The position numbers were made by a program, and so were the translations under genes. Source: an uncultured Candidatus Saccharibacteria bacterium (GTDB taxonomy: Bacteria > Patescibacteriota > Minisyncoccia > Phycocordibacterales > EsbW-18). From it: 64,000 nt of DNA. Positions 1 to 64,000 of the stretch are shown in pieces (the stretch's first letter is position 1; every line of letters starts with the position of its first letter). The notes under the pieces were generated by a model. That model was not told where the DNA came from. It saw nothing but the letters and a program-made list of their open reading frames with translations, and made no database searches. The stretch spans positions 50,379 to 114,378 of the forward strand of contig CAZFMQ010000002.1 in assembly GCA_964520295.1 (NCBI GenBank), read 5' to 3'.

Positions 1-1190
1 GTTCTTCAATAAGTTCAAAGGGAAATCCGTACGTGGTGAAAAGTGTCATCGCATCAGCACCACTGATAGTTGTTCCCGCTGTTTCAAATTGCTTGAGCCC
101 GCGCGCAAGCGTCTGGGCAAATTTTGTAACCTCTTCAGTAATCACCGCTACAATCTCCTGTTCTTTTTGTATCAGCGCAGGATGTTGTGCACCATATGTT
201 TCTACCATAACACGCACAAAACCCGCGATTTCTGTTGCGGTCAGTGCGCGCGCAGTGGTGTGCACGACCGCTCTACGAATAAGACGGCGCACAATATAAC
301 CACGATCTGTATTCGAAGGTATAACACCGTCAGCAATCAGGAATAGTGATGCACGCATGTGATCAGCGAGAATACGTTGCGAACGCTCAGTGTCTGTCAG
401 TGTGTGTGCATAGGTAATCAGCGCCGCAAATATATCAGTTTCAAACACATGCTGTTTGCCTTGCAAAATCGTGGCGAGACGCTCTAATCCCGCACCAGTA
501 TCTACATTCTTTTGTGCAAGTTTGCCAATAATTTTTCCATCGCGACGCTCGTATTCCATAAACACATCGTTCCAAATCTCCACCACACGCCCGCGTTGTT
601 GTGCGTCAATAAATGCTTCACGTGTTGTCAGTGCACCCTCTTCAGGATGCAGATCGTAAAACATTTCAGTGTCGGGGCCGCTCGGACCGGTTTCGCCAGG
701 ACTCCACCAATTATCCTCCGTCCCTAAAAAGAAAATGTGGTCGGCGGGCATGCCGGCACGCTGCCACACTTCTGCACTCTCAACGTCGCGCGGTGCATCA
801 TCATTACCTTCAAAGCAGGTTACATATAATCGTTGTGCATCTAAACCAAATCCTTCATCAGGAGAAGTAAGCAGTGCATAACTCCACGCAATGGCATCTT
901 CTTTGAAGTAATCGCCGAGCGACCAGTTCCCCATCATTTCAAAAAATGTCAGGTGGCGATTGTCACCCACATCATCAATATCGCCGGTGCGAACACATTT
1001 TTGAATGTTTGCGAGGCGCTTTCCTTTTGGGTGCGGTGTGCTCAATAAATATGGCACGAGTGGTTGCATACCCGCAGTCGTAAACAATGTTGACGCATCA
1101 CCTTCTGGGATAAGTGATGCAGATGGAATAATCGCGTGGCCACGCTTTTCAAAAAATGTCAGGAACCGCTGTCTAATATCTGATGACTGC
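1..1190 (-). CDS. alaS: Alanyl-tRNA synthetase, N-terminal part (gene continues beyond window start; ATG at 1188-1190)
   Basis: Manual reverse-strand translation gives MQSSDIRQRFLTFFEKRGHAIIPSASLIPEGDASTLFTTAGMQ...EIWNDVFMEYERRDGKI...DTGAGLERLATIL, matching conserved AlaRS N-terminal catalytic motifs. It is not in the ORF track because it is truncated by the window edge. Confidence 0.8.
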
Positions 1191-1193
1191 ATA

Positions 1194-2465
1194 TTACATG
1201 GTCAGTAGCTTTTTAAGCTTCGGTGTTATTTTATTTGGCCCAATGAATGCTAGGTTTACATTTTTATTTTGGAAAATGTCGCGCGCAACTTTCTGTACGT
1301 CTTGTGCAGTAACGCGTGCAATTTTCTTTAGTGTCTGCTCCGGTGTTTCAATTCGGTGTTTGAGGATTTCTTCACCGCCATACCACATGCCGAGCTGATC
1401 TGATGATTCCAACCCCATCTGAATACGCCCCATCATGAGCTCTTTTGTTTTTGCTAATTCATCGGCAGGCACTTTTTCATCGCGAATACGGCGTAATTCT
1501 TTCATAATTTCTCCAATAACTTCCTCAAGACGCGCGGTCGTCACACCTGCAGATATTTTGAGCACACCTGTGTCAGTCATTGCTTCATCTCCGGCACGCA
1601 CGTAGTAACACACTCCCATTTCCTCACGTAACTTGTGAAAAAGGCGCGAACTCATTCCTTGACCTAACACACCCGCCAATACACTCGCCGCCATATTTCG
1701 TGGGTCTGATAGGTTATACGAGCGAAAACCAAGTACAAAGTGTGTTTGATCTGTACCACGATGTTTTGAAAGTATCTGTGGTGCCTTTTGTTGTTCTTTG
1801 GTTGCGGTACGCTCTGTTCGTTTTTGTTTTGGTACGTGCGCAAAATACTTTTTTGCTTTTGTGAGTGCACTGTGCGGTGATACATCACCTGCAATAACCA
1901 GTACTGACTTGCTCGGCGTATAGTGTTTCGTGCGGTACGCAACAAAATCACGTCGCTTGAATCGTAGTAGGTTTTCTTTTGGCCCCAAAATAGTGCGCCC
2001 TGCGCTTTGATTGCCATACATGACCTTGTCCAGCACATCGTGCACCGTACGCTGTGGCAAATCTTCATACATATTGAGCTCTTCAATAATAACGCCCCGC
2101 TCTTTGATAATTTCGCCTTCAGGCAGGAGCGGATTAAGATACATATCCGACATAATTTCTAAAATGTGATCAAATTGATGCGCACGCGCTTTTGCCCAAT
2201 AGCCTGTGAACTCTTCGGAGGTAAATGCATTGCTTTCGGCGCCGATAGTATCAAGCTCGCGTGAAATCGCACCCGGGGTTGGTCGTTTTGGAGTTCCCTT
2301 GAAACACATGTGTTCCAAAAAATGTGAGATCCCGTTTTCACGCTTGCTCTCATAGCGTGAGCCCGCTTCCACAAGCACCATGACGGTAACCGTCGGATTG
2401 CCTTTCATAGGCACGACGACCACGCGCATGCCATTCGGTAGTTTTGTCTTGTGGAATGTGTTCAT
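1194..2465 (-). CDS. M16 family (insulinase/pitrilysin-like) zinc peptidase
   Basis: 423 aa ORF with an inverted zinc-binding HxxEH motif (HFLEHMCFKGT) near the N-terminus and typical M16 length. Its stop is 1 nt from the alaS start. Confidence 0.8.
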   Translation of the reverse strand: MNTFHKTKLPNGMRVVVVPMKGNPTVTVMVLVEAGSRYESKRENGISHFLEHMCFKGTPKRPTPGAISRELDTIGAESNAFTSEEFTGYWAKARAHQFDHILEIMSDMYLNPLLPEGEIIKERGVIIEELNMYEDLPQRTVHDVLDKVMYGNQSAGRTILGPKENLLRFKRRDFVAYRTKHYTPSKSVLVIAGDVSPHSALTKAKKYFAHVPKQKRTERTATKEQQKAPQILSKHRGTDQTHFVLGFRSYNLSDPRNMAASVLAGVLGQGMSSRLFHKLREEMGVCYYVRAGDEAMTDTGVLKISAGVTTARLEEVIGEIMKELRRIRDEKVPADELAKTKELMMGRIQMGLESSDQLGMWYGGEEILKHRIETPEQTLKKIARVTAQDVQKVARDIFQNKNVNLAFIGPNKITPKLKKLLTM

Positions 2466-3064
2466 ACAAACTGTTTGAGTATTTCAATGTCTTTTTTATG
2501 CGTCGGTAATAGTGCGCGCGAGTATATCGCCGATGCCGGATGGTACAACGGCACGATAATCACATCTCCATACGACGTTGTAGCAGTATACATTTTTCCG
2601 TGCGCAACTGAAATTGGTTCAAGTAACGCCTCCAAACCCATACGCTTCATAATGTACTGCATAGAGAAACGCCCGAGCGTTGCAATGACACGAGGTTGAA
2701 TGATTTCAATTTGTCTATCCAAGAACGGACCATATGCGGCAATCTCTTCGGGGGTTGGATCTCTATTCTCTGGTGGTTTGTCTTTCACAATATTGGTGAT
2801 GTAGATATCTTCACGTGACACACCTGCATGCGCCAACAGTTCATTGAGTATGTTGCCCGCCGCACCACAAAACGGTTTGCCTGTTTTTGCCTCATGACGA
2901 CCTGGTGCTTCACCAACACATAGTATACGTGCGTTATGATCCCCTTCCCCCACCACAGGAAAATACTTCTGTGTTGTACGGTATGTATACAAAGGAGATT
3001 CGGTAAACGTAAGTAGCTCATCTTGAATGGCGCGCATCTGCTCTGTCTTGGATCCCGTATCCAT
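2462..3064 (-). CDS. Uracil-DNA glycosylase, family 4 type
   Basis: The GEAPG...FxGxAG motif (VGEAPGRHEAKTGKPFCGAAGNIL) is diagnostic of UDG family 4 / SPO1-polymerase-related UDGs. The start is chosen at the internal ATG (MDTGSK) because the upstream extension is not conserved-looking. Confidence 0.7.
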   Translation of the reverse strand: MDTGSKTEQMRAIQDELLTFTESPLYTYRTTQKYFPVVGEGDHNARILCVGEAPGRHEAKTGKPFCGAAGNILNELLAHAGVSREDIYITNIVKDKPPENRDPTPEEIAAYGPFLDRQIEIIQPRVIATLGRFSMQYIMKRMGLEALLEPISVAHGKMYTATTSYGDVIIVPLYHPASAIYSRALLPTHKKDIEILKQFV

Positions 3065-3217
3065 GCGCACAGTATACAACAGTGTCCTTACGTGATTACC
3101 ACAAGCATACCGCCGTATTGCTTTTTGAGTATAGAGGCGTACTATCCACCCCAGAGTTGCACCTTCACAATACACAGACATTCGGAAACGTAGTTTCCGA
3201 GCAGAGAAAGGAGAGAA

Positions 3218-4654
3218 ATGCAGGAGAAGCCCAAGCACTATGTCTTGGATACCAGCGTGCTAATGCACGCACCTGAATGCGTAGACCCGCAACGGTCGCC
3301 ATTCGGTGACAACAACGTCACCATCCCTGTGATGGTCTTGCATGAACTTGATCATCTCAAGATGGATGCACGTCGTGGTGCCAACGCCCGAGAGGTCATC
3401 CGTCTCATGGGAGAGGTATTTCCCACCCGGGAAACGATGCACCAGGGTGTGCCCACGGTCGGTGGTGGTCGGATGTTCATCCGCGCCGTCAACGGCAGTG
3501 GCACATTCGTGCTTCCCAAGGAGTATGCCGGCAACACCGGTGATGATTACATCATTCGGGTTGCAGGCATGCTTGCGGAAGAACTGCAGGACACGAATGT
3601 GGTACTGGTGACGAAGGATATTTCCCTTCGTCTCAAGGCACGAGCCGCCGGCGTTGATGCCGACGACCTCAAAACCGGAAAGGTGCAGAAGCCACAGGCT
3701 CTTGCACCCCACATCGCCGACATTGTCGTTGACGGTTCCGTCATCGACGACCTCTACCAAGAGGGGTCCGTCCCCGTGGACGGCTTGCCACTGCCCTACG
3801 GCATCATCTGCAACACCTGTTGCAGATTGACCGATGTGGCGGGCAAAACGCACGCGCTCGGGCTCTACACCACCGATACCATTTCGGTGGTGCGTAAGGT
3901 ACCCGAACACGGCAAGCGTGCCATTGTCCCGCGCAATGCGGAGCAACACTTCGCATACGCGATGGCGGTAAACCCCAACATCCTCACGACTATCCTCGTG
4001 GGAATTGCAGGCACGGGCAAGACGCTCATGGCGTTGAAGGCGGGCGTGGATTTGCTGGAAGATCCCAGCTCATCCATCAATCGCATCCTCGTCTTCAGGC
4101 CAATGATTGAAATCGGATCACCACTCGGCTTTCTGCCGGGTTCAGCCGAGGAGAAGTTCTCGCCGTGGGCGAGCGCCATCACCACCAACCTCGAGCTGTT
4201 GTTTGCCCGTCGTGGGAACAACGGCAACAATGGTCATGCCGCTCAACATGGGGCGGGTACTGACGAGGACGAGGGCAAGAAGCGTGGTAACAAAACAGAA
4301 TCTGGACGTGAGAAGATGCGCCGCTACCTTCGGGAGGGTATCATTTCCGTCCAGCCGGTCACCTTCATTCGAGGTACCACACTTCCCAACTCCTTCATTA
4401 TCGTAGACGAGAGCCAAAACCTCTCGCCGCACGAGGTGAAGGCGCTGCTGACGCGCACAGGCGAAGGGTCCAAGGTGGTGCTGACTGGCGATCTTTCACA
4501 GATCGACAGCCCCCACCTAGATGCCGCATCCTGCGGGCTCGCAAAAGCGCTTGAGCGCATGCGCGGGTACCCAAAGTTCAGCGCCATCGAGCTGACCCGT
4601 GGCGAGCGTTCGCAACTCGCGACGCTCGTTGCTGAAATTTTCTCCGATCTCTGA
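3218..4654 (+). CDS. PhoH2-like protein: N-terminal PIN domain fused to PhoH-type P-loop ATPase (YlaK/PhoH2 architecture)
   Basis: The N-terminus YVLDTSVLMHAP is PIN-like. A Walker A (GIAGTGKT), IIVDESQNL and GDLSQID give the PhoH signature. A strong SD (aaaggagag) lies 3 nt upstream. GC is about 58% against about 46% in the neighbours. Confidence 0.8.
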   Translation: MQEKPKHYVLDTSVLMHAPECVDPQRSPFGDNNVTIPVMVLHELDHLKMDARRGANAREVIRLMGEVFPTRETMHQGVPTVGGGRMFIRAVNGSGTFVLPKEYAGNTGDDYIIRVAGMLAEELQDTNVVLVTKDISLRLKARAAGVDADDLKTGKVQKPQALAPHIADIVVDGSVIDDLYQEGSVPVDGLPLPYGIICNTCCRLTDVAGKTHALGLYTTDTISVVRKVPEHGKRAIVPRNAEQHFAYAMAVNPNILTTILVGIAGTGKTLMALKAGVDLLEDPSSSINRILVFRPMIEIGSPLGFLPGSAEEKFSPWASAITTNLELLFARRGNNGNNGHAAQHGAGTDEDEGKKRGNKTESGREKMRRYLREGIISVQPVTFIRGTTLPNSFIIVDESQNLSPHEVKALLTRTGEGSKVVLTGDLSQIDSPHLDAASCGLAKALERMRGYPKFSAIELTRGERSQLATLVAEIFSDL

Positions 4655-4661
4655 TGTATTT

Positions 4662-4700
4662 GACCCGTCGTGCGCAGTGCGTACGGCGGGTTTCTTTTTT
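4662..4700 (+). terminator. Rho-independent terminator after the PhoH2-like gene
   Basis: GC-rich imperfect hairpin gacccgtcgtgcgcagtgcgtacggcgggt followed by a tttctttttt tract. Confidence 0.6.
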
Positions 4701-4896
4701 GGATATAAAAACAAAATATGAATCATATACAAAAAATATTATGCGACATGGTTTTGTAAGACAGTATCAACACAATCTGTCGGCACTCTTGACCACCTGT
4801 TTTTTTTGAAACATTGTGCTTATCCCCAACGTCTTTCCTTGTATAGTTTTGATATAGTGAAAGAACATTTATCACATAATCTTTGTATTCGTATCT

Positions 4897-7239
4897 ATGG
4901 CACACACAACAGCGAAGCGCGTAAGCGGCATTACCAAGATTGTAAAACGTAACGGTAGCACGGTTGCGTTTGACAGAGATAAAATTGCCGTTGCTGTTGA
5001 AAAAGCATTACGCGCCGCTGGTGAATATACAAAAGGTGCCCCGGAACAAGTCGCAAAAGCAGTAGAAAAAGCACTTATTGCGCAAAAAAAGGCGCAAAAA
5101 TCATATGTACCGACCGTTGAAGGTGTTCAGGATGCTGTGGAAAAGGAGCTCATGCTTCTAGGTCATACAACTACTGCCAAGGCCTATATTCTCTATCGTG
5201 TAGAACGATCTCGCATTCGCTATGAACAGGGCGAAGTGCCTGAACACGTCAAAAAACTTGCCGAAGAGAGCAAAAAGTACTTTAAAGACAACCCATTGGG
5301 TGAATTTGTCTATTTACGCACGTACGCACGCTGGATTGAATCAGAAAATCGTCGCGAAACATGGGTAGAGACTGTTGATCGTTATATGTCATTCATGCGC
5401 GAAAACCTCGGCAAAAAATTAAAAGACAGCGAATACAGCGAATTGCGCGAAGCAATCCTCAAACAAGAAGTTATGCCATCTATGCGTTTGATGCAGTTTG
5501 CTGGTGAACCTGCACGCCGTTGTAACACCTGTGCATACAACTGCACCTACACCGCAACAACCAAATTGGAGGATTTTGCAGAAATTATGTATCTCTCCAT
5601 GCAGGGTTGTGGTGTTGGATTCACCGTTGAAAGCCAAAATATTGAAAAATTGCCACAGATTCAGAAACAATCAGGTACCGTACTCCCTACCTACACCGTT
5701 GCAGATTCAAAGGAGGGGTGGTGTGATGCACTGACACACGGTCTCAAAACATGGTACAACGGCCAAGATGTAGAGTTTGATTTCTCACAGATTCGTCCAG
5801 CGGGTGCACGCCTCAAAATTATGGGTGGAAAAGCATCAGGACCAGATCCATTGCGTTCCCTACTGGTATTTGCACGCGAAAAGATTTTGCGCCGCCAAGG
5901 TCGTCGCCTGCGCCCCGTTGATGCGCACGACATCATCTGCAAAATTGGTGAATGTGTTGTTGCCGGTGGTGTGCGCCGCACCGCAATGATTTCTCTTTCC
6001 GACTTGGACGATTCTGACATGCGCGATGCAAAAAAGGGACGCTTCTACGTCAATGAACCGTATCGCGTGGTAGCAAACAACTCTGCTGTCTATGAATCAC
6101 AGCCATCAAGTACAGAACTTATGGAGGAGTGGATTGCACTCATGAAAAGTGGTTCGGGAGAGCGCGGTCTGTTCAACCGCGGTTCGCTCTCAAAAAATAT
6201 TCCTGCACGCCGTTTGAAGTATTTACAGGCAAAGGGGCGCGCCACACAGGACGGAGTGATGCTGACGAGCATTGGTACCAATCCATGCGCCGAAATTATT
6301 TTGCAACCAAAACAATTCTGTAATCTCTCCGAGGTAATTGCACGTGCCGGCGATACACAAGAAGAGCTCGTACGCAAAGCACGCCTTGCCTCAATGCTCG
6401 GCACGTACCAATCAACACTAACTAACTTCAAATACATCTCAAAAGAGTGGACTGAAAATTGTCGCGACGAATCGTTGTTGGGCGTATCAGTTACAGGACA
6501 ATGGGATTCCGAAGAGTCACGCAACCCTGCAACGTTGCGTGCAATGCGTGACGTGGCAGTAAAGACAAATGCCACCTACGCAAAACGTTTTGGGGTCAAT
6601 CCATCCACGTCAGTGACTGCGGTAAAACCATCAGGTACGGTATCGCAAACATTCAACTGTGCATCAGGTATTCACCCACGACATGCTGAATACTACATTC
6701 GTCGCGTGCGTATCTCTGCAACCGATTCGCTCTTCCGCATGATGCGCGATCAAGGTGTGCCGGCAGTTCCAGAAGTGGGACAGACCGTAGATAATGCCAC
6801 CACGTATGTTCTTGAGTTCCCTGTAAAATCACCGGAGCACTCAAAGTACAAAGATGATTTTAGTGCTATTGATCAGCTTGAGTATTGGAAAAATATCAAA
6901 CTCAACTACACCGAGCACAATCCATCAGCAACTATCTCTGTGGGCGAAGACGAATGGATTGCCGTTGTAGATTGGATTCAGAAAAACTGGGATATTGTCG
7001 GTGGTCTTTCTTTCCTCCCTCGCTTTGATCACGTGTACCAACTTGCGCCATACGAAACAATTGATAAGAAGCGCTACGATGAGATGGTAGCGGCATTTCC
7101 TAAAATTGATTATGCAAAGTTGGTAACCTACGAAGTTACTGATGGAACCGAACAAAAGCGAGAATTAGCATGCGCCGGCGGTACGTGTGAAATTGAACCA
7201 ATGCCTGAAGAGGCAAAAGTGACAAAGGCAAAAGCGTAA
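4897..7239 (+). CDS. nrdJ: Class II (adenosylcobalamin-dependent) ribonucleotide reductase with N-terminal ATP-cone
   Basis: An ATP-cone N-terminus (KIVKRNGSTVAFDRDKIAVAVEKAL), the class II NPCAEI motif (IGTNPCAEIILQP) and a C-terminal Cys pair (CAGGTCEIEP). Confidence 0.85.
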   Translation: MAHTTAKRVSGITKIVKRNGSTVAFDRDKIAVAVEKALRAAGEYTKGAPEQVAKAVEKALIAQKKAQKSYVPTVEGVQDAVEKELMLLGHTTTAKAYILYRVERSRIRYEQGEVPEHVKKLAEESKKYFKDNPLGEFVYLRTYARWIESENRRETWVETVDRYMSFMRENLGKKLKDSEYSELREAILKQEVMPSMRLMQFAGEPARRCNTCAYNCTYTATTKLEDFAEIMYLSMQGCGVGFTVESQNIEKLPQIQKQSGTVLPTYTVADSKEGWCDALTHGLKTWYNGQDVEFDFSQIRPAGARLKIMGGKASGPDPLRSLLVFAREKILRRQGRRLRPVDAHDIICKIGECVVAGGVRRTAMISLSDLDDSDMRDAKKGRFYVNEPYRVVANNSAVYESQPSSTELMEEWIALMKSGSGERGLFNRGSLSKNIPARRLKYLQAKGRATQDGVMLTSIGTNPCAEIILQPKQFCNLSEVIARAGDTQEELVRKARLASMLGTYQSTLTNFKYISKEWTENCRDESLLGVSVTGQWDSEESRNPATLRAMRDVAVKTNATYAKRFGVNPSTSVTAVKPSGTVSQTFNCASGIHPRHAEYYIRRVRISATDSLFRMMRDQGVPAVPEVGQTVDNATTYVLEFPVKSPEHSKYKDDFSAIDQLEYWKNIKLNYTEHNPSATISVGEDEWIAVVDWIQKNWDIVGGLSFLPRFDHVYQLAPYETIDKKRYDEMVAAFPKIDYAKLVTYEVTDGTEQKRELACAGGTCEIEPMPEEAKVTKAKA

Positions 7240-7241
7240 CT

Positions 7242-7772
7242 ATGCTCTACACCCGCAAAGGTGATGACGGCACATCGGGTTTGTTTGGCACAAAAGAGCG
7301 CTTCCCTAAAAACAGTCCTTTGTATGAAGCGCTCGGGGACGTAGATGAACTCAATTCGTTCATTGGATTGTGTCGCACAAAAGCAGGATCATTGCGTGCT
7401 TTTGACGTATCTGCGGAATTACTCACTGTACAACAATGTTTGTTCATCATACAAGCGGAACTCGCAGGAGCAGATAAACGCATGTCTCAAGCGCATATAG
7501 ACGTCTTGGAGGCAGTTGTGGCGCGCGCCGAAGAACCAATTGGCAATCCACACTCGTTTATTGTGCCCGGCACCACTGAAGCGTCGGCGTTGTTGGATGT
7601 AGCGCGCGTCGTATGCCGACGCGCTGAGCGTTCGGTCATAGCCGCGCGCACTCAAAAAGAGATATCAAAAAGTGCGTATGCGTACCTCAACCGCCTCTCT
7701 AGTTTGCTCTACGCACTCGCCCGTCTTGCCGCTTTTGAGAGCGACACACCAGAGGAAAAACCAACCTACTAG
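7242..7772 (+). CDS. PduO-type ATP:cob(I)alamin adenosyltransferase
   Basis: The N-terminal MLYTRKGDDGTSGLFGTKER...LGDVDELNSFIG matches the PduO/MMAB-type ATR signature. It lies immediately downstream of nrdJ. Confidence 0.8.
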   Translation: MLYTRKGDDGTSGLFGTKERFPKNSPLYEALGDVDELNSFIGLCRTKAGSLRAFDVSAELLTVQQCLFIIQAELAGADKRMSQAHIDVLEAVVARAEEPIGNPHSFIVPGTTEASALLDVARVVCRRAERSVIAARTQKEISKSAYAYLNRLSSLLYALARLAAFESDTPEEKPTY

Positions 7773-8644
7773 AACAATGTGAGTATTTTTTGAATACCTG
7801 CAAGATTCTGTTCCCATTCAATATGTTCGTGTGTGGCAAGTTCAACGGTGATTGCGGGAATGTTGATAGATGCCAACCATCCCTCTGCGTCGCCACTGAT
7901 AGGATATGCATCAAATGTTGAAACGGGAGTATAGCCCGCAGCGTCAGCATATGCCTGCATGAGCGTACGTGTTGTCGGCAAGACACCCCCATGGCATTCA
8001 GATGCGTATACTGCATTTGCTTGACTGTGCCAAAAGACAACTGCAGATGGTGCGAAGGTCGTCACAGCAAAACGAATTGCCTGTGCTTCTGGTTCAGAAA
8101 ATGGTGCCGTACCTGCAGATACTTCTTGCGAACGCCACGTGCTAGTCGGTTGCCACTTGCAATCAAAATTTCGATTGAGGTCTACATCGCGCGCGTTAAA
8201 TCGAGCAGATGCAAGCAGTGTTTGATTTGTTGATGCATCTGCCGCAGTAAAGCGTCCTTCTGTGCCCACTACCTCAACAAGGGCGTCGGGATTTGCAGAT
8301 GGAATAACGACCAATGAAAGATGCGACGGCACAAACGTTGGGTTTGTCGTCAAGTAATCCATGAATGTGTATGCCAACAATGTGCTGTTCCACTCATACC
8401 CGCCGTGCATACCGCCCACAAACATAAGTGTTGTTGAGCCAGTACCATACACGTACGCGGTAATGGGACGACCTTGTACGGATTGCCCGATCTGCTGTTG
8501 GCGCATTGCAGGCACCTCTTGATCCACTGTTGGTGCAACCTCTTCGGGTTTCTGTGTCATGCGATACACAAACACGCCACCGAGTAATAGAAGGATGGCG
8601 AGTATTGTGCCAACGAGGCGAAACCCTAGTCGTGTTGGAAACAT
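7769..8644 (-). CDS. Membrane-anchored M14-family zinc carboxypeptidase-like protein (catalytic residues intact)
   Basis: An N-terminal TM helix, HGGYEW (HxxE zinc ligands), DLNRNFD, a second His (FWHSQ) and a catalytic Glu in ITVELAT. Confidence 0.65.
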   Translation of the reverse strand: MFPTRLGFRLVGTILAILLLLGGVFVYRMTQKPEEVAPTVDQEVPAMRQQQIGQSVQGRPITAYVYGTGSTTLMFVGGMHGGYEWNSTLLAYTFMDYLTTNPTFVPSHLSLVVIPSANPDALVEVVGTEGRFTAADASTNQTLLASARFNARDVDLNRNFDCKWQPTSTWRSQEVSAGTAPFSEPEAQAIRFAVTTFAPSAVVFWHSQANAVYASECHGGVLPTTRTLMQAYADAAGYTPVSTFDAYPISGDAEGWLASINIPAITVELATHEHIEWEQNLAGIQKILTLF

Positions 8645-9543
8645 TATTCTGCGAGGTCAGCGAGTACTGCCTCAATACCCTTGCGGTTTTTCTCCCACTC
8701 GGTGTTAGTATGATCCGTTAGCAATACGCTGATTGCAGGAATACCATTCTTAGCAAGCCAGTTAACCATATCGCCTGATGTTTCGTATGCATCAAAACTC
8801 TGGTGTGCTGGGTATCCTGATGCTTGTGCGAAGAGATTCGTGAGTGCTGTTGTGTCGCTAGATACTGTCTTGCCTTCACATGATGATGCGTACACACCAC
8901 CTGCTGCGCTATACCACACCACAACTGCATCTGGCTTGTATGACACTACGAAATCGCGTACCGCACGGCTTTCTGATTCAGAAAATGCGCTCGTACCACC
9001 CGATACTGTTTTATTTTGCCATACACCGGTTGTCTTCCATCCACAATCAAAGTTTCGGTTGAGATCTACAGTATTTTCGTTGAATCGACCTGCTACTGTC
9101 GCTTCAGAAGCTGTGTTAACACTATTTGCTGAAAATCCTTCATTGTCGGCAACAACCTTGGCAAGACCGTCTGGGTTTACTACTGGAATCACAACTACCT
9201 GTACACCTTCAGGAACTGCGCTTGGATTTGCAGAAAGAAAATCAATCAATTCGTATGCGAGCAGTGATGTATTCCATGCATAGCCACCGTGAATACCTCC
9301 CACAAAGAGTGCCTTGTTGTCGCCTGTACCAAAACGGTACGCAATAATATCGCGTCCACCTTCAGAAGAACCGATGACTGCTTGTGCATCCTGTGGTTCA
9401 GTCGGTGTTATATCCGTTGTCGTTGTTGCTGTCGGTGTCGTCGTTGCAGTATCAACCGGCGTGGTGTCCGGAGATTTTTTCAACATTGAGTATCCAATAA
9501 AACCGAGAATAAGAATCGCGAGAATAATAAGTGCTTTTTTCAT
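8644..9543 (-). CDS. Paralogous M14-like protein with Thr-rich linker; zinc-ligand Glu and catalytic Glu replaced (likely non-catalytic)
   Basis: Clear paralog of 7769-8644 (GGIHGGYAWN, DLNRNFDC). It has HGGYAWN instead of HGGYEWN and ISVLLTD instead of ITVELAT. It has an N-terminal TM helix and a T/P-rich linker. Confidence 0.6.
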   Translation of the reverse strand: MKKALIILAILILGFIGYSMLKKSPDTTPVDTATTTPTATTTTDITPTEPQDAQAVIGSSEGGRDIIAYRFGTGDNKALFVGGIHGGYAWNTSLLAYELIDFLSANPSAVPEGVQVVVIPVVNPDGLAKVVADNEGFSANSVNTASEATVAGRFNENTVDLNRNFDCGWKTTGVWQNKTVSGGTSAFSESESRAVRDFVVSYKPDAVVVWYSAAGGVYASSCEGKTVSSDTTALTNLFAQASGYPAHQSFDAYETSGDMVNWLAKNGIPAISVLLTDHTNTEWEKNRKGIEAVLADLAE

Positions 9544-9648
9544 ACTACGTTGTGTTACAAACTATATGGTGACTAAATTACTATACGTTACAGTATACGT
9601 CTCTCTTTTTGGTATGGCTAGTACTTTACAGAGCAGGTATTCCCTGTC

Positions 9649-10305
9649 TTATTTTGCACGCGGCCAGATATGCGCTGCTTTTGGATAGAGTTTTGTGAGC
9701 GGATGTTGCGTGCACTCATGCTTTCGCGCAGGACATATCTGTCTACCATATTCAATAAGGCCATACGTGATGGTGTTCCATTCACTCTTTGGAAACAACT
9801 GCATGAGATCAGCTTCTATTTTCTTTGGATCACGATGTTGTGAAAGACCGAGTTTATTTGAAAATCGAATGACGTGCGTATCCACCGCAATACCCTCATT
9901 GATGCCGAACGCATTTGAAAGCACCACATTTGCTGTTTTGCGCGCAACACCTTTGAGTGTGAGCAACGCTTCCATCGTGTGTGGCACCTTCCCGCCGAAT
10001 TGCTCCTGTACCATTTTTGCAGTTGCCAAAATGTTGCGCGCTTTTGCATTGAAAAATCCTGTTTGGCGAATGTCTTGCGCAAATACTTGTGGATTTGCGT
10101 GCACATAGTCATCCAGTGTCTTGTACTTTTTGAAAAGCGCTTGCGTTACTTCATTTACTTTTTTGTCAGTACACTGCGCCGAAAGAATAACGGCAACAAG
10201 CAGTTCCCATGAATTTTTGTGCCGGAGGGCAATTTTTGCATGAGGAAAAAGTTTTTTCAGTGTTGCTGAAATTTTCTTCGCACGTTCTTTTTGTGCTCTC
10301 GTCAT
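9649..10305 (-). CDS. nth: Endonuclease III-like HhH-GPD DNA glycosylase
   Basis: HhH-GPD motifs (LKGVARKTANVVL, GIAVDTHVIR) with conserved Lys and Asp. Only 2 of the usual 4 Fe-S cysteines are present near the C-terminus. Confidence 0.7.
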   Translation of the reverse strand: MTRAQKERAKKISATLKKLFPHAKIALRHKNSWELLVAVILSAQCTDKKVNEVTQALFKKYKTLDDYVHANPQVFAQDIRQTGFFNAKARNILATAKMVQEQFGGKVPHTMEALLTLKGVARKTANVVLSNAFGINEGIAVDTHVIRFSNKLGLSQHRDPKKIEADLMQLFPKSEWNTITYGLIEYGRQICPARKHECTQHPLTKLYPKAAHIWPRAK

Positions 10306-10397
10306 AGCGCCACTATAGCAAACTTGACAGGTGGCACATATAATGAAATAATCCGAACGGGCAGTTCATCATAAACTACTAGAAAAGGAGGAGAGAC

Positions 10398-10622
10398 ATG
10401 CTTTTGAAGGTGCTTCTCGTAATTGTGGGCGTCATCATCGCAATGGAAGTTGTCGCATGGTTCAGGAAGTGGGTAAGGGAGGTCTACAACAGAGAGGCCA
10501 CCGTATGCCCTGCATGCCAGCGTTTCGACATGTACGAGCGAGACGAGCGCCTCGGAAAATTCATCCTGCACACCTGCGTGGCGTGCGGATACGAAGAATG
10601 GAAAGATGAGGGAAAGGAGTAA
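10398..10622 (+). CDS. Small membrane protein with zinc-ribbon (CPAC...CVAC); function unknown; GC-rich foreign cassette gene 1
   Basis: A strong SD aaaggaggagagac lies upstream of the ATG. An N-terminal hydrophobic helix is followed by two CxxC pairs. GC is high relative to the flanks. Confidence 0.5.
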   Translation: MLLKVLLVIVGVIIAMEVVAWFRKWVREVYNREATVCPACQRFDMYERDERLGKFILHTCVACGYEEWKDEGKE

Positions 10623-10627
10623 GGGGT

Positions 10628-11059
10628 ATGATGACGGAACTGAAGTACCCCGAGTGGGCTCGTGAACATCTCACACCGCACTTGGAAGTGCAGACGGTCT
10701 CGGATCCAGGCACGGTTGAGCTTTGGGTTCATCCGCGCCAGCGTATCCCGTTCAAGCCATATCTGCACGGATTTGAGCTGTACGGATTCCTGAAGGAAGA
10801 GGGTCTTCTGGAGAGGTCACTCTCATTCGGGGAGTTGAAGTTTCTGGAAGCAAACCCACACCGAATCCCCGTCGACTGGCGCACACAAGGTCTCAATGTA
10901 TACGCGTGGGCATCGGTCGTTCGAGGTGATTGGGGAGATCAGGTACCGTACCTATCGTGCGGTATAGACCCACGGTGTCAAACGCCCCAGGTATTCTGGG
11001 TCGGGATCGCATTCGGAGGCTGGGGTTCAAGTGCACGCGCCGGTCTCCGTGCCGCCTAG
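10628..11059 (+). CDS. Hypothetical protein, GC-rich foreign cassette gene 2
   Basis: 143 aa ORF with an SD (gggaaaggag) and about 60% GC. There are no recognisable motifs. It is followed by a strong terminator. Confidence 0.5.
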   Translation: MMTELKYPEWAREHLTPHLEVQTVSDPGTVELWVHPRQRIPFKPYLHGFELYGFLKEEGLLERSLSFGELKFLEANPHRIPVDWRTQGLNVYAWASVVRGDWGDQVPYLSCGIDPRCQTPQVFWVGIAFGGWGSSARAGLRAA

Positions 11060-11072
11060 TGTAGTTTCTTAG

Positions 11073-11108
11073 AGCCCGAATCCTGACATGTCAGGATTCG
11101 GGCTCTTT
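11073..11108 (+). terminator. Perfect 17-bp inverted repeat hairpin terminating the GC-rich two-gene cassette
   Basis: agagcccgaatcctgacatgtcaggattcgggctct is perfectly palindromic and is followed by tttct. Confidence 0.6.
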
Positions 11109-11114
11109 CTGTAC

Positions 11115-11777
11115 TTATATTGTGGGCATTGCAAGCGCCACATACTCCAACAACAGTTTCAATGACGAACCGCGACGCAATACGTACGTACGTGTGCGTT
11201 CCAATGCTTTGAGTGCACCACGGTTCGTCTCTACATCTCGCGACAACACTTCTTCCAATGCATTACATAATGCGAGCGCATCATCACGACGTTTTTCTTC
11301 AATGACATCTGCAACACTGTTCATGCGCTCTGAAAACGATTGTTTCAAAAATATCTCTGCCTGTTTTGTGTCGGTTGTGTGTGCACGTTCAGGTGTTAGT
11401 GTGTGCAAGCGCGATTGTAATGTTGGCAACACCACATCATGCGTTGGCACAACAAAAAAGAATGATGTGCGCTGTGGTGGCTCCTCGGTCATTTTCAACA
11501 GTGCGTTCTGGGCTTCGTGGGTTGCCTGTATAAATGAAATAAGCACCACACGGTGGGCATCTTCAGGCACCACAGTGTGCAGGCGATCCCCAACAGCGCG
11601 CACTTCATCCACCGAGAGATGCTGTGCCGCAATGTGATGCATATCGGGATTGCCTGCAGAGATAATCCCCACATCATGCAACTGTGCATGTACATACGCC
11701 GTCAACGTTGCGATATCTCCCGCGAGCAGATATGCATGGTGTTGTGCTACATCCATACGCCTATCGTTTTGCCACAA
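11115..11777 (-). CDS. holB: DNA polymerase III delta' subunit-like clamp-loader protein (short)
   Basis: ALLKMTEEPPQRTSFFFVVPTHDVVLPTLQSRLHTL matches the delta' LLKxLEEPP...LPTIxSR motif. There is an HAYLL motif near the N-terminus. It is only 220 aa. Confidence 0.6.
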   Translation of the reverse strand: MWQNDRRMDVAQHHAYLLAGDIATLTAYVHAQLHDVGIISAGNPDMHHIAAQHLSVDEVRAVGDRLHTVVPEDAHRVVLISFIQATHEAQNALLKMTEEPPQRTSFFFVVPTHDVVLPTLQSRLHTLTPERAHTTDTKQAEIFLKQSFSERMNSVADVIEEKRRDDALALCNALEEVLSRDVETNRGALKALERTRTYVLRRGSSLKLLLEYVALAMPTI

Positions 11778-12774
11778 TTGATTTCTTATAGGTATCTAGG
11801 TGTTGCATGGCGATACCTGTACCTTTCGCCACACAAAGAATTGCTTCGTCTGCAATCTGTGCTTTCACACCCGTCGTGCGGAATACCAATTCAGGAAAAT
11901 TGCGCAACTGCGATGTACCACCGGTCATGGTGATACCCTTTTCAATAATGTCCGCGGCGAGTTCCGGCGGTGTATCTTGGAACACGTCTTTGATAGCGCG
12001 CACCATTTCGCGCAATTCACGACGTACCGCTTTGACGATTTCATTCGTCTGCAAATCCATTTCGCGTGGCAAACCCGTTACGACATCGCGTCCACGTACT
12101 TTCATCACCAAATCTTCCTCAACAGGCACCGCAGAGCCAATGGTGATTTTAATTTGTTCTGCAGTGCGATCGCCAATAGAGAGGTTGTAATTCTTTTTTA
12201 TATAATCAATGATTGCCTGATCAATTTTGTTTCCTGCCACTTTCACCGATGTGCAGGTGACGATACCGCCGAGTGAAATCACGGCGACGTCTGTGGTACC
12301 ACCACCAATATCAACAATCATACGACCTTCAGGGTCTTGAATAGGAATACCTGCACCAATTGCCGCCAAAATCGGCTCCTTGATGATGAACGCTTGTTTT
12401 GCACCCGCACGAATTGCCGCCTCTACAACCGCACGACGCTCCGTTGATGTTACGCCCGCGGGTACAGAAATAAGTACATCCGGTTTCCAAATGTTCCAAC
12501 GTCCTAGTGCTTTGTTGATGAAGTAGCGCAACATTGCTTCCGTCACACGATAATCAGCAATCACCCCGTCTTTCATCGGACGATACGCAACAATGTTGTC
12601 AGGCGTCTTTCCAATCATTTCTTTTGCCCCGTTCCCCACTGCCAAAATTTTATTGTCGTCCATAGACACCGTCACCACCGACGGTTCGTTCAACACAATA
12701 CCTTTTCCAGGTGTGTACACGAGCACGTTCGTTGTGCCCAAATCAATACCCAATTTCTTAGACCAAAATGCCAT
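11761..12774 (-). CDS. mreB: Rod shape-determining protein MreB (actin-like ATPase)
   Basis: KKLGIDLGTTNVLVY, GGGTTDVAV and overall Hsp70/actin fold motifs. The start is at the internal ATG (MAFWSKK). Confidence 0.85.
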   Translation of the reverse strand: MAFWSKKLGIDLGTTNVLVYTPGKGIVLNEPSVVTVSMDDNKILAVGNGAKEMIGKTPDNIVAYRPMKDGVIADYRVTEAMLRYFINKALGRWNIWKPDVLISVPAGVTSTERRAVVEAAIRAGAKQAFIIKEPILAAIGAGIPIQDPEGRMIVDIGGGTTDVAVISLGGIVTCTSVKVAGNKIDQAIIDYIKKNYNLSIGDRTAEQIKITIGSAVPVEEDLVMKVRGRDVVTGLPREMDLQTNEIVKAVRRELREMVRAIKDVFQDTPPELAADIIEKGITMTGGTSQLRNFPELVFRTTGVKAQIADEAILCVAKGTGIAMQHLDTYKKSIVAKR

Positions 12775-12787
12775 AGGTGCCTGTATG

Positions 12788-14092
12788 CTACAACGTGATG
12801 CGCTCAATGGAAAGCCCGATGCCCTGCATTTTGGCAACGGCGTCCTCATACCCGCGATCTACCCAGTGAATATTGTGAATGAGTGACGTACCTTTTCCGA
12901 CGCTTGCCGCAATAATATACGCCAATCCTGCGCGCAAATCAGGCGTGTACAGCTCGCGACCCGTCAATTTTGCAGGACCTTTTACGAGCGCCTTATGCGG
13001 ATGCACCATAACAACATCGGCACCCATGGACACAAGGTCGGCAGTATACCCCAACCGCCCTTCAAAAATCATTTCTTCAACAACACTTTCACCGTGTGCT
13101 TGTGTGCAAAGGACTAAAAATGGCGATTGTAAGTCAGTGGGAAAACCTGGGTACTCGTGCGTACGAATGCGCAATGGCGACAGTGTGCTGTTACTCTCCG
13201 TGTTGTTGGTAATGGTGATGCTGTCTGCATGCACCGAGAGTAGCACACCCGCCTGTTGCAACATCTGCAATGGCAATTCTAAATCTGCAGGATTGCAATT
13301 CGTTATGGTGAGCTGTTCTGCACACAACGCACCGAGCACCAAATAACTTCCTGCTTCAATACGATCCGGAATAACAAGATGCGCTTCTGCTTGTTGGTAT
13401 GAAAGTGGTATGCCGTTGGTGCCCACAATCGTCAGAGTATTTGTACCGATCCCTTCAATTTGTGCACCTGCCTTTTTTAGAAATACTGCCAAATCAGTCA
13501 CCTCCGGCTCCAATGCTACATTCTTGAGCACAGTAGTGCCGTGCGCCAACACACTTGCCATAAGCAATGTTTCGGTACCCGTTACACTTTGAATAGGAAA
13601 AAAGAATTCACTACCCTTGTACGTATCCGCTTCAACGGTGAATAATGCATCGCTCTCATGCACGGTTGCTCCCGCGGCTTTGTAGCCACTCAAAAATAAA
13701 TCAATCGGACGTTCGCCAATAACGCAACCACCCGGTGATGGAAATGTGACATGGTGCGTACGCGCTAATAATGCACCCGTCAAAATAATGGATGCACGAA
13801 ATTTGTTTGCGATAGCAATATCCAGTGCGCCATGCACTACAGCAGATGCATCAATGGTGATGGAATCGCCGTTGCGCGTCACACGTGCACCCGCACCCTC
13901 CAACAACGCAATCATTTTATCCACATCGGTAATCGCAGGTACGTTTGAAAACGTCACAGGCGTCTGAAAGAGCACGCTACTAGCCAATAATGGAAGCGCA
14001 TTATTCTTTGCTCCGGAAATAGCAATAGTGCCGGAGAGTTTTTTCTCCCCATTGAGCCCCTCAATACGAAACGCATCCTGCTTTGAATCCAT
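12788..14092 (-). CDS. murA: UDP-N-acetylglucosamine 1-carboxyvinyltransferase
   Basis: ISGAKNNALPLLASSVL and the EPT-fold repeats. 434 aa. Confidence 0.85.
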   Translation of the reverse strand: MDSKQDAFRIEGLNGEKKLSGTIAISGAKNNALPLLASSVLFQTPVTFSNVPAITDVDKMIALLEGAGARVTRNGDSITIDASAVVHGALDIAIANKFRASIILTGALLARTHHVTFPSPGGCVIGERPIDLFLSGYKAAGATVHESDALFTVEADTYKGSEFFFPIQSVTGTETLLMASVLAHGTTVLKNVALEPEVTDLAVFLKKAGAQIEGIGTNTLTIVGTNGIPLSYQQAEAHLVIPDRIEAGSYLVLGALCAEQLTITNCNPADLELPLQMLQQAGVLLSVHADSITITNNTESNSTLSPLRIRTHEYPGFPTDLQSPFLVLCTQAHGESVVEEMIFEGRLGYTADLVSMGADVVMVHPHKALVKGPAKLTGRELYTPDLRAGLAYIIAASVGKGTSLIHNIHWVDRGYEDAVAKMQGIGLSIERITL

Positions 14093-14123
14093 AGGTTATA
14101 TGCTGGTATCATACCATTGTCGT

Positions 14124-16022
14124 ATGTACATCATCTCTGTTATCCCCGTTATGAAGCGCGCGCCACAGGAAGGCCTGTCGTATTACAGCGCAAAAGAAAT
14201 CCCCATGGGAAGTGTTGTGCGTGTTTCAGTAGGCAAGCGCAAGGTGCATGGTCTCGTGGTAGATGTTGCACATGTCAAACAAGAAAAAACACAAATCAGA
14301 AAGGCCGGATTTGCTCTTAAAAAAATAGAGGGGGTGGTACAACGCAAACCATTTGATCCCCCACTACTCAATGCACTGCAGTCACTTGCTGAACACTACG
14401 CACGCACCATTGGCACCATGTTACATGCGGTACTACCTGAAGCACTTCTTGTAGAATCACTGTCCAGCGGGCAACCTGTAGCCCAACGCAAAACAGATGT
14501 TATTCCTGACATCAAAATTGCCACGGCATCATATGAAGATCGCATCGGACGATACAAATCACTCACACGCGAATCTTTTGCGCGCGAACAGTCGGTGGTG
14601 TGCATCTGCCCTACACAAACAGAAACGGAAACACTTGCAGAACACATCGGCAAAGGTATTGAAGATCGCTTGTTCGTATTTCATAGTCGCCTCACATCAA
14701 AAAAAATAAAGGAGCGCTGGAAGGCGGCACTCAACGCCCCACACCCAGTCGTCATTGTCGGCACCGGTATTTGCGCCACCATCCCACGTCATGACATTGG
14801 ACTGTATGTGCTGGAGCATGAATCATCGCCACACTTCAAACAAAAAGAAACACCATACGTAGATACGCGTGTAGTCGTTGAGTACATTGCGCGCGCACGA
14901 GGATGCGATCTTATTTTAGGTGATGCATATCCGCGTATTGAAACACTGCACCGCTATTTCACGCACGCTATTTCAGATATTGCACGACCAACGATGCGTC
15001 AGGAGTATCGTGCGACAGTAGACATCGTAGATATGCGCGCGCAAAAACGAGACCACGACACACCCATGTCGCTGTTCTCTGATACTGCCATCAATGCTAT
15101 TCAAGAGGCGCGCGCGCAAAAGCGTCGCACCGTGCTCTTTTGTGTACGCAAAGGGTTTGCACCGTTCACCGTATGCCGTGATTGTGGTCAAGTGTACACG
15201 TGCGGTCGGTGCGACGCGCCCATGACACTCTACAACCCCAGTGGTGACGCGCAGCACCGCACCTTTCGTTGCAACCGATGTGGCAAAGTTGAAGATGCAC
15301 AAACACTGTGCGCTACGTGCCGTTCATGGCGATTAGAAAGTTATGGTGTTGGTATTGAACATGTTGCACAACAGGTGCGTGCACAATTCCCTGACGCACT
15401 TTCCTTTGTGGTATCACGTGACGCAACACCAACACCCGCATCTGCGCAACGTGCACTTGATGCATGGGAAAAAACAACGTCAGGCATCCTCTTGGGTACT
15501 GAAATGATGTTACCCCTCCTAACAGGTAGAAACTTTGATGCCATCATCATTGTCTCTTTGGATACGCTCACCTTTCTGCCTGATTTTCGTATGGGCGAAC
15601 GTGTGTTCCATATTGTGTCGCACTGTGCACAGCTGGCACAGAAACACGTCATCGTGCAAACACGCACACCAGAATATGCAGCACTTACCTTCGCTAAAAC
15701 AGGTGATGGCCTCGGCATGTATCGCTATGAAGAAAGTGTTCGCAAAGAGTACGAGTACCCACCATTTTCAGTGTTTATAAAAATAACACGACGTGGAAAA
15801 AAGGAGACGGTCGTTGCCGATCTCACCGAACTACAAAAACTCTTCCCAGAATATCGCGCGACACTCTACCCCGCATTTGTGTCGCGTGTCCACAATATGC
15901 ACATGGCACACCTCCTGCTCTCTATTCCCTCCTCACAGTGGCCTGATCAAAAAGTATCGCGCATACTCCGTGCACTACCACCGCAATATATCATCACCGT
16001 TGAACCTGAAAGTTTGCTATAA
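14124..16022 (+). CDS. priA: Primosomal protein N' (PriA)-like with Cys4 zinc-binding domain but degenerate Walker A/B helicase motifs
   Basis: An N-terminal 3'-DNA-binding-like region, a Cys-rich CRDCGQVYTCGRCDAPMTLY...FRCNRCGK motif and helicase motifs Ia-VI alignable to PriA. The P-loop position reads ASYEDRIGRYKSL instead of GVTGSGKT, and DEEH reads LEHE. The start is chosen downstream of the divergent murA start. Confidence 0.65.
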   Translation: MYIISVIPVMKRAPQEGLSYYSAKEIPMGSVVRVSVGKRKVHGLVVDVAHVKQEKTQIRKAGFALKKIEGVVQRKPFDPPLLNALQSLAEHYARTIGTMLHAVLPEALLVESLSSGQPVAQRKTDVIPDIKIATASYEDRIGRYKSLTRESFAREQSVVCICPTQTETETLAEHIGKGIEDRLFVFHSRLTSKKIKERWKAALNAPHPVVIVGTGICATIPRHDIGLYVLEHESSPHFKQKETPYVDTRVVVEYIARARGCDLILGDAYPRIETLHRYFTHAISDIARPTMRQEYRATVDIVDMRAQKRDHDTPMSLFSDTAINAIQEARAQKRRTVLFCVRKGFAPFTVCRDCGQVYTCGRCDAPMTLYNPSGDAQHRTFRCNRCGKVEDAQTLCATCRSWRLESYGVGIEHVAQQVRAQFPDALSFVVSRDATPTPASAQRALDAWEKTTSGILLGTEMMLPLLTGRNFDAIIIVSLDTLTFLPDFRMGERVFHIVSHCAQLAQKHVIVQTRTPEYAALTFAKTGDGLGMYRYEESVRKEYEYPPFSVFIKITRRGKKETVVADLTELQKLFPEYRATLYPAFVSRVHNMHMAHLLLSIPSSQWPDQKVSRILRALPPQYIITVEPESLL

Positions 16023-16044
16023 TCCTGTGCTACAATACAACTCA

Positions 16045-17238
16045 ATGAGCAAGGGGCTTTCTACAGAACCATACAAAGGTGTTCGGGATTTCTTTCCCGA
16101 TGATATGGCAGTACAACAGTATATTTTTGACACATGGCGTTCGGTCGTGCAGCGCTACGGATATGAAGAATACAATGCATCACTGTTGGAACCCACAGAA
16201 CTCTACGCATCAAAAACAAGTGAAGAAATCGTCAACGAACAAACATACACCTTCACCGATCGCGGCGAACGTTCAGTAACCCTACGTCCCGAAATGACAC
16301 CAACCGTTGCGCGCATGATCGCCGCACGCAAGCGCGATCTCGCATTTCCCGTACGCTGGTTTTCAATCCCTAACTGTTTCCGCTATGAGCGCCCACAGCG
16401 CGGTCGCACACGAGAGTTTTGGCAATTGAATGTTGACTGCTTCGGTGCTTCAAATAGTGAAGCAGATGCAGAATTGATTGCCATCGCCTACGACATCATG
16501 ATGGCGTTTGGCGCACAAGAGAGCGATTTTTCTATCCGCATCAACAATCGCGCGCTCCTTGCCAATCTACCACCTGAAGCAGTTCGTCTGTTAGATAAAA
16601 AAGACAAAATGTCTCCTGAAGCATTTGCCGATGCATGGAAACAGTATTCCGACACCCCACTCTCTCTTTCTCCTGATGCTGACACCACTACGGTCATTGA
16701 TGCATTGGCACGGCGCGGTATCAACAACGTGGTATTTGACCCAGGGATCGTGCGTGGTTTTGACTATTACACCGGCACTGTATTTGAAATTTTTGATGCA
16801 CACCCAGAAAATCCACGCTCACTCTTTGGTGGTGGCCGCTACGATAATTTACTTGATGCATTTGGTGCTGATCGCATACCCGCAGTTGGTTTTGGTCTTG
16901 GTGACGTTATCATGCGCGATTTCTTGGAAACACACGCACTGCTTCCAACACCTACATCTACAACCACCGTTATGCTCTGTCCCCTTACACCCGCACACCG
17001 CCCAGCGGCCGACACACTGGCTACTGACCTACGTGCCGCAGGTATTGCTGTGGCGGTGTATTACGGCGACAAAAAAATTGGCGACCAAATCAAAATCGCT
17101 GAGAAAAAGCGCATTCCACACATTATTGCCATTGGCGATGCAGAAGCCGCATCCGCAACGTATACACTCAAAACACTCACTGACGGTGGAGAATTACAAG
17201 GCGACCTCGATACCTTTATCACTCGCTTGAAACAATAG
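16045..17238 (+). CDS. hisS: Histidyl-tRNA synthetase
   Basis: Class II motifs: KGVRDFFP, FRYERPQRGRTREFWQLNVD, GGGRYDNL and a C-terminal anticodon-binding domain. The start is at the ATG MSKGLSTEPYKG (the track ORF extends upstream through a non-coding region). Confidence 0.85.
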   Translation: MSKGLSTEPYKGVRDFFPDDMAVQQYIFDTWRSVVQRYGYEEYNASLLEPTELYASKTSEEIVNEQTYTFTDRGERSVTLRPEMTPTVARMIAARKRDLAFPVRWFSIPNCFRYERPQRGRTREFWQLNVDCFGASNSEADAELIAIAYDIMMAFGAQESDFSIRINNRALLANLPPEAVRLLDKKDKMSPEAFADAWKQYSDTPLSLSPDADTTTVIDALARRGINNVVFDPGIVRGFDYYTGTVFEIFDAHPENPRSLFGGGRYDNLLDAFGADRIPAVGFGLGDVIMRDFLETHALLPTPTSTTTVMLCPLTPAHRPAADTLATDLRAAGIAVAVYYGDKKIGDQIKIAEKKRIPHIIAIGDAEAASATYTLKTLTDGGELQGDLDTFITRLKQ

Positions 17239-17243
17239 GTTGT

Positions 17244-17819
17244 ATGCGTACGGTTGTCTTTGACATTGAAACACGGAATCTTTTTTCAGATGTTGGAAAA
17301 AACGACCCCGCACTTTTGGATATCTCTATTGTGGCTGCATACGACTCTGAAACAGATATGTACACATCGTACACACAAGAGGAATTGCCTGCACTGTGGC
17401 CAATTATTGAACGCGCAGATGTGCTCGTTGGATTCAACTCTGACCATTTTGACATTCCCTTGCTCAACAAATACTATCCTGGAGATCTTACCACCATCAA
17501 AAGCATTGATATCATGGTGGCAATAAAAAACGCACTGGGACGCCGATTGTCGTTGGCAAATGTCGCAGGTACCACGCTTGGGTTAAAAAAAAGTGCCGAT
17601 GGCCTTCAGGCCATGCAGTGGTGGAAGGAAGGAAAAATTGACGAAATCAGAAAATATTGTATTCAAGACGTCAAAGTGACCAAAGATCTCTACGAGCACA
17701 TTCTCAAAACAAAAAAGGTATTGTACCGCGATGGCCCCGATAAAAAGGAGCTGACCCTTGACACAACGGGCTGGGAGGAGGGCAATGGGCACACGCTTAC
17801 CTACTCTATGGGTTTTTAG
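17244..17819 (+). CDS. DEDD-type 3'-5' exonuclease (RNase H-like fold)
   Basis: VVFDIETRN (Exo I), FNSDHFDIPLL (Exo II-like) and YCIQDVKVT (Exo III-like). 191 aa. Confidence 0.5.
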   Translation: MRTVVFDIETRNLFSDVGKNDPALLDISIVAAYDSETDMYTSYTQEELPALWPIIERADVLVGFNSDHFDIPLLNKYYPGDLTTIKSIDIMVAIKNALGRRLSLANVAGTTLGLKKSADGLQAMQWWKEGKIDEIRKYCIQDVKVTKDLYEHILKTKKVLYRDGPDKKELTLDTTGWEEGNGHTLTYSMGF

Positions 17820-17872
17820 TGCTATACTGAAGGGCTTTTAGTAAAAATATTATTGGTATTTAACTACGAATT

Positions 17873-18565
17873 ATGGAAGGAGAAAATAAATTTTTAATTC
17901 CGTTGGCTATTGTTGTTGCCGGTGTGCTTATTGGAGGCGCAGTGTTCTTCAAGGGTTCATCGTCACCCGTAGCGCCGACCGCAAACGGTACAGCACAAAA
18001 AGTTGATGTTGCGCCATTGTCAGCAGATGATCACGTACTTGGCAATCCAAATGCCAAGATTGTACTCGTGGAGTTCTCTGACTTTGACTGTCCATTTTGT
18101 CAGACTTTTGATACCACCATGCGTCGCTTGATGGATACCTACGGCAAAGATGGTTCAATCGCATGGGTGTATCGTCACTTCCCTATTGATCAGTTGCACC
18201 CAGAGGCACGCGCAAAGGCAGAAGCATCAGAGTGTGTTGCCGCACTTGGTGGTAACGACGCATTCTGGAAGTTTGCAGAAGCAATCTTCACCCGCAGTGG
18301 TGAGACGCTCGCCGACCTTAGTGGTATGGCAGTAGAAGCAGGTGTCAATCAGGCACAATTTGATGCATGTGTTGCCGCAGGTACACACAAACAAACTGTT
18401 GTTGATGATGTTACTGCAGCAGGAAAAGCAGGTGCACGTGGCACACCATACACAGTCATTATTGCGCAAGATGGCACAACATTCCCACTCAACGGTGCTC
18501 TCCCGTACGAGCAGGTAGAGCAAATCATCAAGACATTGCTTGTTGACGATGGTTCAGCGGAATAA
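17873..18565 (+). CDS. DsbA-family thiol:disulfide oxidoreductase, membrane-anchored
   Basis: An N-terminal TM helix and the CPFC thioredoxin active site (FSDFDCPFCQTF). Confidence 0.75.
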   Translation: MEGENKFLIPLAIVVAGVLIGGAVFFKGSSSPVAPTANGTAQKVDVAPLSADDHVLGNPNAKIVLVEFSDFDCPFCQTFDTTMRRLMDTYGKDGSIAWVYRHFPIDQLHPEARAKAEASECVAALGGNDAFWKFAEAIFTRSGETLADLSGMAVEAGVNQAQFDACVAAGTHKQTVVDDVTAAGKAGARGTPYTVIIAQDGTTFPLNGALPYEQVEQIIKTLLVDDGSAE

Positions 18566-18583
18566 TTGCAATCGCAGAAAAAT

Positions 18584-18613
18584 AAAAAATCCCGAGCAAT
18601 CGGGATTTTTTAT
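18584..18613. terminator. Bidirectional rho-independent terminator between the convergent dsbA-like and nuclease genes
   Basis: aaaaaatcccgagcaatcgggatttttt: a 7-bp stem with a GCAA loop, flanked by an A-tract and a T-tract. Confidence 0.65.
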
Positions 18614-19449
18614 TTTTCTGCCAATTTCCATCGATATATTTCCAGTGAGTTTTTGCCTTCAAACATATCCGACGGATTGGGCAAAAATACTTTGCGAGTA
18701 CGAATATCCTCCGTAGCATCCGCAAGCAGGCGATGAAAGAGTGCAAACTCCGCCTCGTGCTTGCGAAAATCAATCACATGCCGACGCACTTGTGCTTTGC
18801 CATCACGATTTTTGCGCTTCCGACACTCATACACTATAAAACGACGCACGGGGCGCTTGAAATCAGAAAGCACGGTGTAGTAGTTGAAAAGCGCCTGCAC
18901 CATAAAAAGCGGGTTATCGATCTCTACACTACCGAACGAATCCACAAACTTGTGATCAATAATATCAACAGCTTTACTATCTATCCTTGACTGCACCACC
19001 AAATCCGAAACCGCTTTGACGGGAATGGCGATACCAGGGATATGTGCGTATGTTTTATGCTCAATAGCAAGCACTTTGTGCTTTGGTGGTTTTTCTAGAT
19101 AAAAACCGATTGCCTGCGTATATTCGCGCGCCATCTGTGCACGACGTTCTTTTTTCCCGCGCACTGATTTCGTTTTGCCAAAATTAATTTCAAAATCAGG
19201 CACTGATCTGAGGTACTCCAATCCTAGTGCCACTGCAGCATCCTTTGGCAGCCCGCCGTAGTAGTGTTCCAACGCTTTGTGTGCCGCGCGCCCAATCACC
19301 GATGCAGGGTTACTCGGTACATCGTACACATGCTCCACATAACGCTTGTGCCATGCCAATGGATTGCGCAAATAGGCAACTAAAGAAGAATAACTCCAGT
19401 ACTCAATCGGATATTTCCTGCGACTCATGCATACAGTATACCAGCCCAA
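18610..19449 (-). CDS. PD-(D/E)XK nuclease, RecB/Cas4-like family, lacking Fe-S cysteines
   Basis: An N-terminal SYSSLVAYLRNPLAWHKRYV (Cas4/RecB N-motif), IDSKAVDIIDHK (D...D-x-K) and a QALFNYY (QxxxY) motif. Confidence 0.55.
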   Translation of the reverse strand: MGWYTVCMSRRKYPIEYWSYSSLVAYLRNPLAWHKRYVEHVYDVPSNPASVIGRAAHKALEHYYGGLPKDAAVALGLEYLRSVPDFEINFGKTKSVRGKKERRAQMAREYTQAIGFYLEKPPKHKVLAIEHKTYAHIPGIAIPVKAVSDLVVQSRIDSKAVDIIDHKFVDSFGSVEIDNPLFMVQALFNYYTVLSDFKRPVRRFIVYECRKRKNRDGKAQVRRHVIDFRKHEAEFALFHRLLADATEDIRTRKVFLPNPSDMFEGKNSLEIYRWKLAEK

Positions 19450-19458
19450 AAACTATAC

Positions 19459-20721
19459 CTAATAATTTTTGAGTTGTTGGGCTTTCTGATGATGACGGAT
19501 TTTTTCGTGCGCTTTTGCTTCAATCTGACGAATACGTTCACGCGTCACACCGAACTCCTTCCCTACTTCTTCAAGCGTGTGAGCAACACCATCGGCAAGT
19601 CCATTGCGCAATTCTAAAATCTTACGTTCCTTTGGAGACAGTTCATTGAGCACTTCACGAATGTGCTCTGCCAAAATACGTTGTGATGCTTCTTTATCAG
19701 GTGATGGCATCTGATCATCGGCAACAAAGTCACCAAGCGTTGAACCTTTCTCATCATCATCACCAACGGGTAATTCTAATGAAACCGTGTTTTGGTTGAT
19801 TTGCTGAATGTGGTGAATCTTCTCTACGTCCATATCCATTTCCACTGCAATCTCTTCTGGCAGCGGTTCACGCCCCAAATCTTGCGCCAAACGGCGCACG
19901 ATGCGTTTGTATTTTGCAATCGTCTCCACCATGTGCACAGGAATACGAATGGTGCGTGATTGATCGGCAATGGCACGCGTTACTGCCTGGCGAATCCACC
20001 ATGTCGCATACGTTGAAAACTTAAAACCTTTTGACCAATCAAACTTCTCCACTGCTTTGAAGAGACCAATGTTTCCCTCTTGAATGAGGTCTAGGAGTGT
20101 GAGATTAGAACTGCGATTAGCATACTTCTTTGCAATAGACACCACAAGACGCAAGTTGGCACGCGCAAGAATATTTTTTGCCTCTTCATCACCCTGCTCA
20201 ATGCGCTTTGCCAAATCACGCTCTTGTGCCGCTGAAATGAGATCGTACTTACCGATTTCACGCAGGTACATCTGAATAGAATCAAAACGGGCATCCTCTT
20301 TGTGATACACATTTTTTTCATCCTCTCCACCACCCAAATCAAGCAGACCACCACCTTCAATCACATCCACACCCTCGCTCTCAAGACGGTCATACACCTC
20401 TTCAAGTAACAACACGTTATCCTCAATTGTTGGCAACTCTTTGAGAATTTCATCATACGTCACAAAACCACGCTCTTTACCGCGCGCGTACAGTTTTTCT
20501 GCTTTTTCGCGCATCGCTACATCGCGCTTAGACAGCTTCTTTGGTGCCGGCTCTTTCACCTTGACCACCTTTTTTGCTTTTACCTTTACCTTTGGTTTTG
20601 ATTTTGCTTTCGGTTTTGCTGTCTTTTTTACTTTTGTCTTTTTAACTACACGCGATGGTTTACGTGCAGGTTTCTTGGTGCTTTTCTTTGTTGTTTTTTT
20701 TGAGCGTGCTGTTTTTTTCAT
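19459..20721 (-). CDS. rpoD: RNA polymerase sigma-70 factor with Lys-rich N-terminal extension
   Basis: Regions 1.2-4 are conserved ([47 protein letters not shown]). The first roughly 65 residues are about 45% Lys. Confidence 0.85.
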
Positions 20722-20742
20722 AAAATGGGTGTGATTTTTTTA

Positions 20743-22458
20743 TTAATGTGTTAAACGTTGTGTTCGTAAGGCTGTTAATTCATGCGATATCGTCTTACAC
20801 AGGGCTAAAAACTCGGCAACCTTCTGTTCATCATGCGCTTCCTCTGCCTGCACCAACTGGGTACGTGCATCTGCATAGCGCTCTTTGAGCACTGCTTCGT
20901 GCAGAGAATGCACCATATCCTGCAAGTGCACTGCTGATTCGCCGTACTCACCAAGTGCTTGTTCAAATGTAAAGACATCGCGTTCCGATACTGCCTCATT
21001 TTGTGTCGGGTCATAACCCAGCAGTGTCGTTACGGTCTGTTGCGCATCACGCGCTTCCTGTGTATCTGGCTGTGACTGTATGCAGGCAACAATTTGCCTA
21101 ATCAGGCGTGTTGTACGATCAACAATTTCTTTCTGCTCTTCAGTACTCGGTGCCTCAATAGGCGTTTCTGTAAATGCCACCTGCACTGCTTCCTCTGCAA
21201 TAACGGTTTCGTCAACCCCAACACTGCGAGCAATAAGCGAAATGAAGTGTTGACGGTCAATTTTGTTCTCAATGAGAGACAAAAACGGCAGTACATCGCT
21301 ACGCACATGCTTCTTGAATACGCGTGGATCGTCATATCGTTGTTTGCACAGTGCAAGGACCCACTCCACGACATGCTGCGCCTCACGCACCGCGCGCTTC
21401 CACACTTCTGCATCTTCTTGCAACACATCTGCAGGGTCTTTACCTGCAGGCAATGTCGCAATTTTTACATCCATACCTGACGCAAGTGCAATGCGCGCAC
21501 TCTTGAGAGCCGACGCAATACCCGCATCATCAGCATCCAATGCAATGACAATGTTGTGTGACAAACGATTGAGACGTGTGATGTGATCGGCAGTAAGTGC
21601 TGTGCCTTGCACTGCAACGGCGTTGGTAAATCCTGCTTGATGCACCGCCAACAAATCCATGGGTCCTTCCACAAGAATAGAGAAATCATACTTGCGAATC
21701 CCTATCTTTGCTTTGTCCAAACCGAGCAACACCGTTCCTTTTTTGAATAAAGGCGTTTCTGGTGAGTTTATGTACTTCGGCGCGTCATTTGTTACAGCAC
21801 CAAAACTGCGCCCCGCAAATGCAATGACACGTCCTGATGTATCCAGAATAGGAATGATGATGCGTGAACGGAATGCGTCATAGTACCCAACACCTTTTGA
21901 TGGATCGGCCGTTTTTTTGATGAGCCCCGCACGTTCAATTTCTTGCACGGTGAATTTTTTGCCAATCAAGTAGTCGTGCAGTGCACGCCACCCCGCTTTT
22001 TCAGGTGCATCAATAAATCCCAAACGGAACAGATGCGCCGTTTTTTCTTGAATGCCCCGCCCAGCGAGATACTGGTGCACATCTAAACGCCCTTCCATCT
22101 GTTTTTCAAAGAACTGTGCCGCCATTTCAAGCAGCGTGTAGAGGCGCGCATACACTTCGGTATCCGTATGACGCATGTCCTCCAAAGGTACACCTGCGCG
22201 CTCTGCCAACACTTTCAACGCACCCGGAAAATCTAAACCTTCAAACTGCTCTACGAACGTAAAGATATCTCCTTTTGCGCCACACCCAAAACAGTAGTAC
22301 CCCTCGCGCTCAGGCGAGATAAAAAATGATGCGGTCTTCTCATTGTGGAACGGACATCGTGCTTTGAAGTTTTTTCCTGCTCGCTCAAGCTTGATGTACG
22401 ATGACAAGACGTCGGCAATGGGAAGCCTTTCTTTTATACGATCTGTTGTGTGTGACAT
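20743..22458 (-). CDS. dnaG: DNA primase
   Basis: A CHC2 zinc finger (CPFHNEKTASFFISPEREGYYCFGCGAKGD) and a Toprim domain (EGPMDLL...ALDADDAG). The start is set at the internal ATG (MSHTTDR) to avoid overlap with rpoC. The track ORF starts at a TTG at 22494. Confidence 0.8.
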   Translation of the reverse strand: MSHTTDRIKERLPIADVLSSYIKLERAGKNFKARCPFHNEKTASFFISPEREGYYCFGCGAKGDIFTFVEQFEGLDFPGALKVLAERAGVPLEDMRHTDTEVYARLYTLLEMAAQFFEKQMEGRLDVHQYLAGRGIQEKTAHLFRLGFIDAPEKAGWRALHDYLIGKKFTVQEIERAGLIKKTADPSKGVGYYDAFRSRIIIPILDTSGRVIAFAGRSFGAVTNDAPKYINSPETPLFKKGTVLLGLDKAKIGIRKYDFSILVEGPMDLLAVHQAGFTNAVAVQGTALTADHITRLNRLSHNIVIALDADDAGIASALKSARIALASGMDVKIATLPAGKDPADVLQEDAEVWKRAVREAQHVVEWVLALCKQRYDDPRVFKKHVRSDVLPFLSLIENKIDRQHFISLIARSVGVDETVIAEEAVQVAFTETPIEAPSTEEQKEIVDRTTRLIRQIVACIQSQPDTQEARDAQQTVTTLLGYDPTQNEAVSERDVFTFEQALGEYGESAVHLQDMVHSLHEAVLKERYADARTQLVQAEEAHDEQKVAEFLALCKTISHELTALRTQRLTH

Positions 22459-22486
22459 GCGATGCGTCTGTGGACGTCGCGTGCTC

Positions 22487-25400
22487 TTACTCAAACACTG
22501 ACTCGTCGTCCGCTTCTGTTTCTAGTTGCTGGTGCAACTCCTCAATCATTTCCCACTTAGGGCTGCCCGGAAGGCCGGTTCCCGCAGGAATCAAACGGCC
22601 AATAATGACATTTTCCTTTAGTCCTCGCAGATCGTCCTGCTTACCGCGGACAGCTGCATCAATAAGGACCTTGGTGGTGTGTTGGAATGACGCCGCGGAC
22701 AAGAATGACGCTCGTGAGAGTGCGACGTTGGCAATACCGAGGACCAGCGGAATAACCTTTGCTTCTTTCTTGCCCTCTACTTTTGCCTTATCATTTGCTT
22801 CGCGCGCTTCAAACATTTCAATCGTTGCGCCACGGTGCAATTCAGTTTCTCCTGGATCTTTTACTTGTACACGAGAAAACATCTGCTTGATAATAACTTC
22901 AATGTGCTTGCGTGCGACTGATGCACCCTGCAATTCGTAAATCTTGCTGATTTCATCAATGATGTATTCCTGTGTCTGCTCACGTCCTGCAAACTTGAAG
23001 AGCTCTGATGGATCTGCTGAACCATCGGTCAAAATCTGACCCTTCTCTACATGGTCGCCTACTTTTACTAATGGCACACGGCGATATGCGGCAGTAAAGG
23101 TTACTGCAGTACCACTGCTCTTGCGATCTTCAGTGTCTGGAAGCACACGAATAATTTTTTCTTGGTTTTGTTCAAGGATTTCTGAAACGACACCCGACAC
23201 TTCAGAGATAATTGCTGGGTTTTTCGGTGGGCGGCGCTCAAATACTTCCTGCACACGTGGCAAACCAGACACAATGTCACCGGCAACTGCTGCAGTACCT
23301 CCCGCGTGGAATGTACGCATGGTCAACTGTGTTGCAGGTTCACCGATAGATTGCGCGGCAACAGTACCAACTGATTCTCCGATGGTAACGACAGTGCCTG
23401 TGGCAAGATCCTGCCCGTAACACTTCTGACAAATACCACGCCCTGTCTCACAGGTCATTGGAGAGCGCACCCATACTTCGGGTACACCCGCATCTTCAAT
23501 CTCTCGTGCAAGTGCTTCAGTAACGAACTCACCCTTCTTAAAGAGTACTGTGTCAGATCCATCCTTAATATCCTTTGCGATAAAGCGACCGACGATATTT
23601 TTATAGAGAGGCACATCAATACCTGCAAGATTTTGTGCGGTCATGCGCACGCTTTCTTTGGTACCACAGTCCTCTTCCGTAATCACCACGTCCTGCGCCA
23701 CATCAAAGAGCTTACGCGTCAGATATCCCGATTGCGCCGTGTTCAACGCGGTGTCTCCAAGACCCTTACGAGCACCATTAGTGGTAATGAAGTATTCAAT
23801 TGGTGACAAACCTTCTGCACTTGATGAGAGAATTGGGAAGTCGATGGTACGTCCTTGTGAACCTGCAATAAGACCCTTCAATCCCGCCATGTTGGTAATC
23901 TGACCGATGTTACCTCGGGCACCTGACTTCCACATCGTGTACACATGGCCATTTTCGTCCAAAGAATCACCGAGTACCTTTTCCATCTTGCTACGCACAC
24001 CGTGCCAAATTTCAATATCTTTACGGAATCGCTCTTCATCCGAGAGCAAACCTTCTTCATACTGCTGGCGGTTTTGTTCAACGGTCTTCTGTGCTTCTTC
24101 CACAATTTCAGATTTTCCTGCAGGTACTGGCACATCTTGCAATGCAAACGTAGTTCCTGATGTCGTTGCAAATGTAAATCCGAAGTTTTTAATTTTGTCC
24201 AAAATTTCTACGATGCGCTCTTTTGGATATTTTTCAATCAACGTGTGCACCAAATCTGCCATCTCCTTCTTGGTAATATCCTTGTTGATGAATGGGTAAT
24301 CGTCGGGCAGTGCAATGTTGAACAGCAAACGCCCTACAGATGTCTCAAATGGCTTACCATCAAAGATACGGTAGCGTTCGCTATCTGTTGGGTACACGGT
24401 AATTTTTGCACGTGGAGACAGCACACGAAAATCGTATGCAAGAATTGCCTCATTCGGTGATGCGAATGCGCGACCCTCTCCCTGTTCACCAGGAATAATA
24501 CGTGTAATCCAGTAGCTACCAAGCACAATGTCTTGGTGACCAAGAGAAACAATCGGTGAACCTGAACCTGGCTTCAAAATGTTTTTACCTGAAGACATGA
24601 TTTCACGCGCCTCAAGCTGCGCTTCTTCAGAGAGTGGTACGTGTACTGCCATTTGGTCACCGTCGAAGTCGGCGTTGTATGCTTGCACCACAAGTGGGTG
24701 AATCTGAATTGCCTGTCCTTCAATAAGAATTGGTTTGAATGCTTGAATACCGAGACGGTGCAAGGTTGGTGCGCGGTTAAGCAACACGTACTTGCCTGCA
24801 ATCACCTCTTCAAGAATTCCCCACACTTCTGGACCCATATCGTCGACGAGACGCCCTGCGCCACGAATGTTGTAGGCATAACCACGTGCAATCAATTTTG
24901 AAATAACAAAAGGACGGAAAAGTTCAAGTGCCATGTGCTTTGGCAACCCACACTCATCAAGTTTAAGAGTAGGACCAACCACAATCACTGAACGACCTGA
25001 GTAGTCCACACGCTTACCGAGCAAGTTCTGACGGAAAATACCTTGCTTACCTTTCAAGTTATCCGACAATGACTTGAGCGGACGACGCTGAGCTTGTGAT
25101 ACCGCAGCACCACCTGATGGGTGACGCATTGAGTTATCCACGAGCGCGTCAACTGCTTCTTGTAAAATACGCTTTTCGTTACGCAAAATAACGTTTGGCG
25201 CTTTAATTTCAATCAATTTCTTGAGACGGTTGTTGCGGTTGATTACGCGACGATACAAATCGTTAAGATCAGATGTTGCATGACGTCCACCATCAAGTGC
25301 AACCATCGGACGAAGCGCTGCTGGAATAACCGGAATATTTGAAAGCATCATCCATTCAGGACGAATCTTTGATTTCATCATCGCACGCACCAACGCCAAT

Positions 25401-26167
25401 CGCTTACGCAACTTTTTGCGCTCTTCTGCACCTGCATCATCAACGCGTGCTTCAATTGTCTTTGCAACATCTGCAAGATCAATTTCTTTGAGCAAGTCGT
25501 GAATGGTCTCTGCACCAATACCTGCGTCAAAAATCGCACCATACTTCATCATGAATTTTGCGTATGCTGCTTCATCAAGTACAAGATGCTTCTGAATGCT
25601 GCTGATTTCACGCTTTGTCGTCAAAAATACTTCTTTGAGTTTCTCGCGTGACTTCTCATCCTTGAGTGTCTTTGCTTTTGATTTGTATTCGGTGTCCAAT
25701 TCTTTGAGCAATTTTTCGCGCTCATCTTCGTATACCTTCGTTACGATATAGCCGGCAAAGTAAATCACCTTTTCCAAATCTTGTGCGGTAATACCAAGTA
25801 CGAGACCAATGCGTGATGGCACGTTACGCACAAACCAAATGTGCGCCACTGGTACCGCCAAGCTAATGTGTCCCATGCGCTCACGACGCACGATTGAACG
25901 TGTGATTTCAACACCACACTTTTCACAGGTGATGCCTTTGTAGCGAATGCCTTTGTATTTTCCACAGTAACATTCAAAGTCGCGCTCTGGACCAAAGATG
26001 CGTTCGTCAAACAAACCATTCTTTTCACTGCGCTGTGTGCGGTAGTTGATTGTTTCTGGTTTGGTAACCTCACCGTGTGACCACTCGGCGATTTTGTCGG
26101 GGCTCGCAACCTTGATTGAAACGGTTGAGAATGTCTCCATGATGTCTTCTCGTGTGTTTTTTCGCAT
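22487..26167 (-). CDS. rpoC: DNA-directed RNA polymerase subunit beta'
   Basis: The zinc-binding [20 protein letters not shown] motif, the NADFDGDQM catalytic motif and a 1226 aa length. Confidence 0.9.
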
Positions 26168-26178
26168 AGTGGTGAGTA

Positions 26179-29100
26179 TTAACGGTTGTCAGATTCTTCG
26201 TGTAATGAGACGTCCAGTGCCAAACCACGCAAGTAGTGCAAGAGCACCGAGAATGACGCTGGTGTGTTTGATTTTGGAATGCGAGCGCCACGGACGACTG
26301 CATCGAACGCTGCTGAACGGCCAAGAATATCGTCTGATTTAATCGTGAGCATTTCACGCAATGTGTATGCCGCACCATAACCCAAGAGCGCCCACACTTC
26401 CATTTCTCCAAAACGCTGACCTCCTCCTTGTGCACGACCACCAAGTGGTTGCTGTGTGATGAGTGAGTATGGACCAATAGAACGCATGTGGAGCTTGTCT
26501 TCCACCATGTGCTCGAGCTTCAAGATGTACATGTAGCCGACCGCAATATCGTTTTCAAATGCCTCTCCGTTACGTCCGTCATACAATTTGACCTTACCCG
26601 TTTCAGAAAATCCTGCGGCAGTAAGCTCTGAACGAATTTCCTCCTGTGTTGCACCCGCAAATGCTGGTACCACCGCTTGATAGCCGAGTGTCTTTGCCGC
26701 AAGACCGAGGTGCAATTCAAGAATCTGTCCGAGGTTCATACGAGATGGCACACCCAATGGTGTGAGCACTACGTCTACCGGCGTACCGTCTTCCATGCGT
26801 GGCATGTCTTCAAGAGGCACCACACGTGAGATAACACCCTTGTTACCGTAACGTCCTGCAACCTTGTCACCGACCGTAATGTTGCGAAGCTGCGCCACTT
26901 CAATGTAAATCTTTTTGATGATGCCCGACTCCATTTGATCACCCTTCTCGCGTGAAAATACTTTCACACCGATAACGCGACCGCGCTTACCGCCTTCCAT
27001 GCGCAATGATGTGTCTTTTACATCACGAGCTTTGTCACCAAAGATTGAGCGCAAGAGACGCTCTTCCGGGGTCAATTGTGACTCACCTTTTGGTGTAATT
27101 TTACCGACGAGAATGTCGCCTGGCTGAATTTCAGATCCAATACGAATGATACCTTCTTCGTCCAAATTGCGGAGTTTGTTTTCTCCCATGTTTGGAATGT
27201 CGTTTGTTGTTACTTCTGGTCCAAGTTTCGTATCACGCACGTTCACAGAAAACTCTTCAATGTGCACCGATGTAAGCACTGATTCGCGCACCAAACGTTC
27301 TGAAATGACAACGGCGTCTTCAAAGTTGTTACCTGACCATGGCATGTATGCCACAAGCAAGTTTTGTCCGAGCGCAATCTGTCCATTGTCTGATGTAGAC
27401 GTGTCTGCAAGCAATTCGCCACGCTTCACGTGCTGACCAAGTGATACTGCGGGACGCTGGTGGAATGAAGTGAAACCGTTGGTACGTGAAAAGTTGATGA
27501 GTGGATACTCATCGTTCTTACCTTTGCTATTTTTCACTACAATCTTACGAGCATCTACATAGGTAACTTCACCCGCTTCACGTGCGTATACCAAACGTCC
27601 TGAGTCGCGAGCTGCACGTTCCTCAATACCCGTTGCCACCAGTGGTGCTGATGGACGCACCGTTGGAACCGCCTGCTTCTGCATGTTTGAACCCATGAGC
27701 GCACGGTTTGCTTCGTTGTGGTTAAGAAACGGAATAAGTGATGTGGCGATTGAGTATGCCTGATTTGTAGAAACGTCAATATATTGTACGTCTGTAGGAG
27801 CAACAAATTGCGGGCGACCGTTCACACGAATCTCTACGCGCGGTGCAGTAATGCGACCTTTTTCATCGCGTGGCGTTGCGGCGTGTCCAATTTTGTAATT
27901 CTGCTCATCCTGTGCGTTGAAGTAAGAGATCTCACCGGTGATGACACCCTTTTCTACTTTCACGTACGGAGTTTCAATAATACCGAAATCATTGACACGA
28001 GCGTACGTCGCCAAGTGCAGAATGAGACCAATATTCGGACCTTCAGGTGTGTGCACAGGACACAGACGACCGTAGTGAGAGTTGTGCACGTCACGCACTT
28101 CAAAGCCCGCGCGCTCACGCGTCAAACCACCTGGACCAAGTGCAGACAAAATGCGGAGGTGCTCCATTTCAGCAAGAATATTTTCCTGTTGCATGAACTG
28201 TGAAAGCTGGTTCGTGCTGTAAAATTCACGAATTTGTGCCTGAAGCGGACGTGGGTTCACGATGTGCATCGGAAGCGTCGTCTCTGCCTCAATAATAGAC
28301 ATGCGGTCTTGGATATTGCGCTTCATACGTGCAAAACCAACGCGCATTTTCTGTTGCAACATTTCTCCTACAAAACGCACGCGACGAGATGCGAGGTCAT
28401 CAACGTCATCTGGTTGTGCATCTGGTGTCTCGTTAAGATGCACAATGTGGTTGATGATGGTGACAAAATCATCCAACGAGAGTGTTCGTTCGCCCATCGC
28501 CTTCTTATCAATTGATTTGCCAAAACGCTGGTTGAAACGGAATCGACCAACCTCAGAAAGATCGTAACGCTCTATATCAAATATTGACTGCACAAAATCA
28601 CGTGCATTTTCTGCCGTTGCGTGTTCCCCATCGCGTAGTTTGCGATGGATTTCAATAAATGAGTCGCTGTCGGTCTGTGCAGTATCGTGCGCAAGTGTTT
28701 TTTCAATGTAGCTCAACGTATCTGGATGTCCCGCGAATAGTTTTTTAATTTCTTCATTTGAAGAAGCACCCAATACACGAAGCACGTGTGTTACTGGAAA
28801 CTTACGCTTGCGGTCAATACGCACCTGCAATGATTTGTTTGCTTCGGTTTCAATTTCAATCCATGCACCGCGTGACGGAATAATTTTTGCGCCAAAATAA
28901 TCCTTTCCGCGAATGTCTTGCGACGTAAAGAGTACACCAAATGAACGGATGAGTTGCGCCACAATAACACGCTCTACACCATTGATGATGAATGTACCGT
29001 GATCGGTCTGCACAGGAAAATCAGAAAGGAAAATCTCTTGCTCTTTTTCTGTGCCGAGGGTTTTGTTGATGAGCTTGGCGGTGATTTTGAGTTGTACTTC

Positions 29101-29340
29101 GTAACTCTGTTTGTTTTCTTTTGCAAAGTACTCGTTGTGTACTACCTCAGTAAATACAGGGTTAGAAAGATGTAGTTCAAACTTTTTTCCTGAGTAGTCA
29201 GCAATAGGAGAAAACTCCTTGAGGAGTTCCTTCACTCCTTTCTCCATAAGCCAACGGAATGAGGCCGTCTGGGCCTCAGTGAAATTTGGGAGTTCAGCGA
29301 GTGGTTTATTGTATCGAGAAAATACTTTCTGTTTGAGCAT
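26179..29340 (-). CDS. rpoB: DNA-directed RNA polymerase subunit beta
   Basis: Conserved beta-subunit blocks (GPGGLTRERAGFEVRDVH, NMQRQAVP, GQRFGEMEVWAL). The start is set at the ATG MLKQKV (the track begins at a TTG 12 nt upstream). Confidence 0.9.
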   Translation of the reverse strand: MLKQKVFSRYNKPLAELPNFTEAQTASFRWLMEKGVKELLKEFSPIADYSGKKFELHLSNPVFTEVVHNEYFAKENKQSYEVQLKITAKLINKTLGTEKEQEIFLSDFPVQTDHGTFIINGVERVIVAQLIRSFGVLFTSQDIRGKDYFGAKIIPSRGAWIEIETEANKSLQVRIDRKRKFPVTHVLRVLGASSNEEIKKLFAGHPDTLSYIEKTLAHDTAQTDSDSFIEIHRKLRDGEHATAENARDFVQSIFDIERYDLSEVGRFRFNQRFGKSIDKKAMGERTLSLDDFVTIINHIVHLNETPDAQPDDVDDLASRRVRFVGEMLQQKMRVGFARMKRNIQDRMSIIEAETTLPMHIVNPRPLQAQIREFYSTNQLSQFMQQENILAEMEHLRILSALGPGGLTRERAGFEVRDVHNSHYGRLCPVHTPEGPNIGLILHLATYARVNDFGIIETPYVKVEKGVITGEISYFNAQDEQNYKIGHAATPRDEKGRITAPRVEIRVNGRPQFVAPTDVQYIDVSTNQAYSIATSLIPFLNHNEANRALMGSNMQKQAVPTVRPSAPLVATGIEERAARDSGRLVYAREAGEVTYVDARKIVVKNSKGKNDEYPLINFSRTNGFTSFHQRPAVSLGQHVKRGELLADTSTSDNGQIALGQNLLVAYMPWSGNNFEDAVVISERLVRESVLTSVHIEEFSVNVRDTKLGPEVTTNDIPNMGENKLRNLDEEGIIRIGSEIQPGDILVGKITPKGESQLTPEERLLRSIFGDKARDVKDTSLRMEGGKRGRVIGVKVFSREKGDQMESGIIKKIYIEVAQLRNITVGDKVAGRYGNKGVISRVVPLEDMPRMEDGTPVDVVLTPLGVPSRMNLGQILELHLGLAAKTLGYQAVVPAFAGATQEEIRSELTAAGFSETGKVKLYDGRNGEAFENDIAVGYMYILKLEHMVEDKLHMRSIGPYSLITQQPLGGRAQGGGQRFGEMEVWALLGYGAAYTLREMLTIKSDDILGRSAAFDAVVRGARIPKSNTPASFSVLLHYLRGLALDVSLHEESDNR

Positions 29341-29579
29341 ATAGTGGCGCAAAATCTAAGCTATATAATGGTGTAAACCCACAAAGCGCGAGAATCCTGC
29401 CTTTTCTTCAAAAGCAAGCTCGCGGACTACATCATCTGCTAGGTATGGCTAGCAAAAAAACATTTTTATTACCGTGTAAAAACGAAAGTGCACTCAAAAC
29501 TCACTCTACCCCCGTTGAGAGCCCCACTGTACAGCAAAAAAGATTTGCAGTCAAGCGGTTTTTGTGGTCTGTGGATAAC

Positions 29580-30248
29580 TCAACTGTTCCTCGTATTTTT
29601 TCTCCATTTGTCAATCTCTGCGTGATTTCCTGATCTCAATACTGCCGGCACAGTGTACTTCTTCCCTTTCCATTGCAATACCTCTGGACGCGTATACACG
29701 TCACGAGCTGCAATTCTTTTTTCTTCAAGTGATTCGTGGGCGCCAAGTACCCCTGGTACTTGGCGCGCAACTGCATCAACAACAGTGATTGCGGGAATTT
29801 CTCCACCTGTGAGCACATACGGACCAACAGATACCTCTTCTGCACGCAATATTTTTTTTACACGCGCATCAATACCTTCATAGCGACCTGCAATAAGTAC
29901 GATGTGTTTATAATTCTTTGCAAGTTTTTGTGCGTACGCATTTGTAAACTGTGTGCCTTGCGGAGAAAACACAATGTATTTTGTTTTCGCGGTGCGTCTT
30001 TTTTTTGTCACTGATGCAACGGCCTGCAAAATCGGTTCTGCTTTCATGACCATACCCGGACCACCACCATACGGAATATCATCGGTCTTATGATGCTTAT
30101 CATCTGCAAAATCACGCGGATTTATACAATCAACACGCACAAGTCCCTTGTCTTGTGCACGTTTGAGTATAGACGTGTTGGTATACGCCCCAATCGCCTC
30201 CGGAAAAGTGGTAATGATACTAAAATGGAGCTGTGACCGTGTAGTCAT
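29580..30248 (-). CDS. trmD: tRNA (guanine37-N1)-methyltransferase
   Basis: DDIPYGGGPGMVM and the SPOUT-fold motifs. 222 aa. Confidence 0.85.
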   Translation of the reverse strand: MTTRSQLHFSIITTFPEAIGAYTNTSILKRAQDKGLVRVDCINPRDFADDKHHKTDDIPYGGGPGMVMKAEPILQAVASVTKKRRTAKTKYIVFSPQGTQFTNAYAQKLAKNYKHIVLIAGRYEGIDARVKKILRAEEVSVGPYVLTGGEIPAITVVDAVARQVPGVLGAHESLEEKRIAARDVYTRPEVLQWKGKKYTVPAVLRSGNHAEIDKWRKNTRNS

Positions 30249-30289
30249 AGCTCCATTTTACGCTGTTTCAGCTGTTTATGCGAATACAC

Positions 30290-30613
30290 TTACAGTGTGT
30301 CTTCTTTGAGTGCGGCAAGTGCGTCGTCTACGTTTGCAGCTTGCGTCATGCGTGTTGAACCATCTGGTTCAAGGATTTTCAAATTGACACGTGCGTTGTT
30401 TTTCATGCCCACAACACGCAAGAGTGTGCGGATTGCCTTGGCGGTATTACCCGAGCGACCAACAACCGTACCCATGTCTTTTTGATTCACTTTCAATGTA
30501 ATGAGTACACCCATCTCATCAACGGTGCGCTCAACGTGCACATCGTCTGGATTTTCTACGAGTGCCTTTACAACACTTTCAAGAAACGCTGCGTCCTGAT
30601 ATTCGTTTTGCAT
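30290..30613 (-). CDS. KH-domain RNA-binding protein (YlqC/UPF0109-like)
   Basis: A GxxG KH loop (VVGRSGNTAKAIRTLL). 107 aa. It sits in the conserved rpsP-KH-trmD neighbourhood. Confidence 0.6.
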   Translation of the reverse strand: MQNEYQDAAFLESVVKALVENPDDVHVERTVDEMGVLITLKVNQKDMGTVVGRSGNTAKAIRTLLRVVGMKNNARVNLKILEPDGSTRMTQAANVDDALAALKEDTL

Positions 30614-30702
30614 ATAGTATTACTACCTGTCTGGTAACGAGCCCTGTGGCTTGTGTTTCAGTATACGGCAGAGAAAATCCCGTGTCTATTGGATAGTGCA
30701 GA

Positions 30703-30760
30703 GACCGAAATACCCATTGGCATTTCGGTCTCCAAAAGAAAAATCCCGATATATCGGGAT
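30703..30760. promoter_or_regulatory. Two tandem perfect hairpins between rpsP and the KH gene (attenuator/terminator-like)
   Basis: gagaccgaaat-acccattggc-atttcggtctc (11-bp stem) is immediately followed by aatcccgatatatcgggatt (9-bp stem). A/T tracts lie on both sides. Confidence 0.5.
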
Positions 30761-30761
30761 T

Positions 30762-31274
30762 TTATTCTGTCTTTGGTTCTTCTGTTGCTTCAGGTGCCTC
30801 CGTTGGCGCTTCAACTGGGGCTTCTTCCGCTGGTGCTTCCTCTGCTGGCGCTTCAGCAGGTGTCTCAACAGGAGCTTCTTCGGGAGTCGTTTCAGCTGAT
30901 GCAACTACTGGCTCTGCAACCGCCTCTGTGGGTGCTTCTGCCTGAGCCTCTGCCGCTGCCTCTGGAGCCGCCACCTCTTCTACAGGTTGTTCTTTTACGA
31001 TTGGGGTCTTCTGTGGAAGTACGTTGCGCTTTTTACCTTCAATAACACCCGCGTCCACAAGCATGTTGTACACACGATCTGTTGGCTGTGCACCATGCGC
31101 AATCCAGTACTTTGCACGTTCTGCATCAAGTGACTTTTGTTTTGTCACTGCATTATAAAAACCAATTTGATCTACGTGACTGCCGGCTTTAGGGCCACGA
31201 GTACCTTCAAGCACCACCACACGGAATGAGGGGTCATTGGTACGGCCATATCGTTGAAGTCGAATCTTGAGCAT
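30762..31274 (-). CDS. rpsP: 30S ribosomal protein S16 with about 90-aa Ala/Glu/Pro-rich C-terminal extension
   Basis: MLKIRLQRYGRTNDPSFRVVVLEGTRGPKAGSHVDQIGFYN is canonical bS16. The tail is EAPAEE-type low complexity. The track ORF extends upstream from a GTG, but the real start is at the ATG. Confidence 0.8.
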   Translation of the reverse strand: MLKIRLQRYGRTNDPSFRVVVLEGTRGPKAGSHVDQIGFYNAVTKQKSLDAERAKYWIAHGAQPTDRVYNMLVDAGVIEGKKRNVLPQKTPIVKEQPVEEVAAPEAAAEAQAEAPTEAVAEPVVASAETTPEEAPVETPAEAPAEEAPAEEAPVEAPTEAPEATEEPKTE

Positions 31275-31385
31275 TTTTGAGAATGAAAAACTGCCGAAAC
31301 AGCAGTCACAGAACTGTACCAAAAGGCACGGAAAAAGGCAATATCTGTAGCCAATAACCCCTTTGTATGGTATCGTCTGACCCAC

Positions 31386-33374
31386 ATGCATAAGAAACGA
31401 CGCCCTCACGACAGAGGCACACGGCACGCTACGCGCACCCCACAACGCCACACGCCAAAAACTCCGGCACAGTTTGAAGCAATCATTCGTACAACCCCAA
31501 AAGGGTTGGGTTTTGTTGCGCACCCAACCGACGAGAAGGAATCAATCCGCATTGAGCCGGGTAATCTTGCAACGGCAATGCATGGCGACAATGTGCGTGT
31601 GGAAGTATTGCCCCATCGTGTTCGTGGCGAACAAGTGGCGCGCGTAACCGATGTATTACACCGTGCAAAAACAAAATTTGTCGGCTCCGTTGAAGACAGA
31701 GACGGTGCACTCGTCCTCATTCCAGACAATCGCAAAAGCTACACACCTATACTCCTTATTGATGCAGGTGAAAGTGTTCCGGGTGATAAAGCATTCGTTG
31801 AGCTTGTAGCATGGACTGATCCAACACAACTACCAACAGGACGTGTCATAGAAAACATCGGCAAAAAAGGTAATCACGAAGTAGAAATCCGTTCCATCAT
31901 TCTTGAAAAAGGCATTGATGACACCTTTCCAAAAGAAGTTGAAGAAGAAGCACAGCGTATTCATGAGGCCTATAACGCCGATGCAGCACTCGCTGGACGA
32001 AAAGATTTTCGTACCACGACAACATTTACCATTGACCCTGTAGATGCAAAAGATTTTGACGATGCTCTCTCAGTCCGCTTTCTGGAAGATGGCACCATGG
32101 AAGTGGGCGTGCATATTGCCGATGTGTCGCACTTCGTTGTCCCTGGTTCAGCACTTGATCGCGAAGCACGCGTGCGTGGATTTTCATCGTACCTTGTTGA
32201 TCGCACCATTCCGATGCTTCCCGAAGTGCTCTCAAATGATTTGTGTAGCTTGAAACCTGATGTAGATCGTCTCACCTACTCATGCTGGTTTACGCTTGCC
32301 CCTTCTGGTGAAATCCTTTCACGTGATTTTGGACGAGGCATTATTCACTCTGTGCGCCGTTTTACCTACGAAGAAGCGCAAACGGTGCTGACTGCAGGTC
32401 AAGGTGAGTACTACAAAGAACTGCATGCACTCAACACGTGGGCAAAGCGCTCACGCGCAGAACGTATGCAACGTGGTGCGATTGATTTTGAACAACACGA
32501 GGTTCGCTTTGAGCTTGCTGATGATGGCGTACCGCTCTCTGCATATACAAAGGAACGTCTTGATACACATAAACTTATTGAAGAGTTCATGTTGCTCGCC
32601 AACCGTGAAGTAGCGGAGTTTATTCATGGTATGTACGAAAAGAAGCGTCACCCATTTATCTATCGCGTGCACGATACGCCCAACCCAGAGCGCATTGGTG
32701 ATTTGGCAGAGTTTGTACATGCACTTGGGTACACACTTGAAATGACACCGCAAGGCGGTGTCACGGGTCGCGCGCTCAACAAACTGTTTACTGAAGTTGC
32801 CGAAGCACCTGAAGCAGATCTCATTTTGACCGCAGGATTGCGTTCAATGTCAAAAGCTATTTACTCGACGCGCAACATTGGGCACTTTGGTCTCGCACTC
32901 AAAGCATACACACAATTCACCTCACCTATTCGCCGCTACGCCGACTTGCTCGTGCATCGCTTGTTGTTTGCACAGCAAACGCAAGGCACACTTCCTATCA
33001 ATGACTATCCGTTCTATGCAAAATTGGCTGAAGAAATTTCTGAACGTGAACTCTCTATCATTGAGGCAGAACGTGAATCAGTGAAATTGAAACAATCAGA
33101 GTACATGGCGGCACGCATTGGACAAGAATTTGAAGGTGTCATCTCTGGTGCATCCGATTGGGGTATTTTCGTAGAAGAAAAAGATACGCACGCCGAAGGA
33201 TTGGTGCGCATGGCGAATATGCCCAACGATTATTATCGCCACGAACCAAAAAAATATCGTGTCATTGGTGAGCGCACCAAAAAAGTGTATTCACTCGGTG
33301 ATGTGGTGTGCTTCAAAGTATTGGGGGTGGATGTTGACCGAAAGCAGATTGATTGCGCGCTTGTAGAAAAATAG
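31386..33374 (+). CDS. rnr: Ribonuclease R / RNase II family exoribonuclease
   Basis: The RNB catalytic domain (FTIDPVDAKDFDDALSV, HIADVSHFV), a C-terminal S1 domain and a basic N-terminus. Confidence 0.85.
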   Translation: MHKKRRPHDRGTRHATRTPQRHTPKTPAQFEAIIRTTPKGLGFVAHPTDEKESIRIEPGNLATAMHGDNVRVEVLPHRVRGEQVARVTDVLHRAKTKFVGSVEDRDGALVLIPDNRKSYTPILLIDAGESVPGDKAFVELVAWTDPTQLPTGRVIENIGKKGNHEVEIRSIILEKGIDDTFPKEVEEEAQRIHEAYNADAALAGRKDFRTTTTFTIDPVDAKDFDDALSVRFLEDGTMEVGVHIADVSHFVVPGSALDREARVRGFSSYLVDRTIPMLPEVLSNDLCSLKPDVDRLTYSCWFTLAPSGEILSRDFGRGIIHSVRRFTYEEAQTVLTAGQGEYYKELHALNTWAKRSRAERMQRGAIDFEQHEVRFELADDGVPLSAYTKERLDTHKLIEEFMLLANREVAEFIHGMYEKKRHPFIYRVHDTPNPERIGDLAEFVHALGYTLEMTPQGGVTGRALNKLFTEVAEAPEADLILTAGLRSMSKAIYSTRNIGHFGLALKAYTQFTSPIRRYADLLVHRLLFAQQTQGTLPINDYPFYAKLAEEISERELSIIEAERESVKLKQSEYMAARIGQEFEGVISGASDWGIFVEEKDTHAEGLVRMANMPNDYYRHEPKKYRVIGERTKKVYSLGDVVCFKVLGVDVDRKQIDCALVEK

Positions 33375-33394
33375 GCATACCGTACAATAGAGAT

Positions 33395-33625
33395 ATGCTT
33401 GAGATATTGCCACTGGCACTTCCCTCATCTATGTCGCCCACGAGCATTGTGTGGTGCATCTTTGCAGTCGTCTGCATACTCTGGGCAATCGCAACAGCCA
33501 TTCTCCTCTTTCACTGGCGTGCATACGGCACCAAAACACCACGTCTCAAACGCATGAAGCGTATATATCTGATTGGCTCAGGTATTCTGTTGGCATCTGC
33601 ACTTAGTTTTATTTTCTCTCTGTAA
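33395..33625 (+). CDS. Small two-helix membrane protein (possible YdbS-like partner)
   Basis: Two predicted hydrophobic helices. It lies directly upstream of the bPH_2 protein. The start is uncertain. Confidence 0.35.
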   Translation: MLEILPLALPSSMSPTSIVWCIFAVVCILWAIATAILLFHWRAYGTKTPRLKRMKRIYLIGSGILLASALSFIFSL

Positions 33626-33629
33626 GTAT

Positions 33630-34214
33630 ATGAATCAGTACACAAAAGGCATACACGTTGATGCACCTGATAACCACATACACGGATTGGTTGATTTAGA
33701 GCCAGGCGAGAAAATACTGCTGGAAGTGCGCCGTCACATGTTTGTGCTCTACACCAAGGTCGCATTCATTGCCATACTCTTTTTTGCACCAATGTTTCTC
33801 TTCGGCCTTATGTCGGCGGGTATCAACCACTATATAGGTTCTGGGGGTAGTGTTATTACAGGATTCTTATATGCGATCTGGGTACTCTTTCTATGGATAC
33901 TGTTTTTCTACTACTGGACCGATTACTATCTTGATGTATGGGTAATTACGAATCGTCGTATTTTTGATATTGAACAAGTAGGCGTCTTCCGCCGTGATGT
34001 GTCTGTCACTCGATTAGAAAAAGTGGAAGACGTGACCACATCAGTACGCGGTGTCTTCGCCACATTCCTGCATTTCGGCGATCTACACATTCACACCGCA
34101 GGAAGTGAGATTGATTTCAGCATTAAAAATGCCGCGAACCCTATGTTTGTAAAAGAAACCATTATGCGTGCACACGGCGAGCGCATTTCAGGTGAAAAAC
34201 TCCTCCACGAATAG
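33630..34214 (+). CDS. Bacterial PH-domain (bPH_2/YdbT-like) membrane protein
   Basis: Two N-terminal TM helices followed by a YdbT-like domain (DVWVITNRRIFDIEQ...LHIHTAGS). Confidence 0.6.
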   Translation: MNQYTKGIHVDAPDNHIHGLVDLEPGEKILLEVRRHMFVLYTKVAFIAILFFAPMFLFGLMSAGINHYIGSGGSVITGFLYAIWVLFLWILFFYYWTDYYLDVWVITNRRIFDIEQVGVFRRDVSVTRLEKVEDVTTSVRGVFATFLHFGDLHIHTAGSEIDFSIKNAANPMFVKETIMRAHGERISGEKLLHE

Positions 34215-34224
34215 TGCGTGTCCG

Positions 34225-36522
34225 TTATTTTGCGACCGCAGATGCTTCCGTAAATGAAACTGAAAGCAGTTGCGATACTGCATCGTGCCCCATCGTCACA
34301 CCGTACAGAACCCCTGCACGCGACATTGTTTCGCGATTATGCGTAATCAAAATAAGTTGTGTCTTCTGCGCCAAGTTTTCAATCATGTCTCCGTAGCGTC
34401 GGCTGTTTGCTTCATCTAATGCCGCATCTGTTTCGTCTAAGATAATAAACGGTGGTGGATTTACTTGTGACATTGCAAAAATAAGTGCGATAGACGTTAG
34501 CGCACGCTCACCACCCGACAACATTTCCAATCCGCGTACCTTTTTGCGTGGGAGCGACACGTTGATTTCAACACCTTCCTGCACTTTTTCTTCATCGTCG
34601 GCGCCACCATCCTCATCGTTTTCTAACATGCTTTCAAGATCAGTATCTTTGCGTGCACGCTTTTTCTCTTTCACCACATCCAACGATGCTGAACCGCCAC
34701 CAAACATAATGGAGAAAAATGAATTGAACTCTATGTTGATTTTTTGTATACCTTCGGAGAACTCTCGCGAGAGCGTTGTATCCAAATCTACAATCAGCTG
34801 TTTCAGCGCATCAGCCGAAGCTACCAAATCTGCGATTTCTTTTTCCAAATGCGCATCGCGGGCTGTTACCTCCTCAAATTCTTTGACCACATCATCGCCG
34901 CCTGCCGTTCCTGCTTCTTCTAAACGAATTTTCATGCGTTCAATATCTTTTTTACGCCCCTGTTGTACCGAGCGCTCCTCTTTTGTGTCGCTCTGTGCAA
35001 GCACCGCAAGAATGTCGTCAAATCGAACGGCTTCTAGGCCAGCAAGCGCACCCGCTTCAATCAATTCACGTTTATATTCCTCCTCCTCAAGAGCACATGC
35101 TTGTAGTTCCCCTTTGAGTGTTTGAATCTGCAAGCGTACATTCTGCTGTTCATGCGAGAGTGCAAAAATAGCACGCTCTATTTCACGTCCCGATGTGAGA
35201 TCTTCTTCAATCGTTGATTGCAATTTTTTATAGGTCGCTTCGTGCTCGTGTTCCTCTGCAGTACTACGCTCAATATCTGCCGTAATACGTGCGCGCTCTT
35301 TTTCAAGGTTTTGTAGTTGTACGCGCATATCCTCTAACTCATTGGAAGATGTAGCAGTGGTGCCCGCAAGAGTGTCGGAAAAATCACTCACGGTTGTCTT
35401 GAGACGTTGTAGCGCGTCTTTGAGTCCACCAATATCAGAAAGCACGAGCGCATCGGTAATGTGTGCCAACACCTTTGAAACAAGTGTAGATACAGATGCG
35501 TACGGCACGGTACGGTGCGCATCTTCTGTCTGGCGTTTTTCTTCACGCGCAATGAGTGCAGTAATAGCCGCCATTTCACCCTCTAGACGGCCGGCGTCAC
35601 GCATTTTTTCATCTTTCTGTTGGCGAATGGTGCGTAATTTTTGTTCACTAGCAAGTAATGCTTCTGATGTGGTGTCTTTGTGTGAAAGCTGTTGTAATTT
35701 TTCACGCGCGTCGCCAATCTCGCGTTCCAATGTGCGCATACGTTCTTCGTGCGGTTGTAGCGCTTCTTCAAGCGATGTACGTTCACGTGCAAGATATGTT
35801 TTTTCTCGCGCAAAATATTCTCGGTACTCTTGCACCAACGCACTGGCAAGTTCGCGTGCCTTTGCCACTTTTGCCATCTGCTTCTCCAAAAACTTCAAAT
35901 GTGGTTTGAGTTCACGGCGAATGCTTTCTGCTTTTTCCAGATTCTCTGCTGTCTTTTCAAGTTTCTTGATGCTCTCTTCTTTTTTGTACTGATACACCTT
36001 CAAACCCAGGGCGTCTTCTACCATTGTCTTTCGCTCGCGTGGATTGACCGACAAAATTCTATCTGCTTCACCTTGCGAAATGATGTGGTGCCCCGATGCA
36101 CCAATGTGCGCACTACTCAATAATTCAAAAATATCTTTGAGGCGTGATGATGATCCGTTCAAATTGTATTCCGATGATGCATCGCGGTGAATAATGCGCT
36201 CCAACAGCACCTCGTCGAAATCCAAATCAAAAAGCTTTTGGCCATCAGCGCCAGCACGTGTGGTGTTGTCAAAGGTCAATTTGACGTATGCACGATTACT
36301 GCGTGGTGCATCTTTTGAGCCATTCCAAATAAGATCTTCCGTGCGCTTTCCGCGCATTGATTTCAATGACTGCTCACCGAGCACAAACCGGAATGCTTCT
36401 GCAACGTTTGATTTACCCGAACCATTCGGGCCAACAATTGCAGTAATGGGGGTTTTGAACTCAAGTGTTGTTTTCTTTGCAAACGATTTGAATCCAGAAA
36501 GTTCCAGCGATTTCAGATACAT
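34225..36522 (-). CDS. smc: SMC-family chromosome segregation ATPase (short, 765 aa)
   Basis: The N-terminal MYLKSLELSGFKSFAKKTTLEFKTPITAIVGPNGSGKSN (SMC head), coiled-coil middle, signature LSGGERAL and a Walker B ILDETDAALD. Confidence 0.75.
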   Translation of the reverse strand: MYLKSLELSGFKSFAKKTTLEFKTPITAIVGPNGSGKSNVAEAFRFVLGEQSLKSMRGKRTEDLIWNGSKDAPRSNRAYVKLTFDNTTRAGADGQKLFDLDFDEVLLERIIHRDASSEYNLNGSSSRLKDIFELLSSAHIGASGHHIISQGEADRILSVNPRERKTMVEDALGLKVYQYKKEESIKKLEKTAENLEKAESIRRELKPHLKFLEKQMAKVAKARELASALVQEYREYFAREKTYLARERTSLEEALQPHEERMRTLEREIGDAREKLQQLSHKDTTSEALLASEQKLRTIRQQKDEKMRDAGRLEGEMAAITALIAREEKRQTEDAHRTVPYASVSTLVSKVLAHITDALVLSDIGGLKDALQRLKTTVSDFSDTLAGTTATSSNELEDMRVQLQNLEKERARITADIERSTAEEHEHEATYKKLQSTIEEDLTSGREIERAIFALSHEQQNVRLQIQTLKGELQACALEEEEYKRELIEAGALAGLEAVRFDDILAVLAQSDTKEERSVQQGRKKDIERMKIRLEEAGTAGGDDVVKEFEEVTARDAHLEKEIADLVASADALKQLIVDLDTTLSREFSEGIQKINIEFNSFFSIMFGGGSASLDVVKEKKRARKDTDLESMLENDEDGGADDEEKVQEGVEINVSLPRKKVRGLEMLSGGERALTSIALIFAMSQVNPPPFIILDETDAALDEANSRRYGDMIENLAQKTQLILITHNRETMSRAGVLYGVTMGHDAVSQLLSVSFTEASAVAK

Positions 36523-36555
36523 ACGTTCCTATTATCTCAAATACAGGAAGAATTT

Positions 36556-36588
36556 CCATAGAAAAAGCGGCGACATGATGAATCATGT
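36556..36588 (-). terminator. Rho-independent terminator of the GC-rich small ORF (minus strand)
   Basis: gcggcgacatgat-ga-atcatgtcgccgc is a perfect 13-bp stem, followed on the minus strand by ttttt. Confidence 0.6.
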
Positions 36589-36606
36589 CGCCGCTGACCA
36601 CCGCCT

Positions 36607-36885
36607 TCAGGCGGTGGCAATCAGATACAGGCCCTTCATGACCGCTCCGATGCGGTCCATCAGGGACTGATACACCCTCTCGTTGTCTGGCCGCTCGTCC
36701 TGCCAGACAACCATCACTGACCCAGCGGGTGTGGAGAACCAGGACACGGAATGCCCCACGAGAGGTTCCATGCCCTTTCCCCCTCTGATGACGCTCGCCC
36801 AAATAGTGGGCTTGAGGTACGCCATCACCGCCAGTGTCCTGTTCTCGGCGTACGGGAACGTGCGCACGAGAATCGTACTCTCCAT
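36607..36885 (-). CDS. Hypothetical protein in GC-rich insert between rnc and smc
   Basis: 92 aa from the ATG (MESTILVRTFPYAENR) with an upstream gggagag SD. GC is about 60%. A strong terminator lies downstream. A competing plus-strand ORF (36683-36970) cannot be excluded. Confidence 0.4.
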   Translation of the reverse strand: MESTILVRTFPYAENRTLAVMAYLKPTIWASVIRGGKGMEPLVGHSVSWFSTPAGSVMVVWQDERPDNERVYQSLMDRIGAVMKGLYLIATA

Positions 36886-37053
36886 CTCTCCCGGCTCAAA
36901 AACCGTGAGACAGGTGCACGCAATCTCCTTTGGCAAGGAGAAGTTTGCAATAATAAAGTCCACTAAATAACCCCTTTCTATAGCCCGTGGGCTACGGCTG
37001 TGAAAAATCCAAAAGAAAGATACCACACAAAACACCACTGTGTCAATAAACCC

Positions 37054-37743
37054 TTATGACCAGTGTTTCTTTTCAAGAGCGGCACTCGCAGCTGATTGTT
37101 CCGCTTCTTGCTTGCTCTTCCCCATACCATCTGCAACTTGCGTCTCACCTAAATAGACAGCAACGGTAAATTCTCGATCGTGATCAGGTCCTTCTTCTCG
37201 TACTGTTTTATACGAAGGTGTAATTCCAACTTTATCTTGTGCCACCTCCTGTAAACGACTCTTTGCATCACGCCATAAATGTTTACCGACAATATCATCA
37301 GTCAGTGGCAGTAAAAACTTTGAGACAAAAGCGCGCGCTGTTTCGTACCCGCCGTCCAAAAAGAGCGCACCGACAATGGCTTCAAATGCGTTGGCGAGAA
37401 TGTACTGGCGCGCGCGTCCGGTATCTTTTGCTTCACCACGTGAGAGCAACAAAAAATCATTCACACCGATATCCAGTGCAACGGTCGAGAGTGTTGACGT
37501 ATTCACCAATCCCGCACGGTACGATGTCAAATCACCTTCATTTTTCTGCGGATACCGAGCAAACAAAAATTCTGTTGTAATCAATTCTAAAACCGCGTCT
37601 CCTAAAAACTCCAGACGCTCATTGTGTTGGCCCTTCTTTCGCGATTCATTGATAAATGAACGATGGGTCAATGCAGTAGTGAGCAAAGACGCATCAGCGA
37701 ATGTGTGGCCGATTTTTTGTTCAAATAAAGAAAACTCTTTCAT
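37054..37743 (-). CDS. rnc: Ribonuclease III
   Basis: The ERLEFLGDAVLEL signature and a C-terminal dsRBD. Confidence 0.9.
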   Translation of the reverse strand: MKEFSLFEQKIGHTFADASLLTTALTHRSFINESRKKGQHNERLEFLGDAVLELITTEFLFARYPQKNEGDLTSYRAGLVNTSTLSTVALDIGVNDFLLLSRGEAKDTGRARQYILANAFEAIVGALFLDGGYETARAFVSKFLLPLTDDIVGKHLWRDAKSRLQEVAQDKVGITPSYKTVREEGPDHDREFTVAVYLGETQVADGMGKSKQEAEQSAASAALEKKHWS

Positions 37744-37746
37744 ACC

Positions 37747-38649
37747 TTACTGGTGTTGCTTTTGAGAGAGCAACGTAATTGCCTTCGTAATCAGCGGTAG
37801 AATATCGTCGTAAATGTTGAGGTTTACAATTTCACCGAGACGGAACCATCGTGCATCATCTAAACCGCCTGACGAACCGAGGTGCAAATCACGGAATGGT
37901 GCTTCTGCAAGGAAGTAGGTAACGCGCTTGCGTATCTTTCCCTTCTCGGGATGCGACGCAATGTACTCATTACTACCAATTTCATCTTGCAAGGTAATGT
38001 CCAGCCCTAATTCTTTGTGTATCTCGCGCACCGTACCTGTACGCACATCTTCCTTTTCTTCTATGCGCCCTTTGGAAAGAGTCCAGTGTCCGAAGACGTC
38101 ATGCACAAACGCGATATAAATATCGTCTTCATGACGAGCGTACACGACCGCGCCGCCCAACACCTCTTGTGGCATTTCTTCATACGGCACCTCTTTCTTT
38201 CGTTTTGATGTCTCGTTCTTGCCTGGCTCTCCCAATTCTTTATATACAGAGCCAAGTACACCGTTGACGAAACGACCCGATGAGTCACCACCAAAACTTT
38301 TCGCAAGTTCAATAGCTTCATTAATGGCAACTTTTGCAGGTACATTTGCACGGTCACCGAACAAAAGTTCAAAGAGACCGAGACGTAATACGTTGCGGTC
38401 TACAAGCGAAATTTTCTCCAGCGGCCATTCAGGTGCCGCTTTGACAATAATAGTGTCAATATCTTTTCGCTTCTCAATAACCCCTTTCAAGAGTGATCTC
38501 ATAAATTCTCCTTCATTGATGCCGTGTGCGTATTCGTCGGCAACATGAGAAAGGATACCGTCTGCTTCTTTTGAAGAAACGGGAGAAAAATCAATCTGGA
38601 AAAGTGTCTGAAGAACAACTGATCTCGCTAGGTGGCGATTACTCATCAT
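37747..38649 (-). CDS. nusB: NusB-Nudix fusion protein (N-terminal transcription antitermination factor NusB, C-terminal Nudix hydrolase)
   Basis: Residues about 1-150: VPAKVAINEAIELAKSFGGDSSGRFVNGVLGSV is nearly identical to the NusB core. Residues about 190-300 carry the Nudix box GHWTLSKGRIEEKEDVRTGTVREIHKELGL (Gx5Ex7REUxEExGU). Confidence 0.75.
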   Translation of the reverse strand: MMSNRHLARSVVLQTLFQIDFSPVSSKEADGILSHVADEYAHGINEGEFMRSLLKGVIEKRKDIDTIIVKAAPEWPLEKISLVDRNVLRLGLFELLFGDRANVPAKVAINEAIELAKSFGGDSSGRFVNGVLGSVYKELGEPGKNETSKRKKEVPYEEMPQEVLGGAVVYARHEDDIYIAFVHDVFGHWTLSKGRIEEKEDVRTGTVREIHKELGLDITLQDEIGSNEYIASHPEKGKIRKRVTYFLAEAPFRDLHLGSSGGLDDARWFRLGEIVNLNIYDDILPLITKAITLLSQKQHQ

Positions 38650-38704
38650 CTATTGTGCGCATCACATACGGCAATGCGCGATGTCAAACGTCTACCGTGA
38701 GACC

Positions 38705-38968
38705 TTATTTGGCCTCTGCTTTAGCTGCTTCCTTTGCATTCTCTCCACGTGCGCGGAGTTTTGCTTGTTTACGAGCCAATGAACGCTCAGAACGCGCCTG
38801 CATATCTACAACAGTGCGGCCGCGGTAGGCACCACAAACGCCACATGCTTGGTGACGAATATGCTGTGAACCACATGATGCGCACACAGAAAAACGTGGC
38901 CCTTTGAGGGCGTGGTGTGACCGGCGGTTACCGGTGTGACCTTTTGTGTGTCGCATGCGAACTGTCAT
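38705..38968 (-). CDS. rpmF: 50S ribosomal protein L32 with Lys/Ala-rich C-terminal tail
   Basis: RRSHHALKGPRFSVCASCGSQHIRHQACGVCGAYRG is canonical bL32 with the zinc-ribbon Cys. The start is at the ATG MTVRM (the track starts at a TTG). Confidence 0.75.
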   Translation of the reverse strand: MTVRMRHTKGHTGNRRSHHALKGPRFSVCASCGSQHIRHQACGVCGAYRGRTVVDMQARSERSLARKQAKLRARGENAKEAAKAEAK

Positions 38969-39037
38969 ACCGAAATACAGTACCAAAAAAGCCCTAAAAA
39001 CGCAACTAGAGACGGGCGGGCACTGTGGACTGGTGGA

Positions 39038-39619
39038 TTACTGAAAACGGCGGCAAAAAGTTGCTCGGTGGATTGGAGAGAGTCCGTGTTTTTTGAGTAC
39101 ATTGGTGTGTGTTTTTGTGCCATATCCTTTATGGCTCTTGAATCCGTATGCAGGATAGTATGTGTCCATGCGGAGCATATAGCGATCGCGTAGAACCTTT
39201 GCAACCACAGATGCCAATGCAATTGCTAATTCTTTTTCATCGCCTTTGATAATCGTTTTTTGATTCTTATATATGTGTGGTGCATGCAAAGTGCCATCCA
39301 GAAGTATTTTTGCGTTGTGACGCGCGCCTATTTTCTTTAATGCGCGCGTCACACAACCGGCAATTGCCGGCACGATGCCATTGCGGTCAATTGCAGGCGC
39401 GCTTGCCGAAACGGCTACATAAGCAAGCGCGCCGTCTCTCTGCAATGCACGGATGCTGGCAAACCACTCCTCCCGCACTGTCTCTGACAATTGTTTTGAA
39501 TCACGCACACGCGGAAATATCGCGCGCACTACTGCTACATCATGCAGAGCAACGCAACCAACATACACAGGACCCGCCAACGGCCCCCGCCCCGCCTCAT
39601 CAATTCCAATCACGTTCAT
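39038..39619 (-). CDS. rnhB: Ribonuclease HII
   Basis: The MNVIGIDEAGRGPLAGPV active-site motif. The start is at the internal ATG. Confidence 0.85.
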   Translation of the reverse strand: MNVIGIDEAGRGPLAGPVYVGCVALHDVAVVRAIFPRVRDSKQLSETVREEWFASIRALQRDGALAYVAVSASAPAIDRNGIVPAIAGCVTRALKKIGARHNAKILLDGTLHAPHIYKNQKTIIKGDEKELAIALASVVAKVLRDRYMLRMDTYYPAYGFKSHKGYGTKTHTNVLKKHGLSPIHRATFCRRFQ

Positions 39620-39730
39620 TGTATATAACGTAGCACATACCACACGGCCTCCCCTTTACAACCTCCGCAAGAAACCGCCGAACGCGCAATCCACTCCATA
39701 TAATTGGACTTCATCTTGTATCATGAATGT

Positions 39731-42700
39731 ATGTCACAGGGGTTTGTTCATCTGCACACGCACTCACACTTTTCGCTCCTTTCTGCCCTCCCGCGTATTC
39801 CAGAACTCGTTGCACGCGCAAAAGAACTCGGTATGCCCGCACTCGCACTTACCGATAACGGTAATCTTTACGGCGCCATTGAGTTTTACAAAACATGTAC
39901 CAAAGCCGGCATCAAACCAATCATTGGCGTTGACTTCTACCTTGCCGCTCGCACGCGCCACGACCGTGAAGCAGGTATAGACAGTAAACGTGAGCGTCTC
40001 ATACTTTTGGCAAAAAACTACAGCGGCTACGAAAATCTCATCAAACTCGTTACCTACTCACACCTTGAAGGTTTTTATTACAAACCGCGCGTCGACCAAG
40101 AATTACTTGAAAAATACAACGATGGATTGCTTGCCATTATTCCCGCATTCAATGGTGCTATTGGCAATGCGCTCTCGCTCGGTGATACACAACGTGCACA
40201 CGACACGCTGTCGCTCTATCGAACACTCTATGGCAATGACAACGTATATTTAGAAATTACAGCGCATCCCGAAATTGATGGACACACAGAACGCATGCAA
40301 CGCATCCGTGCATTTGCACGCGAAACGAACACATCACTTGTTGCGTCAAATGATGTGCAGTATCTCACACCCACTGATGCTTCTGCGCGCCGCACACTTT
40401 TATCGGTACAATCGCATGGAGATGGCTGGCGAAACAGCTTCTCAAATGCCGAAGCCGATTTTTCTTTCACAACCACCGAGCGAATGGCAGAGCTGTTTGC
40501 CGACACACCCGACGCGCTGACCAACACACTCACCATCGCCGAACAATGTGCCGTTGAAATCCCTATCGGCTCGTGGATGTTTCCGACGTTTCCTATTCCC
40601 GATGGTGCAACATACGCAACCGAACTAGAACGCAAGGTGCATGAGGGTGTTACATGGCGCGGTATCACACCAACTGATGAAATAAAACAGCGCATTGCAT
40701 TTGAACTCAACACTATTATTGAAAAAGGATACGCACCGTACTTCCTCGTCGTGGGAGATTTACTTCGTTACGCTCACGAAAACAAAATCCTTACTAACAC
40801 GCGTGGTTCTGTTGCAGGTTCGCTCGTGTCCTACGTACTCGGCATCACCACGGTAAATCCTATTGAGTATCAACTTCCCTTTGAACGTTTTCTCAATCCA
40901 CTTCGCCCCTCACCACCCGATATTGATTTGGACATTGCCGATAATCGCCGTGATGAAATGATTGCGTATGCGCGACAAAAATATGGTACTGATAACGTCG
41001 CACAAATCGGTACGTTCGGAACGATGATGGCGCGCGGTTCCGTGCGCGACACCGGTCGCGCACTCGGGTATGACGTTGCCACGGCAGATCGCATTGCCAA
41101 ACTCATCCCCTTTGGCTCGCAAGGATTTCCAATGTCTATTGACCGCGCGCTTGAAGAAGAACCCGATTTCAAAAAACTCTATGAGAGCGATGAAGATACA
41201 AGAGCAATTGTAGACATGGCACGAAAAATTGAAGGATGTGCGCGTCATATTTCAGTGCACGCAGCGGGTGTGGTGATTTCTCCCGTGCCATTGGAAGATA
41301 TTGTGCCAACGCAGTGGGACCCAAAGGGTGAAGGAAAATTGCTCACACAGTATGACATGCACGCCGTTGAAGACATTGGTTTATTGAAGTTTGATTTTCT
41401 TGGACTCAAAAACCTCGCCATCCTTGCTGAGGCCGTCAAACGCGTAAAGAAAATATATGGACAGGACATTGATGTAGAAGCAATCCCACTGGATGATGCA
41501 AAAACATTTGACATGCTTGCACGTGGAGAAACATTGGCGGTGTTTCAACTTTCTGGTGACGCGATGACTCAGTTTCTCAAGGAGCTACACCCAACAAGTG
41601 TGCACGACATCAACGCCATGGTGGCACTCTACCGCCCGGGGCCGATGAAAAACATTCCCGAATACATTGCGCGCAAACACGGTCGCAAGGCAGTCACGTA
41701 TTACCATCCAAAAATGAAAGAGTATTTGGAACGCTCATACGGCATTTTGGTATACCAAGATGACTTGCTCTCCACCGCGCTCACACTTGCGGGCTACACT
41801 TGGGAGACGGTGGACAAATTCCGCAAAGCCATTGGAAAAAAGATTCCGGAAGAAATGGCGAAGCAACACGACATTTTCGTGGAGGGTTGCAAAACACATT
41901 CACAGATGACTGAAGCACAAGCCGAAGGTCTCTGGGCACTCTTTGAGCCGTTCCAAGGATATGGTTTCAACAAAGCGCACGCTGCCTCTTATGGACGATT
42001 AGCGTATCAAACTGCGTACATGAAAGCACAGTATCCAACTGCGTACATGGCGGCAGTATTGTCTGCTGATGCCGGTGATGTTGATAAAATCTCTGAACTT
42101 ATTGCAGGTTGTAAAAAAATGCAGATTGAAGTGCTCCCACCTGATATCAATGAAAGTTTTGGAGACTTCTCTGTTGTAACCGCAGATACAACAGATGATG
42201 GCGCTGAAAAAATCCGCTTTGGGCTGTACTCAATCAAAAACTTCGGTGAAGGTATCGGTACAGTCATTATTGAAGAGCGAAAAACAAATGGTGCATATGC
42301 ATCGTTGGAAGATTTCCTCTCGCGTATCAATGATCGCAATCTCAATAAGCGCTCCTTAGAAGCCCTCATTCAATCAGGATCATTGGATAGATTTGGAGAA
42401 CGCGGACAACTATTGGCAAACATTGAAACACTGCTTCTATTCAACAAAGAAGCAACAACACATGGCAAAGCACAAGAATCTCTGTTCGGTTCTGCGGGGC
42501 CCTTCCTCTCACACCTGACGCTTGCACCCGCAGACCCCGCACCACAAGAACAAAAATTGCGCTGGGAAAAGGACTTGCTCGGTCTCTACATTTCCGGTCA
42601 TCCGCTTGATAAGCACAAAACGGTGCTGGAGTCGGCGGGCACCACCATTGAAAAAATAAAAGGTATGCAGGCAAACACCACATCTGTGGCGTATGGTCTT

Positions 42701-42922
42701 GTAGAAGATGTCCGCCCTATTCTGACAAAAAAAGGTGATCGCATGGCATTTGTGCGCCTCTCTGATTACACAGGCACACTTGAGGTAGTATTGTTCCCCG
42801 AAGCGTACGAGACCTATAAACTGATTGTAGAACCAGGCACATGTATCGGCGTGAAAGGTAAACTTTCATCGCGCAATGGCGAAATCTCAATCATTGCTGA
42901 CAAAATAAAAACACTGGTATAA
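39731..42922 (+). CDS. dnaE: DNA polymerase III alpha subunit
   Basis: A PHP domain (HLHTHSHFSLL), polymerase core motifs and an OB fold at the C-terminus. About 1060 aa. Confidence 0.9.
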   Translation: MSQGFVHLHTHSHFSLLSALPRIPELVARAKELGMPALALTDNGNLYGAIEFYKTCTKAGIKPIIGVDFYLAARTRHDREAGIDSKRERLILLAKNYSGYENLIKLVTYSHLEGFYYKPRVDQELLEKYNDGLLAIIPAFNGAIGNALSLGDTQRAHDTLSLYRTLYGNDNVYLEITAHPEIDGHTERMQRIRAFARETNTSLVASNDVQYLTPTDASARRTLLSVQSHGDGWRNSFSNAEADFSFTTTERMAELFADTPDALTNTLTIAEQCAVEIPIGSWMFPTFPIPDGATYATELERKVHEGVTWRGITPTDEIKQRIAFELNTIIEKGYAPYFLVVGDLLRYAHENKILTNTRGSVAGSLVSYVLGITTVNPIEYQLPFERFLNPLRPSPPDIDLDIADNRRDEMIAYARQKYGTDNVAQIGTFGTMMARGSVRDTGRALGYDVATADRIAKLIPFGSQGFPMSIDRALEEEPDFKKLYESDEDTRAIVDMARKIEGCARHISVHAAGVVISPVPLEDIVPTQWDPKGEGKLLTQYDMHAVEDIGLLKFDFLGLKNLAILAEAVKRVKKIYGQDIDVEAIPLDDAKTFDMLARGETLAVFQLSGDAMTQFLKELHPTSVHDINAMVALYRPGPMKNIPEYIARKHGRKAVTYYHPKMKEYLERSYGILVYQDDLLSTALTLAGYTWETVDKFRKAIGKKIPEEMAKQHDIFVEGCKTHSQMTEAQAEGLWALFEPFQGYGFNKAHAASYGRLAYQTAYMKAQYPTAYMAAVLSADAGDVDKISELIAGCKKMQIEVLPPDINESFGDFSVVTADTTDDGAEKIRFGLYSIKNFGEGIGTVIIEERKTNGAYASLEDFLSRINDRNLNKRSLEALIQSGSLDRFGERGQLLANIETLLLFNKEATTHGKAQESLFGSAGPFLSHLTLAPADPAPQEQKLRWEKDLLGLYISGHPLDKHKTVLESAGTTIEKIKGMQANTTSVAYGLVEDVRPILTKKGDRMAFVRLSDYTGTLEVVLFPEAYETYKLIVEPGTCIGVKGKLSSRNGEISIIADKIKTLV

Positions 42923-42952
42923 AAAAAACGCCTCGGTGATTACACCGAGGCG
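42921..42952 (-). terminator. Hairpin terminator between convergent dnaE and the GC-rich ORF (T-tract on minus strand)
   Basis: aaaaaaaa-cgcctcggtg-attaca-ccgaggcg. The stop codon of the minus-strand ORF lies in the loop. Confidence 0.55.
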
Positions 42953-43533
42953 TCAGCGGGAGTGGCGAGCAGATGCCACGCACTCCGATATCGCGACCAC
43001 TCCACCGTCGCGGGGCGACCGCCGGGGTGCACGATCCCGTGAATCTGCTCAAGCGATATGTAAAACCGCTTGAACATCATGCGCTCCTTATAATGCGCCA
43101 ACAGATCACTGCTGGGAATGACAAGAATCTCGTCGTTCCCATGCGCAGGATCGATGTGCACGATAGCGAATGCACACGTCTGTAGCGCTTCGCGTGTGAT
43201 GCCGAGCATCGCGTAGCGAATCTCGCCGGCAACGCGCGTGTCACGTACATGGTACGTGTGACAACGCATGCCATTGATATCCAGCAGACGACGCGAGACG
43301 CGAGACATGCGGTTGCCGTAGTGCACGACAACCTGCTCCAGCTTGAAGTGCTGCGCAGACGCTTCCTTCATAATGCGTCCGAACCATGCACGACCATCGA
43401 CGTTGTACCTCTTCGCCTTCGGTGACTTGGTCGCTGGCTTCTTGTCCACCTGAACCTGTGCCTCGGCCTGCTGGGCCTCGCGCAACCTCTGCGCTCGGCG
43501 TTCATTGAAGAACTTCTTCATTGCTCCGCCCAT
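42940..43533 (-). CDS. Hypothetical protein, GC-rich foreign gene with strong SD
   Basis: 197 aa. SD aaggaggagg lies 6 nt upstream of the ATG. GC is about 60%. There are no recognisable motifs. Confidence 0.55.
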   Translation of the reverse strand: MGGAMKKFFNERRAQRLREAQQAEAQVQVDKKPATKSPKAKRYNVDGRAWFGRIMKEASAQHFKLEQVVVHYGNRMSRVSRRLLDINGMRCHTYHVRDTRVAGEIRYAMLGITREALQTCAFAIVHIDPAHGNDEILVIPSSDLLAHYKERMMFKRFYISLEQIHGIVHPGGRPATVEWSRYRSAWHLLATPADASV

Positions 43534-43619
43534 AGAACCTCCTCCTTTGAAAGAGCGTTTGTGAAATCCGCGGGAAACTATATACTACAAGGATATCAAG
43601 GGCAACCACGCTGTTATAT

Positions 43620-45371
43620 ATGAGCAAAAAAACTCCAGAAGATCTTTCCGCACTTCGGCACACGCTTGCGCACCTATTAGCTGCTGCCACACTCAAGCAT
43701 CATCCCGATGCAAAACTCACACTTGGTCCGAGCATAGATAACGGCTTCTACTACGATATTCAATTTGATACCCCACTCAAAGATGAGGATCTTGCACCTA
43801 TAGAAAAGACGATGCGCGAGATGCTTCCTTCATGGACAGCGTTCACTCATGAGGAAGTATCACAAGAAGAGGCACATGCACGCTTTGAAGGTAATCCGTT
43901 CAAACAAGAGCTCATCGAAGAAATCGCACAGCGCAATGAATCAATTACGTTGTATACCTGTGGAGCATTCACCGACTTATGTCGTGGCGGTCACGTAGAA
44001 CATCCTGCAAAAGACATTGATCCAAGTGCGTTTGAACTCTCACACGTCGCGGGTGCCTACTGGCGCGGTAATGAGAAGAATCCGATGCTTACCCGCATCT
44101 ACGGTCTCGCATTTTCATCTAAAGAAGACCTAGATGCATACAAAACACAGATTGAAGAAGCGAAGAAGCGCGATCACAAAAAACTAGGTCGCGAGCTAGA
44201 TATATTCGTATTTTCGGACTTGGTTGGTAGTGGTTTACCACTCTGGACACCAAAAGGAACCATGCTACGCAATCTACTTGATGATTTTGTATGGGAACTC
44301 CGCAGTGCACGTGGCTATCAACGCGTAGAAATACCACACATCACGAAAAAAGACCTCTACGAAAAAAGTGGCCACTGGGCAAAGTTTCAAGATGAACTCT
44401 TCAAAATAACAACACGTGAGGGGCACTTGTTTGCCATGAAGCCAATGAACTGCCCACACCACACGCAAATTTACGACCGAAAGCAGTGGAGTTATCGCGA
44501 GTTGCCTCAACGCTATGCAAACACCACGATGTGCTATCGTGATGAGCAAAGCGGTGAACTTTCAGGACTTTCACGCGCACGAAGCTTCACACAAGATGAC
44601 GCGCATGTCTTTTGTCGTCTAACACAAACAAAAGAAGAGTTTCTCAAGGTATGGGATATCATCCACGAATTTTATGGCGTGTTTGGGTTTGCGCTGTCGG
44701 TGCGTCTTTCAACACATGACCCAGAACATCCTGAAAAATACCTCGGTGATACTGCACGCTGGGAAACAGCAGAAGATATGCTTCGTGAAATTATTGATGA
44801 AAAAGGAGTTACCGCACTTCCCGGTATCGGCGAAGCGGCATTTTATGGTCCAAAATTGGACTTCATGGCCAACGACTCACTTGGACGTCAGTGGCAAGTC
44901 GCAACCATTCAACTAGACATGAACATGCCTGAGAACTTTGATCTCTCATGCGTCAATGAACAGGGTGTAAAAGAACGTATCGTGATGATTCACGCGGCTA
45001 TCATGGGCTCCATTGAACGCTTCATGTCTATTCTCATAGAACACACCGCCGGTGCATTCCCCACTTGGCTCTCGCCGGTGCAAGTGTCAGTCATTCCTGT
45101 GTCTGAAAAACATGTAGCATACGCACAAACGGTCGCCGATGCACTCAAAGACGCGAACGTTCGTGTACTGCTTGATACTTCAAACGAGATGCTCGGCAAA
45201 AAAATCCGCGCATGGAAAACAGAAAAAACACCGTACGCCATTGTTATTGGTGATAAAGAAATTGAAAGCAACACACTCTCCGTTGAACACCGTTCAGGTA
45301 CAAAAGAAACGATGCCACTATCGACATTCCTTGAAAAACTACAGAAAGAGATTACTGAACGTCTGCAGTAA
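43620..45371 (+). CDS. thrS: Threonyl-tRNA synthetase (short form lacking N-terminal TGS/editing extension)
   Basis: LRHTLAHLLAAA, class II motifs (FRLSRAR-like SGLSRARSFTQDDAH) and a C-terminal anticodon-binding domain. Confidence 0.85.
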   Translation: MSKKTPEDLSALRHTLAHLLAAATLKHHPDAKLTLGPSIDNGFYYDIQFDTPLKDEDLAPIEKTMREMLPSWTAFTHEEVSQEEAHARFEGNPFKQELIEEIAQRNESITLYTCGAFTDLCRGGHVEHPAKDIDPSAFELSHVAGAYWRGNEKNPMLTRIYGLAFSSKEDLDAYKTQIEEAKKRDHKKLGRELDIFVFSDLVGSGLPLWTPKGTMLRNLLDDFVWELRSARGYQRVEIPHITKKDLYEKSGHWAKFQDELFKITTREGHLFAMKPMNCPHHTQIYDRKQWSYRELPQRYANTTMCYRDEQSGELSGLSRARSFTQDDAHVFCRLTQTKEEFLKVWDIIHEFYGVFGFALSVRLSTHDPEHPEKYLGDTARWETAEDMLREIIDEKGVTALPGIGEAAFYGPKLDFMANDSLGRQWQVATIQLDMNMPENFDLSCVNEQGVKERIVMIHAAIMGSIERFMSILIEHTAGAFPTWLSPVQVSVIPVSEKHVAYAQTVADALKDANVRVLLDTSNEMLGKKIRAWKTEKTPYAIVIGDKEIESNTLSVEHRSGTKETMPLSTFLEKLQKEITERLQ

Positions 45372-45873
45372 GTGTTTGCGCAATATGCGCTACGAGCCCA
45401 TCGAGATCAAACCCGCGCTCTGCCTCACAGGCAGAGCGCTCTGGCATATCGTAATTCGCACACTGCGGCATACGCGTTGAAAAAGTGAAAATCGCCGTAC
45501 GTGCAGTATCTACTGCTGTCGCATACGCATACTGCGTATACACACTTCCTGCCGCACCTTCTTGCATTTCTGTTACACAAAACTCACGCCCTCCAATGGT
45601 ACGCTTTTCGGTCTTGCCCGCTCGTTCAATGACAGAGCCCGCTTCCACACACGTCAATGGTCCATTGAGCACCTGCAATTGTGGTGGCCAATCAAATGCA
45701 GTGAGGTACGTCGTTCCAAATGTATCTGGATAATAGAACTGCATACTCGACGGCACATCATGCACCACCGACCACTCCTCTGGAATCTCTACACTCGCGC
45801 GGTCGCGCGCAACCCATACTACACATGCAAGAACAGCACAGATAAGTATGAATGTGAGTGCAGATTTCTTCAT
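45352..45873 (-). CDS. Secreted/lipoprotein-like hypothetical protein
   Basis: An N-terminal signal peptide (MKKSALTFILICAVLACVVW) and several Cys. No known motifs. Confidence 0.45.
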   Translation of the reverse strand: MKKSALTFILICAVLACVVWVARDRASVEIPEEWSVVHDVPSSMQFYYPDTFGTTYLTAFDWPPQLQVLNGPLTCVEAGSVIERAGKTEKRTIGGREFCVTEMQEGAAGSVYTQYAYATAVDTARTAIFTFSTRMPQCANYDMPERSACEAERGFDLDGLVAHIAQTLTADVQ

Positions 45874-45876
45874 GCT

Positions 45877-46326
45877 CTATGCGATGTCCTTAAAGACGTT
45901 GTGTTCAAATGTCCACAGCAATGTAAATGCAAGCAGCGTCAGGATGGCTGTTGCAATTGCAATTGTGTACAAACCCAGTGCGCACGCAACACCAATACCT
46001 GCTGATACCCACAATCCTGCCGCGGTGGTCAAACCGATAAGTGTTTCCCCACGCATAATGATGGCACCTGCACCCAAAAAGCCGATACCGGTAACAACAC
46101 CTGCAACGACGCGCATAATGTCAGGACCCGATACACCAAGCGTCTCCGTAACTGCCAAGCTCACTATGACAAAGAGACATGAACCCATTGATACCAGTCC
46201 GAATGTGCGCAACCCTGCTGTTTTTCCTGCACGCGAACGTTCAAGTCCTACGAGTACGCCAAGTGTCAGTGCAATGAGTAATCGTATAATGTGCGTATCA
46301 TTGAGAAATGCGAGAAATGTTTCCAT
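45877..46326 (-). CDS. MgtC/SapB family membrane protein
   Basis: LGVLVGLERSRAGKTAGLRTFGLV is the MgtC N-terminal signature. Four or five TM helices. Confidence 0.7.
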   Translation of the reverse strand: METFLAFLNDTHIIRLLIALTLGVLVGLERSRAGKTAGLRTFGLVSMGSCLFVIVSLAVTETLGVSGPDIMRVVAGVVTGIGFLGAGAIIMRGETLIGLTTAAGLWVSAGIGVACALGLYTIAIATAILTLLAFTLLWTFEHNVFKDIA

Positions 46327-46346
46327 ATAATATATATATATATATA
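46327..46346. repeat. (TA)n dinucleotide microsatellite in divergent intergenic region
   Basis: tataatatatatatatatatac: about 8-9 TA units. Confidence 0.7.
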
Positions 46347-46361
46347 CTATCTAAAAAATTA

Positions 46362-47189
46362 TTATATACACAAACGTTGCGCTTCTGCGATAACTGCGTC
46401 CACTTTCTTACCCGTAATACCTGCATGTTCCAATACATTTGGATTGCTCGTAATATCTTTACACAGTACGATACCGCGTTGATACATTGCCTCACGTTCC
46501 TTTTGCCCAAGTGATGTCAAACATGAGAGTGGGTGCAATTTTGTCTCTTCAATCAAATCCTGCAAATTACCTTTTTGTGGATATCCCCACCCCACCAAGG
46601 TCATGTGTGAACAGGCCCCAAATGCAATCGCATTTTCCGTAAACTTTGTGTTAGTAACTAACCACGACGAACACGTACCACCTGGAGGACATAGCCCATC
46701 ATAGTGATTATCACGCAAGTCATTCATGCGCGCATGGATGTAGAGAGCCACCTTCACGTCTGTTTTGAAACCTTGCGCATTATGGAACTTTGCTTCCACG
46801 AGAATAAGCTCTTTCTGATTGCGAGCGACCACATCTATTTCGTGCGACACACACTTTCCGCGTAATGTGGTGCCCACCTGTGTTTGATACCCCTTACTGC
46901 GAAACATCTCGCCGAGTAACTGTTCGAAGGGAAAACCAGATGGCCCTAACTCAAGCACTGCGCGGCGCAATGAGTACCGAGCGGCAATCGGTGCGCGCGA
47001 TGATTTACGCAACAATTTGAGTGCGTGTTTATAGATGCGCGACGTGGACATACCGTCCGTCACCTCTTTTTCAATCGTGGTAACAATATCACGCACAACC
47101 TCCTCAGATGCGCCGACACGTCGGAGTGATTCTGCCAACTTTTCAGGTTCAAACGCTTCAACAGTTCCGTCCAATTTCGTAATGAGCAT
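46362..47189 (-). CDS. ATP-cone domain fused to Mrr-type (PD-(D/E)XK) restriction endonuclease-like domain
   Basis: The N-terminal ITKLDGTVEAFEPEKLAESLRRVGASEEVVRDIV is an ATP-cone. The central FEQLLGEMFRSKGYQTQV...HEIDVVARNQKELILVEAKF matches the Mrr_cat D...(D/E)xK core. Confidence 0.6.
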   Translation of the reverse strand: MLITKLDGTVEAFEPEKLAESLRRVGASEEVVRDIVTTIEKEVTDGMSTSRIYKHALKLLRKSSRAPIAARYSLRRAVLELGPSGFPFEQLLGEMFRSKGYQTQVGTTLRGKCVSHEIDVVARNQKELILVEAKFHNAQGFKTDVKVALYIHARMNDLRDNHYDGLCPPGGTCSSWLVTNTKFTENAIAFGACSHMTLVGWGYPQKGNLQDLIEETKLHPLSCLTSLGQKEREAMYQRGIVLCKDITSNPNVLEHAGITGKKVDAVIAEAQRLCI

Positions 47190-47206
47190 GTGTATATCGT
47201 AGCATA

Positions 47207-48271
47207 CTACGATGCCACACTCACCACACCACCGCCGATAACTTCTGTGTCGCGGTACAACACAAGCGATTGTCCGACCGTAACTGCTTTCTGTGTTTCT
47301 AAAAACTGTACAGTGTTCGTCTCTGCATCAAACGTACATGGCGCAAGCACCTGACGATATCGAAAACGCGCTGTATAAGCACCGCTCTCTGGTGGTACAT
47401 GTGCAATCCAGTGCACCTGCTCAAGCACAACGTTGCGTATTGAAAATGCATCGGATGTTTTGAAGTGTTGCGATACGGTCAACGTATTTGCCTGCACATC
47501 TTTTGCCACAACATAAAACGCACCGTCATCAGGACGCTTATCTGTAACTGTAAATCCATGCCGTTGTCCGAGTGTGTAGAGCAACGCGCCTTCATGCGTG
47601 CCAATAACACGGCCTTCTGTATCCATCACATTCCCCGATTCCACGGAAATAAATCGTTTCAAAAACTCTTTCATGTCTACCTGACCCAAAAAGCACACGC
47701 CTTGACTGTCTTTTTTATCAGCAACTGACAATCCAAACTCCTGCGCGAGCTCGCGAACTTTTTTCTTTTCAAATGCACCCACCGGAAACAGTACATGCTG
47801 GAGTGTCTCTTGTGGAATGCGCCACAAAAAATATGATTGATCCTTTTGCCCATCAACACCTGCGTGCAACTGCGCCTTACCGTCTGCGCCAATGACGGTG
47901 CGTGCGTAATGCCCTGTCGCCACAAAATCTGCACCCTGTTCTCGTGCTGCAGCAAAAAAAGCACCGAATTTGATTTTGTCATTGCACATCACATCAGGAT
48001 TCGGCGTTCGCCCCTGTGCGTATTCAGCAAGCATGTAATCCACCACCTCTCGCTTGTACTCCGCCTCCAAGTCAATCGTATGAAATGGAATGCCAAGCTG
48101 TGCACACACATCCATTGCATCACGACGCTCATCACGCCACGTGCACTCCAAAAACGGCGGGTGCCACGTTTTGATAAACACACCCACCACATCGTACCCT
48201 TCTTGTTTCAGCAATGCGGCAGCGACCGAGCTATCCACACCACCTGACATGGCAACAAATACCTTCTGCAT
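47207..48271 (-). CDS. mnmA: tRNA-specific 2-thiouridylase
   Basis: The PP-loop SGGVDSSV with catalytic Cys motifs. The start is at the internal ATG MQKVFVAMSGG. Confidence 0.85.
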   Translation of the reverse strand: MQKVFVAMSGGVDSSVAAALLKQEGYDVVGVFIKTWHPPFLECTWRDERRDAMDVCAQLGIPFHTIDLEAEYKREVVDYMLAEYAQGRTPNPDVMCNDKIKFGAFFAAAREQGADFVATGHYARTVIGADGKAQLHAGVDGQKDQSYFLWRIPQETLQHVLFPVGAFEKKKVRELAQEFGLSVADKKDSQGVCFLGQVDMKEFLKRFISVESGNVMDTEGRVIGTHEGALLYTLGQRHGFTVTDKRPDDGAFYVVAKDVQANTLTVSQHFKTSDAFSIRNVVLEQVHWIAHVPPESGAYTARFRYRQVLAPCTFDAETNTVQFLETQKAVTVGQSLVLYRDTEVIGGGVVSVAS

Positions 48272-48396
48272 GTGCACCAACATACCACAGACCATTGACG
48301 CCCGCCCACTGCGCGATACTATACGTGTAGATTTTGTACGTGGGAGCCGAACTCACCCCCAGCGCATCCGCGCTACCCGTATTCGGTTCCTTTACC

Positions 48397-48446
48397 CCCT
48401 CTGGCGTCCATCTCCCACCCCCCTCCGCGCCAGAGGGTCTTTTTTT
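48397..48446 (+). terminator. Strong hairpin + T7 tract in mnmA/def divergent intergenic region (terminator of a short plus-strand transcript or sRNA)
   Basis: ccctctggcg...cgccagaggg (10-bp perfect stem) followed by tcttttttt. The upstream 100 nt is GC-rich and further structured. Confidence 0.45.
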
Positions 48447-48471
48447 ACGCTATACTATAGATATAAGCAGT

Positions 48472-48972
48472 ATGAAAAAAATTGTACAAGTAGGACACAA
48501 AACATTGCGTGCAAAGGCGAAGCCGGTGGCACTCAAAGATATCAGCGGCACACGCATACAAAAAGTGCTCGCAGACATGAAAGAGGCGCTTGCGCGTGAA
48601 GATGACGGTGTGGCAATCGCCGCACCACAAATTGCCGTTTCGTTGCGAATTTTTGTCGTATCAGGAAAAGTATTTCCAAAAAACACGGACGTGGATCGTG
48701 TGTTCATCAATCCCACCATCGTCAACATGTCGCAAGAGCGTGAATGGTTGGAAGAGGGATGTTTGTCAGTGCGTTGGAAATACGGCGAAATCTCTCGTGC
48801 TGAAAAAGCAACCGTTAGTGCATACGATGAACACGGTACGCAATTTACGCTCGGCGCATCGGGATTGCTTGCACAAATCTTCCAGCACGAAATTGACCAT
48901 CTTGATGGCACACTCTTTATAGACAATGCGCGCAACGTGCGTGATATTCCACCACCTGATGACAATGACTAA
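48472..48972 (+). CDS. def: Peptide deformylase
   Basis: The EGCLS motif (EGCLSV) and the HEIDHLDG metal-binding motif. Confidence 0.85.
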   Translation: MKKIVQVGHKTLRAKAKPVALKDISGTRIQKVLADMKEALAREDDGVAIAAPQIAVSLRIFVVSGKVFPKNTDVDRVFINPTIVNMSQEREWLEEGCLSVRWKYGEISRAEKATVSAYDEHGTQFTLGASGLLAQIFQHEIDHLDGTLFIDNARNVRDIPPPDDND

Positions 48973-49834
48973 TCCGCACAATCCTCGTTTCGTTTTTTTT
49001 GGCACACCCGATATTGCTGTTGTGGCACTACAAACCCTGCATGACGCAGGTTTTATTCCTGCACTTATTATTACAGCGCCCGACGCGCGCGTCGGGCGCG
49101 GCCTCGTGCTGACACCATCACCAGCAGCACAGTGGGCAGAGCAACACGCTATCCCCACGCTCAAACCCACAAAACTCTCTGATCTTGCAGTTGCAGATAC
49201 ACTGCGCGCACAACAATTGGAATTGGGAATTGTTGTTGCATACGGAAAAATAATTCCAAAAACACTACTGGATATGCTACCTCGCGGCACGCTCAACATG
49301 CATCCTTCACTATTGCCCCGCCATCGCGGTCCATCGCCCATTGAATCGCAAATTTTGACCGAGACATCCGCACACGATGTTGGTGTGTCCATTATGCTTT
49401 TAGATGAACAAATGGATCACGGCCCTGTGCTCGCGCAAGAAGTTGTAGCTGACGAAATACCTACATGGCCTATGTCGGCCATTGACCTGCGCGCACTGGT
49501 TGCACGCCGTGGTGCACAAGTACTTACACGCACACTACCTGCGTACATAGATGGAACCATTACCCCAACACCACAAGATGACACGCAGGCGACATATTGC
49601 ACACTGATTGCAAAAGAAGATGCACATATTGATTTGCAAGACGACGCACTCACGAATTATCGCAAAATATGTGCGTACGCCGTGTGGCCGCGCGCATTCT
49701 TTTTTGCAGAAAAAAACGGAAAGCGCGTGCGTGTTGTTATCACGCACGCGCACCTAGACGACAACACGCTCATCATTGAGCGTGTTATTCCTGAAGGTAA
49801 AAAAGAAATGTCGTATAGCGACTTTATGCGCTAA
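48965..49834 (+). CDS. fmt: Methionyl-tRNA formyltransferase
   Basis: Formyl-transferase N-domain motifs (FFGTPD, SLLPRHRG) and a C-terminal domain. It overlaps def by 8 nt. Confidence 0.85.
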   Translation: MTNPHNPRFVFFGTPDIAVVALQTLHDAGFIPALIITAPDARVGRGLVLTPSPAAQWAEQHAIPTLKPTKLSDLAVADTLRAQQLELGIVVAYGKIIPKTLLDMLPRGTLNMHPSLLPRHRGPSPIESQILTETSAHDVGVSIMLLDEQMDHGPVLAQEVVADEIPTWPMSAIDLRALVARRGAQVLTRTLPAYIDGTITPTPQDDTQATYCTLIAKEDAHIDLQDDALTNYRKICAYAVWPRAFFFAEKNGKRVRVVITHAHLDDNTLIIERVIPEGKKEMSYSDFMR

Positions 49835-50210
49835 CATCGTCAGTGCCGCCCCCGATACGTCGCACGATATCTTTGAAAATACGTGCACCCTTGCGCCAAC
49901 CCGTCAAACGCTTTCCTTTTCGCTTGCGTAATTCGCCGAGCAAGTCTCCTTGTGCAATATCAATAGCGGCGTAGAGATCATCTTTTTGCGCCACAGCGCG
50001 CAACAGATCACCAGGAAGAGAGAGGTTAATTTCACATCTAAAAATATCTCCTGATTGATGATGGTGTGTTGTTTTGCCAATTTCTACATCTGCTTGCGTG
50101 GCAGTTTCAGAACCAATGAATTTCTCCACTGCTTGCAATTTATCTTCAACATACTGACGTAGTGCAGGAGTAAGTTCCATCCCTGTTGCTTTGAGTGCGA
50201 TATTGATCAT
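49824..50210 (-). CDS. hpf: Ribosome hibernation promoting factor / RaiA (short form)
   Basis: S30AE family: MINIALKATGMELTPALRQYVEDKL... Confidence 0.75.
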   Translation of the reverse strand: MINIALKATGMELTPALRQYVEDKLQAVEKFIGSETATQADVEIGKTTHHHQSGDIFRCEINLSLPGDLLRAVAQKDDLYAAIDIAQGDLLGELRKRKGKRLTGWRKGARIFKDIVRRIGGGTDDVSA

Positions 50211-50250
50211 ACGTGTAGAAAATTAGAACGAATATACATACAGTATAGCA

Positions 50251-50285
50251 AAAGAAAAAACACCGCACGCATAGCGTACGGTGTT
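50251..50285 (-). terminator. Rho-independent terminator (minus strand) downstream of GC-rich small ORF
   Basis: aacaccgcacgc-atag-cgtacggtgtt (10/11 bp stem), followed on the minus strand by ttttttcttttg. Confidence 0.55.
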
Positions 50286-50312
50286 GAGTGTCGAGGGGTA
50301 AGGCGGCGAAGT

Positions 50313-50528
50313 TCAGGCCGTGGTGGCTCTGAGCTCTCCACCGAACAGGTCGGCGGAGAAGAAGCGCGGGCGGCGCTTCTTCGGCTGCGCACCGGTGGGC
50401 GCGCCGAGGCAGGTGCAGGTGGCACCACGAGACGACGAGTTTGCCTCGTCGTCCTGCCGGCGGCGATCCCGCTGACAGGAGAAGCTCTTGTCGCAGTCGC
50501 GGCGGTAGAATTCCTTCTTGCTCGCCAT
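50313..50528 (-). CDS. Small Arg/Cys-rich hypothetical protein (71 aa) in GC-rich insert; alternatively a structured ncRNA
   Basis: SD aaagggga lies upstream of the ATG (MASKKEFYRRDCDKSFSCQ...CTC...). GC is about 65%. Two perfect internal 9-10 bp hairpins sit within the ORF. A terminator lies downstream. Confidence 0.4.
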   Translation of the reverse strand: MASKKEFYRRDCDKSFSCQRDRRRQDDEANSSSRGATCTCLGAPTGAQPKKRRPRFFSADLFGGELRATTA

Positions 50529-50695
50529 CCTATTTCCCCTTTCCAAAAAACAAAAAAGATAACCGTTCATTCGGTTATCTACTATTAACTACAGTATCAG
50601 ATTTATTACTATTTGTCAAGTATACCCTTTTCTTGATTGTCTCTTCTCTGTGCCCCGATACCTTGTTCCCTGCTCCCCATTCCCCTATAAACGTG

Positions 50696-50729
50696 TAAAT
50701 GCCCACACTTGCGTGTGGACATTTACAAG
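50696..50729. promoter_or_regulatory. 15-bp imperfect palindrome in divergent promoter region (candidate operator)
   Basis: tgtaaatgcccacac-ttgc-gtgtggacatttaca (14/15 matches) between the divergent GC-rich small ORF and the GH18 gene. It is flanked by TATA-like boxes. Confidence 0.4.
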
Positions 50730-50853
50730 ACCTAGTATACCCACCTATGGAAACAATGCAATAGAGTTATCCACAATATTATAATAGGACACATTTTTAT
50801 TCTTTTGTAAAATATCTTGAAACTTTTTCTGTTTTACACGCTATACTATATGT

Positions 50854-52056
50854 ATGAATACACTACTAAAAAAAGTATGCGTGGGTCTATGTGCCCTTGC
50901 GCTCTGTGCCATTGCACTACCTACCTTTGCTCAAAAGAAAGATCTCACAGCCGATCTTGAAATATCGGGTTGGATTCCCTATTGGACCCCGACCACAGGA
51001 ACATCCGATGCCCGTAAAAATCTGGATACATTCAGCGTCCTCTTCCCCTTCACGTATTCTGTAAAGAGCGATGGAACTCTTCTTGAAAACGCCGACCTCA
51101 AGAAAAACCCGTGGAAGCGTCTTATTACTGCCGCAAAGAAAAAAGATGTGTTGATTATTCCAACCGTCATGTGGAGCAATACATCAGCAATGCATACCGT
51201 GCTCTCCATACCGCAGATGCGAGAGCAACATATTGATGAAATTGTGAAGATGGTGAAAAAAGGAAAATTTGATGGAGTTGATATTGACTACGAAGGCAAG
51301 TCAGCAGACACATATGCTGCATACGCCACCTTCCTCAAAGAACTCAAAGAAGAGCTCGGCAAAAAACTCATACTCTCATGCACCATTGAAGCGCGTACGC
51401 CACCTGAAAAACTCTACCGTACGATGCCCGCTGATCTGCGCTACGCAAACGACTTCACGGCAATTGCTCAGCACTGTGATCGCGTCAACATCATGACGTA
51501 CGATCAGCAACGCGCCGTATATGCACTCAACGAAACATACACAGGCACACCATACGTACCTATCGCCGATACAGCGTGGGTTCGCGACGTCATTGAACTG
51601 ACCCTCAAAACTATTCCGAAAGAAAAACTCTCACTCGGCATCGCCACCTACGGTCATGAATACGAAGTAGTCGTCTACCCAAACGGCTACATGGAATACG
51701 GGCGCACAGGTGCATTCAATCCTTCATACGGTATCAAAACAGCCAAAAGCAATCGGGTAACGCCTGAGCGCAATATCGCAGGGGAACTCTTTTTCTCATT
51801 CCATGTAAACGATCATGCACCACAGGCAAGAACTGCAGTGTCATACGGCGCATCTGACGCCAATCGTGCATTCGCCCAAAGCAGTGCCTACACACGTGCT
51901 ACGCAAATCCCGTCCGTCTTTTACTACGCAACGTGGAGTGATGCAGAAGCAATTGAGGAAAAAATAGAGCTCGCACGCGAATACGACCTTCGTGGTGTTG
52001 CCATCTTCAAAATAGACGGCAATGAAGACAAGGCACTCTGGAAATTACTCAAGTAA
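50854..52056 (+). CDS. Secreted glycoside hydrolase family 18 (chitinase-like) protein
   Basis: A signal peptide and the GH18 catalytic motif DGVDIDYEG (DxxDxDxE). Confidence 0.7.
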   Translation: MNTLLKKVCVGLCALALCAIALPTFAQKKDLTADLEISGWIPYWTPTTGTSDARKNLDTFSVLFPFTYSVKSDGTLLENADLKKNPWKRLITAAKKKDVLIIPTVMWSNTSAMHTVLSIPQMREQHIDEIVKMVKKGKFDGVDIDYEGKSADTYAAYATFLKELKEELGKKLILSCTIEARTPPEKLYRTMPADLRYANDFTAIAQHCDRVNIMTYDQQRAVYALNETYTGTPYVPIADTAWVRDVIELTLKTIPKEKLSLGIATYGHEYEVVVYPNGYMEYGRTGAFNPSYGIKTAKSNRVTPERNIAGELFFSFHVNDHAPQARTAVSYGASDANRAFAQSSAYTRATQIPSVFYYATWSDAEAIEEKIELAREYDLRGVAIFKIDGNEDKALWKLLK

Positions 52057-52098
52057 TTACCTAAGCCTTTTCGCACGTATCTGCTATACTCTATCTCT

Positions 52099-52557
52099 GT
52101 GACTGCACCGCTTCCGAAAAAATACAGAAATATCAAACGCTCATTACGCGTTGGACGCTCCCGCACTGGTTTGGGTTTATTTACAGATGCACCGATAGAG
52201 CACAAAGCATTTATCATTGAATACACAGGGTCATTGCTCAATCGTGTAGAAGCAGACAAGCGCGGTGGCAAATACCTCTTTGAGACAAATCGCAATCGTT
52301 TTATAGACGGCAGTGCGCGCTCAAACATCGCCCGCTACATCAACCACTCGTGTGTGCCCAACTGCGAAGTAGAGATTTTCCGCGGACGCATTTATGTGTT
52401 CTCCCTCAAAAATATCCCGTCGGGCGCTGAACTCACATATGATTACCAAAAGGAGTATTTTGATGAGTACATCAAGCCGCACGGTTGTAAGTGTCCTGCT
52501 CCTGTCCACCGCTACGGCGACAAAAAGAACGCAAAATCAAAAAAGAAATCCTCATAA
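52099..52557 (+). CDS. SET-domain protein (putative lysine methyltransferase)
   Basis: The SET signature motifs NHSCVPNC and ELTYDY, and a GxG-like stretch near the N-terminus (GLGLFT). A GTG start is predicted. There is a C-terminal Cys cluster (CKCPAPVH). Confidence 0.7.
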   Translation: MTAPLPKKYRNIKRSLRVGRSRTGLGLFTDAPIEHKAFIIEYTGSLLNRVEADKRGGKYLFETNRNRFIDGSARSNIARYINHSCVPNCEVEIFRGRIYVFSLKNIPSGAELTYDYQKEYFDEYIKPHGCKCPAPVHRYGDKKNAKSKKKSS

Positions 52558-52591
52558 AGAGGATTTCTTTTTTGCGTGATACCATGCGGGC

Positions 52592-53488
52592 ATGGAACAT
52601 ATTGCAGGACTGCGCACTGGTGTAACGCTCGCACCCTATAGCACCTACGCTATCGGTGGCCCGGCGGATTATTTTGTAGCCGCACAATCCAAACAGCACC
52701 TGCGTGATGCAATCGCGGCGGCACAAAAAGTCGGTATGCCATTTTTCATACTCGGCTGCGGTGCCAATGTGCTTTTTGGTGATAAAGGATTCCGTGGCAT
52801 GGTCATAAAAAATGAAGCACGAGCATACCGATTTGAAGACACCACACTGATTGCAGAAAGCGGCGCAACTATTGAAGAACTCATACACGCTAGCGCTGAG
52901 CGTAATCTCTCTGGTATGGAGCATTTTGCCGGCATTCCAAGCACGGTAGGCGGAGCACTATGGCAAAATCTGCACTTCCTATCCCCTGACCGAACGCGCA
53001 CCGTTTTTATTGCAGAAATCTTTGAACGTGCAGAGATAGTGGACACGAACGGAAATATACATACTCTGGACGCGCGCGATTTTGAATTTGGATACGATCA
53101 CAGCATTTTACACACACAAACGCTCATCGTCCTTGAAGCGCGTTTTGTACTGCACATAAAACCAAAAAACGAGATACTAGCGCAAGCAGCGGCGAATCTC
53201 GCATGGCGCGCAGAAAAACAACCGGACATCGCAACATATCCTTCCTGTGGTTCGGTGTTCAAAAAGATAGACGGCATCGGCGCTGGGCGCCTCATTGATC
53301 AAGTCGGGCTCAAAGGCGCGCGCATCGGTGGCATCGCCGTGTCAGAAAAACACGCAAACTTTCTGGTGAATATGGGCGGCGGCACCGCATCGGACGTGCG
53401 CGCGCTGATTGCACACATTCAAGAGCGCGTGCGTGCAGAGACAGGGCACCTGCTGGAGCCCGAAATCAGCTTTATAGGAGAGTTTTGA
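52592..53488 (+). CDS. murB: UDP-N-acetylenolpyruvoylglucosamine reductase
   Basis: A FAD-binding domain (GGPADYFV, ILGCGANVLF) and the MurB C-terminal domain. Confidence 0.85.
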   Translation: MEHIAGLRTGVTLAPYSTYAIGGPADYFVAAQSKQHLRDAIAAAQKVGMPFFILGCGANVLFGDKGFRGMVIKNEARAYRFEDTTLIAESGATIEELIHASAERNLSGMEHFAGIPSTVGGALWQNLHFLSPDRTRTVFIAEIFERAEIVDTNGNIHTLDARDFEFGYDHSILHTQTLIVLEARFVLHIKPKNEILAQAAANLAWRAEKQPDIATYPSCGSVFKKIDGIGAGRLIDQVGLKGARIGGIAVSEKHANFLVNMGGGTASDVRALIAHIQERVRAETGHLLEPEISFIGEF

Positions 53489-53499
53489 AAATCAACGCC

Positions 53500-53916
53500 T
53501 TATCTCCTGCGTAACGAGAGGAGCGCTAATACAAATATATAGATCAGGTGATCATCTACAATTGGATTGTTTGTTGGCAACAGCAGCGCAAGATACATGA
53601 GCGCAAGCATAACAATACCCACGAGTGCTCCCCATCGCACATACCTATTGAATAGCAATGTGCAACCCACAAAGAGCAAACCGAGCATAAATAACCAATC
53701 GATAAACATCACGCCTGACAAACTGTTAAATATTTCAGCAAACGGACCTCGCACTGCATTTGCCAAAAACCCCGCCGTGGGTGATCCACCATTAATCCAC
53801 GCTTTTTCAGCCACAGTTGCAAAACCCAAACCAAATGTTTTATCTAAAAACGCCCACAAAAAGGTAAAACCCATCATGAGACGCAAACCACCAAGAATAT
53901 ATTTTTCTTTAAGCAT
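53500..53916 (-). CDS. DoxX-family membrane protein
   Basis: Four TM helices. LRLMMGFTFLWAFLDK is typical of the DoxX N-terminus. Confidence 0.55.
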   Translation of the reverse strand: MLKEKYILGGLRLMMGFTFLWAFLDKTFGLGFATVAEKAWINGGSPTAGFLANAVRGPFAEIFNSLSGVMFIDWLFMLGLLFVGCTLLFNRYVRWGALVGIVMLALMYLALLLPTNNPIVDDHLIYIFVLALLSLRRR

Positions 53917-53999
53917 ACAAATCTGTAACTAGTAAATGTTTTTTATTTTTCACCACAATAAGTATAGCAAAACAGCTCGAGAACAAATACAATATCTCT

Positions 54000-54248
54000 A
54001 TGGCAAAAAGAATTTCTCAAGGCGTTGTGCATATGCTCCCCGCAGATGTACGGAATGTACTTGCATCAACACCCGCAATGTTGAAGGTATGGGAAGATAT
54101 TACTCCATTGGCACGTAATGAGTGGATTTGTTGGATTACATCCGCCAAACAAGCAGAAACACGAGCACGCAGATTATGCATCGCTCGCGAAAATCTTCAA
54201 AAAGGCAAACGCCGCCCGTGCTGTTGGGCGGGCTGTATGCACCGATAA
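54000..54248 (+). CDS. YdeI/OmpD-associated (DUF1801-like) small protein
   Basis: The C-terminal motif EWICWITSAKQAETRARRL matches the YdeI/OmdA signature (W.sAK..eTR.kR). Confidence 0.5.
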   Translation: MAKRISQGVVHMLPADVRNVLASTPAMLKVWEDITPLARNEWICWITSAKQAETRARRLCIARENLQKGKRRPCCWAGCMHR

Positions 54249-54424
54249 AACCCTTGTTGGCACTTACAAATGCGTTTCCAAAAACTCTAACGTCTCCTCC
54301 CATGCATCTCGCGTTTCATTAGGTGCATAGTTTGGACCTCTTGGACGAAGTTAGAACCCTTTTACTACAAGGAGAAAGTGAGTTTTACTATCGCTGTCCA
54401 TCGTTTGCTATGCCAATATAAAAA

Positions 54425-54760
54425 CTATTTTTGTAGTTTCTTTGTGATACGACCTTCTTTTATTTCATAACCTTCGGAAATAAGACGATTATGTATTCCA
54501 CGAAGAACATCTCCAAGCTCTGAAATTGCTTTGATGCTTTCATCTGTAAGTGCTGGCTTTTTCACCCCACCTTGTTCATCACTATTTATTTTCTTGTAGA
54601 GATGTGGGTTTTGTTTCTTATCCTGCTTGAGTAGCCAATCAAAAGCTCCGAGTAAATTGTGAGTAGCTTCCCACGCTTCACTATCAGAATACTCAACTCC
54701 ATACTGTTCTTTGAACATCTTTTTGAAACTGGCGACAGTTTCGGGAGAAATATGGACCAT
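54425..54760 (-). CDS. Hypothetical protein (island)
   Basis: 111 aa, AT-rich codon usage, no recognisable motifs. Confidence 0.4.
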   Translation of the reverse strand: MVHISPETVASFKKMFKEQYGVEYSDSEAWEATHNLLGAFDWLLKQDKKQNPHLYKKINSDEQGGVKKPALTDESIKAISELGDVLRGIHNRLISEGYEIKEGRITKKLQK

Positions 54761-54766
54761 TACTTT

Positions 54767-55162
54767 CTATATATTTTTATCAAGAAACTTTTTGAGAGCG
54801 ACCAAATCTTTTTTATCTTTGTCGTAATGATATGAGACAATCCCAACTGATTGAGCAGATTTTACAGCATCGGGATTATGCTCAAAATACACAACATCAT
54901 TTACACTCCAACCATTTTGCTCAAGTAGAGTTTTGAAATAGAGAGGTTCTGGTTTATCTGGATTATGCTTCATTGTAAAAACAGAATACGGGATAGAGTT
55001 CAGACCGAACTGGACCATTTGTTCATCATTTGCATTTGTGAGTATAAGTTTTGGGTTCGGATATGTCTCAAGAAGGTCAAAGAGTTCTTTGTATTGCACA
55101 TATTCTCCAGCTCCATTTTTTATTATTGCTGTATTTACAGCATCAACAAGTATAGTTTTCAT
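54767..55162 (-). CDS. HAD-superfamily hydrolase-like protein with atypical motif I (DAVNT)
   Basis: Motif I ILVDAVNT (nucleophile Asp present, second Asp replaced), motif II ILTNA, motif III Lys and motif IV FEHNPD. Confidence 0.45.
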   Translation of the reverse strand: MKTILVDAVNTAIIKNGAGEYVQYKELFDLLETYPNPKLILTNANDEQMVQFGLNSIPYSVFTMKHNPDKPEPLYFKTLLEQNGWSVNDVVYFEHNPDAVKSAQSVGIVSYHYDKDKKDLVALKKFLDKNI

Positions 55163-55163
55163 A

Positions 55164-57707
55164 TTATTTCTTTTTCAATTCTTCAAGCAACTTCAACTGC
55201 TCACGCTGGAGTGAAGCATCAAAGATGATGTGATACTCAAAGTTCTTATTTACACTCTGGAACTCATTGAACCCAATCTCTTTTGCCAAAATCTCGTTTG
55301 TAAGATTTTCAATCTTACCTTTGTATGACTGCTTGTTTGTTTCGTAGTCAGTTTTTTCATCACTTCCTTTTGCTTCCACTACAATAAAGCGTTTTGTTGT
55401 CTCAATGAGAAAATCTGGAAAGTATCGTGCCACTCTCTTTTGCTCTGGGCTCCAGTATTCAAAATAGAAGTCAGTCCTGCTCGGGTCCGCACACACACGG
55501 GCTCCAGTAAAGTAAACATCTTTGATTGTCTCGTCTTTATCAAGCACATCTCGGAGGTATCGGAACAAATCTTTTTCATCACCGCTATCAAACGCATACG
55601 GATTGATATGGAAGCCAAGACGACCCTTTCGCCCTTCTTCTGCTTCGGCTTCTTTGTATACCACAAGCGTATTCCTGCCTTGCTGGACACTGATTTTGAA
55701 CGGAAAGAGTTTTGTGAGCTCAATTTCTTCTTCAATAATATCCGTCTTTTCTTCATACTTGTATGCACTGCGGAGGATTTCTTGTATCACGAAAGGCACG
55801 AGAGCAAAGTTCTCGTTTACCATTTCAACAAAAGCATCTCGCTTCTTACCGCTTCCAGTGATAATGCTTTCAATAGTGAGACAAGGGAGATGTGTATAGC
55901 GATTGATGATTTCTGCTATCTCATAGAAAGTGAAATCACTTTTGTCTTCAAGTTTTCGGACTGCACGAGCTTCTTTGTATACAGCTTCGCCGTCTTCTCC
56001 GAGAGCGATGCTTCCTTCACTCACAAATGATTGATACTGCTCTGGCTTCCATTTCTTCCAATCAATCTTGATACTCTCTGCGTTTGCTTCTTGCACCGCT
56101 AAAATCTCTTTGAGAACTTTCTTTACTTTGATTGTCTTTCGCTTCTCAACTTCAAGCGTATGCTCAACCATCTTTTGGTCCTGTGCGTTCAATTCACTGA
56201 TGCTTGATGAGAAGTTATTGCGAAGCTCTTTGTCCAAGATAGTAGCTGTTTCTTTTGAGAGAAAGATACTTGCCCGAGTAGAATTGTCGCCGATAGAACG
56301 AAGACATCGTGTTGTAGATTGAAGCACGAGAATAGTGCTTTTCGGCTTCTTGTAGAGTGCCACAGAGACAAGTGAGCGACAGTTCCATCCTTCTGTGCCT
56401 TTGCCCACCAAGAGCACAAAACGCTTCTTACTGTCTGCGGTATCAAGAGCTTTGAACTCATCAGCATTGTCTTCGGCTTCTGTGTGATATTCCAAGATTG
56501 TATCAAGTGAGATATTTTTCTCGGCTAAAATACGCTCAAGTTTTGGCTTCAAATCATTTTGCAAATCAGCAATGCTTGATGCGTAAAAAGCAATTTTTGG
56601 CAATCGTCCTTCAAGCCGTCTTGTGCCATATTCAGAGATGAAAACATCCACCACTTCTTCAATGAACTTCTGGGACCGCACGACACCATAGTCAAAAATC
56701 TTCACCTTCTTGAGTATTCCTTTTTCAATACCTTGCTTCAATCCAAAGTGATACACCACATCGGCAATCATCTTGTTGTTTACATAGGGCGTTCCAGTGA
56801 GGTTCACCACAGAGATGAGTGGAGTGTGCTTGTGAAGATAATCAATCGTCTGGCGTGTTTTCTTCAAATCTCCTTCAAGGTTTTTGCCGTATGAGTGATG
56901 AGCTTCGTCCACGAATATTTGGAGCGAGCCGAGCTGTCGGATTGCTTGCAAACGCATATTCTCAATCTCTCTTTTCTCAAGCTCGTTTTTATCTCCAAAC
57001 AATCGCTTGGTAGCATTGTCGCCATTACTGCTTCGTGTCTTCAAGATAATCTTCTGCGAGTTTGAAACGATAACATTGTAATTGCCAACTGGAGCAAGTG
57101 CGGTATCAGTGCTTTCAAGATAGTGATACTTTATATTCAAAATAATGTTTTCATACTCTTTTGGGAGGACCCGAGAATAGTCAAAGGTTTTGATTTCTTT
57201 TAAGCTCTCAATGATTGTGGTATCGGGAGCAAATACAAGAGCGTTTTTTGCGAAGCGTTCATCGTCTTTGTGATAATACGAAAGCACAAAATCATAGAGC
57301 ATCATTACCGCCATCAAAATTGTTTTACCCGAACCCATCGTCAGTGCATACACTTGGTTTGCATAGTCAGAGGTCCCGAACTTTTCATCAAGGATGACTT
57401 GTATCTTTTCTTCCTTCTTTACATCTCGCATCAACGCAAGCGTTTCTTTATCAGTAAGCCCGAGCCCTTGCATAAAATCAATCTCGTTCTCAAAAGAGTT
57501 TTTGAAAATCTCAACCGATGGCTTGTTGCCGATAACTTCTTTCAAGAAAATGTATGTCTCAAGAGCTTCAATCTGTGGTCCGTGCAAAAAAGACACTCGC
57601 TTGATATGAGTGAGTATATTTTCTGTCTCTTTGTGGACCCCTTTGTATCCATCAGCACGCCATTTCTCAACGAGCTTTTGGATATTTTGTAGAAATAAAC
57701 TGTCCAT
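55164..57707 (-). CDS. res: Type III restriction enzyme Res subunit (SF2 helicase + PD-(D/E)XK nuclease)
   Basis: Helicase motif I ALTMGSGKT, motif II FVDEAHH, and a C-terminal nuclease motif PDFLIE...VVEAKG. Confidence 0.8.
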   Translation of the reverse strand: MDSLFLQNIQKLVEKWRADGYKGVHKETENILTHIKRVSFLHGPQIEALETYIFLKEVIGNKPSVEIFKNSFENEIDFMQGLGLTDKETLALMRDVKKEEKIQVILDEKFGTSDYANQVYALTMGSGKTILMAVMMLYDFVLSYYHKDDERFAKNALVFAPDTTIIESLKEIKTFDYSRVLPKEYENIILNIKYHYLESTDTALAPVGNYNVIVSNSQKIILKTRSSNGDNATKRLFGDKNELEKREIENMRLQAIRQLGSLQIFVDEAHHSYGKNLEGDLKKTRQTIDYLHKHTPLISVVNLTGTPYVNNKMIADVVYHFGLKQGIEKGILKKVKIFDYGVVRSQKFIEEVVDVFISEYGTRRLEGRLPKIAFYASSIADLQNDLKPKLERILAEKNISLDTILEYHTEAEDNADEFKALDTADSKKRFVLLVGKGTEGWNCRSLVSVALYKKPKSTILVLQSTTRCLRSIGDNSTRASIFLSKETATILDKELRNNFSSSISELNAQDQKMVEHTLEVEKRKTIKVKKVLKEILAVQEANAESIKIDWKKWKPEQYQSFVSEGSIALGEDGEAVYKEARAVRKLEDKSDFTFYEIAEIINRYTHLPCLTIESIITGSGKKRDAFVEMVNENFALVPFVIQEILRSAYKYEEKTDIIEEEIELTKLFPFKISVQQGRNTLVVYKEAEAEEGRKGRLGFHINPYAFDSGDEKDLFRYLRDVLDKDETIKDVYFTGARVCADPSRTDFYFEYWSPEQKRVARYFPDFLIETTKRFIVVEAKGSDEKTDYETNKQSYKGKIENLTNEILAKEIGFNEFQSVNKNFEYHIIFDASLQREQLKLLEELKKK

Positions 57708-57711
57708 AGTT

Positions 57712-59475
57712 TTATGCGTTTACTTCAAAGGTTTCAAAGTATTCTTCGCCGAGCACATCCACGACCTTGATGGCGACAGTATATTTGCCTTTCTTTGGAT
57801 ACTCCCACGAATACTTTGCCTTGATAACCTCTTTCTTATCTGGCAAGTCCATCACTTCGGCATTGAACAGCTTGCCGTTGTAATCAACATCAATCGCTAC
57901 GCTATCAATAATCTGTTTGAAATCTTCAACCTTTGCTTTGTGGTCCTTCTTCAACACCTTTTCATTTTCAATCTCCAGCTTCCGCATCAGTATCGGAGAA
58001 TAGAAATCTTTGAGCTCCACAGAGAGTTTCTTGTCTTTTGCTTTCACATCAATCTTCGCTTCTGGTTTCTTCTTGAAGATGAGATTTTTCTTGTCAGTCA
58101 AAATGTCTCGGACCTCTATCTTAACACCCGTCTTGTTTTCTTTCTTGATAAAATCAAGCACATCAAGCTCCATACCAGAGCAGATGACAAGCACGCCTTC
58201 TTCATACACTGGCTCGCCAGCTTTTGATTTTGTCTTCACTGTAAAGCCGTCTTTTTTATCATCCACATTTTTGATGAGTGTGCGAATATCCATCTTGTTG
58301 AGCACTCTGTTCATCGGCATCACTTTCACAAAGTTTTTATCAAGCACACCATCAAAGTATGTTCGCTTTACTGGCTCTACTCCATACATCTCCATTACGA
58401 TTTCTTTTGCTTCAATCTCGTTCTTGAAGACATCATAATCGTTCACATTGAGCACTTTGAAACCGAGAGAACCTTTGAAGCCCTTTGTTTTTTCTTTTTG
58501 CTGGTCCGAAACTATCTGATTGAGATACTTTGCTGTTGTCTGTATTGAGCCGAGATTTATATCGCATCCAATCCATTTTCGCCCCAGTTTTTGTGCAACT
58601 CCACAAGTAGTCCCAGAGCCAACAAAAAAGTCAGCGACAACATCTCCTTCATTTGATGATGCCTTGATTATTCTCGCAAGCAGATTTTCATTTTTTTGCG
58701 TAGGATAGTTTCTCTTTTCACCACTAAAACTCATAATCTGGATACTATCCATACTATCCAATTCATTACAGTTCCAAGTATCTTCAATGGGGTATCCTTC
58801 TCCTTCTGGTTTTGCTCCATCTCTGCGTTTGTAATCCGCTGGGTATTTTATGTATTCCTTATTGAAAGTATGATGTTCTTTGTTTTTTGAGTAGTAGAAA
58901 ATTACATCGTGATTTCGTATCCAGTTTTTTGCAACTGATTTATAGCCAGAAATCCAACCTATACGCCAGATTATCTCTCGCTGGAAGTTTTCAACTCCAA
59001 ATACTTCATCAAGTATTATTTTTATATAGTGAGAGCGTTTCTCGTCCATATGGACATAAATACTTCCAGTTTCAGACAAGAGCTCTCTCATCAATACCAA
59101 TCTTTCGTATATAAATTGTAAATACTCATCTCTCTCCCAAATATCCGTATATTGTTTTTCTTCAAAAAGTCCTTGTCCAACTCCTTCAACTTGCTCACCT
59201 CGTATTTTTACTTTGCGAACATAATCCGCCTTACTATCAAACGGAGGGTCAATGTATATCAAATCAATCTTGCCACGATATTGTTTCAATAGATGTGAAA
59301 GGACCTGCAAGTTATCGCCCCAAAATAGTTTATTGAAATCTTTTGCTTCCTTGTCTCCATACACTTCTGTCTCTTGTGCTGGATAAAATTGAACACTCTC
59401 AAGAGGTTTTTTACCAACCCATTGTAGAAGTGGACGACCTTTTGCTTGTTCTACTTTTTGATAATCATTTTTCAT
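57712..59475 (-). CDS. mod: Type III R-M Mod subunit (beta-class N6-adenine/N4-cytosine DNA methyltransferase)
   Basis: Motif IV DPPF (LIYIDPPFD) precedes motif I FFVGSGTT, which is the beta-class order typical of Mod. There is a Lys-rich C-terminal extension of about 280 aa. Confidence 0.8.
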   Translation of the reverse strand: MKNDYQKVEQAKGRPLLQWVGKKPLESVQFYPAQETEVYGDKEAKDFNKLFWGDNLQVLSHLLKQYRGKIDLIYIDPPFDSKADYVRKVKIRGEQVEGVGQGLFEEKQYTDIWERDEYLQFIYERLVLMRELLSETGSIYVHMDEKRSHYIKIILDEVFGVENFQREIIWRIGWISGYKSVAKNWIRNHDVIFYYSKNKEHHTFNKEYIKYPADYKRRDGAKPEGEGYPIEDTWNCNELDSMDSIQIMSFSGEKRNYPTQKNENLLARIIKASSNEGDVVADFFVGSGTTCGVAQKLGRKWIGCDINLGSIQTTAKYLNQIVSDQQKEKTKGFKGSLGFKVLNVNDYDVFKNEIEAKEIVMEMYGVEPVKRTYFDGVLDKNFVKVMPMNRVLNKMDIRTLIKNVDDKKDGFTVKTKSKAGEPVYEEGVLVICSGMELDVLDFIKKENKTGVKIEVRDILTDKKNLIFKKKPEAKIDVKAKDKKLSVELKDFYSPILMRKLEIENEKVLKKDHKAKVEDFKQIIDSVAIDVDYNGKLFNAEVMDLPDKKEVIKAKYSWEYPKKGKYTVAIKVVDVLGEEYFETFEVNA

Positions 59476-59503
59476 AGTAATTGTAATCTTGGTTAGGGTG
59501 TCC

Positions 59504-59713
59504 TTATGAATGGGACTTCAGATAATTGATAATGTCTTCCTTTCGGTATCTTCGCACTCGTTTCGCACCGATGCGGATGGCTGGAAGTGTGCCATTGTTA
59601 TCCCACTGGCGGAGCGTGTTCGGATGGACCTTCAGCAAATCACACGCTTCTTGCAGTGTCAGAAGTTCTGGAACTTCCTCCTGTTCTTGCTTTTTATCGC
59701 TGTTATTTATCAT
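59504..59713 (-). CDS. Excisionase/AlpA-like helix-turn-helix DNA-binding protein
   Basis: LLTLQEACDLLKVHPNTLRQWDNNGTLPAIRIGAKRVRRYRKEDI is an HTH_17/Xis-type motif. It lies upstream of mod-res. Confidence 0.6.
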   Translation of the reverse strand: MINNSDKKQEQEEVPELLTLQEACDLLKVHPNTLRQWDNNGTLPAIRIGAKRVRRYRKEDIINYLKSHS

Positions 59714-60039
59714 AAAAATTGATTGATTTTCTACTTACCTTTTGATACCATTATCTTACAGTATTTTGCCTTTTGAAGCAAAATTGCCCTGTAGATAAAC
59801 ATTACTATTACTATGAAACTGGGAGTAAAAATCAAAGAAAGAATAGCAAGAACGATTGCCGAACACTTTACTACAAATGAGATAGTAAATGTTTTTACAG
59901 ATGCAAACATCACTACAGACAAATCTCTTTATGCAAAATGGCGAGAATAAAAAGGGACTTTTTCATATACCAAAAGTATACAACATTGGGCAGGTGATGC
60001 TATATACAACTGAACATCCCCACGAGTGAGAAATTGGCA

Positions 60040-60516
60040 CTAATCTAGACCACCTTTATATGGACTAGGATCATTGGCGCATTTTGGATTATCACCTGAT
60101 ACCTGAGAGGCTATTGAAGCGGCAAGTTCATTATCAGGTTCTCTAATCGCTATATGATATGCCGCCGCTCCTGCATCAAAGCAGTGTCCAATCTCAAACA
60201 GAGCCAAGGCATGTGCAGACCAAAAATGAATATCCTCCCACACTAAATCTCTATAATTTTCAATTCCGTCATTGGTAACTTTGACAACCATATCCCAATC
60301 TTTATTTTCTACAAGATAATCAAGGAAAGGAAGTACCTCATCTAGATCGCCTTTCGTGTAAGGATTTTTATTGGAATCTGATTCTTCTGATAACCCAATT
60401 GTCTCAGAAGTATCAATCGGTACGGAAGATATTGAATAGTTTGAGTACTTCCATACAAAGAATCCCACAACAATCAACAGAACTACAACGCCAGAGATAA
60501 TCGAACCTTTCTTCAT
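60040..60516 (-). CDS. Membrane-anchored hypothetical protein (island)
   Basis: An N-terminal TM helix (IISGVVVLLIVVGFFVW). No recognisable motifs. Confidence 0.4.
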   Translation of the reverse strand: MKKGSIISGVVVLLIVVGFFVWKYSNYSISSVPIDTSETIGLSEESDSNKNPYTKGDLDEVLPFLDYLVENKDWDMVVKVTNDGIENYRDLVWEDIHFWSAHALALFEIGHCFDAGAAAYHIAIREPDNELAASIASQVSGDNPKCANDPSPYKGGLD

Positions 60517-60558
60517 ACCCCTGATTATAGCTGCTTGATTCAAAATATGCTAAATATG

Positions 60559-60630
60559 CTCCGCGGGTAGGATTCGAACCTACGACCAACTCCTTAACAG
60601 GGAGCTGCACTACCGCTGTGCTACCGCGGA
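60559..60630 (-). tRNA. tRNA-Asn (anticodon GUU)
   Basis: The reverse complement folds as a cloverleaf: acceptor UCCGCGG/CCGCGGA, D-arm GCAC-AGCGGUA-GUGC, anticodon stem GCUCC/GGAGU with loop CUGUUAA, T-arm GUAGG-UUCGAAU-CCUAC, discriminator G. Confidence 0.85.
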
Positions 60631-60803
60631 ATGTAAAAACATCCGGAGAAAAGTATACCGTTTTTTTGCGAAAAAACCAGTCCCGTGGTATATTCTAACC
60701 GTCTTATGCAAAGGGGTAAGACATTATTTATTAGTAACCAAAGCCAATAGATGCCGTCGCATGACGGGACATCAGCTGGGCTTGCGCCCTTTTTTACGTT
60801 TCT

Positions 60804-61895
60804 ATGTCAGAAGAACAAAATACACAACAGGAGGCAGATCTGAGCCCTATGGGGAAAATGCTTGCAGAAAGCAAGAATCCTCCTGTGCTCGGCGACATTG
60901 TTGAAGGACGTGTTGTCGCACTACACAAATCATCAGTTATTGTAGACATTCCACCATTTGGTTCAGGAATTATCTACGGTCGCGAATACAACAACGCACG
61001 CGACATCATTAAAAACATTGCCATCGGCGATGAAATTACCGGTACCATTGTTGAAACAAACAATGAAGACGGTTACTACGAACTTTCACTCCGCGAAGCA
61101 CGCCAAGCAATTATTTGGAGCGACGCAGAGCAAGCAGTCAAAGAAAAGAAAACATTCGTACTCCCTGTTAAAGAAGCAAACAAGGGTGGTCTTATTATTG
61201 AATGGCAAGGTATTGTGGGCTTCCTCCCTGCGTCACAGCTCGGCAAAGAGCACTACCCACGCGTTGATGGTGGCGACAAAGACCGCATCTTTGATGAGTT
61301 GCAGAAGCTCGTTGGTGAATTACTCACGGTAACGATCATCACCGCAGATCCAAAAGAAGGAAAACTCATCTTCTCTGAGAAAGGCATGGTGGAGAAAGAG
61401 AAAGAGGTACTCATTGAGAAGTATCAGGTTGGTGATGAAGTTGAAGGCGAAATCACCGGTATCGTGGACTTCGGTGTCTTCATGAAGGTGGAAGACGGAC
61501 TTGAAGGTCTTGCACACATCTCTGAATTGGATTGGGGGCTCGTGGAAGATCCGCGAAAACTCTTCACTGTTGGACAGAAGATGCGCGCAAAGATTATTGA
61601 GATCAAGGACGGCAAAGTATCCCTCTCAATCAAGGCGCTCAAAGAAAACCCATGGTCATCTGCTGGTAAGAAGTACACGAAAGATGATGTCGTACAAGCG
61701 GTTATCATCAAGTACAACAAGCATGGCGCACTCGCATCAGTTGAAGAAGGTGTTGCCGGTTTGGTGCACGTCTCTGAGTTTGAATCAATTGATAAACTCC
61801 GCGAAACACTTCAGCTTGGACAATCATACGCATTCAAGATCAATCTCTTTGATCCAAAAGAACAGCGCATGACACTCTCATACGTTGCAAAATAA
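60804..61895 (+). CDS. rpsA: Ribosomal protein S1-like protein (four S1 domains, short form)
   Basis: Repeated S1/OB motifs (GDIVEGRVV..., GEITGIVDFGVFMKV, VQAVIIKYNKHGA...). Confidence 0.7.
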   Translation: MSEEQNTQQEADLSPMGKMLAESKNPPVLGDIVEGRVVALHKSSVIVDIPPFGSGIIYGREYNNARDIIKNIAIGDEITGTIVETNNEDGYYELSLREARQAIIWSDAEQAVKEKKTFVLPVKEANKGGLIIEWQGIVGFLPASQLGKEHYPRVDGGDKDRIFDELQKLVGELLTVTIITADPKEGKLIFSEKGMVEKEKEVLIEKYQVGDEVEGEITGIVDFGVFMKVEDGLEGLAHISELDWGLVEDPRKLFTVGQKMRAKIIEIKDGKVSLSIKALKENPWSSAGKKYTKDDVVQAVIIKYNKHGALASVEEGVAGLVHVSEFESIDKLRETLQLGQSYAFKINLFDPKEQRMTLSYVAK

Positions 61896-61963
61896 AGAAT
61901 GCACAAGAAAATACCCCGCCCCGCCATGTACACATGGCGGGGCGGGGTATTTTTGTATTCCCA

Positions 61964-62560
61964 CTAATTGTATTCCGTCATCGCGCGCGCCTGACCATCA
62001 GTTACCAGCATCATCAATGCCTCGTGCGCGCGTTTGAAAATTTTTTTGAGATCTGCCTGTTCTTCTTTTTTGAACGTACCGAGTAAAAACTTTAGCACCT
62101 TTTCTTCCCCTTTCGGTTTTTTCGCCACCCCCTTCGCATTCTCTGGCGACACACCAATGCGAATACGTACAAACTCGCGTGTTTTGAGTGCTTTGATGAC
62201 AGAATCCACACCACGGTGTCCACCCGAACCTCTATCAAATGAAAGTTTGATAGTACCCAACGGCAAATCAATATCGTCATAAACGACAACGATATGTTCC
62301 GGACGAACCTTACGCGTTCTCGCCACATACGCCACCGCACTTCCCGACTTGTTCATAAAGGTATCGGGAAGTGCCAATAGTAGCTCGTGTGCACCCTTTT
62401 TTCCCTTCACAAACTGCGCGTCCGCCTTTTTTTCGTATTCCCACGCACCAAAATCCTCATGCTCACGTATAAAATCAACACACAACCGACCTGCATTGTG
62501 CCGCGTGCGCTCATATTCTGCTCCTGGGTTGCCCAAACCGACAACAAGAAAGGTTGTCAT
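61964..62560 (-). CDS. pth: Peptidyl-tRNA hydrolase
   Basis: LVVGLGNPGAEYERTRHNAG is the Pth signature. The start is at the internal ATG MTTFLVVG. Confidence 0.85.
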   Translation of the reverse strand: MTTFLVVGLGNPGAEYERTRHNAGRLCVDFIREHEDFGAWEYEKKADAQFVKGKKGAHELLLALPDTFMNKSGSAVAYVARTRKVRPEHIVVVYDDIDLPLGTIKLSFDRGSGGHRGVDSVIKALKTREFVRIRIGVSPENAKGVAKKPKGEEKVLKFLLGTFKKEEQADLKKIFKRAHEALMMLVTDGQARAMTEYN

Positions 62561-62679
62561 ACAGCACTCATTGTAGTGGTGCGCGCACAGAGCGTCAATG
62601 AAACACAAAAAAGTGTTACAGCACGATACAAAATCTTGCGTCAAGAGTTAGAGAAGCATACAATACTCAACAAATAAAA

Positions 62680-63300
62680 ATGGATTCGTACGCACACAAC
62701 GAAACGACACCAACAACACCCACACGCAAAAGTGGTGTACGCATTTTTTTCTCTGAACTCATTCGTTTTGTACTCATTGCAGTGTTCGTCGTGCTTCCTA
62801 TCCGCGTATTTATCGCACAACCGTTCATTGTGTCAGGTTCTTCCATGGATCCGACGTTTGAAAACGGTGAATACCTCATCGTGGACGAGATTTCATACCG
62901 CTTCGACGAACCAGAGCGCGGTGATGTCATTATTTTCAAGTATCCGAAAGACCCGTCAAAGTATTTCATTAAACGCATTATTGGTCTGCCAGGCGAAACG
63001 GTCACCATCTCTGCAACACGCGTGCACATCACCACCAGCAAGGGCGAGGAATTGGATGAACAAATCATTCTTGATGAAGCATATCTCTCGCATCCAACCT
63101 TGGGTAGCTCCTCACTAACTCTTGATGCCGATGAATACTTCGTCATGGGAGATAATCGACCTGCAAGTTCTGACTCACGCATCTGGGGACCGCTACCACG
63201 CGATCACATTATTGGGCGAGCACTCGTGCGATTGTTGCCGATTGGAAGGGTTGGTGTATTCCCCGGCAAACACATTTACGCAGAAACAGATACACAATAA
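62680..63300 (+). CDS. lepB: Signal peptidase I
   Basis: An N-terminal TM helix, catalytic Ser (GSSMDPTF), Lys (KRIIGLPGE) and the GDNRPASSDSR box. Confidence 0.85.
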   Translation: MDSYAHNETTPTTPTRKSGVRIFFSELIRFVLIAVFVVLPIRVFIAQPFIVSGSSMDPTFENGEYLIVDEISYRFDEPERGDVIIFKYPKDPSKYFIKRIIGLPGETVTISATRVHITTSKGEELDEQIILDEAYLSHPTLGSSSLTLDADEYFVMGDNRPASSDSRIWGPLPRDHIIGRALVRLLPIGRVGVFPGKHIYAETDTQ

Positions 63301-63312
63301 TTCATACACATC

Positions 63313-64000
63313 ATGGCGCACACAGTACAAAAAAAACGTACACATACATCTGAAGATGCATCCTACGGATACGAAGGTGATCTCAAGCGCGCCATTGATG
63401 TTGCTAATCACTATGGGTTCAACCTCTCCCGTCCCCTTGAACTCATCAAAGACGACCGACTCTGTGAAGAAAAGCACGCGTGCCCAGCGCATCACGTTGC
63501 AGCACTCCGCACTTTTGCTACAAATGACATACACCACGGTAATGTCGTGCTTGCGGCACACACGCGCCGCGTACCGTACAAAAAAAATCTTGAGTTACGC
63601 CTAGAAGTCATTGGTGATAAAGAAAGCTCAGCAGAAGGTCTTCTCTTTCAAACCGTGCAAGCGATTTTGAATGAGTATGGGTATCGTGACCTCTCTATGA
63701 CCATCAACTCTGTGGGTGGACGCGAATCAGTCAATGCATATACACAGGCACTCACCGCATTTTATCGTTCACGTTTAGGCGATTTGGAAGCATCGTGTGG
63801 AGAGGCGTTCAAGGAAAGTGTCTTCGCACCGCTCCGTTGCTCGCATCAACGCTGTCAGGAAATCCGCAATGATGCGCCACAATCACTCAACTATTTATCC
63901 GAACAAAGCCGTATCCACTTCAAAGAAGTACTTGAGTATTTAGAATCATTGGAAATCCCATACACGGTTGATCCATTCTTGATTGGACCAGAACAGTACA
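63313..64000 (+). CDS. HisRS-like class II aaRS paralog with degenerate N-terminal catalytic motifs (partial; continues beyond window)
   Basis: LELRLEVIGDKESSAEGLLFQTVQAILNEYGYRDLSMTINSVGG...NDAPQSLNYLSEQSRIHFKEVLEYLESLEIPYTVDP aligns closely with the HisRS/HisZ insertion domain and motif-3 approach. Motifs 1 and 2 are not recognisable. Confidence 0.55.
   Translation, partial: MAHTVQKKRTHTSEDASYGYEGDLKRAIDVANHYGFNLSRPLELIKDDRLCEEKHACPAHHVAALRTFATNDIHHGNVVLAAHTRRVPYKKNLELRLEVIGDKESSAEGLLFQTVQAILNEYGYRDLSMTINSVGGRESVNAYTQALTAFYRSRLGDLEASCGEAFKESVFAPLRCSHQRCQEIRNDAPQSLNYLSEQSRIHFKEVLEYLESLEIPYTVDPFLIGPEQY

Follow-up and report, generated by a model that had tools for sequence, protein, structure and literature searches.

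The GC-rich island lying between hpf and a GH18 gene in the window (the whole 64,000-nucleotide stretch of Candidatus Saccharibacteria DNA analysed here) is probably an unannotated, autonomous gene that encodes a small protein and belongs to a rare orphan family associated with Saccharibacteria. The most likely reading of the locus was an orphan gene of this kind whose RNA structure is under selection, and not a known non-coding RNA. The unit carries its own compact set of signals, has homologues elsewhere, displays three-base coding periodicity and has a fold whose stability goes beyond the needs of its protein sequence. The search for relatives yielded just two, both of them diverged, one on a 748-nt metagenome contig (L010) and the other in a Saccharibacteria MAG (L001, which is the same as L011). 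Both likewise stand out by their GC content from AT-richer surroundings, and both have a TTGACA promoter, a 5' hairpin and a terminator.

Anatomy and placement of the transcription unit

The segment at 50249-50620 on the minus strand is self-contained, running from a putative promoter through a 5' stem-loop, a Shine-Dalgarno (SD) sequence with ATG and a 71-codon ORF to a terminator. The features of the unit and of its surroundings, all on the minus strand, were as follows.

50695 to 50775, minus strand: promoter-like region, upstream context outside the small gene, conserved with the L011 and L013 intergenic region before DUF167-hpf
50775 to 50767, 50761 to 50756 and 50739 to 50734, minus strand: promoter-like elements of this upstream context, TGTGGATAA, TTGCAT and TATACT, respectively
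50726 to 50695, minus strand: GCAA-tetraloop hairpin 3' of the upstream promoter-like region
50591 to 50620, minus strand: putative promoter of the small gene, C-TTGACA-AA, whose -35 hexamer occupies 50619-50614, as read from the sequence
50599 to 50591, minus strand: TGATACTGT, either an extended -10 (TGn + TACTGT, 17-nt spacer) or GATACT (15-nt spacer)
50545 to 50580, minus strand: 5'-proximal stem-loop AGAUAACCG-AAUGAA-CGGUUAUCU of 9 bp, then a U-run at 50557-50545; terminator-like, present in the MFE and centroid structures
50529 to 50544, minus strand: purine-rich Shine-Dalgarno region GGAAAGGGGAAAUAGG; GGAGG (L010) and GGAGGG (L001) stand at the same place
50313 to 50528, minus strand: 71-codon ORF, MASKKEFYRRDCDKSFSCQRDRRRQDDEANSSSRGATCTCLGAPTGAQPKKRRPRFFSADLFGGELRATTA and stop, with ATG at 50528 and TGA at 50315-50313; homologues in L010 and L001
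50249 to 50285, minus strand: intrinsic terminator from the terminator scan, with a 12-bp stem (50285-50259), a 3-nt loop and the T-tract TTTTTCTTTTG
50250 to 50242, minus strand: candidate extended -10 of hpf, TGCTATACT, likewise read from the sequence
49824 to 50210, minus strand: hpf/raiA, ribosome hibernation factor (Pfam PF02482, E 3.4e-18), the next gene downstream of the ORF on the same strand

Much of this anatomy had been described in an earlier, sequence-only reading of the DNA, and its account of the flanking genes (hpf and GH18), of a minus-strand terminator with a T-tract and of an SD and ATG leading into a 71-codon ORF with four Cys was borne out, GH18 by a PF00704 match at E 1e-28 and the terminator by a stem of 12 pairs. 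The GC content that it had put at about 65% was found to be 0.685-0.69 in 200-nt windows at 50281-50500, the top value across the whole 64 kb, for which the mean was 0.468 (sd 0.050). The 7-bp hairpin that it had placed just upstream corresponds to a real stem, but one of 9 pairs, if 50580-50557 was meant. The identical sequence was present in two independent Logan assemblies, and the island is therefore real and not an assembly artefact.

Promoter activity at 50591-50620 is predicted from its motifs; a simple promoter scan passed over the site, whose spacing and hexamers did not fit its rules. The arrangement of CTTGACAAA...TGATAC / TATACT was also seen 5' of the L001 and L010 homologues and of the analogous gene in L013. 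Both L001 and L010 have an equivalent 5'UTR stem-loop whose stems are unrelated in sequence; the window and L010 have the loop AUGAA in common, and the U-run after the stem-loop was confined to the window copy. Terminators were found 3' of the ORF in L001 and L010 and were alike one another. The order in the window is the conserved leader, the small gene and then hpf, with DUF167 absent. Gene predictions left the locus uncalled in the identical Logan contig, chose the wrong strand in one contig and added a 21-residue N-terminal extension in another.

Coding signal and relatives

The ORF product (MASKKEFYRRDCDKSFSC...CTC..., four Cys) has a pI of 9.8 (about 10) and a GRAVY of -1.13, the three homologous proteins having values of -1.13, -0.90 and -0.32. 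AlphaFold2, run on a two-sequence alignment, gave a pLDDT of 47 and no fold, with no helix predicted past residues 5-10, and the product is predicted to be basic and disordered. The description of the protein as Arg/Cys-rich holds in part only, Cys richness not being a family trait: C18 is the sole invariant Cys, and C12 is replaced by Ser in L001.

GC by codon position was 0.57/0.61/0.83 in the window ORF (chi-square p 1.4e-3), 0.49/0.60/0.87 in that of L010 (p 1.8e-5) and 0.56/0.46/0.97 in that of L001 (p 6e-12), while long ORFs of the hosts had a GC3 of 0.45-0.50. All three homologues thus displayed a three-base periodicity of composition in the frame that SD and start codon define, and both signals were kept in each of them. 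After correction for composition, each of the three pairs was most similar in the ORF frame (z 18.1, 7.6 and 3.6). Between the window and L010, 12 of 32 identical residues were encoded by different codons, and a conserved Arg-Arg was encoded as CGC CGC, AGG AGG or CGC CGG. Gaps inside the ORF in a frame-blind MAFFT alignment of the DNA were all of 3 nt. Conservation was thus frame-specific (synonymous changes, in-frame indels, best frame) and weak in absolute terms; dN/dS between the window and L010 was ~0.59, a value which, like the covariation, is statistically weak because the family consists of three distinct sequences only. In DNA of 68% GC, 71 codons without a stop are not in themselves unusual (estimate ~0.2).

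The sequence-only reading had left the choice between a small protein and an unrecognised non-coding RNA undecided, and had proposed that synonymous against compensatory changes would separate them. Periodicity, the SD and start codon, the best-scoring frame, the Arg codon switches and the 3-nt gaps favour the protein, and no Rfam model supports the RNA.

Two other coding arrangements were rejected. An 85-codon ORF from an ATG at 50570 would start inside the loop of the 5' hairpin, lacks an SD and is not conserved, whereas the MASKK start is. A gene on the antisense strand would span 51 codons only in the window, where its frame is interrupted, and gave a lower similarity score; in L001 and L013 the antisense frame whose third positions coincide with those of the ORF is open, a by-product of their GC3 richness.

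An exhaustive HMMER search of 1.84 billion cluster representatives gave P0027, the L010 protein, as the sole homologue (E 6.8e-4), and a profile search likewise returned P0027 alone; its identity to the window protein was 46% by pairwise BLASTP. The homologue at L001:734-967 resembles the window protein only over ~18 residues at the N terminus and in an RP.F motif. A distance of 2 kb separates the L001 copy from hpf, and the gene that follows the L010 copy encodes a membrane protein. The neighbours in L011 (unk125, unk113, VanY, MamF and DUF167) are missing in the window lineage, while the small-gene unit is kept; an annotation of these neighbours as YtxH-like stress proteins was dropped, having no Pfam support. 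The position of the unit differs between the window and L011, and it is absent in the closer hpf relatives L004, L009, L012 and L014. In L013 the same slot holds an unrelated 174-codon gene with a GC3 of 0.93 and a z of -5.1 against synonymous permutation; its 174-aa protein could not be supported as a family homologue (BLASTP E 14).

A word-index protein search with the ORF gave no match in a 5.8-billion-cluster collection, from which the exact window protein is absent, and metagenome and viral scans gave no matches, as did BLAST of phage and plasmid collections with DNA and proteins. None of the three homologues matched a family in Pfam, NCBIfam, PHROGs or PADLOC, the best match in a PDB profile search was not significant (E 0.93), and literature searches on small RNAs and on codon usage in Saccharibacteria gave nothing relevant.

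Structure of the message

The 341-nt minus-strand RNA had a predicted folding energy of -160.6 kcal/mol (z = -7.6 against dinucleotide shuffles), and the plus strand of the same segment gave a z of -5.9 in the same comparison. Four elements of this structure, two of them perfect hairpins inside the ORF, were analysed.

50431 to 50453, minus strand: perfect hairpin GACGACGAG-GCAAA-CUCGUCGUC, 9 bp with a 5-nt loop, in codons 26-33 of the ORF (DDEANSSS)
50358 to 50382, minus strand: perfect hairpin GAAGAAGCGC-CGCCC-GCGCUUCUUC, 10 bp with a 5-nt loop, in codons 50-57 of the ORF (KKRRPRFF)
50347 to 50365, minus strand: GCUUCUUCUCCGCCGACCU, predicted long-range partner of the start-codon region at 50530-50513 (RNAduplex -18.1 kcal/mol)
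50293 to 50303, minus strand: CCUUACCCCUC, predicted anti-SD just after the stop codon, whose pairing with the SD is part of the MFE structure and of the best duplex of the translation initiation region (TIR; -26.1 kcal/mol)

Both hairpins, at 50382-50358 and 50453-50431, had been pointed out in the sequence-only reading as unusual for coding DNA, and the numbers agree with that judgement. Only ~1% of codon-order shuffles of the ORF contained even one perfect hairpin of at least 9 bp, and the hairpin at 50431-50453 falls in a protein segment that is not conserved among the homologues. Against synonymous-codon permutations, the MFE of the ORF had a z of -3.8 in the window, -2.3 in L010 and -2.0 in L001, while hpf controls gave +0.9 and -0.45. 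The structure is thus abnormal for a coding region and goes beyond what protein sequence and codon usage account for; since it exceeds that of synonymous permutations, it appears to have been selected on top of coding and not in place of it.

In all three homologues the start region had its best predicted partner in the corresponding CUUCU(U/G)C of codons 52-59. RNAalifold retained this helix, with one compensatory change (columns 91/260), in a consensus whose architecture is built around the ORF. L001 carries UCCCUCUC at the same post-stop place, predicted to be complementary to its GGAGGGA. The 3' arm of the 50382-50358 hairpin overlaps the partner of the start-region helix, so the two are mutually exclusive. 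The conserved MASKK and FF motifs coincide with the predicted RNA helix and may therefore reflect a constraint at the level of RNA.

Taken together, a sigma-70-type promoter would drive a transcript of ~350 nt, beginning with the stem-loop and continuing through SD and ATG into a message for a 71-residue basic, presumably disordered protein, to end at the intrinsic terminator just 5' of hpf. Its synonymous sites are nearly all G or C, and its fold is predicted to be far more stable than the protein sequence requires. The ribosome-binding region would be paired twice, the start region with codons 55-59 and the SD with the post-stop CCCCUC, and the fold may lengthen the life of the message and gate its translation. 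Translation of the ORF and sequestration of the TIR are both predicted. The product itself may, as a guess, be a nucleic-acid- or ribosome-binding peptide.

Competing explanations and known systems

Covariance models of Rfam (release 15) run on both strands, as the sequence-only reading had suggested, found no family at gathering score on the island, and nothing in Rfam explains the region; the sole pass within the 64 kb was a tRNA at 60559-60630. At E<=10 over 49900-50900 there were eight weak, chance-level matches, none of them to SRP, 6S or raiA, and the supposed plus-strand likeness to SRP helix 8 did not hold up. The islands of L010, L001, L011 and L013 had no Rfam matches. RAGATH-7, aligned to 50558-50729 and so mostly outside the island, scored 22.1 bits against a gathering score of 111.8, on two generic upstream hairpins, and was rejected. 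That the island is nevertheless a structured non-coding RNA beside raiA/hpf, an sRNA or an unrecognised ornate RNA with an ORF incidental to high GC, is improbable. Its very stable fold (z -7.6), structured past coding needs, would suit such an RNA, as would its own promoter and terminator, the perfect hairpins in a protein-variable region, L010 hairpins at similar places with different sequences, slight conservation beyond the stop codon, an ORF uncalled by gene callers in the identical Logan contig and a location 5' of raiA/hpf that recalls raiA motif RNA (PMC10861870). However, a GC3 of 0.97 in L001 and 0.83-0.87 in the others, locked to the SD/ATG frame, is unexpected for a non-coding RNA; composition-corrected similarity peaks in the ORF frame, SD and ATG are kept in all three, Arg-Arg is preserved via CGC -> AGG where the predicted pairing breaks in L010, and there is no Rfam match. 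A cis-acting leader, in which translation or folding of the leader ORF sets termination at 50285-50249 ahead of the downstream gene (here hpf), is less probable again. The three homologues and the L013 gene all lie 5' of a same-strand gene with a terminator between, the terminator ends 39 nt from the hpf start codon, and the 50382-50358 hairpin and the start-region helix offer alternative pairings. However, the downstream genes are unlike (hpf, VanY-like, membrane protein), attenuator leader peptides are much shorter, a possible extended -10 (TGCTATACT, 50250-50242) stands between terminator and hpf, and hpf in relatives is expressed from a different conserved leader. Moreover, the stop codon lies 28 nt before the terminator stem, so that a terminating ribosome cannot reach it.

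The extreme GC3 may be upheld by selection on the mRNA or may be due to foreign origin. A recent foreign arrival, for example from a high-GC actinobacterial host of Saccharibacteria or from a mobile element, which would have brought GC3 and structure with it unselected, is unlikely. GC3 is far above that of the host, CAI-like adaptation is 0.551 against 0.707 +/- 0.040 for the host, the location differs between the window and L011, the gene is missing from the closer hpf relatives listed above, and the L013 slot is occupied by an unrelated gene with a GC3 of 0.93. Nevertheless, no donor-side homologue was found in 1.84 billion representatives, P0027 too has AT-rich flanks, and phage and plasmid collections gave no match. 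Three copies with at least ~50% protein difference each retain extreme GC3 in genomes of GC3 0.45-0.50, and neutral amelioration would be expected to have eroded it had there been one acquisition, which counts against foreign origin. All three have similar promoters of an AT-rich type, the L001 and L013 proteins are rich in Lys, Glu, Asn and Phe (GC2 0.39-0.46), unlike high-GC proteomes, and the structure exceeds synonymous permutations. Least probable of all, and very much so, is a type I toxin-like module, in which a toxic peptide would be encoded by a folded mRNA that closes the ribosome-binding site until processing, with an antisense RNA presumed. The unit is autonomous, unannotated and patchily distributed, and its hyper-structured mRNA has a predicted 5'-3' sequestration of SD and start codon. 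The peptide, however, is hydrophilic and basic (GRAVY -1.13, pI 9.8) and has no hydrophobic helix, the plus strand at 49700-50785 has no promoter-like site for an antisense RNA, and PADLOC and the Pfam toxin families gave no match.

If the locus is a small-protein gene as proposed, it belongs to a poorly charted field, that of small proteins and of CPR/Saccharibacteria biology, and it was missed or mis-called by gene predictions. Its adjoining ribosome-hibernation gene suggests a link to the management of dormancy in epibionts. Should GC3 and excess folding be selected, the locus would offer a clear case of synonymous-site selection for mRNA structure in a reduced genome; should its composition be foreign, it would mark gene flow into Saccharibacteria from an unsampled donor. 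Quite speculatively, the window gene by hpf and the L013 174-codon gene could both be members of a native Saccharibacteria gene class, with synonymous sites near G/C saturation (GC3 0.83-0.97 in genomes of 0.35-0.50), selected hyper-structured mRNAs, and fold and peptide both functional. In such a class the fold might serve long-lived, translationally gated dormancy messages or escape from AU-directed ribonucleases.

Among known systems, raiA motif RNA has P1-P6 covarying stems, two pseudoknots and 51 highly conserved nucleotides, and is usually found in Bacillota or Actinomycetota, downstream of comFC in 74% and upstream of raiA in 66% of cases (PMC10861870). The window unit resembles such RNAs (PMC10861870, PMC5737381) in the structure, GC richness and ~200-350-nt length of its transcript, in having a terminator of its own and in its place directly upstream of raiA/hpf on the same strand. 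However, P1-P6, the pseudoknots and the 51 conserved nucleotides are unrecognisable in the window and no Rfam model matched; GH18 stands upstream instead of comFC, the L001 and L010 copies do not adjoin hpf, the phylum is Saccharibacteria/CPR, and the unit carries a codon-periodic ORF. Membership was rejected, there being no model match and no conservation of the hpf context in the homologues.

Messenger RNAs of hok/sok-type type I toxins combine long-range sequestration of the ribosome-binding site with a small hydrophobic or membrane peptide and an antisense RNA. The window family resembles them in its small, annotation-missed ORF, its compact mRNA, the predicted pairing of SD and start codon with a distant 3' segment and its patchy distribution, but its sequence is unrelated, its product is hydrophilic, basic and predicted to be disordered, and neither an antisense RNA nor a promoter for one was detected. 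E. coli Sra/bS22 and actinobacterial bS22 are small basic ribosome-associated proteins of stationary phase, to which the window product is similar in size (45-77 aa), high pI, predicted disorder and, in the window, a hibernation factor nearby. In contrast, hhalign gave the family profile a probability of 1.2% against E. coli Sra, Pfam and NCBIfam gave no match, and a resemblance to the 'PTGRK' of Sra was set aside, given that probability, as a chance pentapeptide. With horizontally acquired outliers of GC3 and codon usage the locus shares an off-host GC3 and codon adaptation, a variable location and absence from close relatives; it departs from them in that no donor homologue was found, in that the L001 and L013 proteins lack a high-GC type of amino-acid composition, and in its excess of RNA structure and an atypical composition held in three deeply diverged copies.

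A compact unit between GH18 and hpf

The GC island described in the sequence-only reading was confirmed: its GC content (0.69) is the highest of any 200-nt stretch in the 64 kb (mean 0.468, sd 0.050), and the 71-codon ORF, its Shine-Dalgarno sequence (SD) and ATG, and a minus-strand terminator are all present. As the island is identical in two independent assemblies, it is not a chimera. It forms a compact minus-strand transcription unit between GH18 (50854-52056, plus strand) and hpf (50210-49824, minus strand).

Features of the unit
50620-50612, minus: -35 part of a promoter predicted from sequence, C-TTGACA-AA
50599-50591, minus: predicted -10 part, TGATACTGT, interpretable as an extended -10 at a spacing of 17 nt
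50580-50557, minus: 5' stem-loop of 9 bp, then a U-run
50544-50529, minus: purine-rich SD
50528, minus: ATG start codon of the ORF
50315-50313, minus: TGA stop of the ORF (71 codons)
50285-50259, minus: 12-bp terminator stem, T-tract to 50249
50250-50242, minus: possible extended -10 of hpf, TGCTATACT

Of the two perfect hairpins, one (9 bp) spans 50453-50431 and the other (10 bp) 50382-50358. hpf starts 39 nt downstream of the terminator end. The convergent fmt (48926-49834, plus strand) and hpf ORFs overlap by 11 nt at their 3' ends (49824-49834), and a terminator-like minus-strand hairpin lies within fmt (49751-49723).

Homologues and coding signals

An exhaustive HMMER search of 1.84 billion representatives with the ORF gave one match, P0027 (E 6.8e-4; 46% identity over 63 residues in pairwise BLASTP), while a word-index protein search gave nothing. 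P0027 is encoded by L010, a 748-nt metagenome contig which, like the window, carries a GC island within AT-rich DNA. A promoter-type sequence (TTGACA-16-TATACT) precedes its conserved MASKK start by ~65 nt, and the contig likewise has a stem-loop in the 5'UTR and a terminator. A profile built from the window and L010 DNAs and searched with nhmmer led to a third copy in the Saccharibacteria MAG L001 (identical in L011), an ORF of 77 codons (MANKRNTLHRRDSDKTFRC...) that shares the promoter type and also has a 5' stem-loop and a terminator. More copies, sought in L004-L009, L012-L016 and in two metagenome and two viral scans, were not found. Public gene calls mishandle the family: L011 is annotated with an antisense ORF of 125 aa (7725-8102, minus strand), L002 (2357-3001, identical to the window) with no gene, and P0027 (L010 127-390) carries a 21-residue N-terminal extension. 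The window hpf protein, with 59% identity to a Saccharibacteria MAG, places the window in or near Saccharibacteria; the closest hpf proteins among 5.8 billion clusters are just 66% identical, and the lineage is therefore thinly sampled.

In the SD/ATG frame, GC by codon position was 0.57/0.61/0.83 in the window (chi-square p 1.4e-3), 0.49/0.60/0.87 in L010 (p 1.8e-5) and 0.56/0.46/0.97 in L001 (p 6e-12); long ORFs of the host have GC3 of 0.45-0.50. A dN/dS much lower than 1 had been proposed as the mark of a protein gene; the value for the window against L010 was ~0.59. The coding comparison rests on three sequences. In each of their three pairs the ORF frame scored best for composition-corrected similarity between species (z 18.1, 7.6, 3.6), an advantage that is modest in pairs with L001, whose similarity is confined to an N-terminal stretch of ~18 residues and an RP.F motif. 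Of the 32 residues identical in the window and L010, 12 are encoded by different codons, including Arg-Arg of the invariant RRD.DK block (CGC CGC vs AGG AGG), and gaps inside the ORF in a frame-blind nucleotide alignment are all of 3 nt. The antisense frame sharing third positions is open in L001 and L013, as expected where A-ending codons are avoided, and broken in the window.

RNA fold and alternative explanations

For the 341-nt RNA the predicted folding energy is -160.6 kcal/mol (z = -7.6 vs dinucleotide shuffles), and the ORFs were scored against two further nulls.

Fold z scores (synonymous-codon permutation; codon-order shuffle)
Window ORF: -3.8; -5.1
L010 ORF: -2.3; -2.8
L001 ORF: -2.0; -3.0
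hpf, window (control): +0.9; +0.3
hpf, L013 (control): -0.45; -2.1

Structure had been called abnormally dense for a coding region, which the window ORF bears out against synonymous permutation; on these folding models, the ORF RNAs are genuinely structured, beyond the demands of coding. Both perfect hairpins sit in the protein-variable middle of the ORF and, given the amino-acid order there (KKRRPRFF, DDEANSSS), become likely (P about 0.5), which suggests that the peptide there follows the RNA and not the reverse. In all three homologues the best predicted partner of the start region (AUGGCGAGCAAGAAG) is CUUCU(U/G)C at codons 52-59 (-18.1, -13.3 and -16.8 kcal/mol), with one compensatory change in the predicted helix (AAGAAG/CUUCUU to AAGCGG/CGCUUCUG); in the window and L001 the SD could also pair with CCCCUC/UCCCUC just past the stop codon. 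We consider it probable that the unit encodes a small orphan protein on an mRNA selected for a hyper-stable fold, which would gate the gene's own translation.

A pure ncRNA would share the fold, and we judge it unlikely beside the codon-position signals. At gathering thresholds, Rfam found tRNA alone in the 64 kb, elsewhere than the island; a permissive scan (1 kb, both strands, E<=10) gave eight chance-level matches, none of them SRP, 6S or raiA, and the homologous loci gave no match. Thus no Rfam family accounts for the island, and the likeness of a plus-strand string to SRP helix 8 is unsupported. That the unit acts as a leader or attenuator of hpf, which lies directly downstream of the terminator and has a candidate -10 of its own, is very unlikely, and a type I toxin-like module, for proteins that are hydrophilic in all copies, highly improbable.

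Foreign origin, which is compatible with coding, would explain the composition: codon adaptation to the host is 0.551 vs 0.707 +/- 0.040, some four standard deviations low, the gene is absent from closer hpf relatives, and its position varies (immediately before hpf in the window, before VanY-MamF-DUF167-hpf in L011). As the cause of the composition we find it rather unlikely. No donor-side homologue was found among the 1.84 billion representatives or in phage and plasmid collections, the three copies, though deeply diverged, have all kept GC3 of 0.83-0.97 in genomes of GC3 0.45-0.50 and have promoters of a similar, native type, and the fold exceeds synonymous permutations. Moreover, the slot upstream of VanY in L013 (CP064977.1, 7347-8110; genome GC3 0.35) is occupied by an unrelated gene of 174 codons that also has GC3 0.93 and an MFE z of -5.1 vs synonymous permutations, and is Lys/Glu/Asn-rich with GC2 0.39, atypical of high-GC proteomes. 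These points suggest selection on the mRNA as the alternative reading, and the data at hand are compatible with both. The L013 gene is preceded by a TTGACA-16-TATACT promoter and a long 5'UTR with a 19-bp inverted repeat, is followed by a terminator, and had no match in Pfam, NCBIfam, PHROG, PADLOC, phage or plasmid searches.

Neighbourhood, product and family

The minus-strand stretch 50775-50695, promoter-like and carrying a TGTGGATAA box and a GCAA-tetraloop hairpin, is conserved with the leader of the DUF167-hpf operon in L011 (~9560-9700) and L013 (~9640-9720). GH18 and SET are still syntenic between the window and L011, and the whole 64 kb lacks DUF167, VanY, MamF and two other genes of L011; GH18-hpf spacing is 3.1 kb in L011 vs 643 nt in the window, a remnant holding just the old leader and the small gene, which argues that the gene was retained for a reason.

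In the window the small gene separates this leader from hpf. The box is a perfect DnaA-box-like sequence, accompanied by TTGCAT (-35) and TATACT (-10); the hairpin reads GUAAAUGUCCACAC-GCAA-GUGUGGGCAUUUAC, with a second similar one in L011. A transcript from the leader ending at the U-run 50557-50545 could be an RNA of ~180 nt, and the weak RAGATH-7 match falls on this leader stretch. Directly upstream of DUF167, L001 has ~98 N (2655-2752), a scaffold gap or masked stretch for which L011 supplies sequence. After MgtC, four related genomes carry a moderately GC-rich stretch (0.52-0.62; L013 14384-14815, L011 14406-14726, L012 ~5780-6390, L014 ~6300-6630) with no codon-position GC periodicity or Rfam match and inconsistent gene calls (none in L013, differing strands and lengths in the others); candidate identities are a lineage-specific RNA and a small gene with poor conservation. 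An uncalled GC-rich (~0.60) gap of ~390 nt between hpf and fmt in L014 (2044-2367) showed no clear GC3 periodicity.

The family proteins have 66-77 residues, pI 9.8-10.2 and are hydrophilic; AlphaFold gave pLDDT 47 and no confident fold, and they are probably disordered. M1, A2, K4, R9, R10, D11, D13, K14, C18, G35, P54, F56, L61 and G63 are invariant. The Cys-richness first proposed is no family feature, since C18 is the only invariant Cys. From charge, disorder and the hpf neighbourhood, our guess is a nucleic-acid- or ribosome-binding product. We tested a likeness to E. coli Sra and discarded it.

The ORF product had no relative in Pfam, NCBIfam, PHROG, PADLOC or PDB, and the small gene fits into no family described so far. 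Small ORFs that escape annotation are a familiar kind; what is unusual is that this one, in a CPR genome, combines extreme GC3 with excess structure.

What the first reader, a model, noticed from the sequence alone, without database searches (positions are those of the whole stretch)
54330..60630. AT-rich defence island inserted next to tRNA-Asn: complete Type III R-M (mod-res) with excisionase-like HTH, no integrase
GC falls from about 47% to about 35% across a sharply bounded block of about 6.2 kb. It ends exactly at the 3' end of a tRNA-Asn(GUU) gene, a classic integration hot-spot. All island genes are co-directional on the minus strand:
- an Xis/AlpA-type HTH (59504-59713);
- a beta-class Mod methyltransferase (57712-59475);
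- Res helicase-nuclease (55164-57707);
- a HAD-like protein with a mutated motif I;
- two hypotheticals.

The Mod has an unusually long Lys-rich C-terminal extension of about 280 aa. No integrase or recombinase is present, so the element may be decayed or mobilised in trans. The small co-directional ORFs flanking res (the HAD-like protein and the 111-aa hypothetical) are uncharacterised and could be accessory defence components.
Basis: partly seen in the sequence, partly recalled or inferred. Interest (0 to 1): 0.7.

Follow-up and report, generated by a model that had tools for sequence, protein, structure and literature searches.

The report
Decayed mobile element carrying restriction system
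The AT-rich block beside tRNA-Asn is the leftover of a mobile element common in Patescibacteria (CPR) that inserts at tRNA gene ends using a serine recombinase; here it has lost that recombinase but still carries an apparently intact, divergent Type III-like restriction-modification operon, so the island itself is fairly ordinary.

Summary
Window 54333-60557 (6,225 bp) has GC 0.39 against 0.48 elsewhere, not 0.35. It is the lowest-GC and most compositionally deviant 6.2-kb stretch of the window, and it abuts the 3' end of tRNA-Asn(GUU).

It holds an operon HTH_17 - Mod - Res - 111-aa ORF. This operon is shared at 87-93% nucleotide identity with about 13-kb elements found across Patescibacteria.

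Those elements carry a large serine recombinase (LSR), a Toprim primase and DUF5659. They insert at the 3' ends of tRNA or tmRNA genes, antisense to the RNA gene, and attP lies inside the LSR gene's own 3' end. Integration therefore moves the last ~27 LSR codons to the far end of the element.

The window keeps exactly that orphan LSR tail (54332-54421, + strand) at the end distal to the tRNA. It has no LSR, primase or DUF5659.

The island is therefore a decayed LSR element, not a tyrosine-integrase island, which explains why no tRNA direct repeat exists.

- **Mod:** a beta-class methyltransferase with a hypervariable central TRD. Its long C-terminal part is a conserved family trait.
- **Res:** an SF2 helicase with a C-terminal PD-ExK motif. 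It misses all Type III Res profiles.
- **HAD-like gene:** a lineage-specific insertion.

The parts
54333..60557 (.). The island: foreign AT-rich block between the native flank and the 3' end of tRNA-Asn
   Evidence: GC is 0.391 against 0.477, and this is the most deviant 6.2-kb window. Homology to CPR elements starts at 54333. The outer flank ends '..agTT', as does the native sequence before the tRNA 3' end in 5 relatives. No comparable block sits at the tRNA-Asn 3' flank in L014, L007 or L011.
54332..54421 (+). Orphan 3'-terminal coding segment (about 27-29 codons plus stop) of a large serine recombinase gene. It marks the distal (attR-side) end of the element
   Evidence: The peptide LDLLDEVRTLLLQGESEFYYRCPSFAMPI is conserved in L001-4, L042 and L015. 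Of 16 variable columns, 11 are at codon position 3. It aligns to the extreme C-terminus of the LSRs P0131 (E 3e-10) and P0217 (E 9e-7). In L055 the homologous tail (DDVRTILLGGKSGF...) is contiguous with the LSR ORF. There is no Rfam hit and no significant fold.
54425..54760 (-). 111-aa ORF of unknown function, a fusion of two small modules
   Evidence: It is 87-90% identical in L001-4 and L042, where its start overlaps the Res stop. The N-domain occurs as standalone 61-85-aa proteins and as the 56-61-aa backbone gene between DUF5659 and the primase. The C-module occurs as standalone 72-84-aa proteins. No Pfam, PADLOC or PHROG hit. AF2 pLDDT is 78 and there is no fold match.
54767..55162 (-). 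131-aa divergent HAD-like protein, a lineage-specific insertion into the cassette
   Evidence: The gene is absent from all other copies of the cassette: the homology gap is 54766-55162. GC is 0.34. HAD hits are below threshold. The family has 191 representative clusters, with D7, T42, K70 and H95 conserved and no second Asp anywhere in the family.
55164..57707 (-). Res-like subunit (847 aa): SF2 helicase plus a C-terminal PD-ExK nuclease motif
   Evidence: ResIII scores 1e-8. Motifs are GSGKT at 125, DEAH at 267, TGTP at 304, QSTTRCLR at 463, and PDF at 764 followed by VEAK at 777. D765, E778 and K780 are invariant in 30 homologues. There is a weak TnsA-like hit. No PADLOC REase_III hit, no PDB hit, and only motif-level similarity to EcoPI Res.
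57712..59475 (-). Mod subunit (587 aa), a beta-class N6A/N4C DNA methyltransferase
   Evidence: N6_N4_Mtase scores 4.7e-52. The PADLOC MTase_III profile PDLC03633 covers aa 46-577. EcoP15I Mod 4zcf_A scores 1.4e-22. DPPF is at 76 and FxGSGTT at 283-290.
58666..59115 (-). Hypervariable central region of Mod (aa ~121-270), the inferred target-recognition domain
   Evidence: Identity to five homologues falls to 20-59% here, against 73-95% on both sides. DNA homology to L001-4 breaks at 58708-59071.
59504..59713 (-). 69-aa HTH_17 / excisionase-family DNA-binding protein, a backbone gene at the head of the cargo operon
   Evidence: HTH_17 scores 1.5e-13 and TIGR01764 scores 36 bits against a cut-off of 28.8. 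It is 98.6% identical in L001-4 and L049. In L050 it is 73% identical and precedes GmrSD plus Type I genes.
59470..59490 (.). Operator-like motif ATTACAATTACTATG overlapping the Mod start codon
   Evidence: It is conserved before the first cargo gene in L049, L042, L048 and L050. It forms a 21-nt, 90% complementary inverted repeat with 59798-59818 (I8).
59798..59818 (.). Inverted copy of the same motif, upstream of the HTH gene
   Evidence: TAGTAAT-type repeats also occur at this position in L049, L042 and L048.
59810..60557 (.). AT-rich segment unrelated to the element family. It holds a 45-aa ORF (59813-59950, +) and a 167-aa (or 158-aa) N-terminally membrane-anchored ORF (60040-60543, -). 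It occupies the place where the ~8-kb backbone and LSR would be
   Evidence: GC is 0.374. No tblastn or tblastx similarity to any fetched locus. No family hit except a sub-threshold SoxE_N match.
60543..60560 (.). 9-nt tandem repeat AAATATGCT x2 overlapping the tRNA 3' end. It may be a junction scar
   Evidence: Read directly from the sequence. The two nucleotides before GCTCC are 'AT' in the window and in L008, which also has a foreign block there. They are 'TT' in L007, L009, L011, L013 and L015, and 'CA' in L014.
60558..60630 (-). tRNA-Asn(GUU), intact. This is the integration target
   Evidence: ARAGORN and Rfam at 71 bits. The + strand through it reads MLRG*DSNLRPTP, which matches the tails of integrated LSRs such as P0143 MLRGQDSNLQPSP.

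Best explanation
The block 54333-60557 is the decayed remnant of a large-serine-recombinase (LSR) integrative element that once inserted at the 3' end of tRNA-Asn.

What is shown in relatives. Intact elements are about 13 kb. Their gene order is LSR, small ORFs, Toprim primase, DUF5659 and a variable gene. Divergently transcribed from these are HTH_17 and a swappable defence cargo. attP lies inside the 3' end of the LSR gene. Integration occurs at the extreme 3' end of a tRNA or tmRNA gene, antisense to it. The LSR body is then fused to antisense tRNA sequence, and the last ~27 LSR codons end up at the opposite end of the element.

What is shown in the window. The distal end (the LSR tail) and the cargo operon survive. 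The roughly 8-kb backbone with the LSR is gone and 748 bp of unrelated DNA lies in its place.

What is inferred about mobility. The island should be immobile.

What is inferred about function from architecture and motifs. The cargo should work as a Type III-like restriction-modification system. Mod would methylate one strand of a short asymmetric site chosen by its central TRD. A Mod-Res complex would use the SF2 ATPase to communicate between unmodified sites. It would cut with the C-terminal PD-ExK nuclease (D765, E778, K780).

What is inferred about regulation. The HTH probably binds the ATTAC-repeat sites that flank its gene and controls the divergent promoters. This step has weaker support than the others.
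For: Cassette identity:
- It is shared at 87-93% nucleotide identity with L001-4 over 54333-54765, 55163-58707 and 59072-59809.
- Res homologues at 67-97% identity (the 120 listed of 4,687 hits) occur in MAGs labelled as many different CPR lineages.

Full elements:
- L048 and L049 carry an LSR at the opposite end from the cargo.
- In L050 the LSR stop overlaps the tRNA-Gln 3' end in antisense, and the cargo differs.
- In L043 the recombinase overlaps the tmRNA 3' end.

LSR tails:
- Of 112 full-length LSR homologues, 48 end in antisense-tRNA peptide (DSNP, DSNL and similar), 28 stop just after the LL motif and 14 carry the native ..L(D/N)(E/D)VRT.. tail.
- The window peptide matches that native tail.
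- It shows coding-type substitution, with 11 of 16 variable columns at codon position 3.

Circular form:
- L055 shows the circularly permuted (attP) arrangement. The LSR with its tail is directly followed by convergent cargo genes, including the Res C-terminus. No tRNA is present.

Geometry in the window:
- The orientation is exactly as predicted: tail on the + strand at the left end, antisense tRNA at the right end.
- The outer flank ends in the 'TT' that natively precedes the tRNA 3' end in five relatives.
- L015 has the same tail 765 bp from its tRNA-Asn.
- No LSR or backbone gene is in the window.

Site comparison:
- No comparable block sits at the tRNA-Asn 3' flank in L014, L007 or L011.
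- L008 has different genes there.

R-M evidence.
Against: - The attL side cannot be demonstrated. Nothing next to the tRNA is recognisably LSR-derived beyond a possible 'AATATGCT' vestige, which is not significant.
- The origin of 59810-60557 is unexplained.
- The closest relatives share only 89% S1 identity, so the empty-site comparison is between genera or species, not strains. L009 has a 100-N scaffold gap exactly at the site.
- The closest cassette relative (L049) may target a different tRNA. This is inferred from the tail of P0121, whose LSR is 92% identical. How one near-identical attP half serves different tRNAs is not shown.
- Res is not detectably related to EcoPI or EcoP15I Res beyond motifs. 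Its AF2 model is poor, with pLDDT 55.
- No methylation or cleavage data exist.
Confidence: 0.8

Rival explanations
1. The island is a still-mobile, non-autonomous element. It would be excised and integrated in trans by a recombinase encoded elsewhere in the genome or by a co-resident element.
For: The distal end (LSR tail, attR-like) is intact. Related complete elements are abundant in the same habitats.
Against: Serine integrases need both attL and attR. The tRNA-proximal side lacks the LSR-derived half-site, which is replaced by unrelated DNA. Contigs from two other samples are 100% identical to the window across the parts of the island and flanks they cover, consistent with fixation. No recombinase is in the 64-kb window.
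Confidence: 0.06
2. The cassette reached this locus without LSR integration here. For example, homologous or illegitimate recombination with a resident or incoming element could have delivered it, and the adjacency to the tRNA is coincidental or reflects a general hot spot.
For: The cassette is modular. Its upstream boundary (59809) coincides with a point where family members diverge: TPR, 400-aa, 389-aa or 492-aa genes. L008 has unrelated defence genes at the same flank with no LSR tail.
Against: The left boundary coincides with the element terminus seen in four independent contexts. Tail and tRNA have exactly the orientation that LSR integration predicts. The outer flank ends in the native TT.
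Confidence: 0.1
3. Mod-Res is not a classical Type III restriction enzyme. It could be a different methyltransferase-linked helicase-nuclease defence, or Res could be inactive so that Mod acts as an orphan or epigenetic methyltransferase.
For: No REase_III profile hit. The NCBIfam BPTD_3080 score is 86 bits against a cut-off of 800. There is no PDB sequence hit even with a profile. hhalign against EcoPI Res gives probability <1%. The slot after Res is filled by varying genes: 111 aa, PDDEXK_1, 272 aa or 369 aa.
Against: mod and res are adjacent (4-nt spacer here) in every copy fetched. All helicase and PD-ExK catalytic residues are invariant over 30 homologues. The nuclease motif and its position mirror EcoPI Res: YFPDF..VVEAK against YSPDF..IIETK. 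The Mod TRD is hypervariable, as expected for a system under specificity diversification.
Confidence: 0.15
4. The block is native. It would be an ancestral, vertically inherited AT-rich region rather than an insertion.
For: Contigs from two other samples of the same species are 100% identical to the window. The neighbouring DoxX gene is also AT-rich.
Against: Nucleotide identity to elements in contigs with unrelated flanking genes is 87-93%. The block is absent from the syntenic site in L014, L007 and L011. Composition is extreme. An orphan recombinase tail is present.
Confidence: 0.02

Closest known systems
Type III restriction-modification systems (EcoPI / EcoP15I Mod-Res)
   Same: - The operon is mod then res.
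- Mod is a beta-class N6_N4 methyltransferase (DPPF before FxGxG) with a central variable TRD, and has significant similarity to EcoP15I Mod (1.4e-22).
- Res has an N-terminal SF2 helicase and a C-terminal YxPDF...ExK nuclease motif, in the same order as EcoPI Res.
   Different: - Res is 847 aa against 970 aa.
- It has no significant sequence or profile similarity to EcoPI or EcoP15I Res, or to PADLOC REase_III models.
- Mod carries a conserved ~270-aa C-terminal part with no Pfam family.
- A small variable gene is translationally coupled after res.
- Recognition site and cleavage behaviour are unknown.
Large serine recombinase (serine integrase) integrative elements and prophages (phiC31, Bxb1, A118, SCCmec Ccr, SPbeta SprA)
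   Same: Relatives encode a Resolvase + Recombinase + Zn_ribbon LSR at one end of the element. Integration is site-specific, and no long direct repeats are produced.
   Different: - The targets are 3' ends of tRNA or tmRNA genes, read antisense. [quoted passage not shown]
- attP lies inside the recombinase's own coding sequence, so integration replaces its C-terminus.
- The window itself lacks the LSR.
tRNA-associated genomic or defence islands mobilised by tyrosine integrases (Islander-type)
   Same: It is a foreign AT-rich block abutting the 3' end of a tRNA gene, it carries defence cargo, and the tRNA remains intact.
   Different: There is no tyrosine integrase and no duplicated tRNA 3' segment at the far end. 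The boundary marker is a recombinase gene fragment instead.
Integration-dependent gene remodelling, recalled from memory and not checked in a paper here: mycobacteriophage BPs-type integration-dependent immunity, with attP inside the repressor gene
   Same: attP is located inside an element gene, so integration changes that protein's C-terminus.
   Different: Here the split gene is the recombinase itself, and the recombinase is a serine, not a tyrosine, type. Any regulatory consequence is untested.

Membership tests
Type III R-M | Adjacent co-directional mod then res genes | tested here: met
   Mod is 57712-59475 and Res is 55164-57707, with a 4-nt spacer. The pair is conserved in all related loci.
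Type III R-M | Mod is a beta-class N6A/N4C methyltransferase (motif IV DPPY/F before motif I FxGxG) with a central TRD | tested here: met
   PF01555 at 4.7e-52. PADLOC MTase_III profile matched over its full length. EcoP15I Mod at 1.4e-22. DPPF at 76 and FxGSGTT at 283. Hypervariable region at aa 121-270.
Type III R-M | Res has SF2 helicase/ATPase motifs | tested here: met
   PF04851 at 1e-8. GSGKT, DEAH, TGTP and QxxxRxxR are present. Foldseek gives generic SF2 helicase matches.
Type III R-M | Res has a C-terminal PD-(D/E)xK endonuclease domain | tested here: inconclusive
   PD at 764-765 and ExK at 778-780 are invariant in 30 homologues. A sub-threshold TnsA-like hit scores E 0.0039. The motif aligns with EcoPI YSPDF..IIETK, but not significantly. 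The AF2 model of this region is low-confidence.
Type III R-M | Res is detectably homologous to characterised Type III Res or REase_III profiles | tested here: not met
   No PADLOC REase_III hit. No PDB hit with sequence or profile. hhalign probability is 0.8% and BLASTP reaches only helicase motifs V-VI at E 0.004. NCBIfam BPTD_3080 scores 86 against a cut-off of 800 bits.
Type III R-M | Hemimethylation of an asymmetric site; ATP-dependent cleavage about 25 bp from one of two inversely oriented sites | not testable with these tools
   This needs methylome data or biochemistry.
Excisionase / HTH_17 (Xis-AlpA-MerR-like) | HTH_17 / TIGR01764 DNA-binding domain | tested here: met
   PF12728 at 51 bits against a cut-off of 27. 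TIGR01764 at 36 bits against 28.8. PHROG excisionase and regulator families also hit.
Excisionase / HTH_17 (Xis-AlpA-MerR-like) | Acts as a recombination directionality factor | not testable with these tools
   The gene sits mid-element at divergent promoters and is flanked by ATTAC-repeat sites. That position is more typical of a regulator.
Tyrosine-integrase tRNA island | Direct repeat of the tRNA 3' segment at the distal end, with an integrase next to the tRNA | tested here: not met
   No repeat within 3 mismatches anywhere in the window. No integrase.
LSR integrative element (this CPR family) | LSR gene adjacent and antisense to the tRNA 3' end | tested here: not met
   Absent from the window. 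Present in relatives L050 and L043.
LSR integrative element (this CPR family) | Orphan LSR C-terminal coding tail at the distal end, in the orientation that reads towards the cargo | tested here: met
   Window 54332-54421, + strand. The same tail at the same junction occurs in L001-4 (four different flanks) and L042.
LSR integrative element (this CPR family) | A circular or attP form exists in which the tail is contiguous with the LSR and abuts the cargo end | tested here: met
   L055. It is a relative, not the window's own element.
HAD superfamily phosphatase | Motif I DxDx(T/V) with both aspartates, plus motifs II-IV | tested here: not met
   The motif reads LVDAVNT. The second Asp is absent in all 22 aligned family members, while D7, T42, K70 and H95 are conserved. 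Pfam and NCBIfam hits are below threshold.
MADS (methylation-associated defence system) | A MAD1 HTH together with the other mad genes | tested here: not met
   Only a weak HTH-level hit: NF047737 at 27.6 bits against a cut-off of 80, and PADLOC mad1 at 2.4e-9. No other mad gene is present.

The most novel reading that the evidence does not exclude
The window preserves the footprint of an undescribed, CPR-wide family of ~13-kb serine-recombinase/primase elements with three proposed properties.
1. They use the conserved 3' acceptor and T-arm of tRNA and tmRNA genes as attB.
2. They carry attP inside the recombinase ORF, so that integration swaps the enzyme's last ~27 residues for antisense-tRNA-encoded residues. 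This could act as a built-in switch of recombinase state.
3. They serve as exchange platforms for defence cargo (Type III-like R-M, GmrSD + Type I, PDDEXK genes) behind a common HTH.

The near-identical Mod-Res in contigs labelled as different CPR classes would then reflect very recent inter-lineage spread.
Probability: 0.45. Interest if true: 0.6.

Novelty: new variant of a known kind. Interest (0 to 1): 0.45.

Why it matters
The window's island is a routine defence island: an R-M operon stranded next to a tRNA. Resolving it still exposes how defence genes move among Patescibacteria, organisms with tiny genomes, few known mobile elements and no genetics.

- **Integration mechanism.** Integration by serine integrases at tRNA or tmRNA genes was regarded as essentially unreported as recently as 2020 (PMC7192596). 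Here 48 of 112 full-length homologues carry antisense-tRNA tails. One contig (L055) shows the circularly permuted (attP) form.
- **Possible tools.** Such recombinases have predictable tRNA attB sites. They could become genetic tools for CPR or their hosts.
- **Annotation.** The Res clade is invisible to PADLOC's Type III Res (REase_III) profiles, so automated surveys would call these systems orphan methyltransferases and under-count restriction in CPR.

Tried and rejected
1. **Direct repeat of the tRNA 3' end.** None was found within 3 mismatches. With a serine recombinase none is expected.
2. **The conserved 72-nt element as an RNA or att hairpin.** There is no Rfam hit. Fold z-scores are -1.8 and +0.8. 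This idea was rejected in favour of coding sequence.
3. **The tail as a replacement C-terminus for a disrupted host gene.** This was rejected because terminator hairpins and stop codons precede it in each context.
4. **Searches with the 30-aa peptide.** A viral-contig scan found nothing.
5. **L009 as an empty site.** This was withdrawn: a 100-N scaffold gap abuts the tRNA.
6. **Res structure.** The AF2 model has pLDDT 55. Foldseek returned only generic SF2 helicases. The profile search against PDB was empty. hhalign and BLASTP against EcoPI Res reached motif level only.
7. **111-aa structure.** The model is confident enough (pLDDT 78) but has no fold match at E<1.
8. **LSR remnant next to the tRNA.** Only the tRNA-antisense match appeared. 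There is no recombinase-body remnant.
9. **Homology of 59810-60557 or its 45-aa ORF to backbone genes.** None was found.
10. **Apparent recombinase hit at 14346-14540.** The ORF there (14028-16022) reads as PriA by inspection of its translation.
11. **Literature searches for this element family.** Nothing specific was found.


Full report
**1. Observation**

Composition:
- GC is 0.391 over 54333-60557 and 0.477 over 1-54332.
- Among all 6.2-kb windows of the 64 kb this is the minimum (mean 0.468, sd 0.023).
- It also has the largest tetranucleotide distance from the rest (0.436 against a median of 0.127).
Only the HAD-like gene is that low (0.34). Res is 0.41 and Mod is 0.38.

ARAGORN and Rfam find a single tRNA, Asn(GUU), at 60558-60630 on the minus strand. 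Its 3' end faces the island.

- HTH_17, 59504-59713.
- N6_N4_Mtase, 57712-59475.
- ResIII helicase, 55164-57707.
- A sub-threshold HAD-like ORF, 54767-55162.
- A family-less 111-aa ORF, 54425-54760.

No recombinase is present in the island or elsewhere in the window. A weak hit at 14.3 kb falls in an ORF (14028-16022) that reads as PriA.

**2. The cassette is shared with mobile elements across Patescibacteria**

Res has thousands of homologues. The 120 listed are 67-97% identical. They come from MAGs labelled Moranbacteria, Gracilibacteria, Nomurabacteria, Uhrbacteria, Paceibacteria and others.

At the DNA level the window matches contigs L001-L004 at 87-93% over three stretches:
- 54333-54765.
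- 55163-58707.
- 59072-59809.

Two gaps separate these stretches. The first, 54766-55162, is the HAD-like gene, which is absent from every other copy. In L001-4 and L042 the Res stop overlaps the start of the 111-aa gene. The second, 58708-59071, is the middle of Mod.

A six-way Mod alignment shows aa 1-120 and 271-587 conserved at 73-95%. Identity in aa 121-270 falls to 20-59%. The central region is therefore the exchangeable target-recognition domain. PADLOC's MTase_III profile PDLC03633 covers aa 46-577.

**3. What carries the cassette**

In relatives the cassette is the right-hand part of an element with this gene order:
- Large serine recombinase (Resolvase + Recombinase + Zn_ribbon, 530-551 aa).
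- Small ORFs.
- Toprim primase (about 730 aa).
- A 56-70-aa ORF.
- DUF5659.
- A variable gene (TPR, 389+309 aa, 400+322 aa or 492 aa).
- Divergently: HTH_17 and the cargo.

Many contigs that carry it are 13-14 kb long. The cargo is exchangeable. In L050 the same HTH (73% identity) precedes GmrSD and a Type I HsdM/HsdS.

A second element type carries Mod-Res together with a Prim-Pol/AAA_25 gene and a serine recombinase.

**4. The 72-nt element at the island's far end**

Window 54341-54412 is conserved in three places:
- L001-4.
- L042.
- L015, a relative of the window organism. There it lies 765 bp downstream of tRNA-Asn, in a GC-rich context.

It is not an Rfam family and does not fold significantly.

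It is coding. The peptide is (W)LD..VRTLLLxGxSxFYYRCPxFAMPx*, and 11 of 16 variable columns are at codon position 3.

Upstream sequences differ in each context and usually contain a terminator hairpin or a stop codon. So it is not the end of a host gene.

I then searched with the LSR of L049 and read the C-termini of the hits. All share ..EIYSQNPRLL and then diverge. Of 112 full-length homologues:
- 48 continue with peptides such as PDRDSNPDTILQRDVSYH or RGQDSNLRPSG. These are antisense translations of tRNA T-arm and acceptor sequences.
- 28 stop within three residues, for example ..LLRG*.
- 14 continue with ..L(D/N)(E/D)VRT.LL.GKS.F.., which is the same sequence as the window peptide.

BLASTP places the window peptide on residues 530-554 of 558 in P0131 (E 3e-10) and on 530-547 of 557 in P0217 (E 9e-7).

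**5. Direct confirmation in relatives**

- In L050 the LSR ORF ends ..SPKLLRG* and its last 13 nt overlap the 3' end of a tRNA-Gln(CUG) gene on the opposite strand.
- In L043 the recombinase overlaps the 3' end of the tmRNA gene.
- L055 is a 10.2-kb contig with the backbone in the usual order. Its LSR carries the native tail (..LGVLDDVRTILLGGKSGFAYHFAY*).
- That tail is followed immediately by convergent cargo genes. No tRNA is present. The cargo genes are:
  - a SAM methyltransferase;
  - an 88-aa homologue of the N-domain of the 111-aa protein;
  - a PDDEXK_1 protein, 74% identical to the one in L048;
  - the C-terminus of Res.

L055 is the circular permutation expected for the excised (attP) form. 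So attP lies within the 3' end of the LSR gene, and attB is the extreme 3' end of a tRNA or tmRNA gene, read antisense. Integration separates the last ~27 codons from the LSR body and places them at the far end of the element, next to the last cargo gene.

**6. Fit to the window**

The geometry is exactly as predicted:
- The tail is on the + strand at the left end (54332-54421) and reads towards the cargo.
- The cargo is on the minus strand.
- The tRNA is on the minus strand at the right end. The + strand through it reads MLRG*DSNLRPTP*, close to the tails of integrated LSRs (P0143 MLRGQDSNLQPSP).

The junction sequences also fit. In L007, L009, L011, L013 and L015 the two nucleotides before the tRNA 3' end (in window orientation) are TT. 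The window's outer flank at 54331-54332 ends ..agTT before the element begins. The nucleotides now next to the tRNA are AT, as they are in L008, which also has a foreign block there.

The breakpoints are therefore 54332|54333 and 60557|60558, to within a few bases.

What is missing is the ~8-kb backbone and the LSR. In its place is 59810-60557 (GC 0.37), which has no similarity to any fetched locus. It holds:
- a 45-aa ORF;
- a 167-aa (or 158-aa) ORF with an N-terminal membrane anchor.

A 9-nt tandem repeat (AAATATGCT x2, 60543-60560) overlaps the tRNA end. It may be a scar. I could not show that.

**7. Presence and absence in relatives**

The best relatives have 89% S1 identity (L007, L008, L014). 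Synteny is GH18 - SET - [variable] - S1 - Pth - LepB.
- ARAGORN missed tRNA-Asn in L008 and L014 because it contains a group I intron (RF00028, 60 bits).
- L014 has about 850 bp between SET and the tRNA.
- L007 and L011 have no comparable block at the tRNA-Asn 3' flank.
- L008 has about 5.6 kb of different genes there: a 256-aa ORF that looks DpnI-like by eye (not run against any profile), a truncated methyltransferase and others.
- L015 has the LSR tail remnant.
- L009 has a 100-N scaffold gap at the tRNA end and cannot be used.

The tRNA-Asn 3' flank is therefore a recurrently used insertion site in this lineage.

Three contigs from two other samples (L052 and L053; L054, gene order only) carry parts of the same arrangement. 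L052 (7,146 bp) and L053 (3,342 bp) are 100% identical to the window. This is consistent with a fixed island in this species.

**8. The restriction-modification system**

Mod:
- It is a beta-class enzyme, with DPPF at 76 and FxGSGTT at 283.
- It is significantly similar to EcoP15I Mod.

Res:
- It has SF2 motifs I, II, III and VI, and a C-terminal PD(764-765)...E778-x-K780 motif.
- These residues are invariant in 30 homologues.
- The nuclease region gives a sub-threshold TnsA-like hit.
- It lines up, without significance, with the EcoPI Res motif: YFPDF..VVEAK against YSPDF..IIETK.

Res matches no PADLOC REase_III model and no PDB chain, by sequence or by profile. Its similarity to EcoPI Res is limited to helicase motifs V-VI (E 0.004; hhalign probability <1%). 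The AF2 model is poor (pLDDT 55) and retrieves only generic SF2 helicases.

I therefore describe the system as Type III-like by architecture, with a divergent Res clade. Both genes are full length relative to their homologues. Function is inferred, not shown.

**9. Accessory ORFs**

The 111-aa protein:
- It is a fusion of two small modules that also occur separately.
- Its N-domain is homologous to the 56-61-aa backbone gene between DUF5659 and the primase.
- The slot after Res is variable across elements: 111 aa, PDDEXK_1, 272 aa or 369 aa.
- Its model is a helical hairpin, then a helix and a beta-hairpin. It has no fold match.
- Its role is unknown. Its link to element backbones argues as much for an element function as for a defence function.

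The HAD-like protein:
- It belongs to a small family of 191 representative clusters. Members are standalone proteins or C-terminal domains.
- The whole family lacks the second motif-I aspartate but conserves D7, T42, K70 and H95.
- It is not associated with the R-M cassette elsewhere.

**10. The HTH**

By family it is an excisionase-type HTH_17. It sits at the divergent promoter region between backbone and cargo.

The motif ATTAC(A/T)ATTACTATG overlaps the start codon of the first cargo gene in five diverged elements, including the one with different cargo. An inverted copy lies upstream of the HTH gene.

I infer a regulator of the divergent operons. A role as a recombination directionality factor is not excluded.

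**11. Literature**

Keyword searches found no description of this element family.

[quoted passage not shown] It reports 14 of 297 computational cases and says these need experimental proof.

My search was limited to the held library, so novelty is provisional.

**12. Verdict**

- The island is an ordinary kind of object: a stranded defence cargo beside a tRNA.
- The added value is the mechanism of arrival. It is an LSR element with attP inside its own gene that targets tRNA 3' ends.
- A second addition is recognition of a Res clade missed by PADLOC's Type III Res (REase_III) profiles.

Noticed in passing
L008:9461-9790 and L014:9112-9460 (sister genomes); window 60558-60630: tRNA-Asn in two of the closest relatives is interrupted by a group I intron in the anticodon loop (RF00028, about 60 bits), so ARAGORN misses it. 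The window's tRNA-Asn has no intron.
   Followed up: partly
L008:3887-9166: A different ~5.6-kb block lies at the same tRNA-Asn 3' flank. It holds a 256-aa ORF that looks DpnI-like by eye (no profile search run), a truncated N6_N4-type methyltransferase, a possible DUF2726/NERD-like ORF and unknown ORFs. No LSR tail was detected.
   Followed up: partly
window 60543-60560: A perfect 9-nt tandem repeat AAATATGCT x2 overlaps the last 3 nt of tRNA-Asn. The window and L008, which both have a foreign block there, have 'AT' before GCTCC; L007, L009, L011, L013 and L015 have 'TT' and L014 has 'CA'. It may be a recombination or deletion scar.
   Followed up: partly
window 59813-59950 (+) and 60040-60543 (-): Two orphan ORFs (45 aa, and 167 or 158 aa with an N-terminal TM helix) lie in the 748 bp between the cassette and the tRNA. 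They have no homologue in any fetched element and no family hit. The exact 167-aa sequence is not in the 15-billion-protein collection, but a 158-aa call of the same ORF is on record.
   Followed up: partly
L003:11145-18222: Immediately beyond the element end lies a second candidate defence operon: HTH_31, a 1083-aa SNF2/ResIII helicase, DUF4391, DUF3800 and a 676-aa N6_N4 methyltransferase.
   Followed up: no
L005/L006:18336-18544: A CD-NTase-like gene (NTP_transf_2 + CD_NTase_C, CBASS-type) lies next to the serine-recombinase end of the second element type.
   Followed up: no
P0406 (1349 aa): A leucyl-tRNA synthetase homologue carries inserted NUDIX, Ham1-like and HAD-like domains. The HAD-like domain (aa 856-981) belongs to the same family as the window's 131-aa protein.
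   Followed up: no
L001/L049 (P0009, labelled Candidatus Gracilibacteria CG1_02_38_174): The element genes translate cleanly with table 11, although from memory Gracilibacteria are reported to read UGA as Gly. Either the bin label is unreliable or the element avoids UGA. Lineage labels used for the 'cross-class spread' claim should be treated with caution.
   Followed up: no
window 50854-52557 and sister loci: A secreted GH18 chitinase-like protein and a SET-domain protein form a conserved syntenic pair next to the variable tRNA-Asn region in this Paceibacteria/Campbellbacteria-like lineage. MurB, DoxX and OmdA (52592-54248) are present at this position only in the window genome.
   Followed up: partly
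L043:13707-15577: The second element type (Prim-Pol/AAA_25 plus a 513-aa serine recombinase) has its recombinase 3' end overlapping the tmRNA gene 3' end, next to smpB. Targeting of tRNA-like 3' ends is thus shared by two different serine-recombinase element types.
   Followed up: partly
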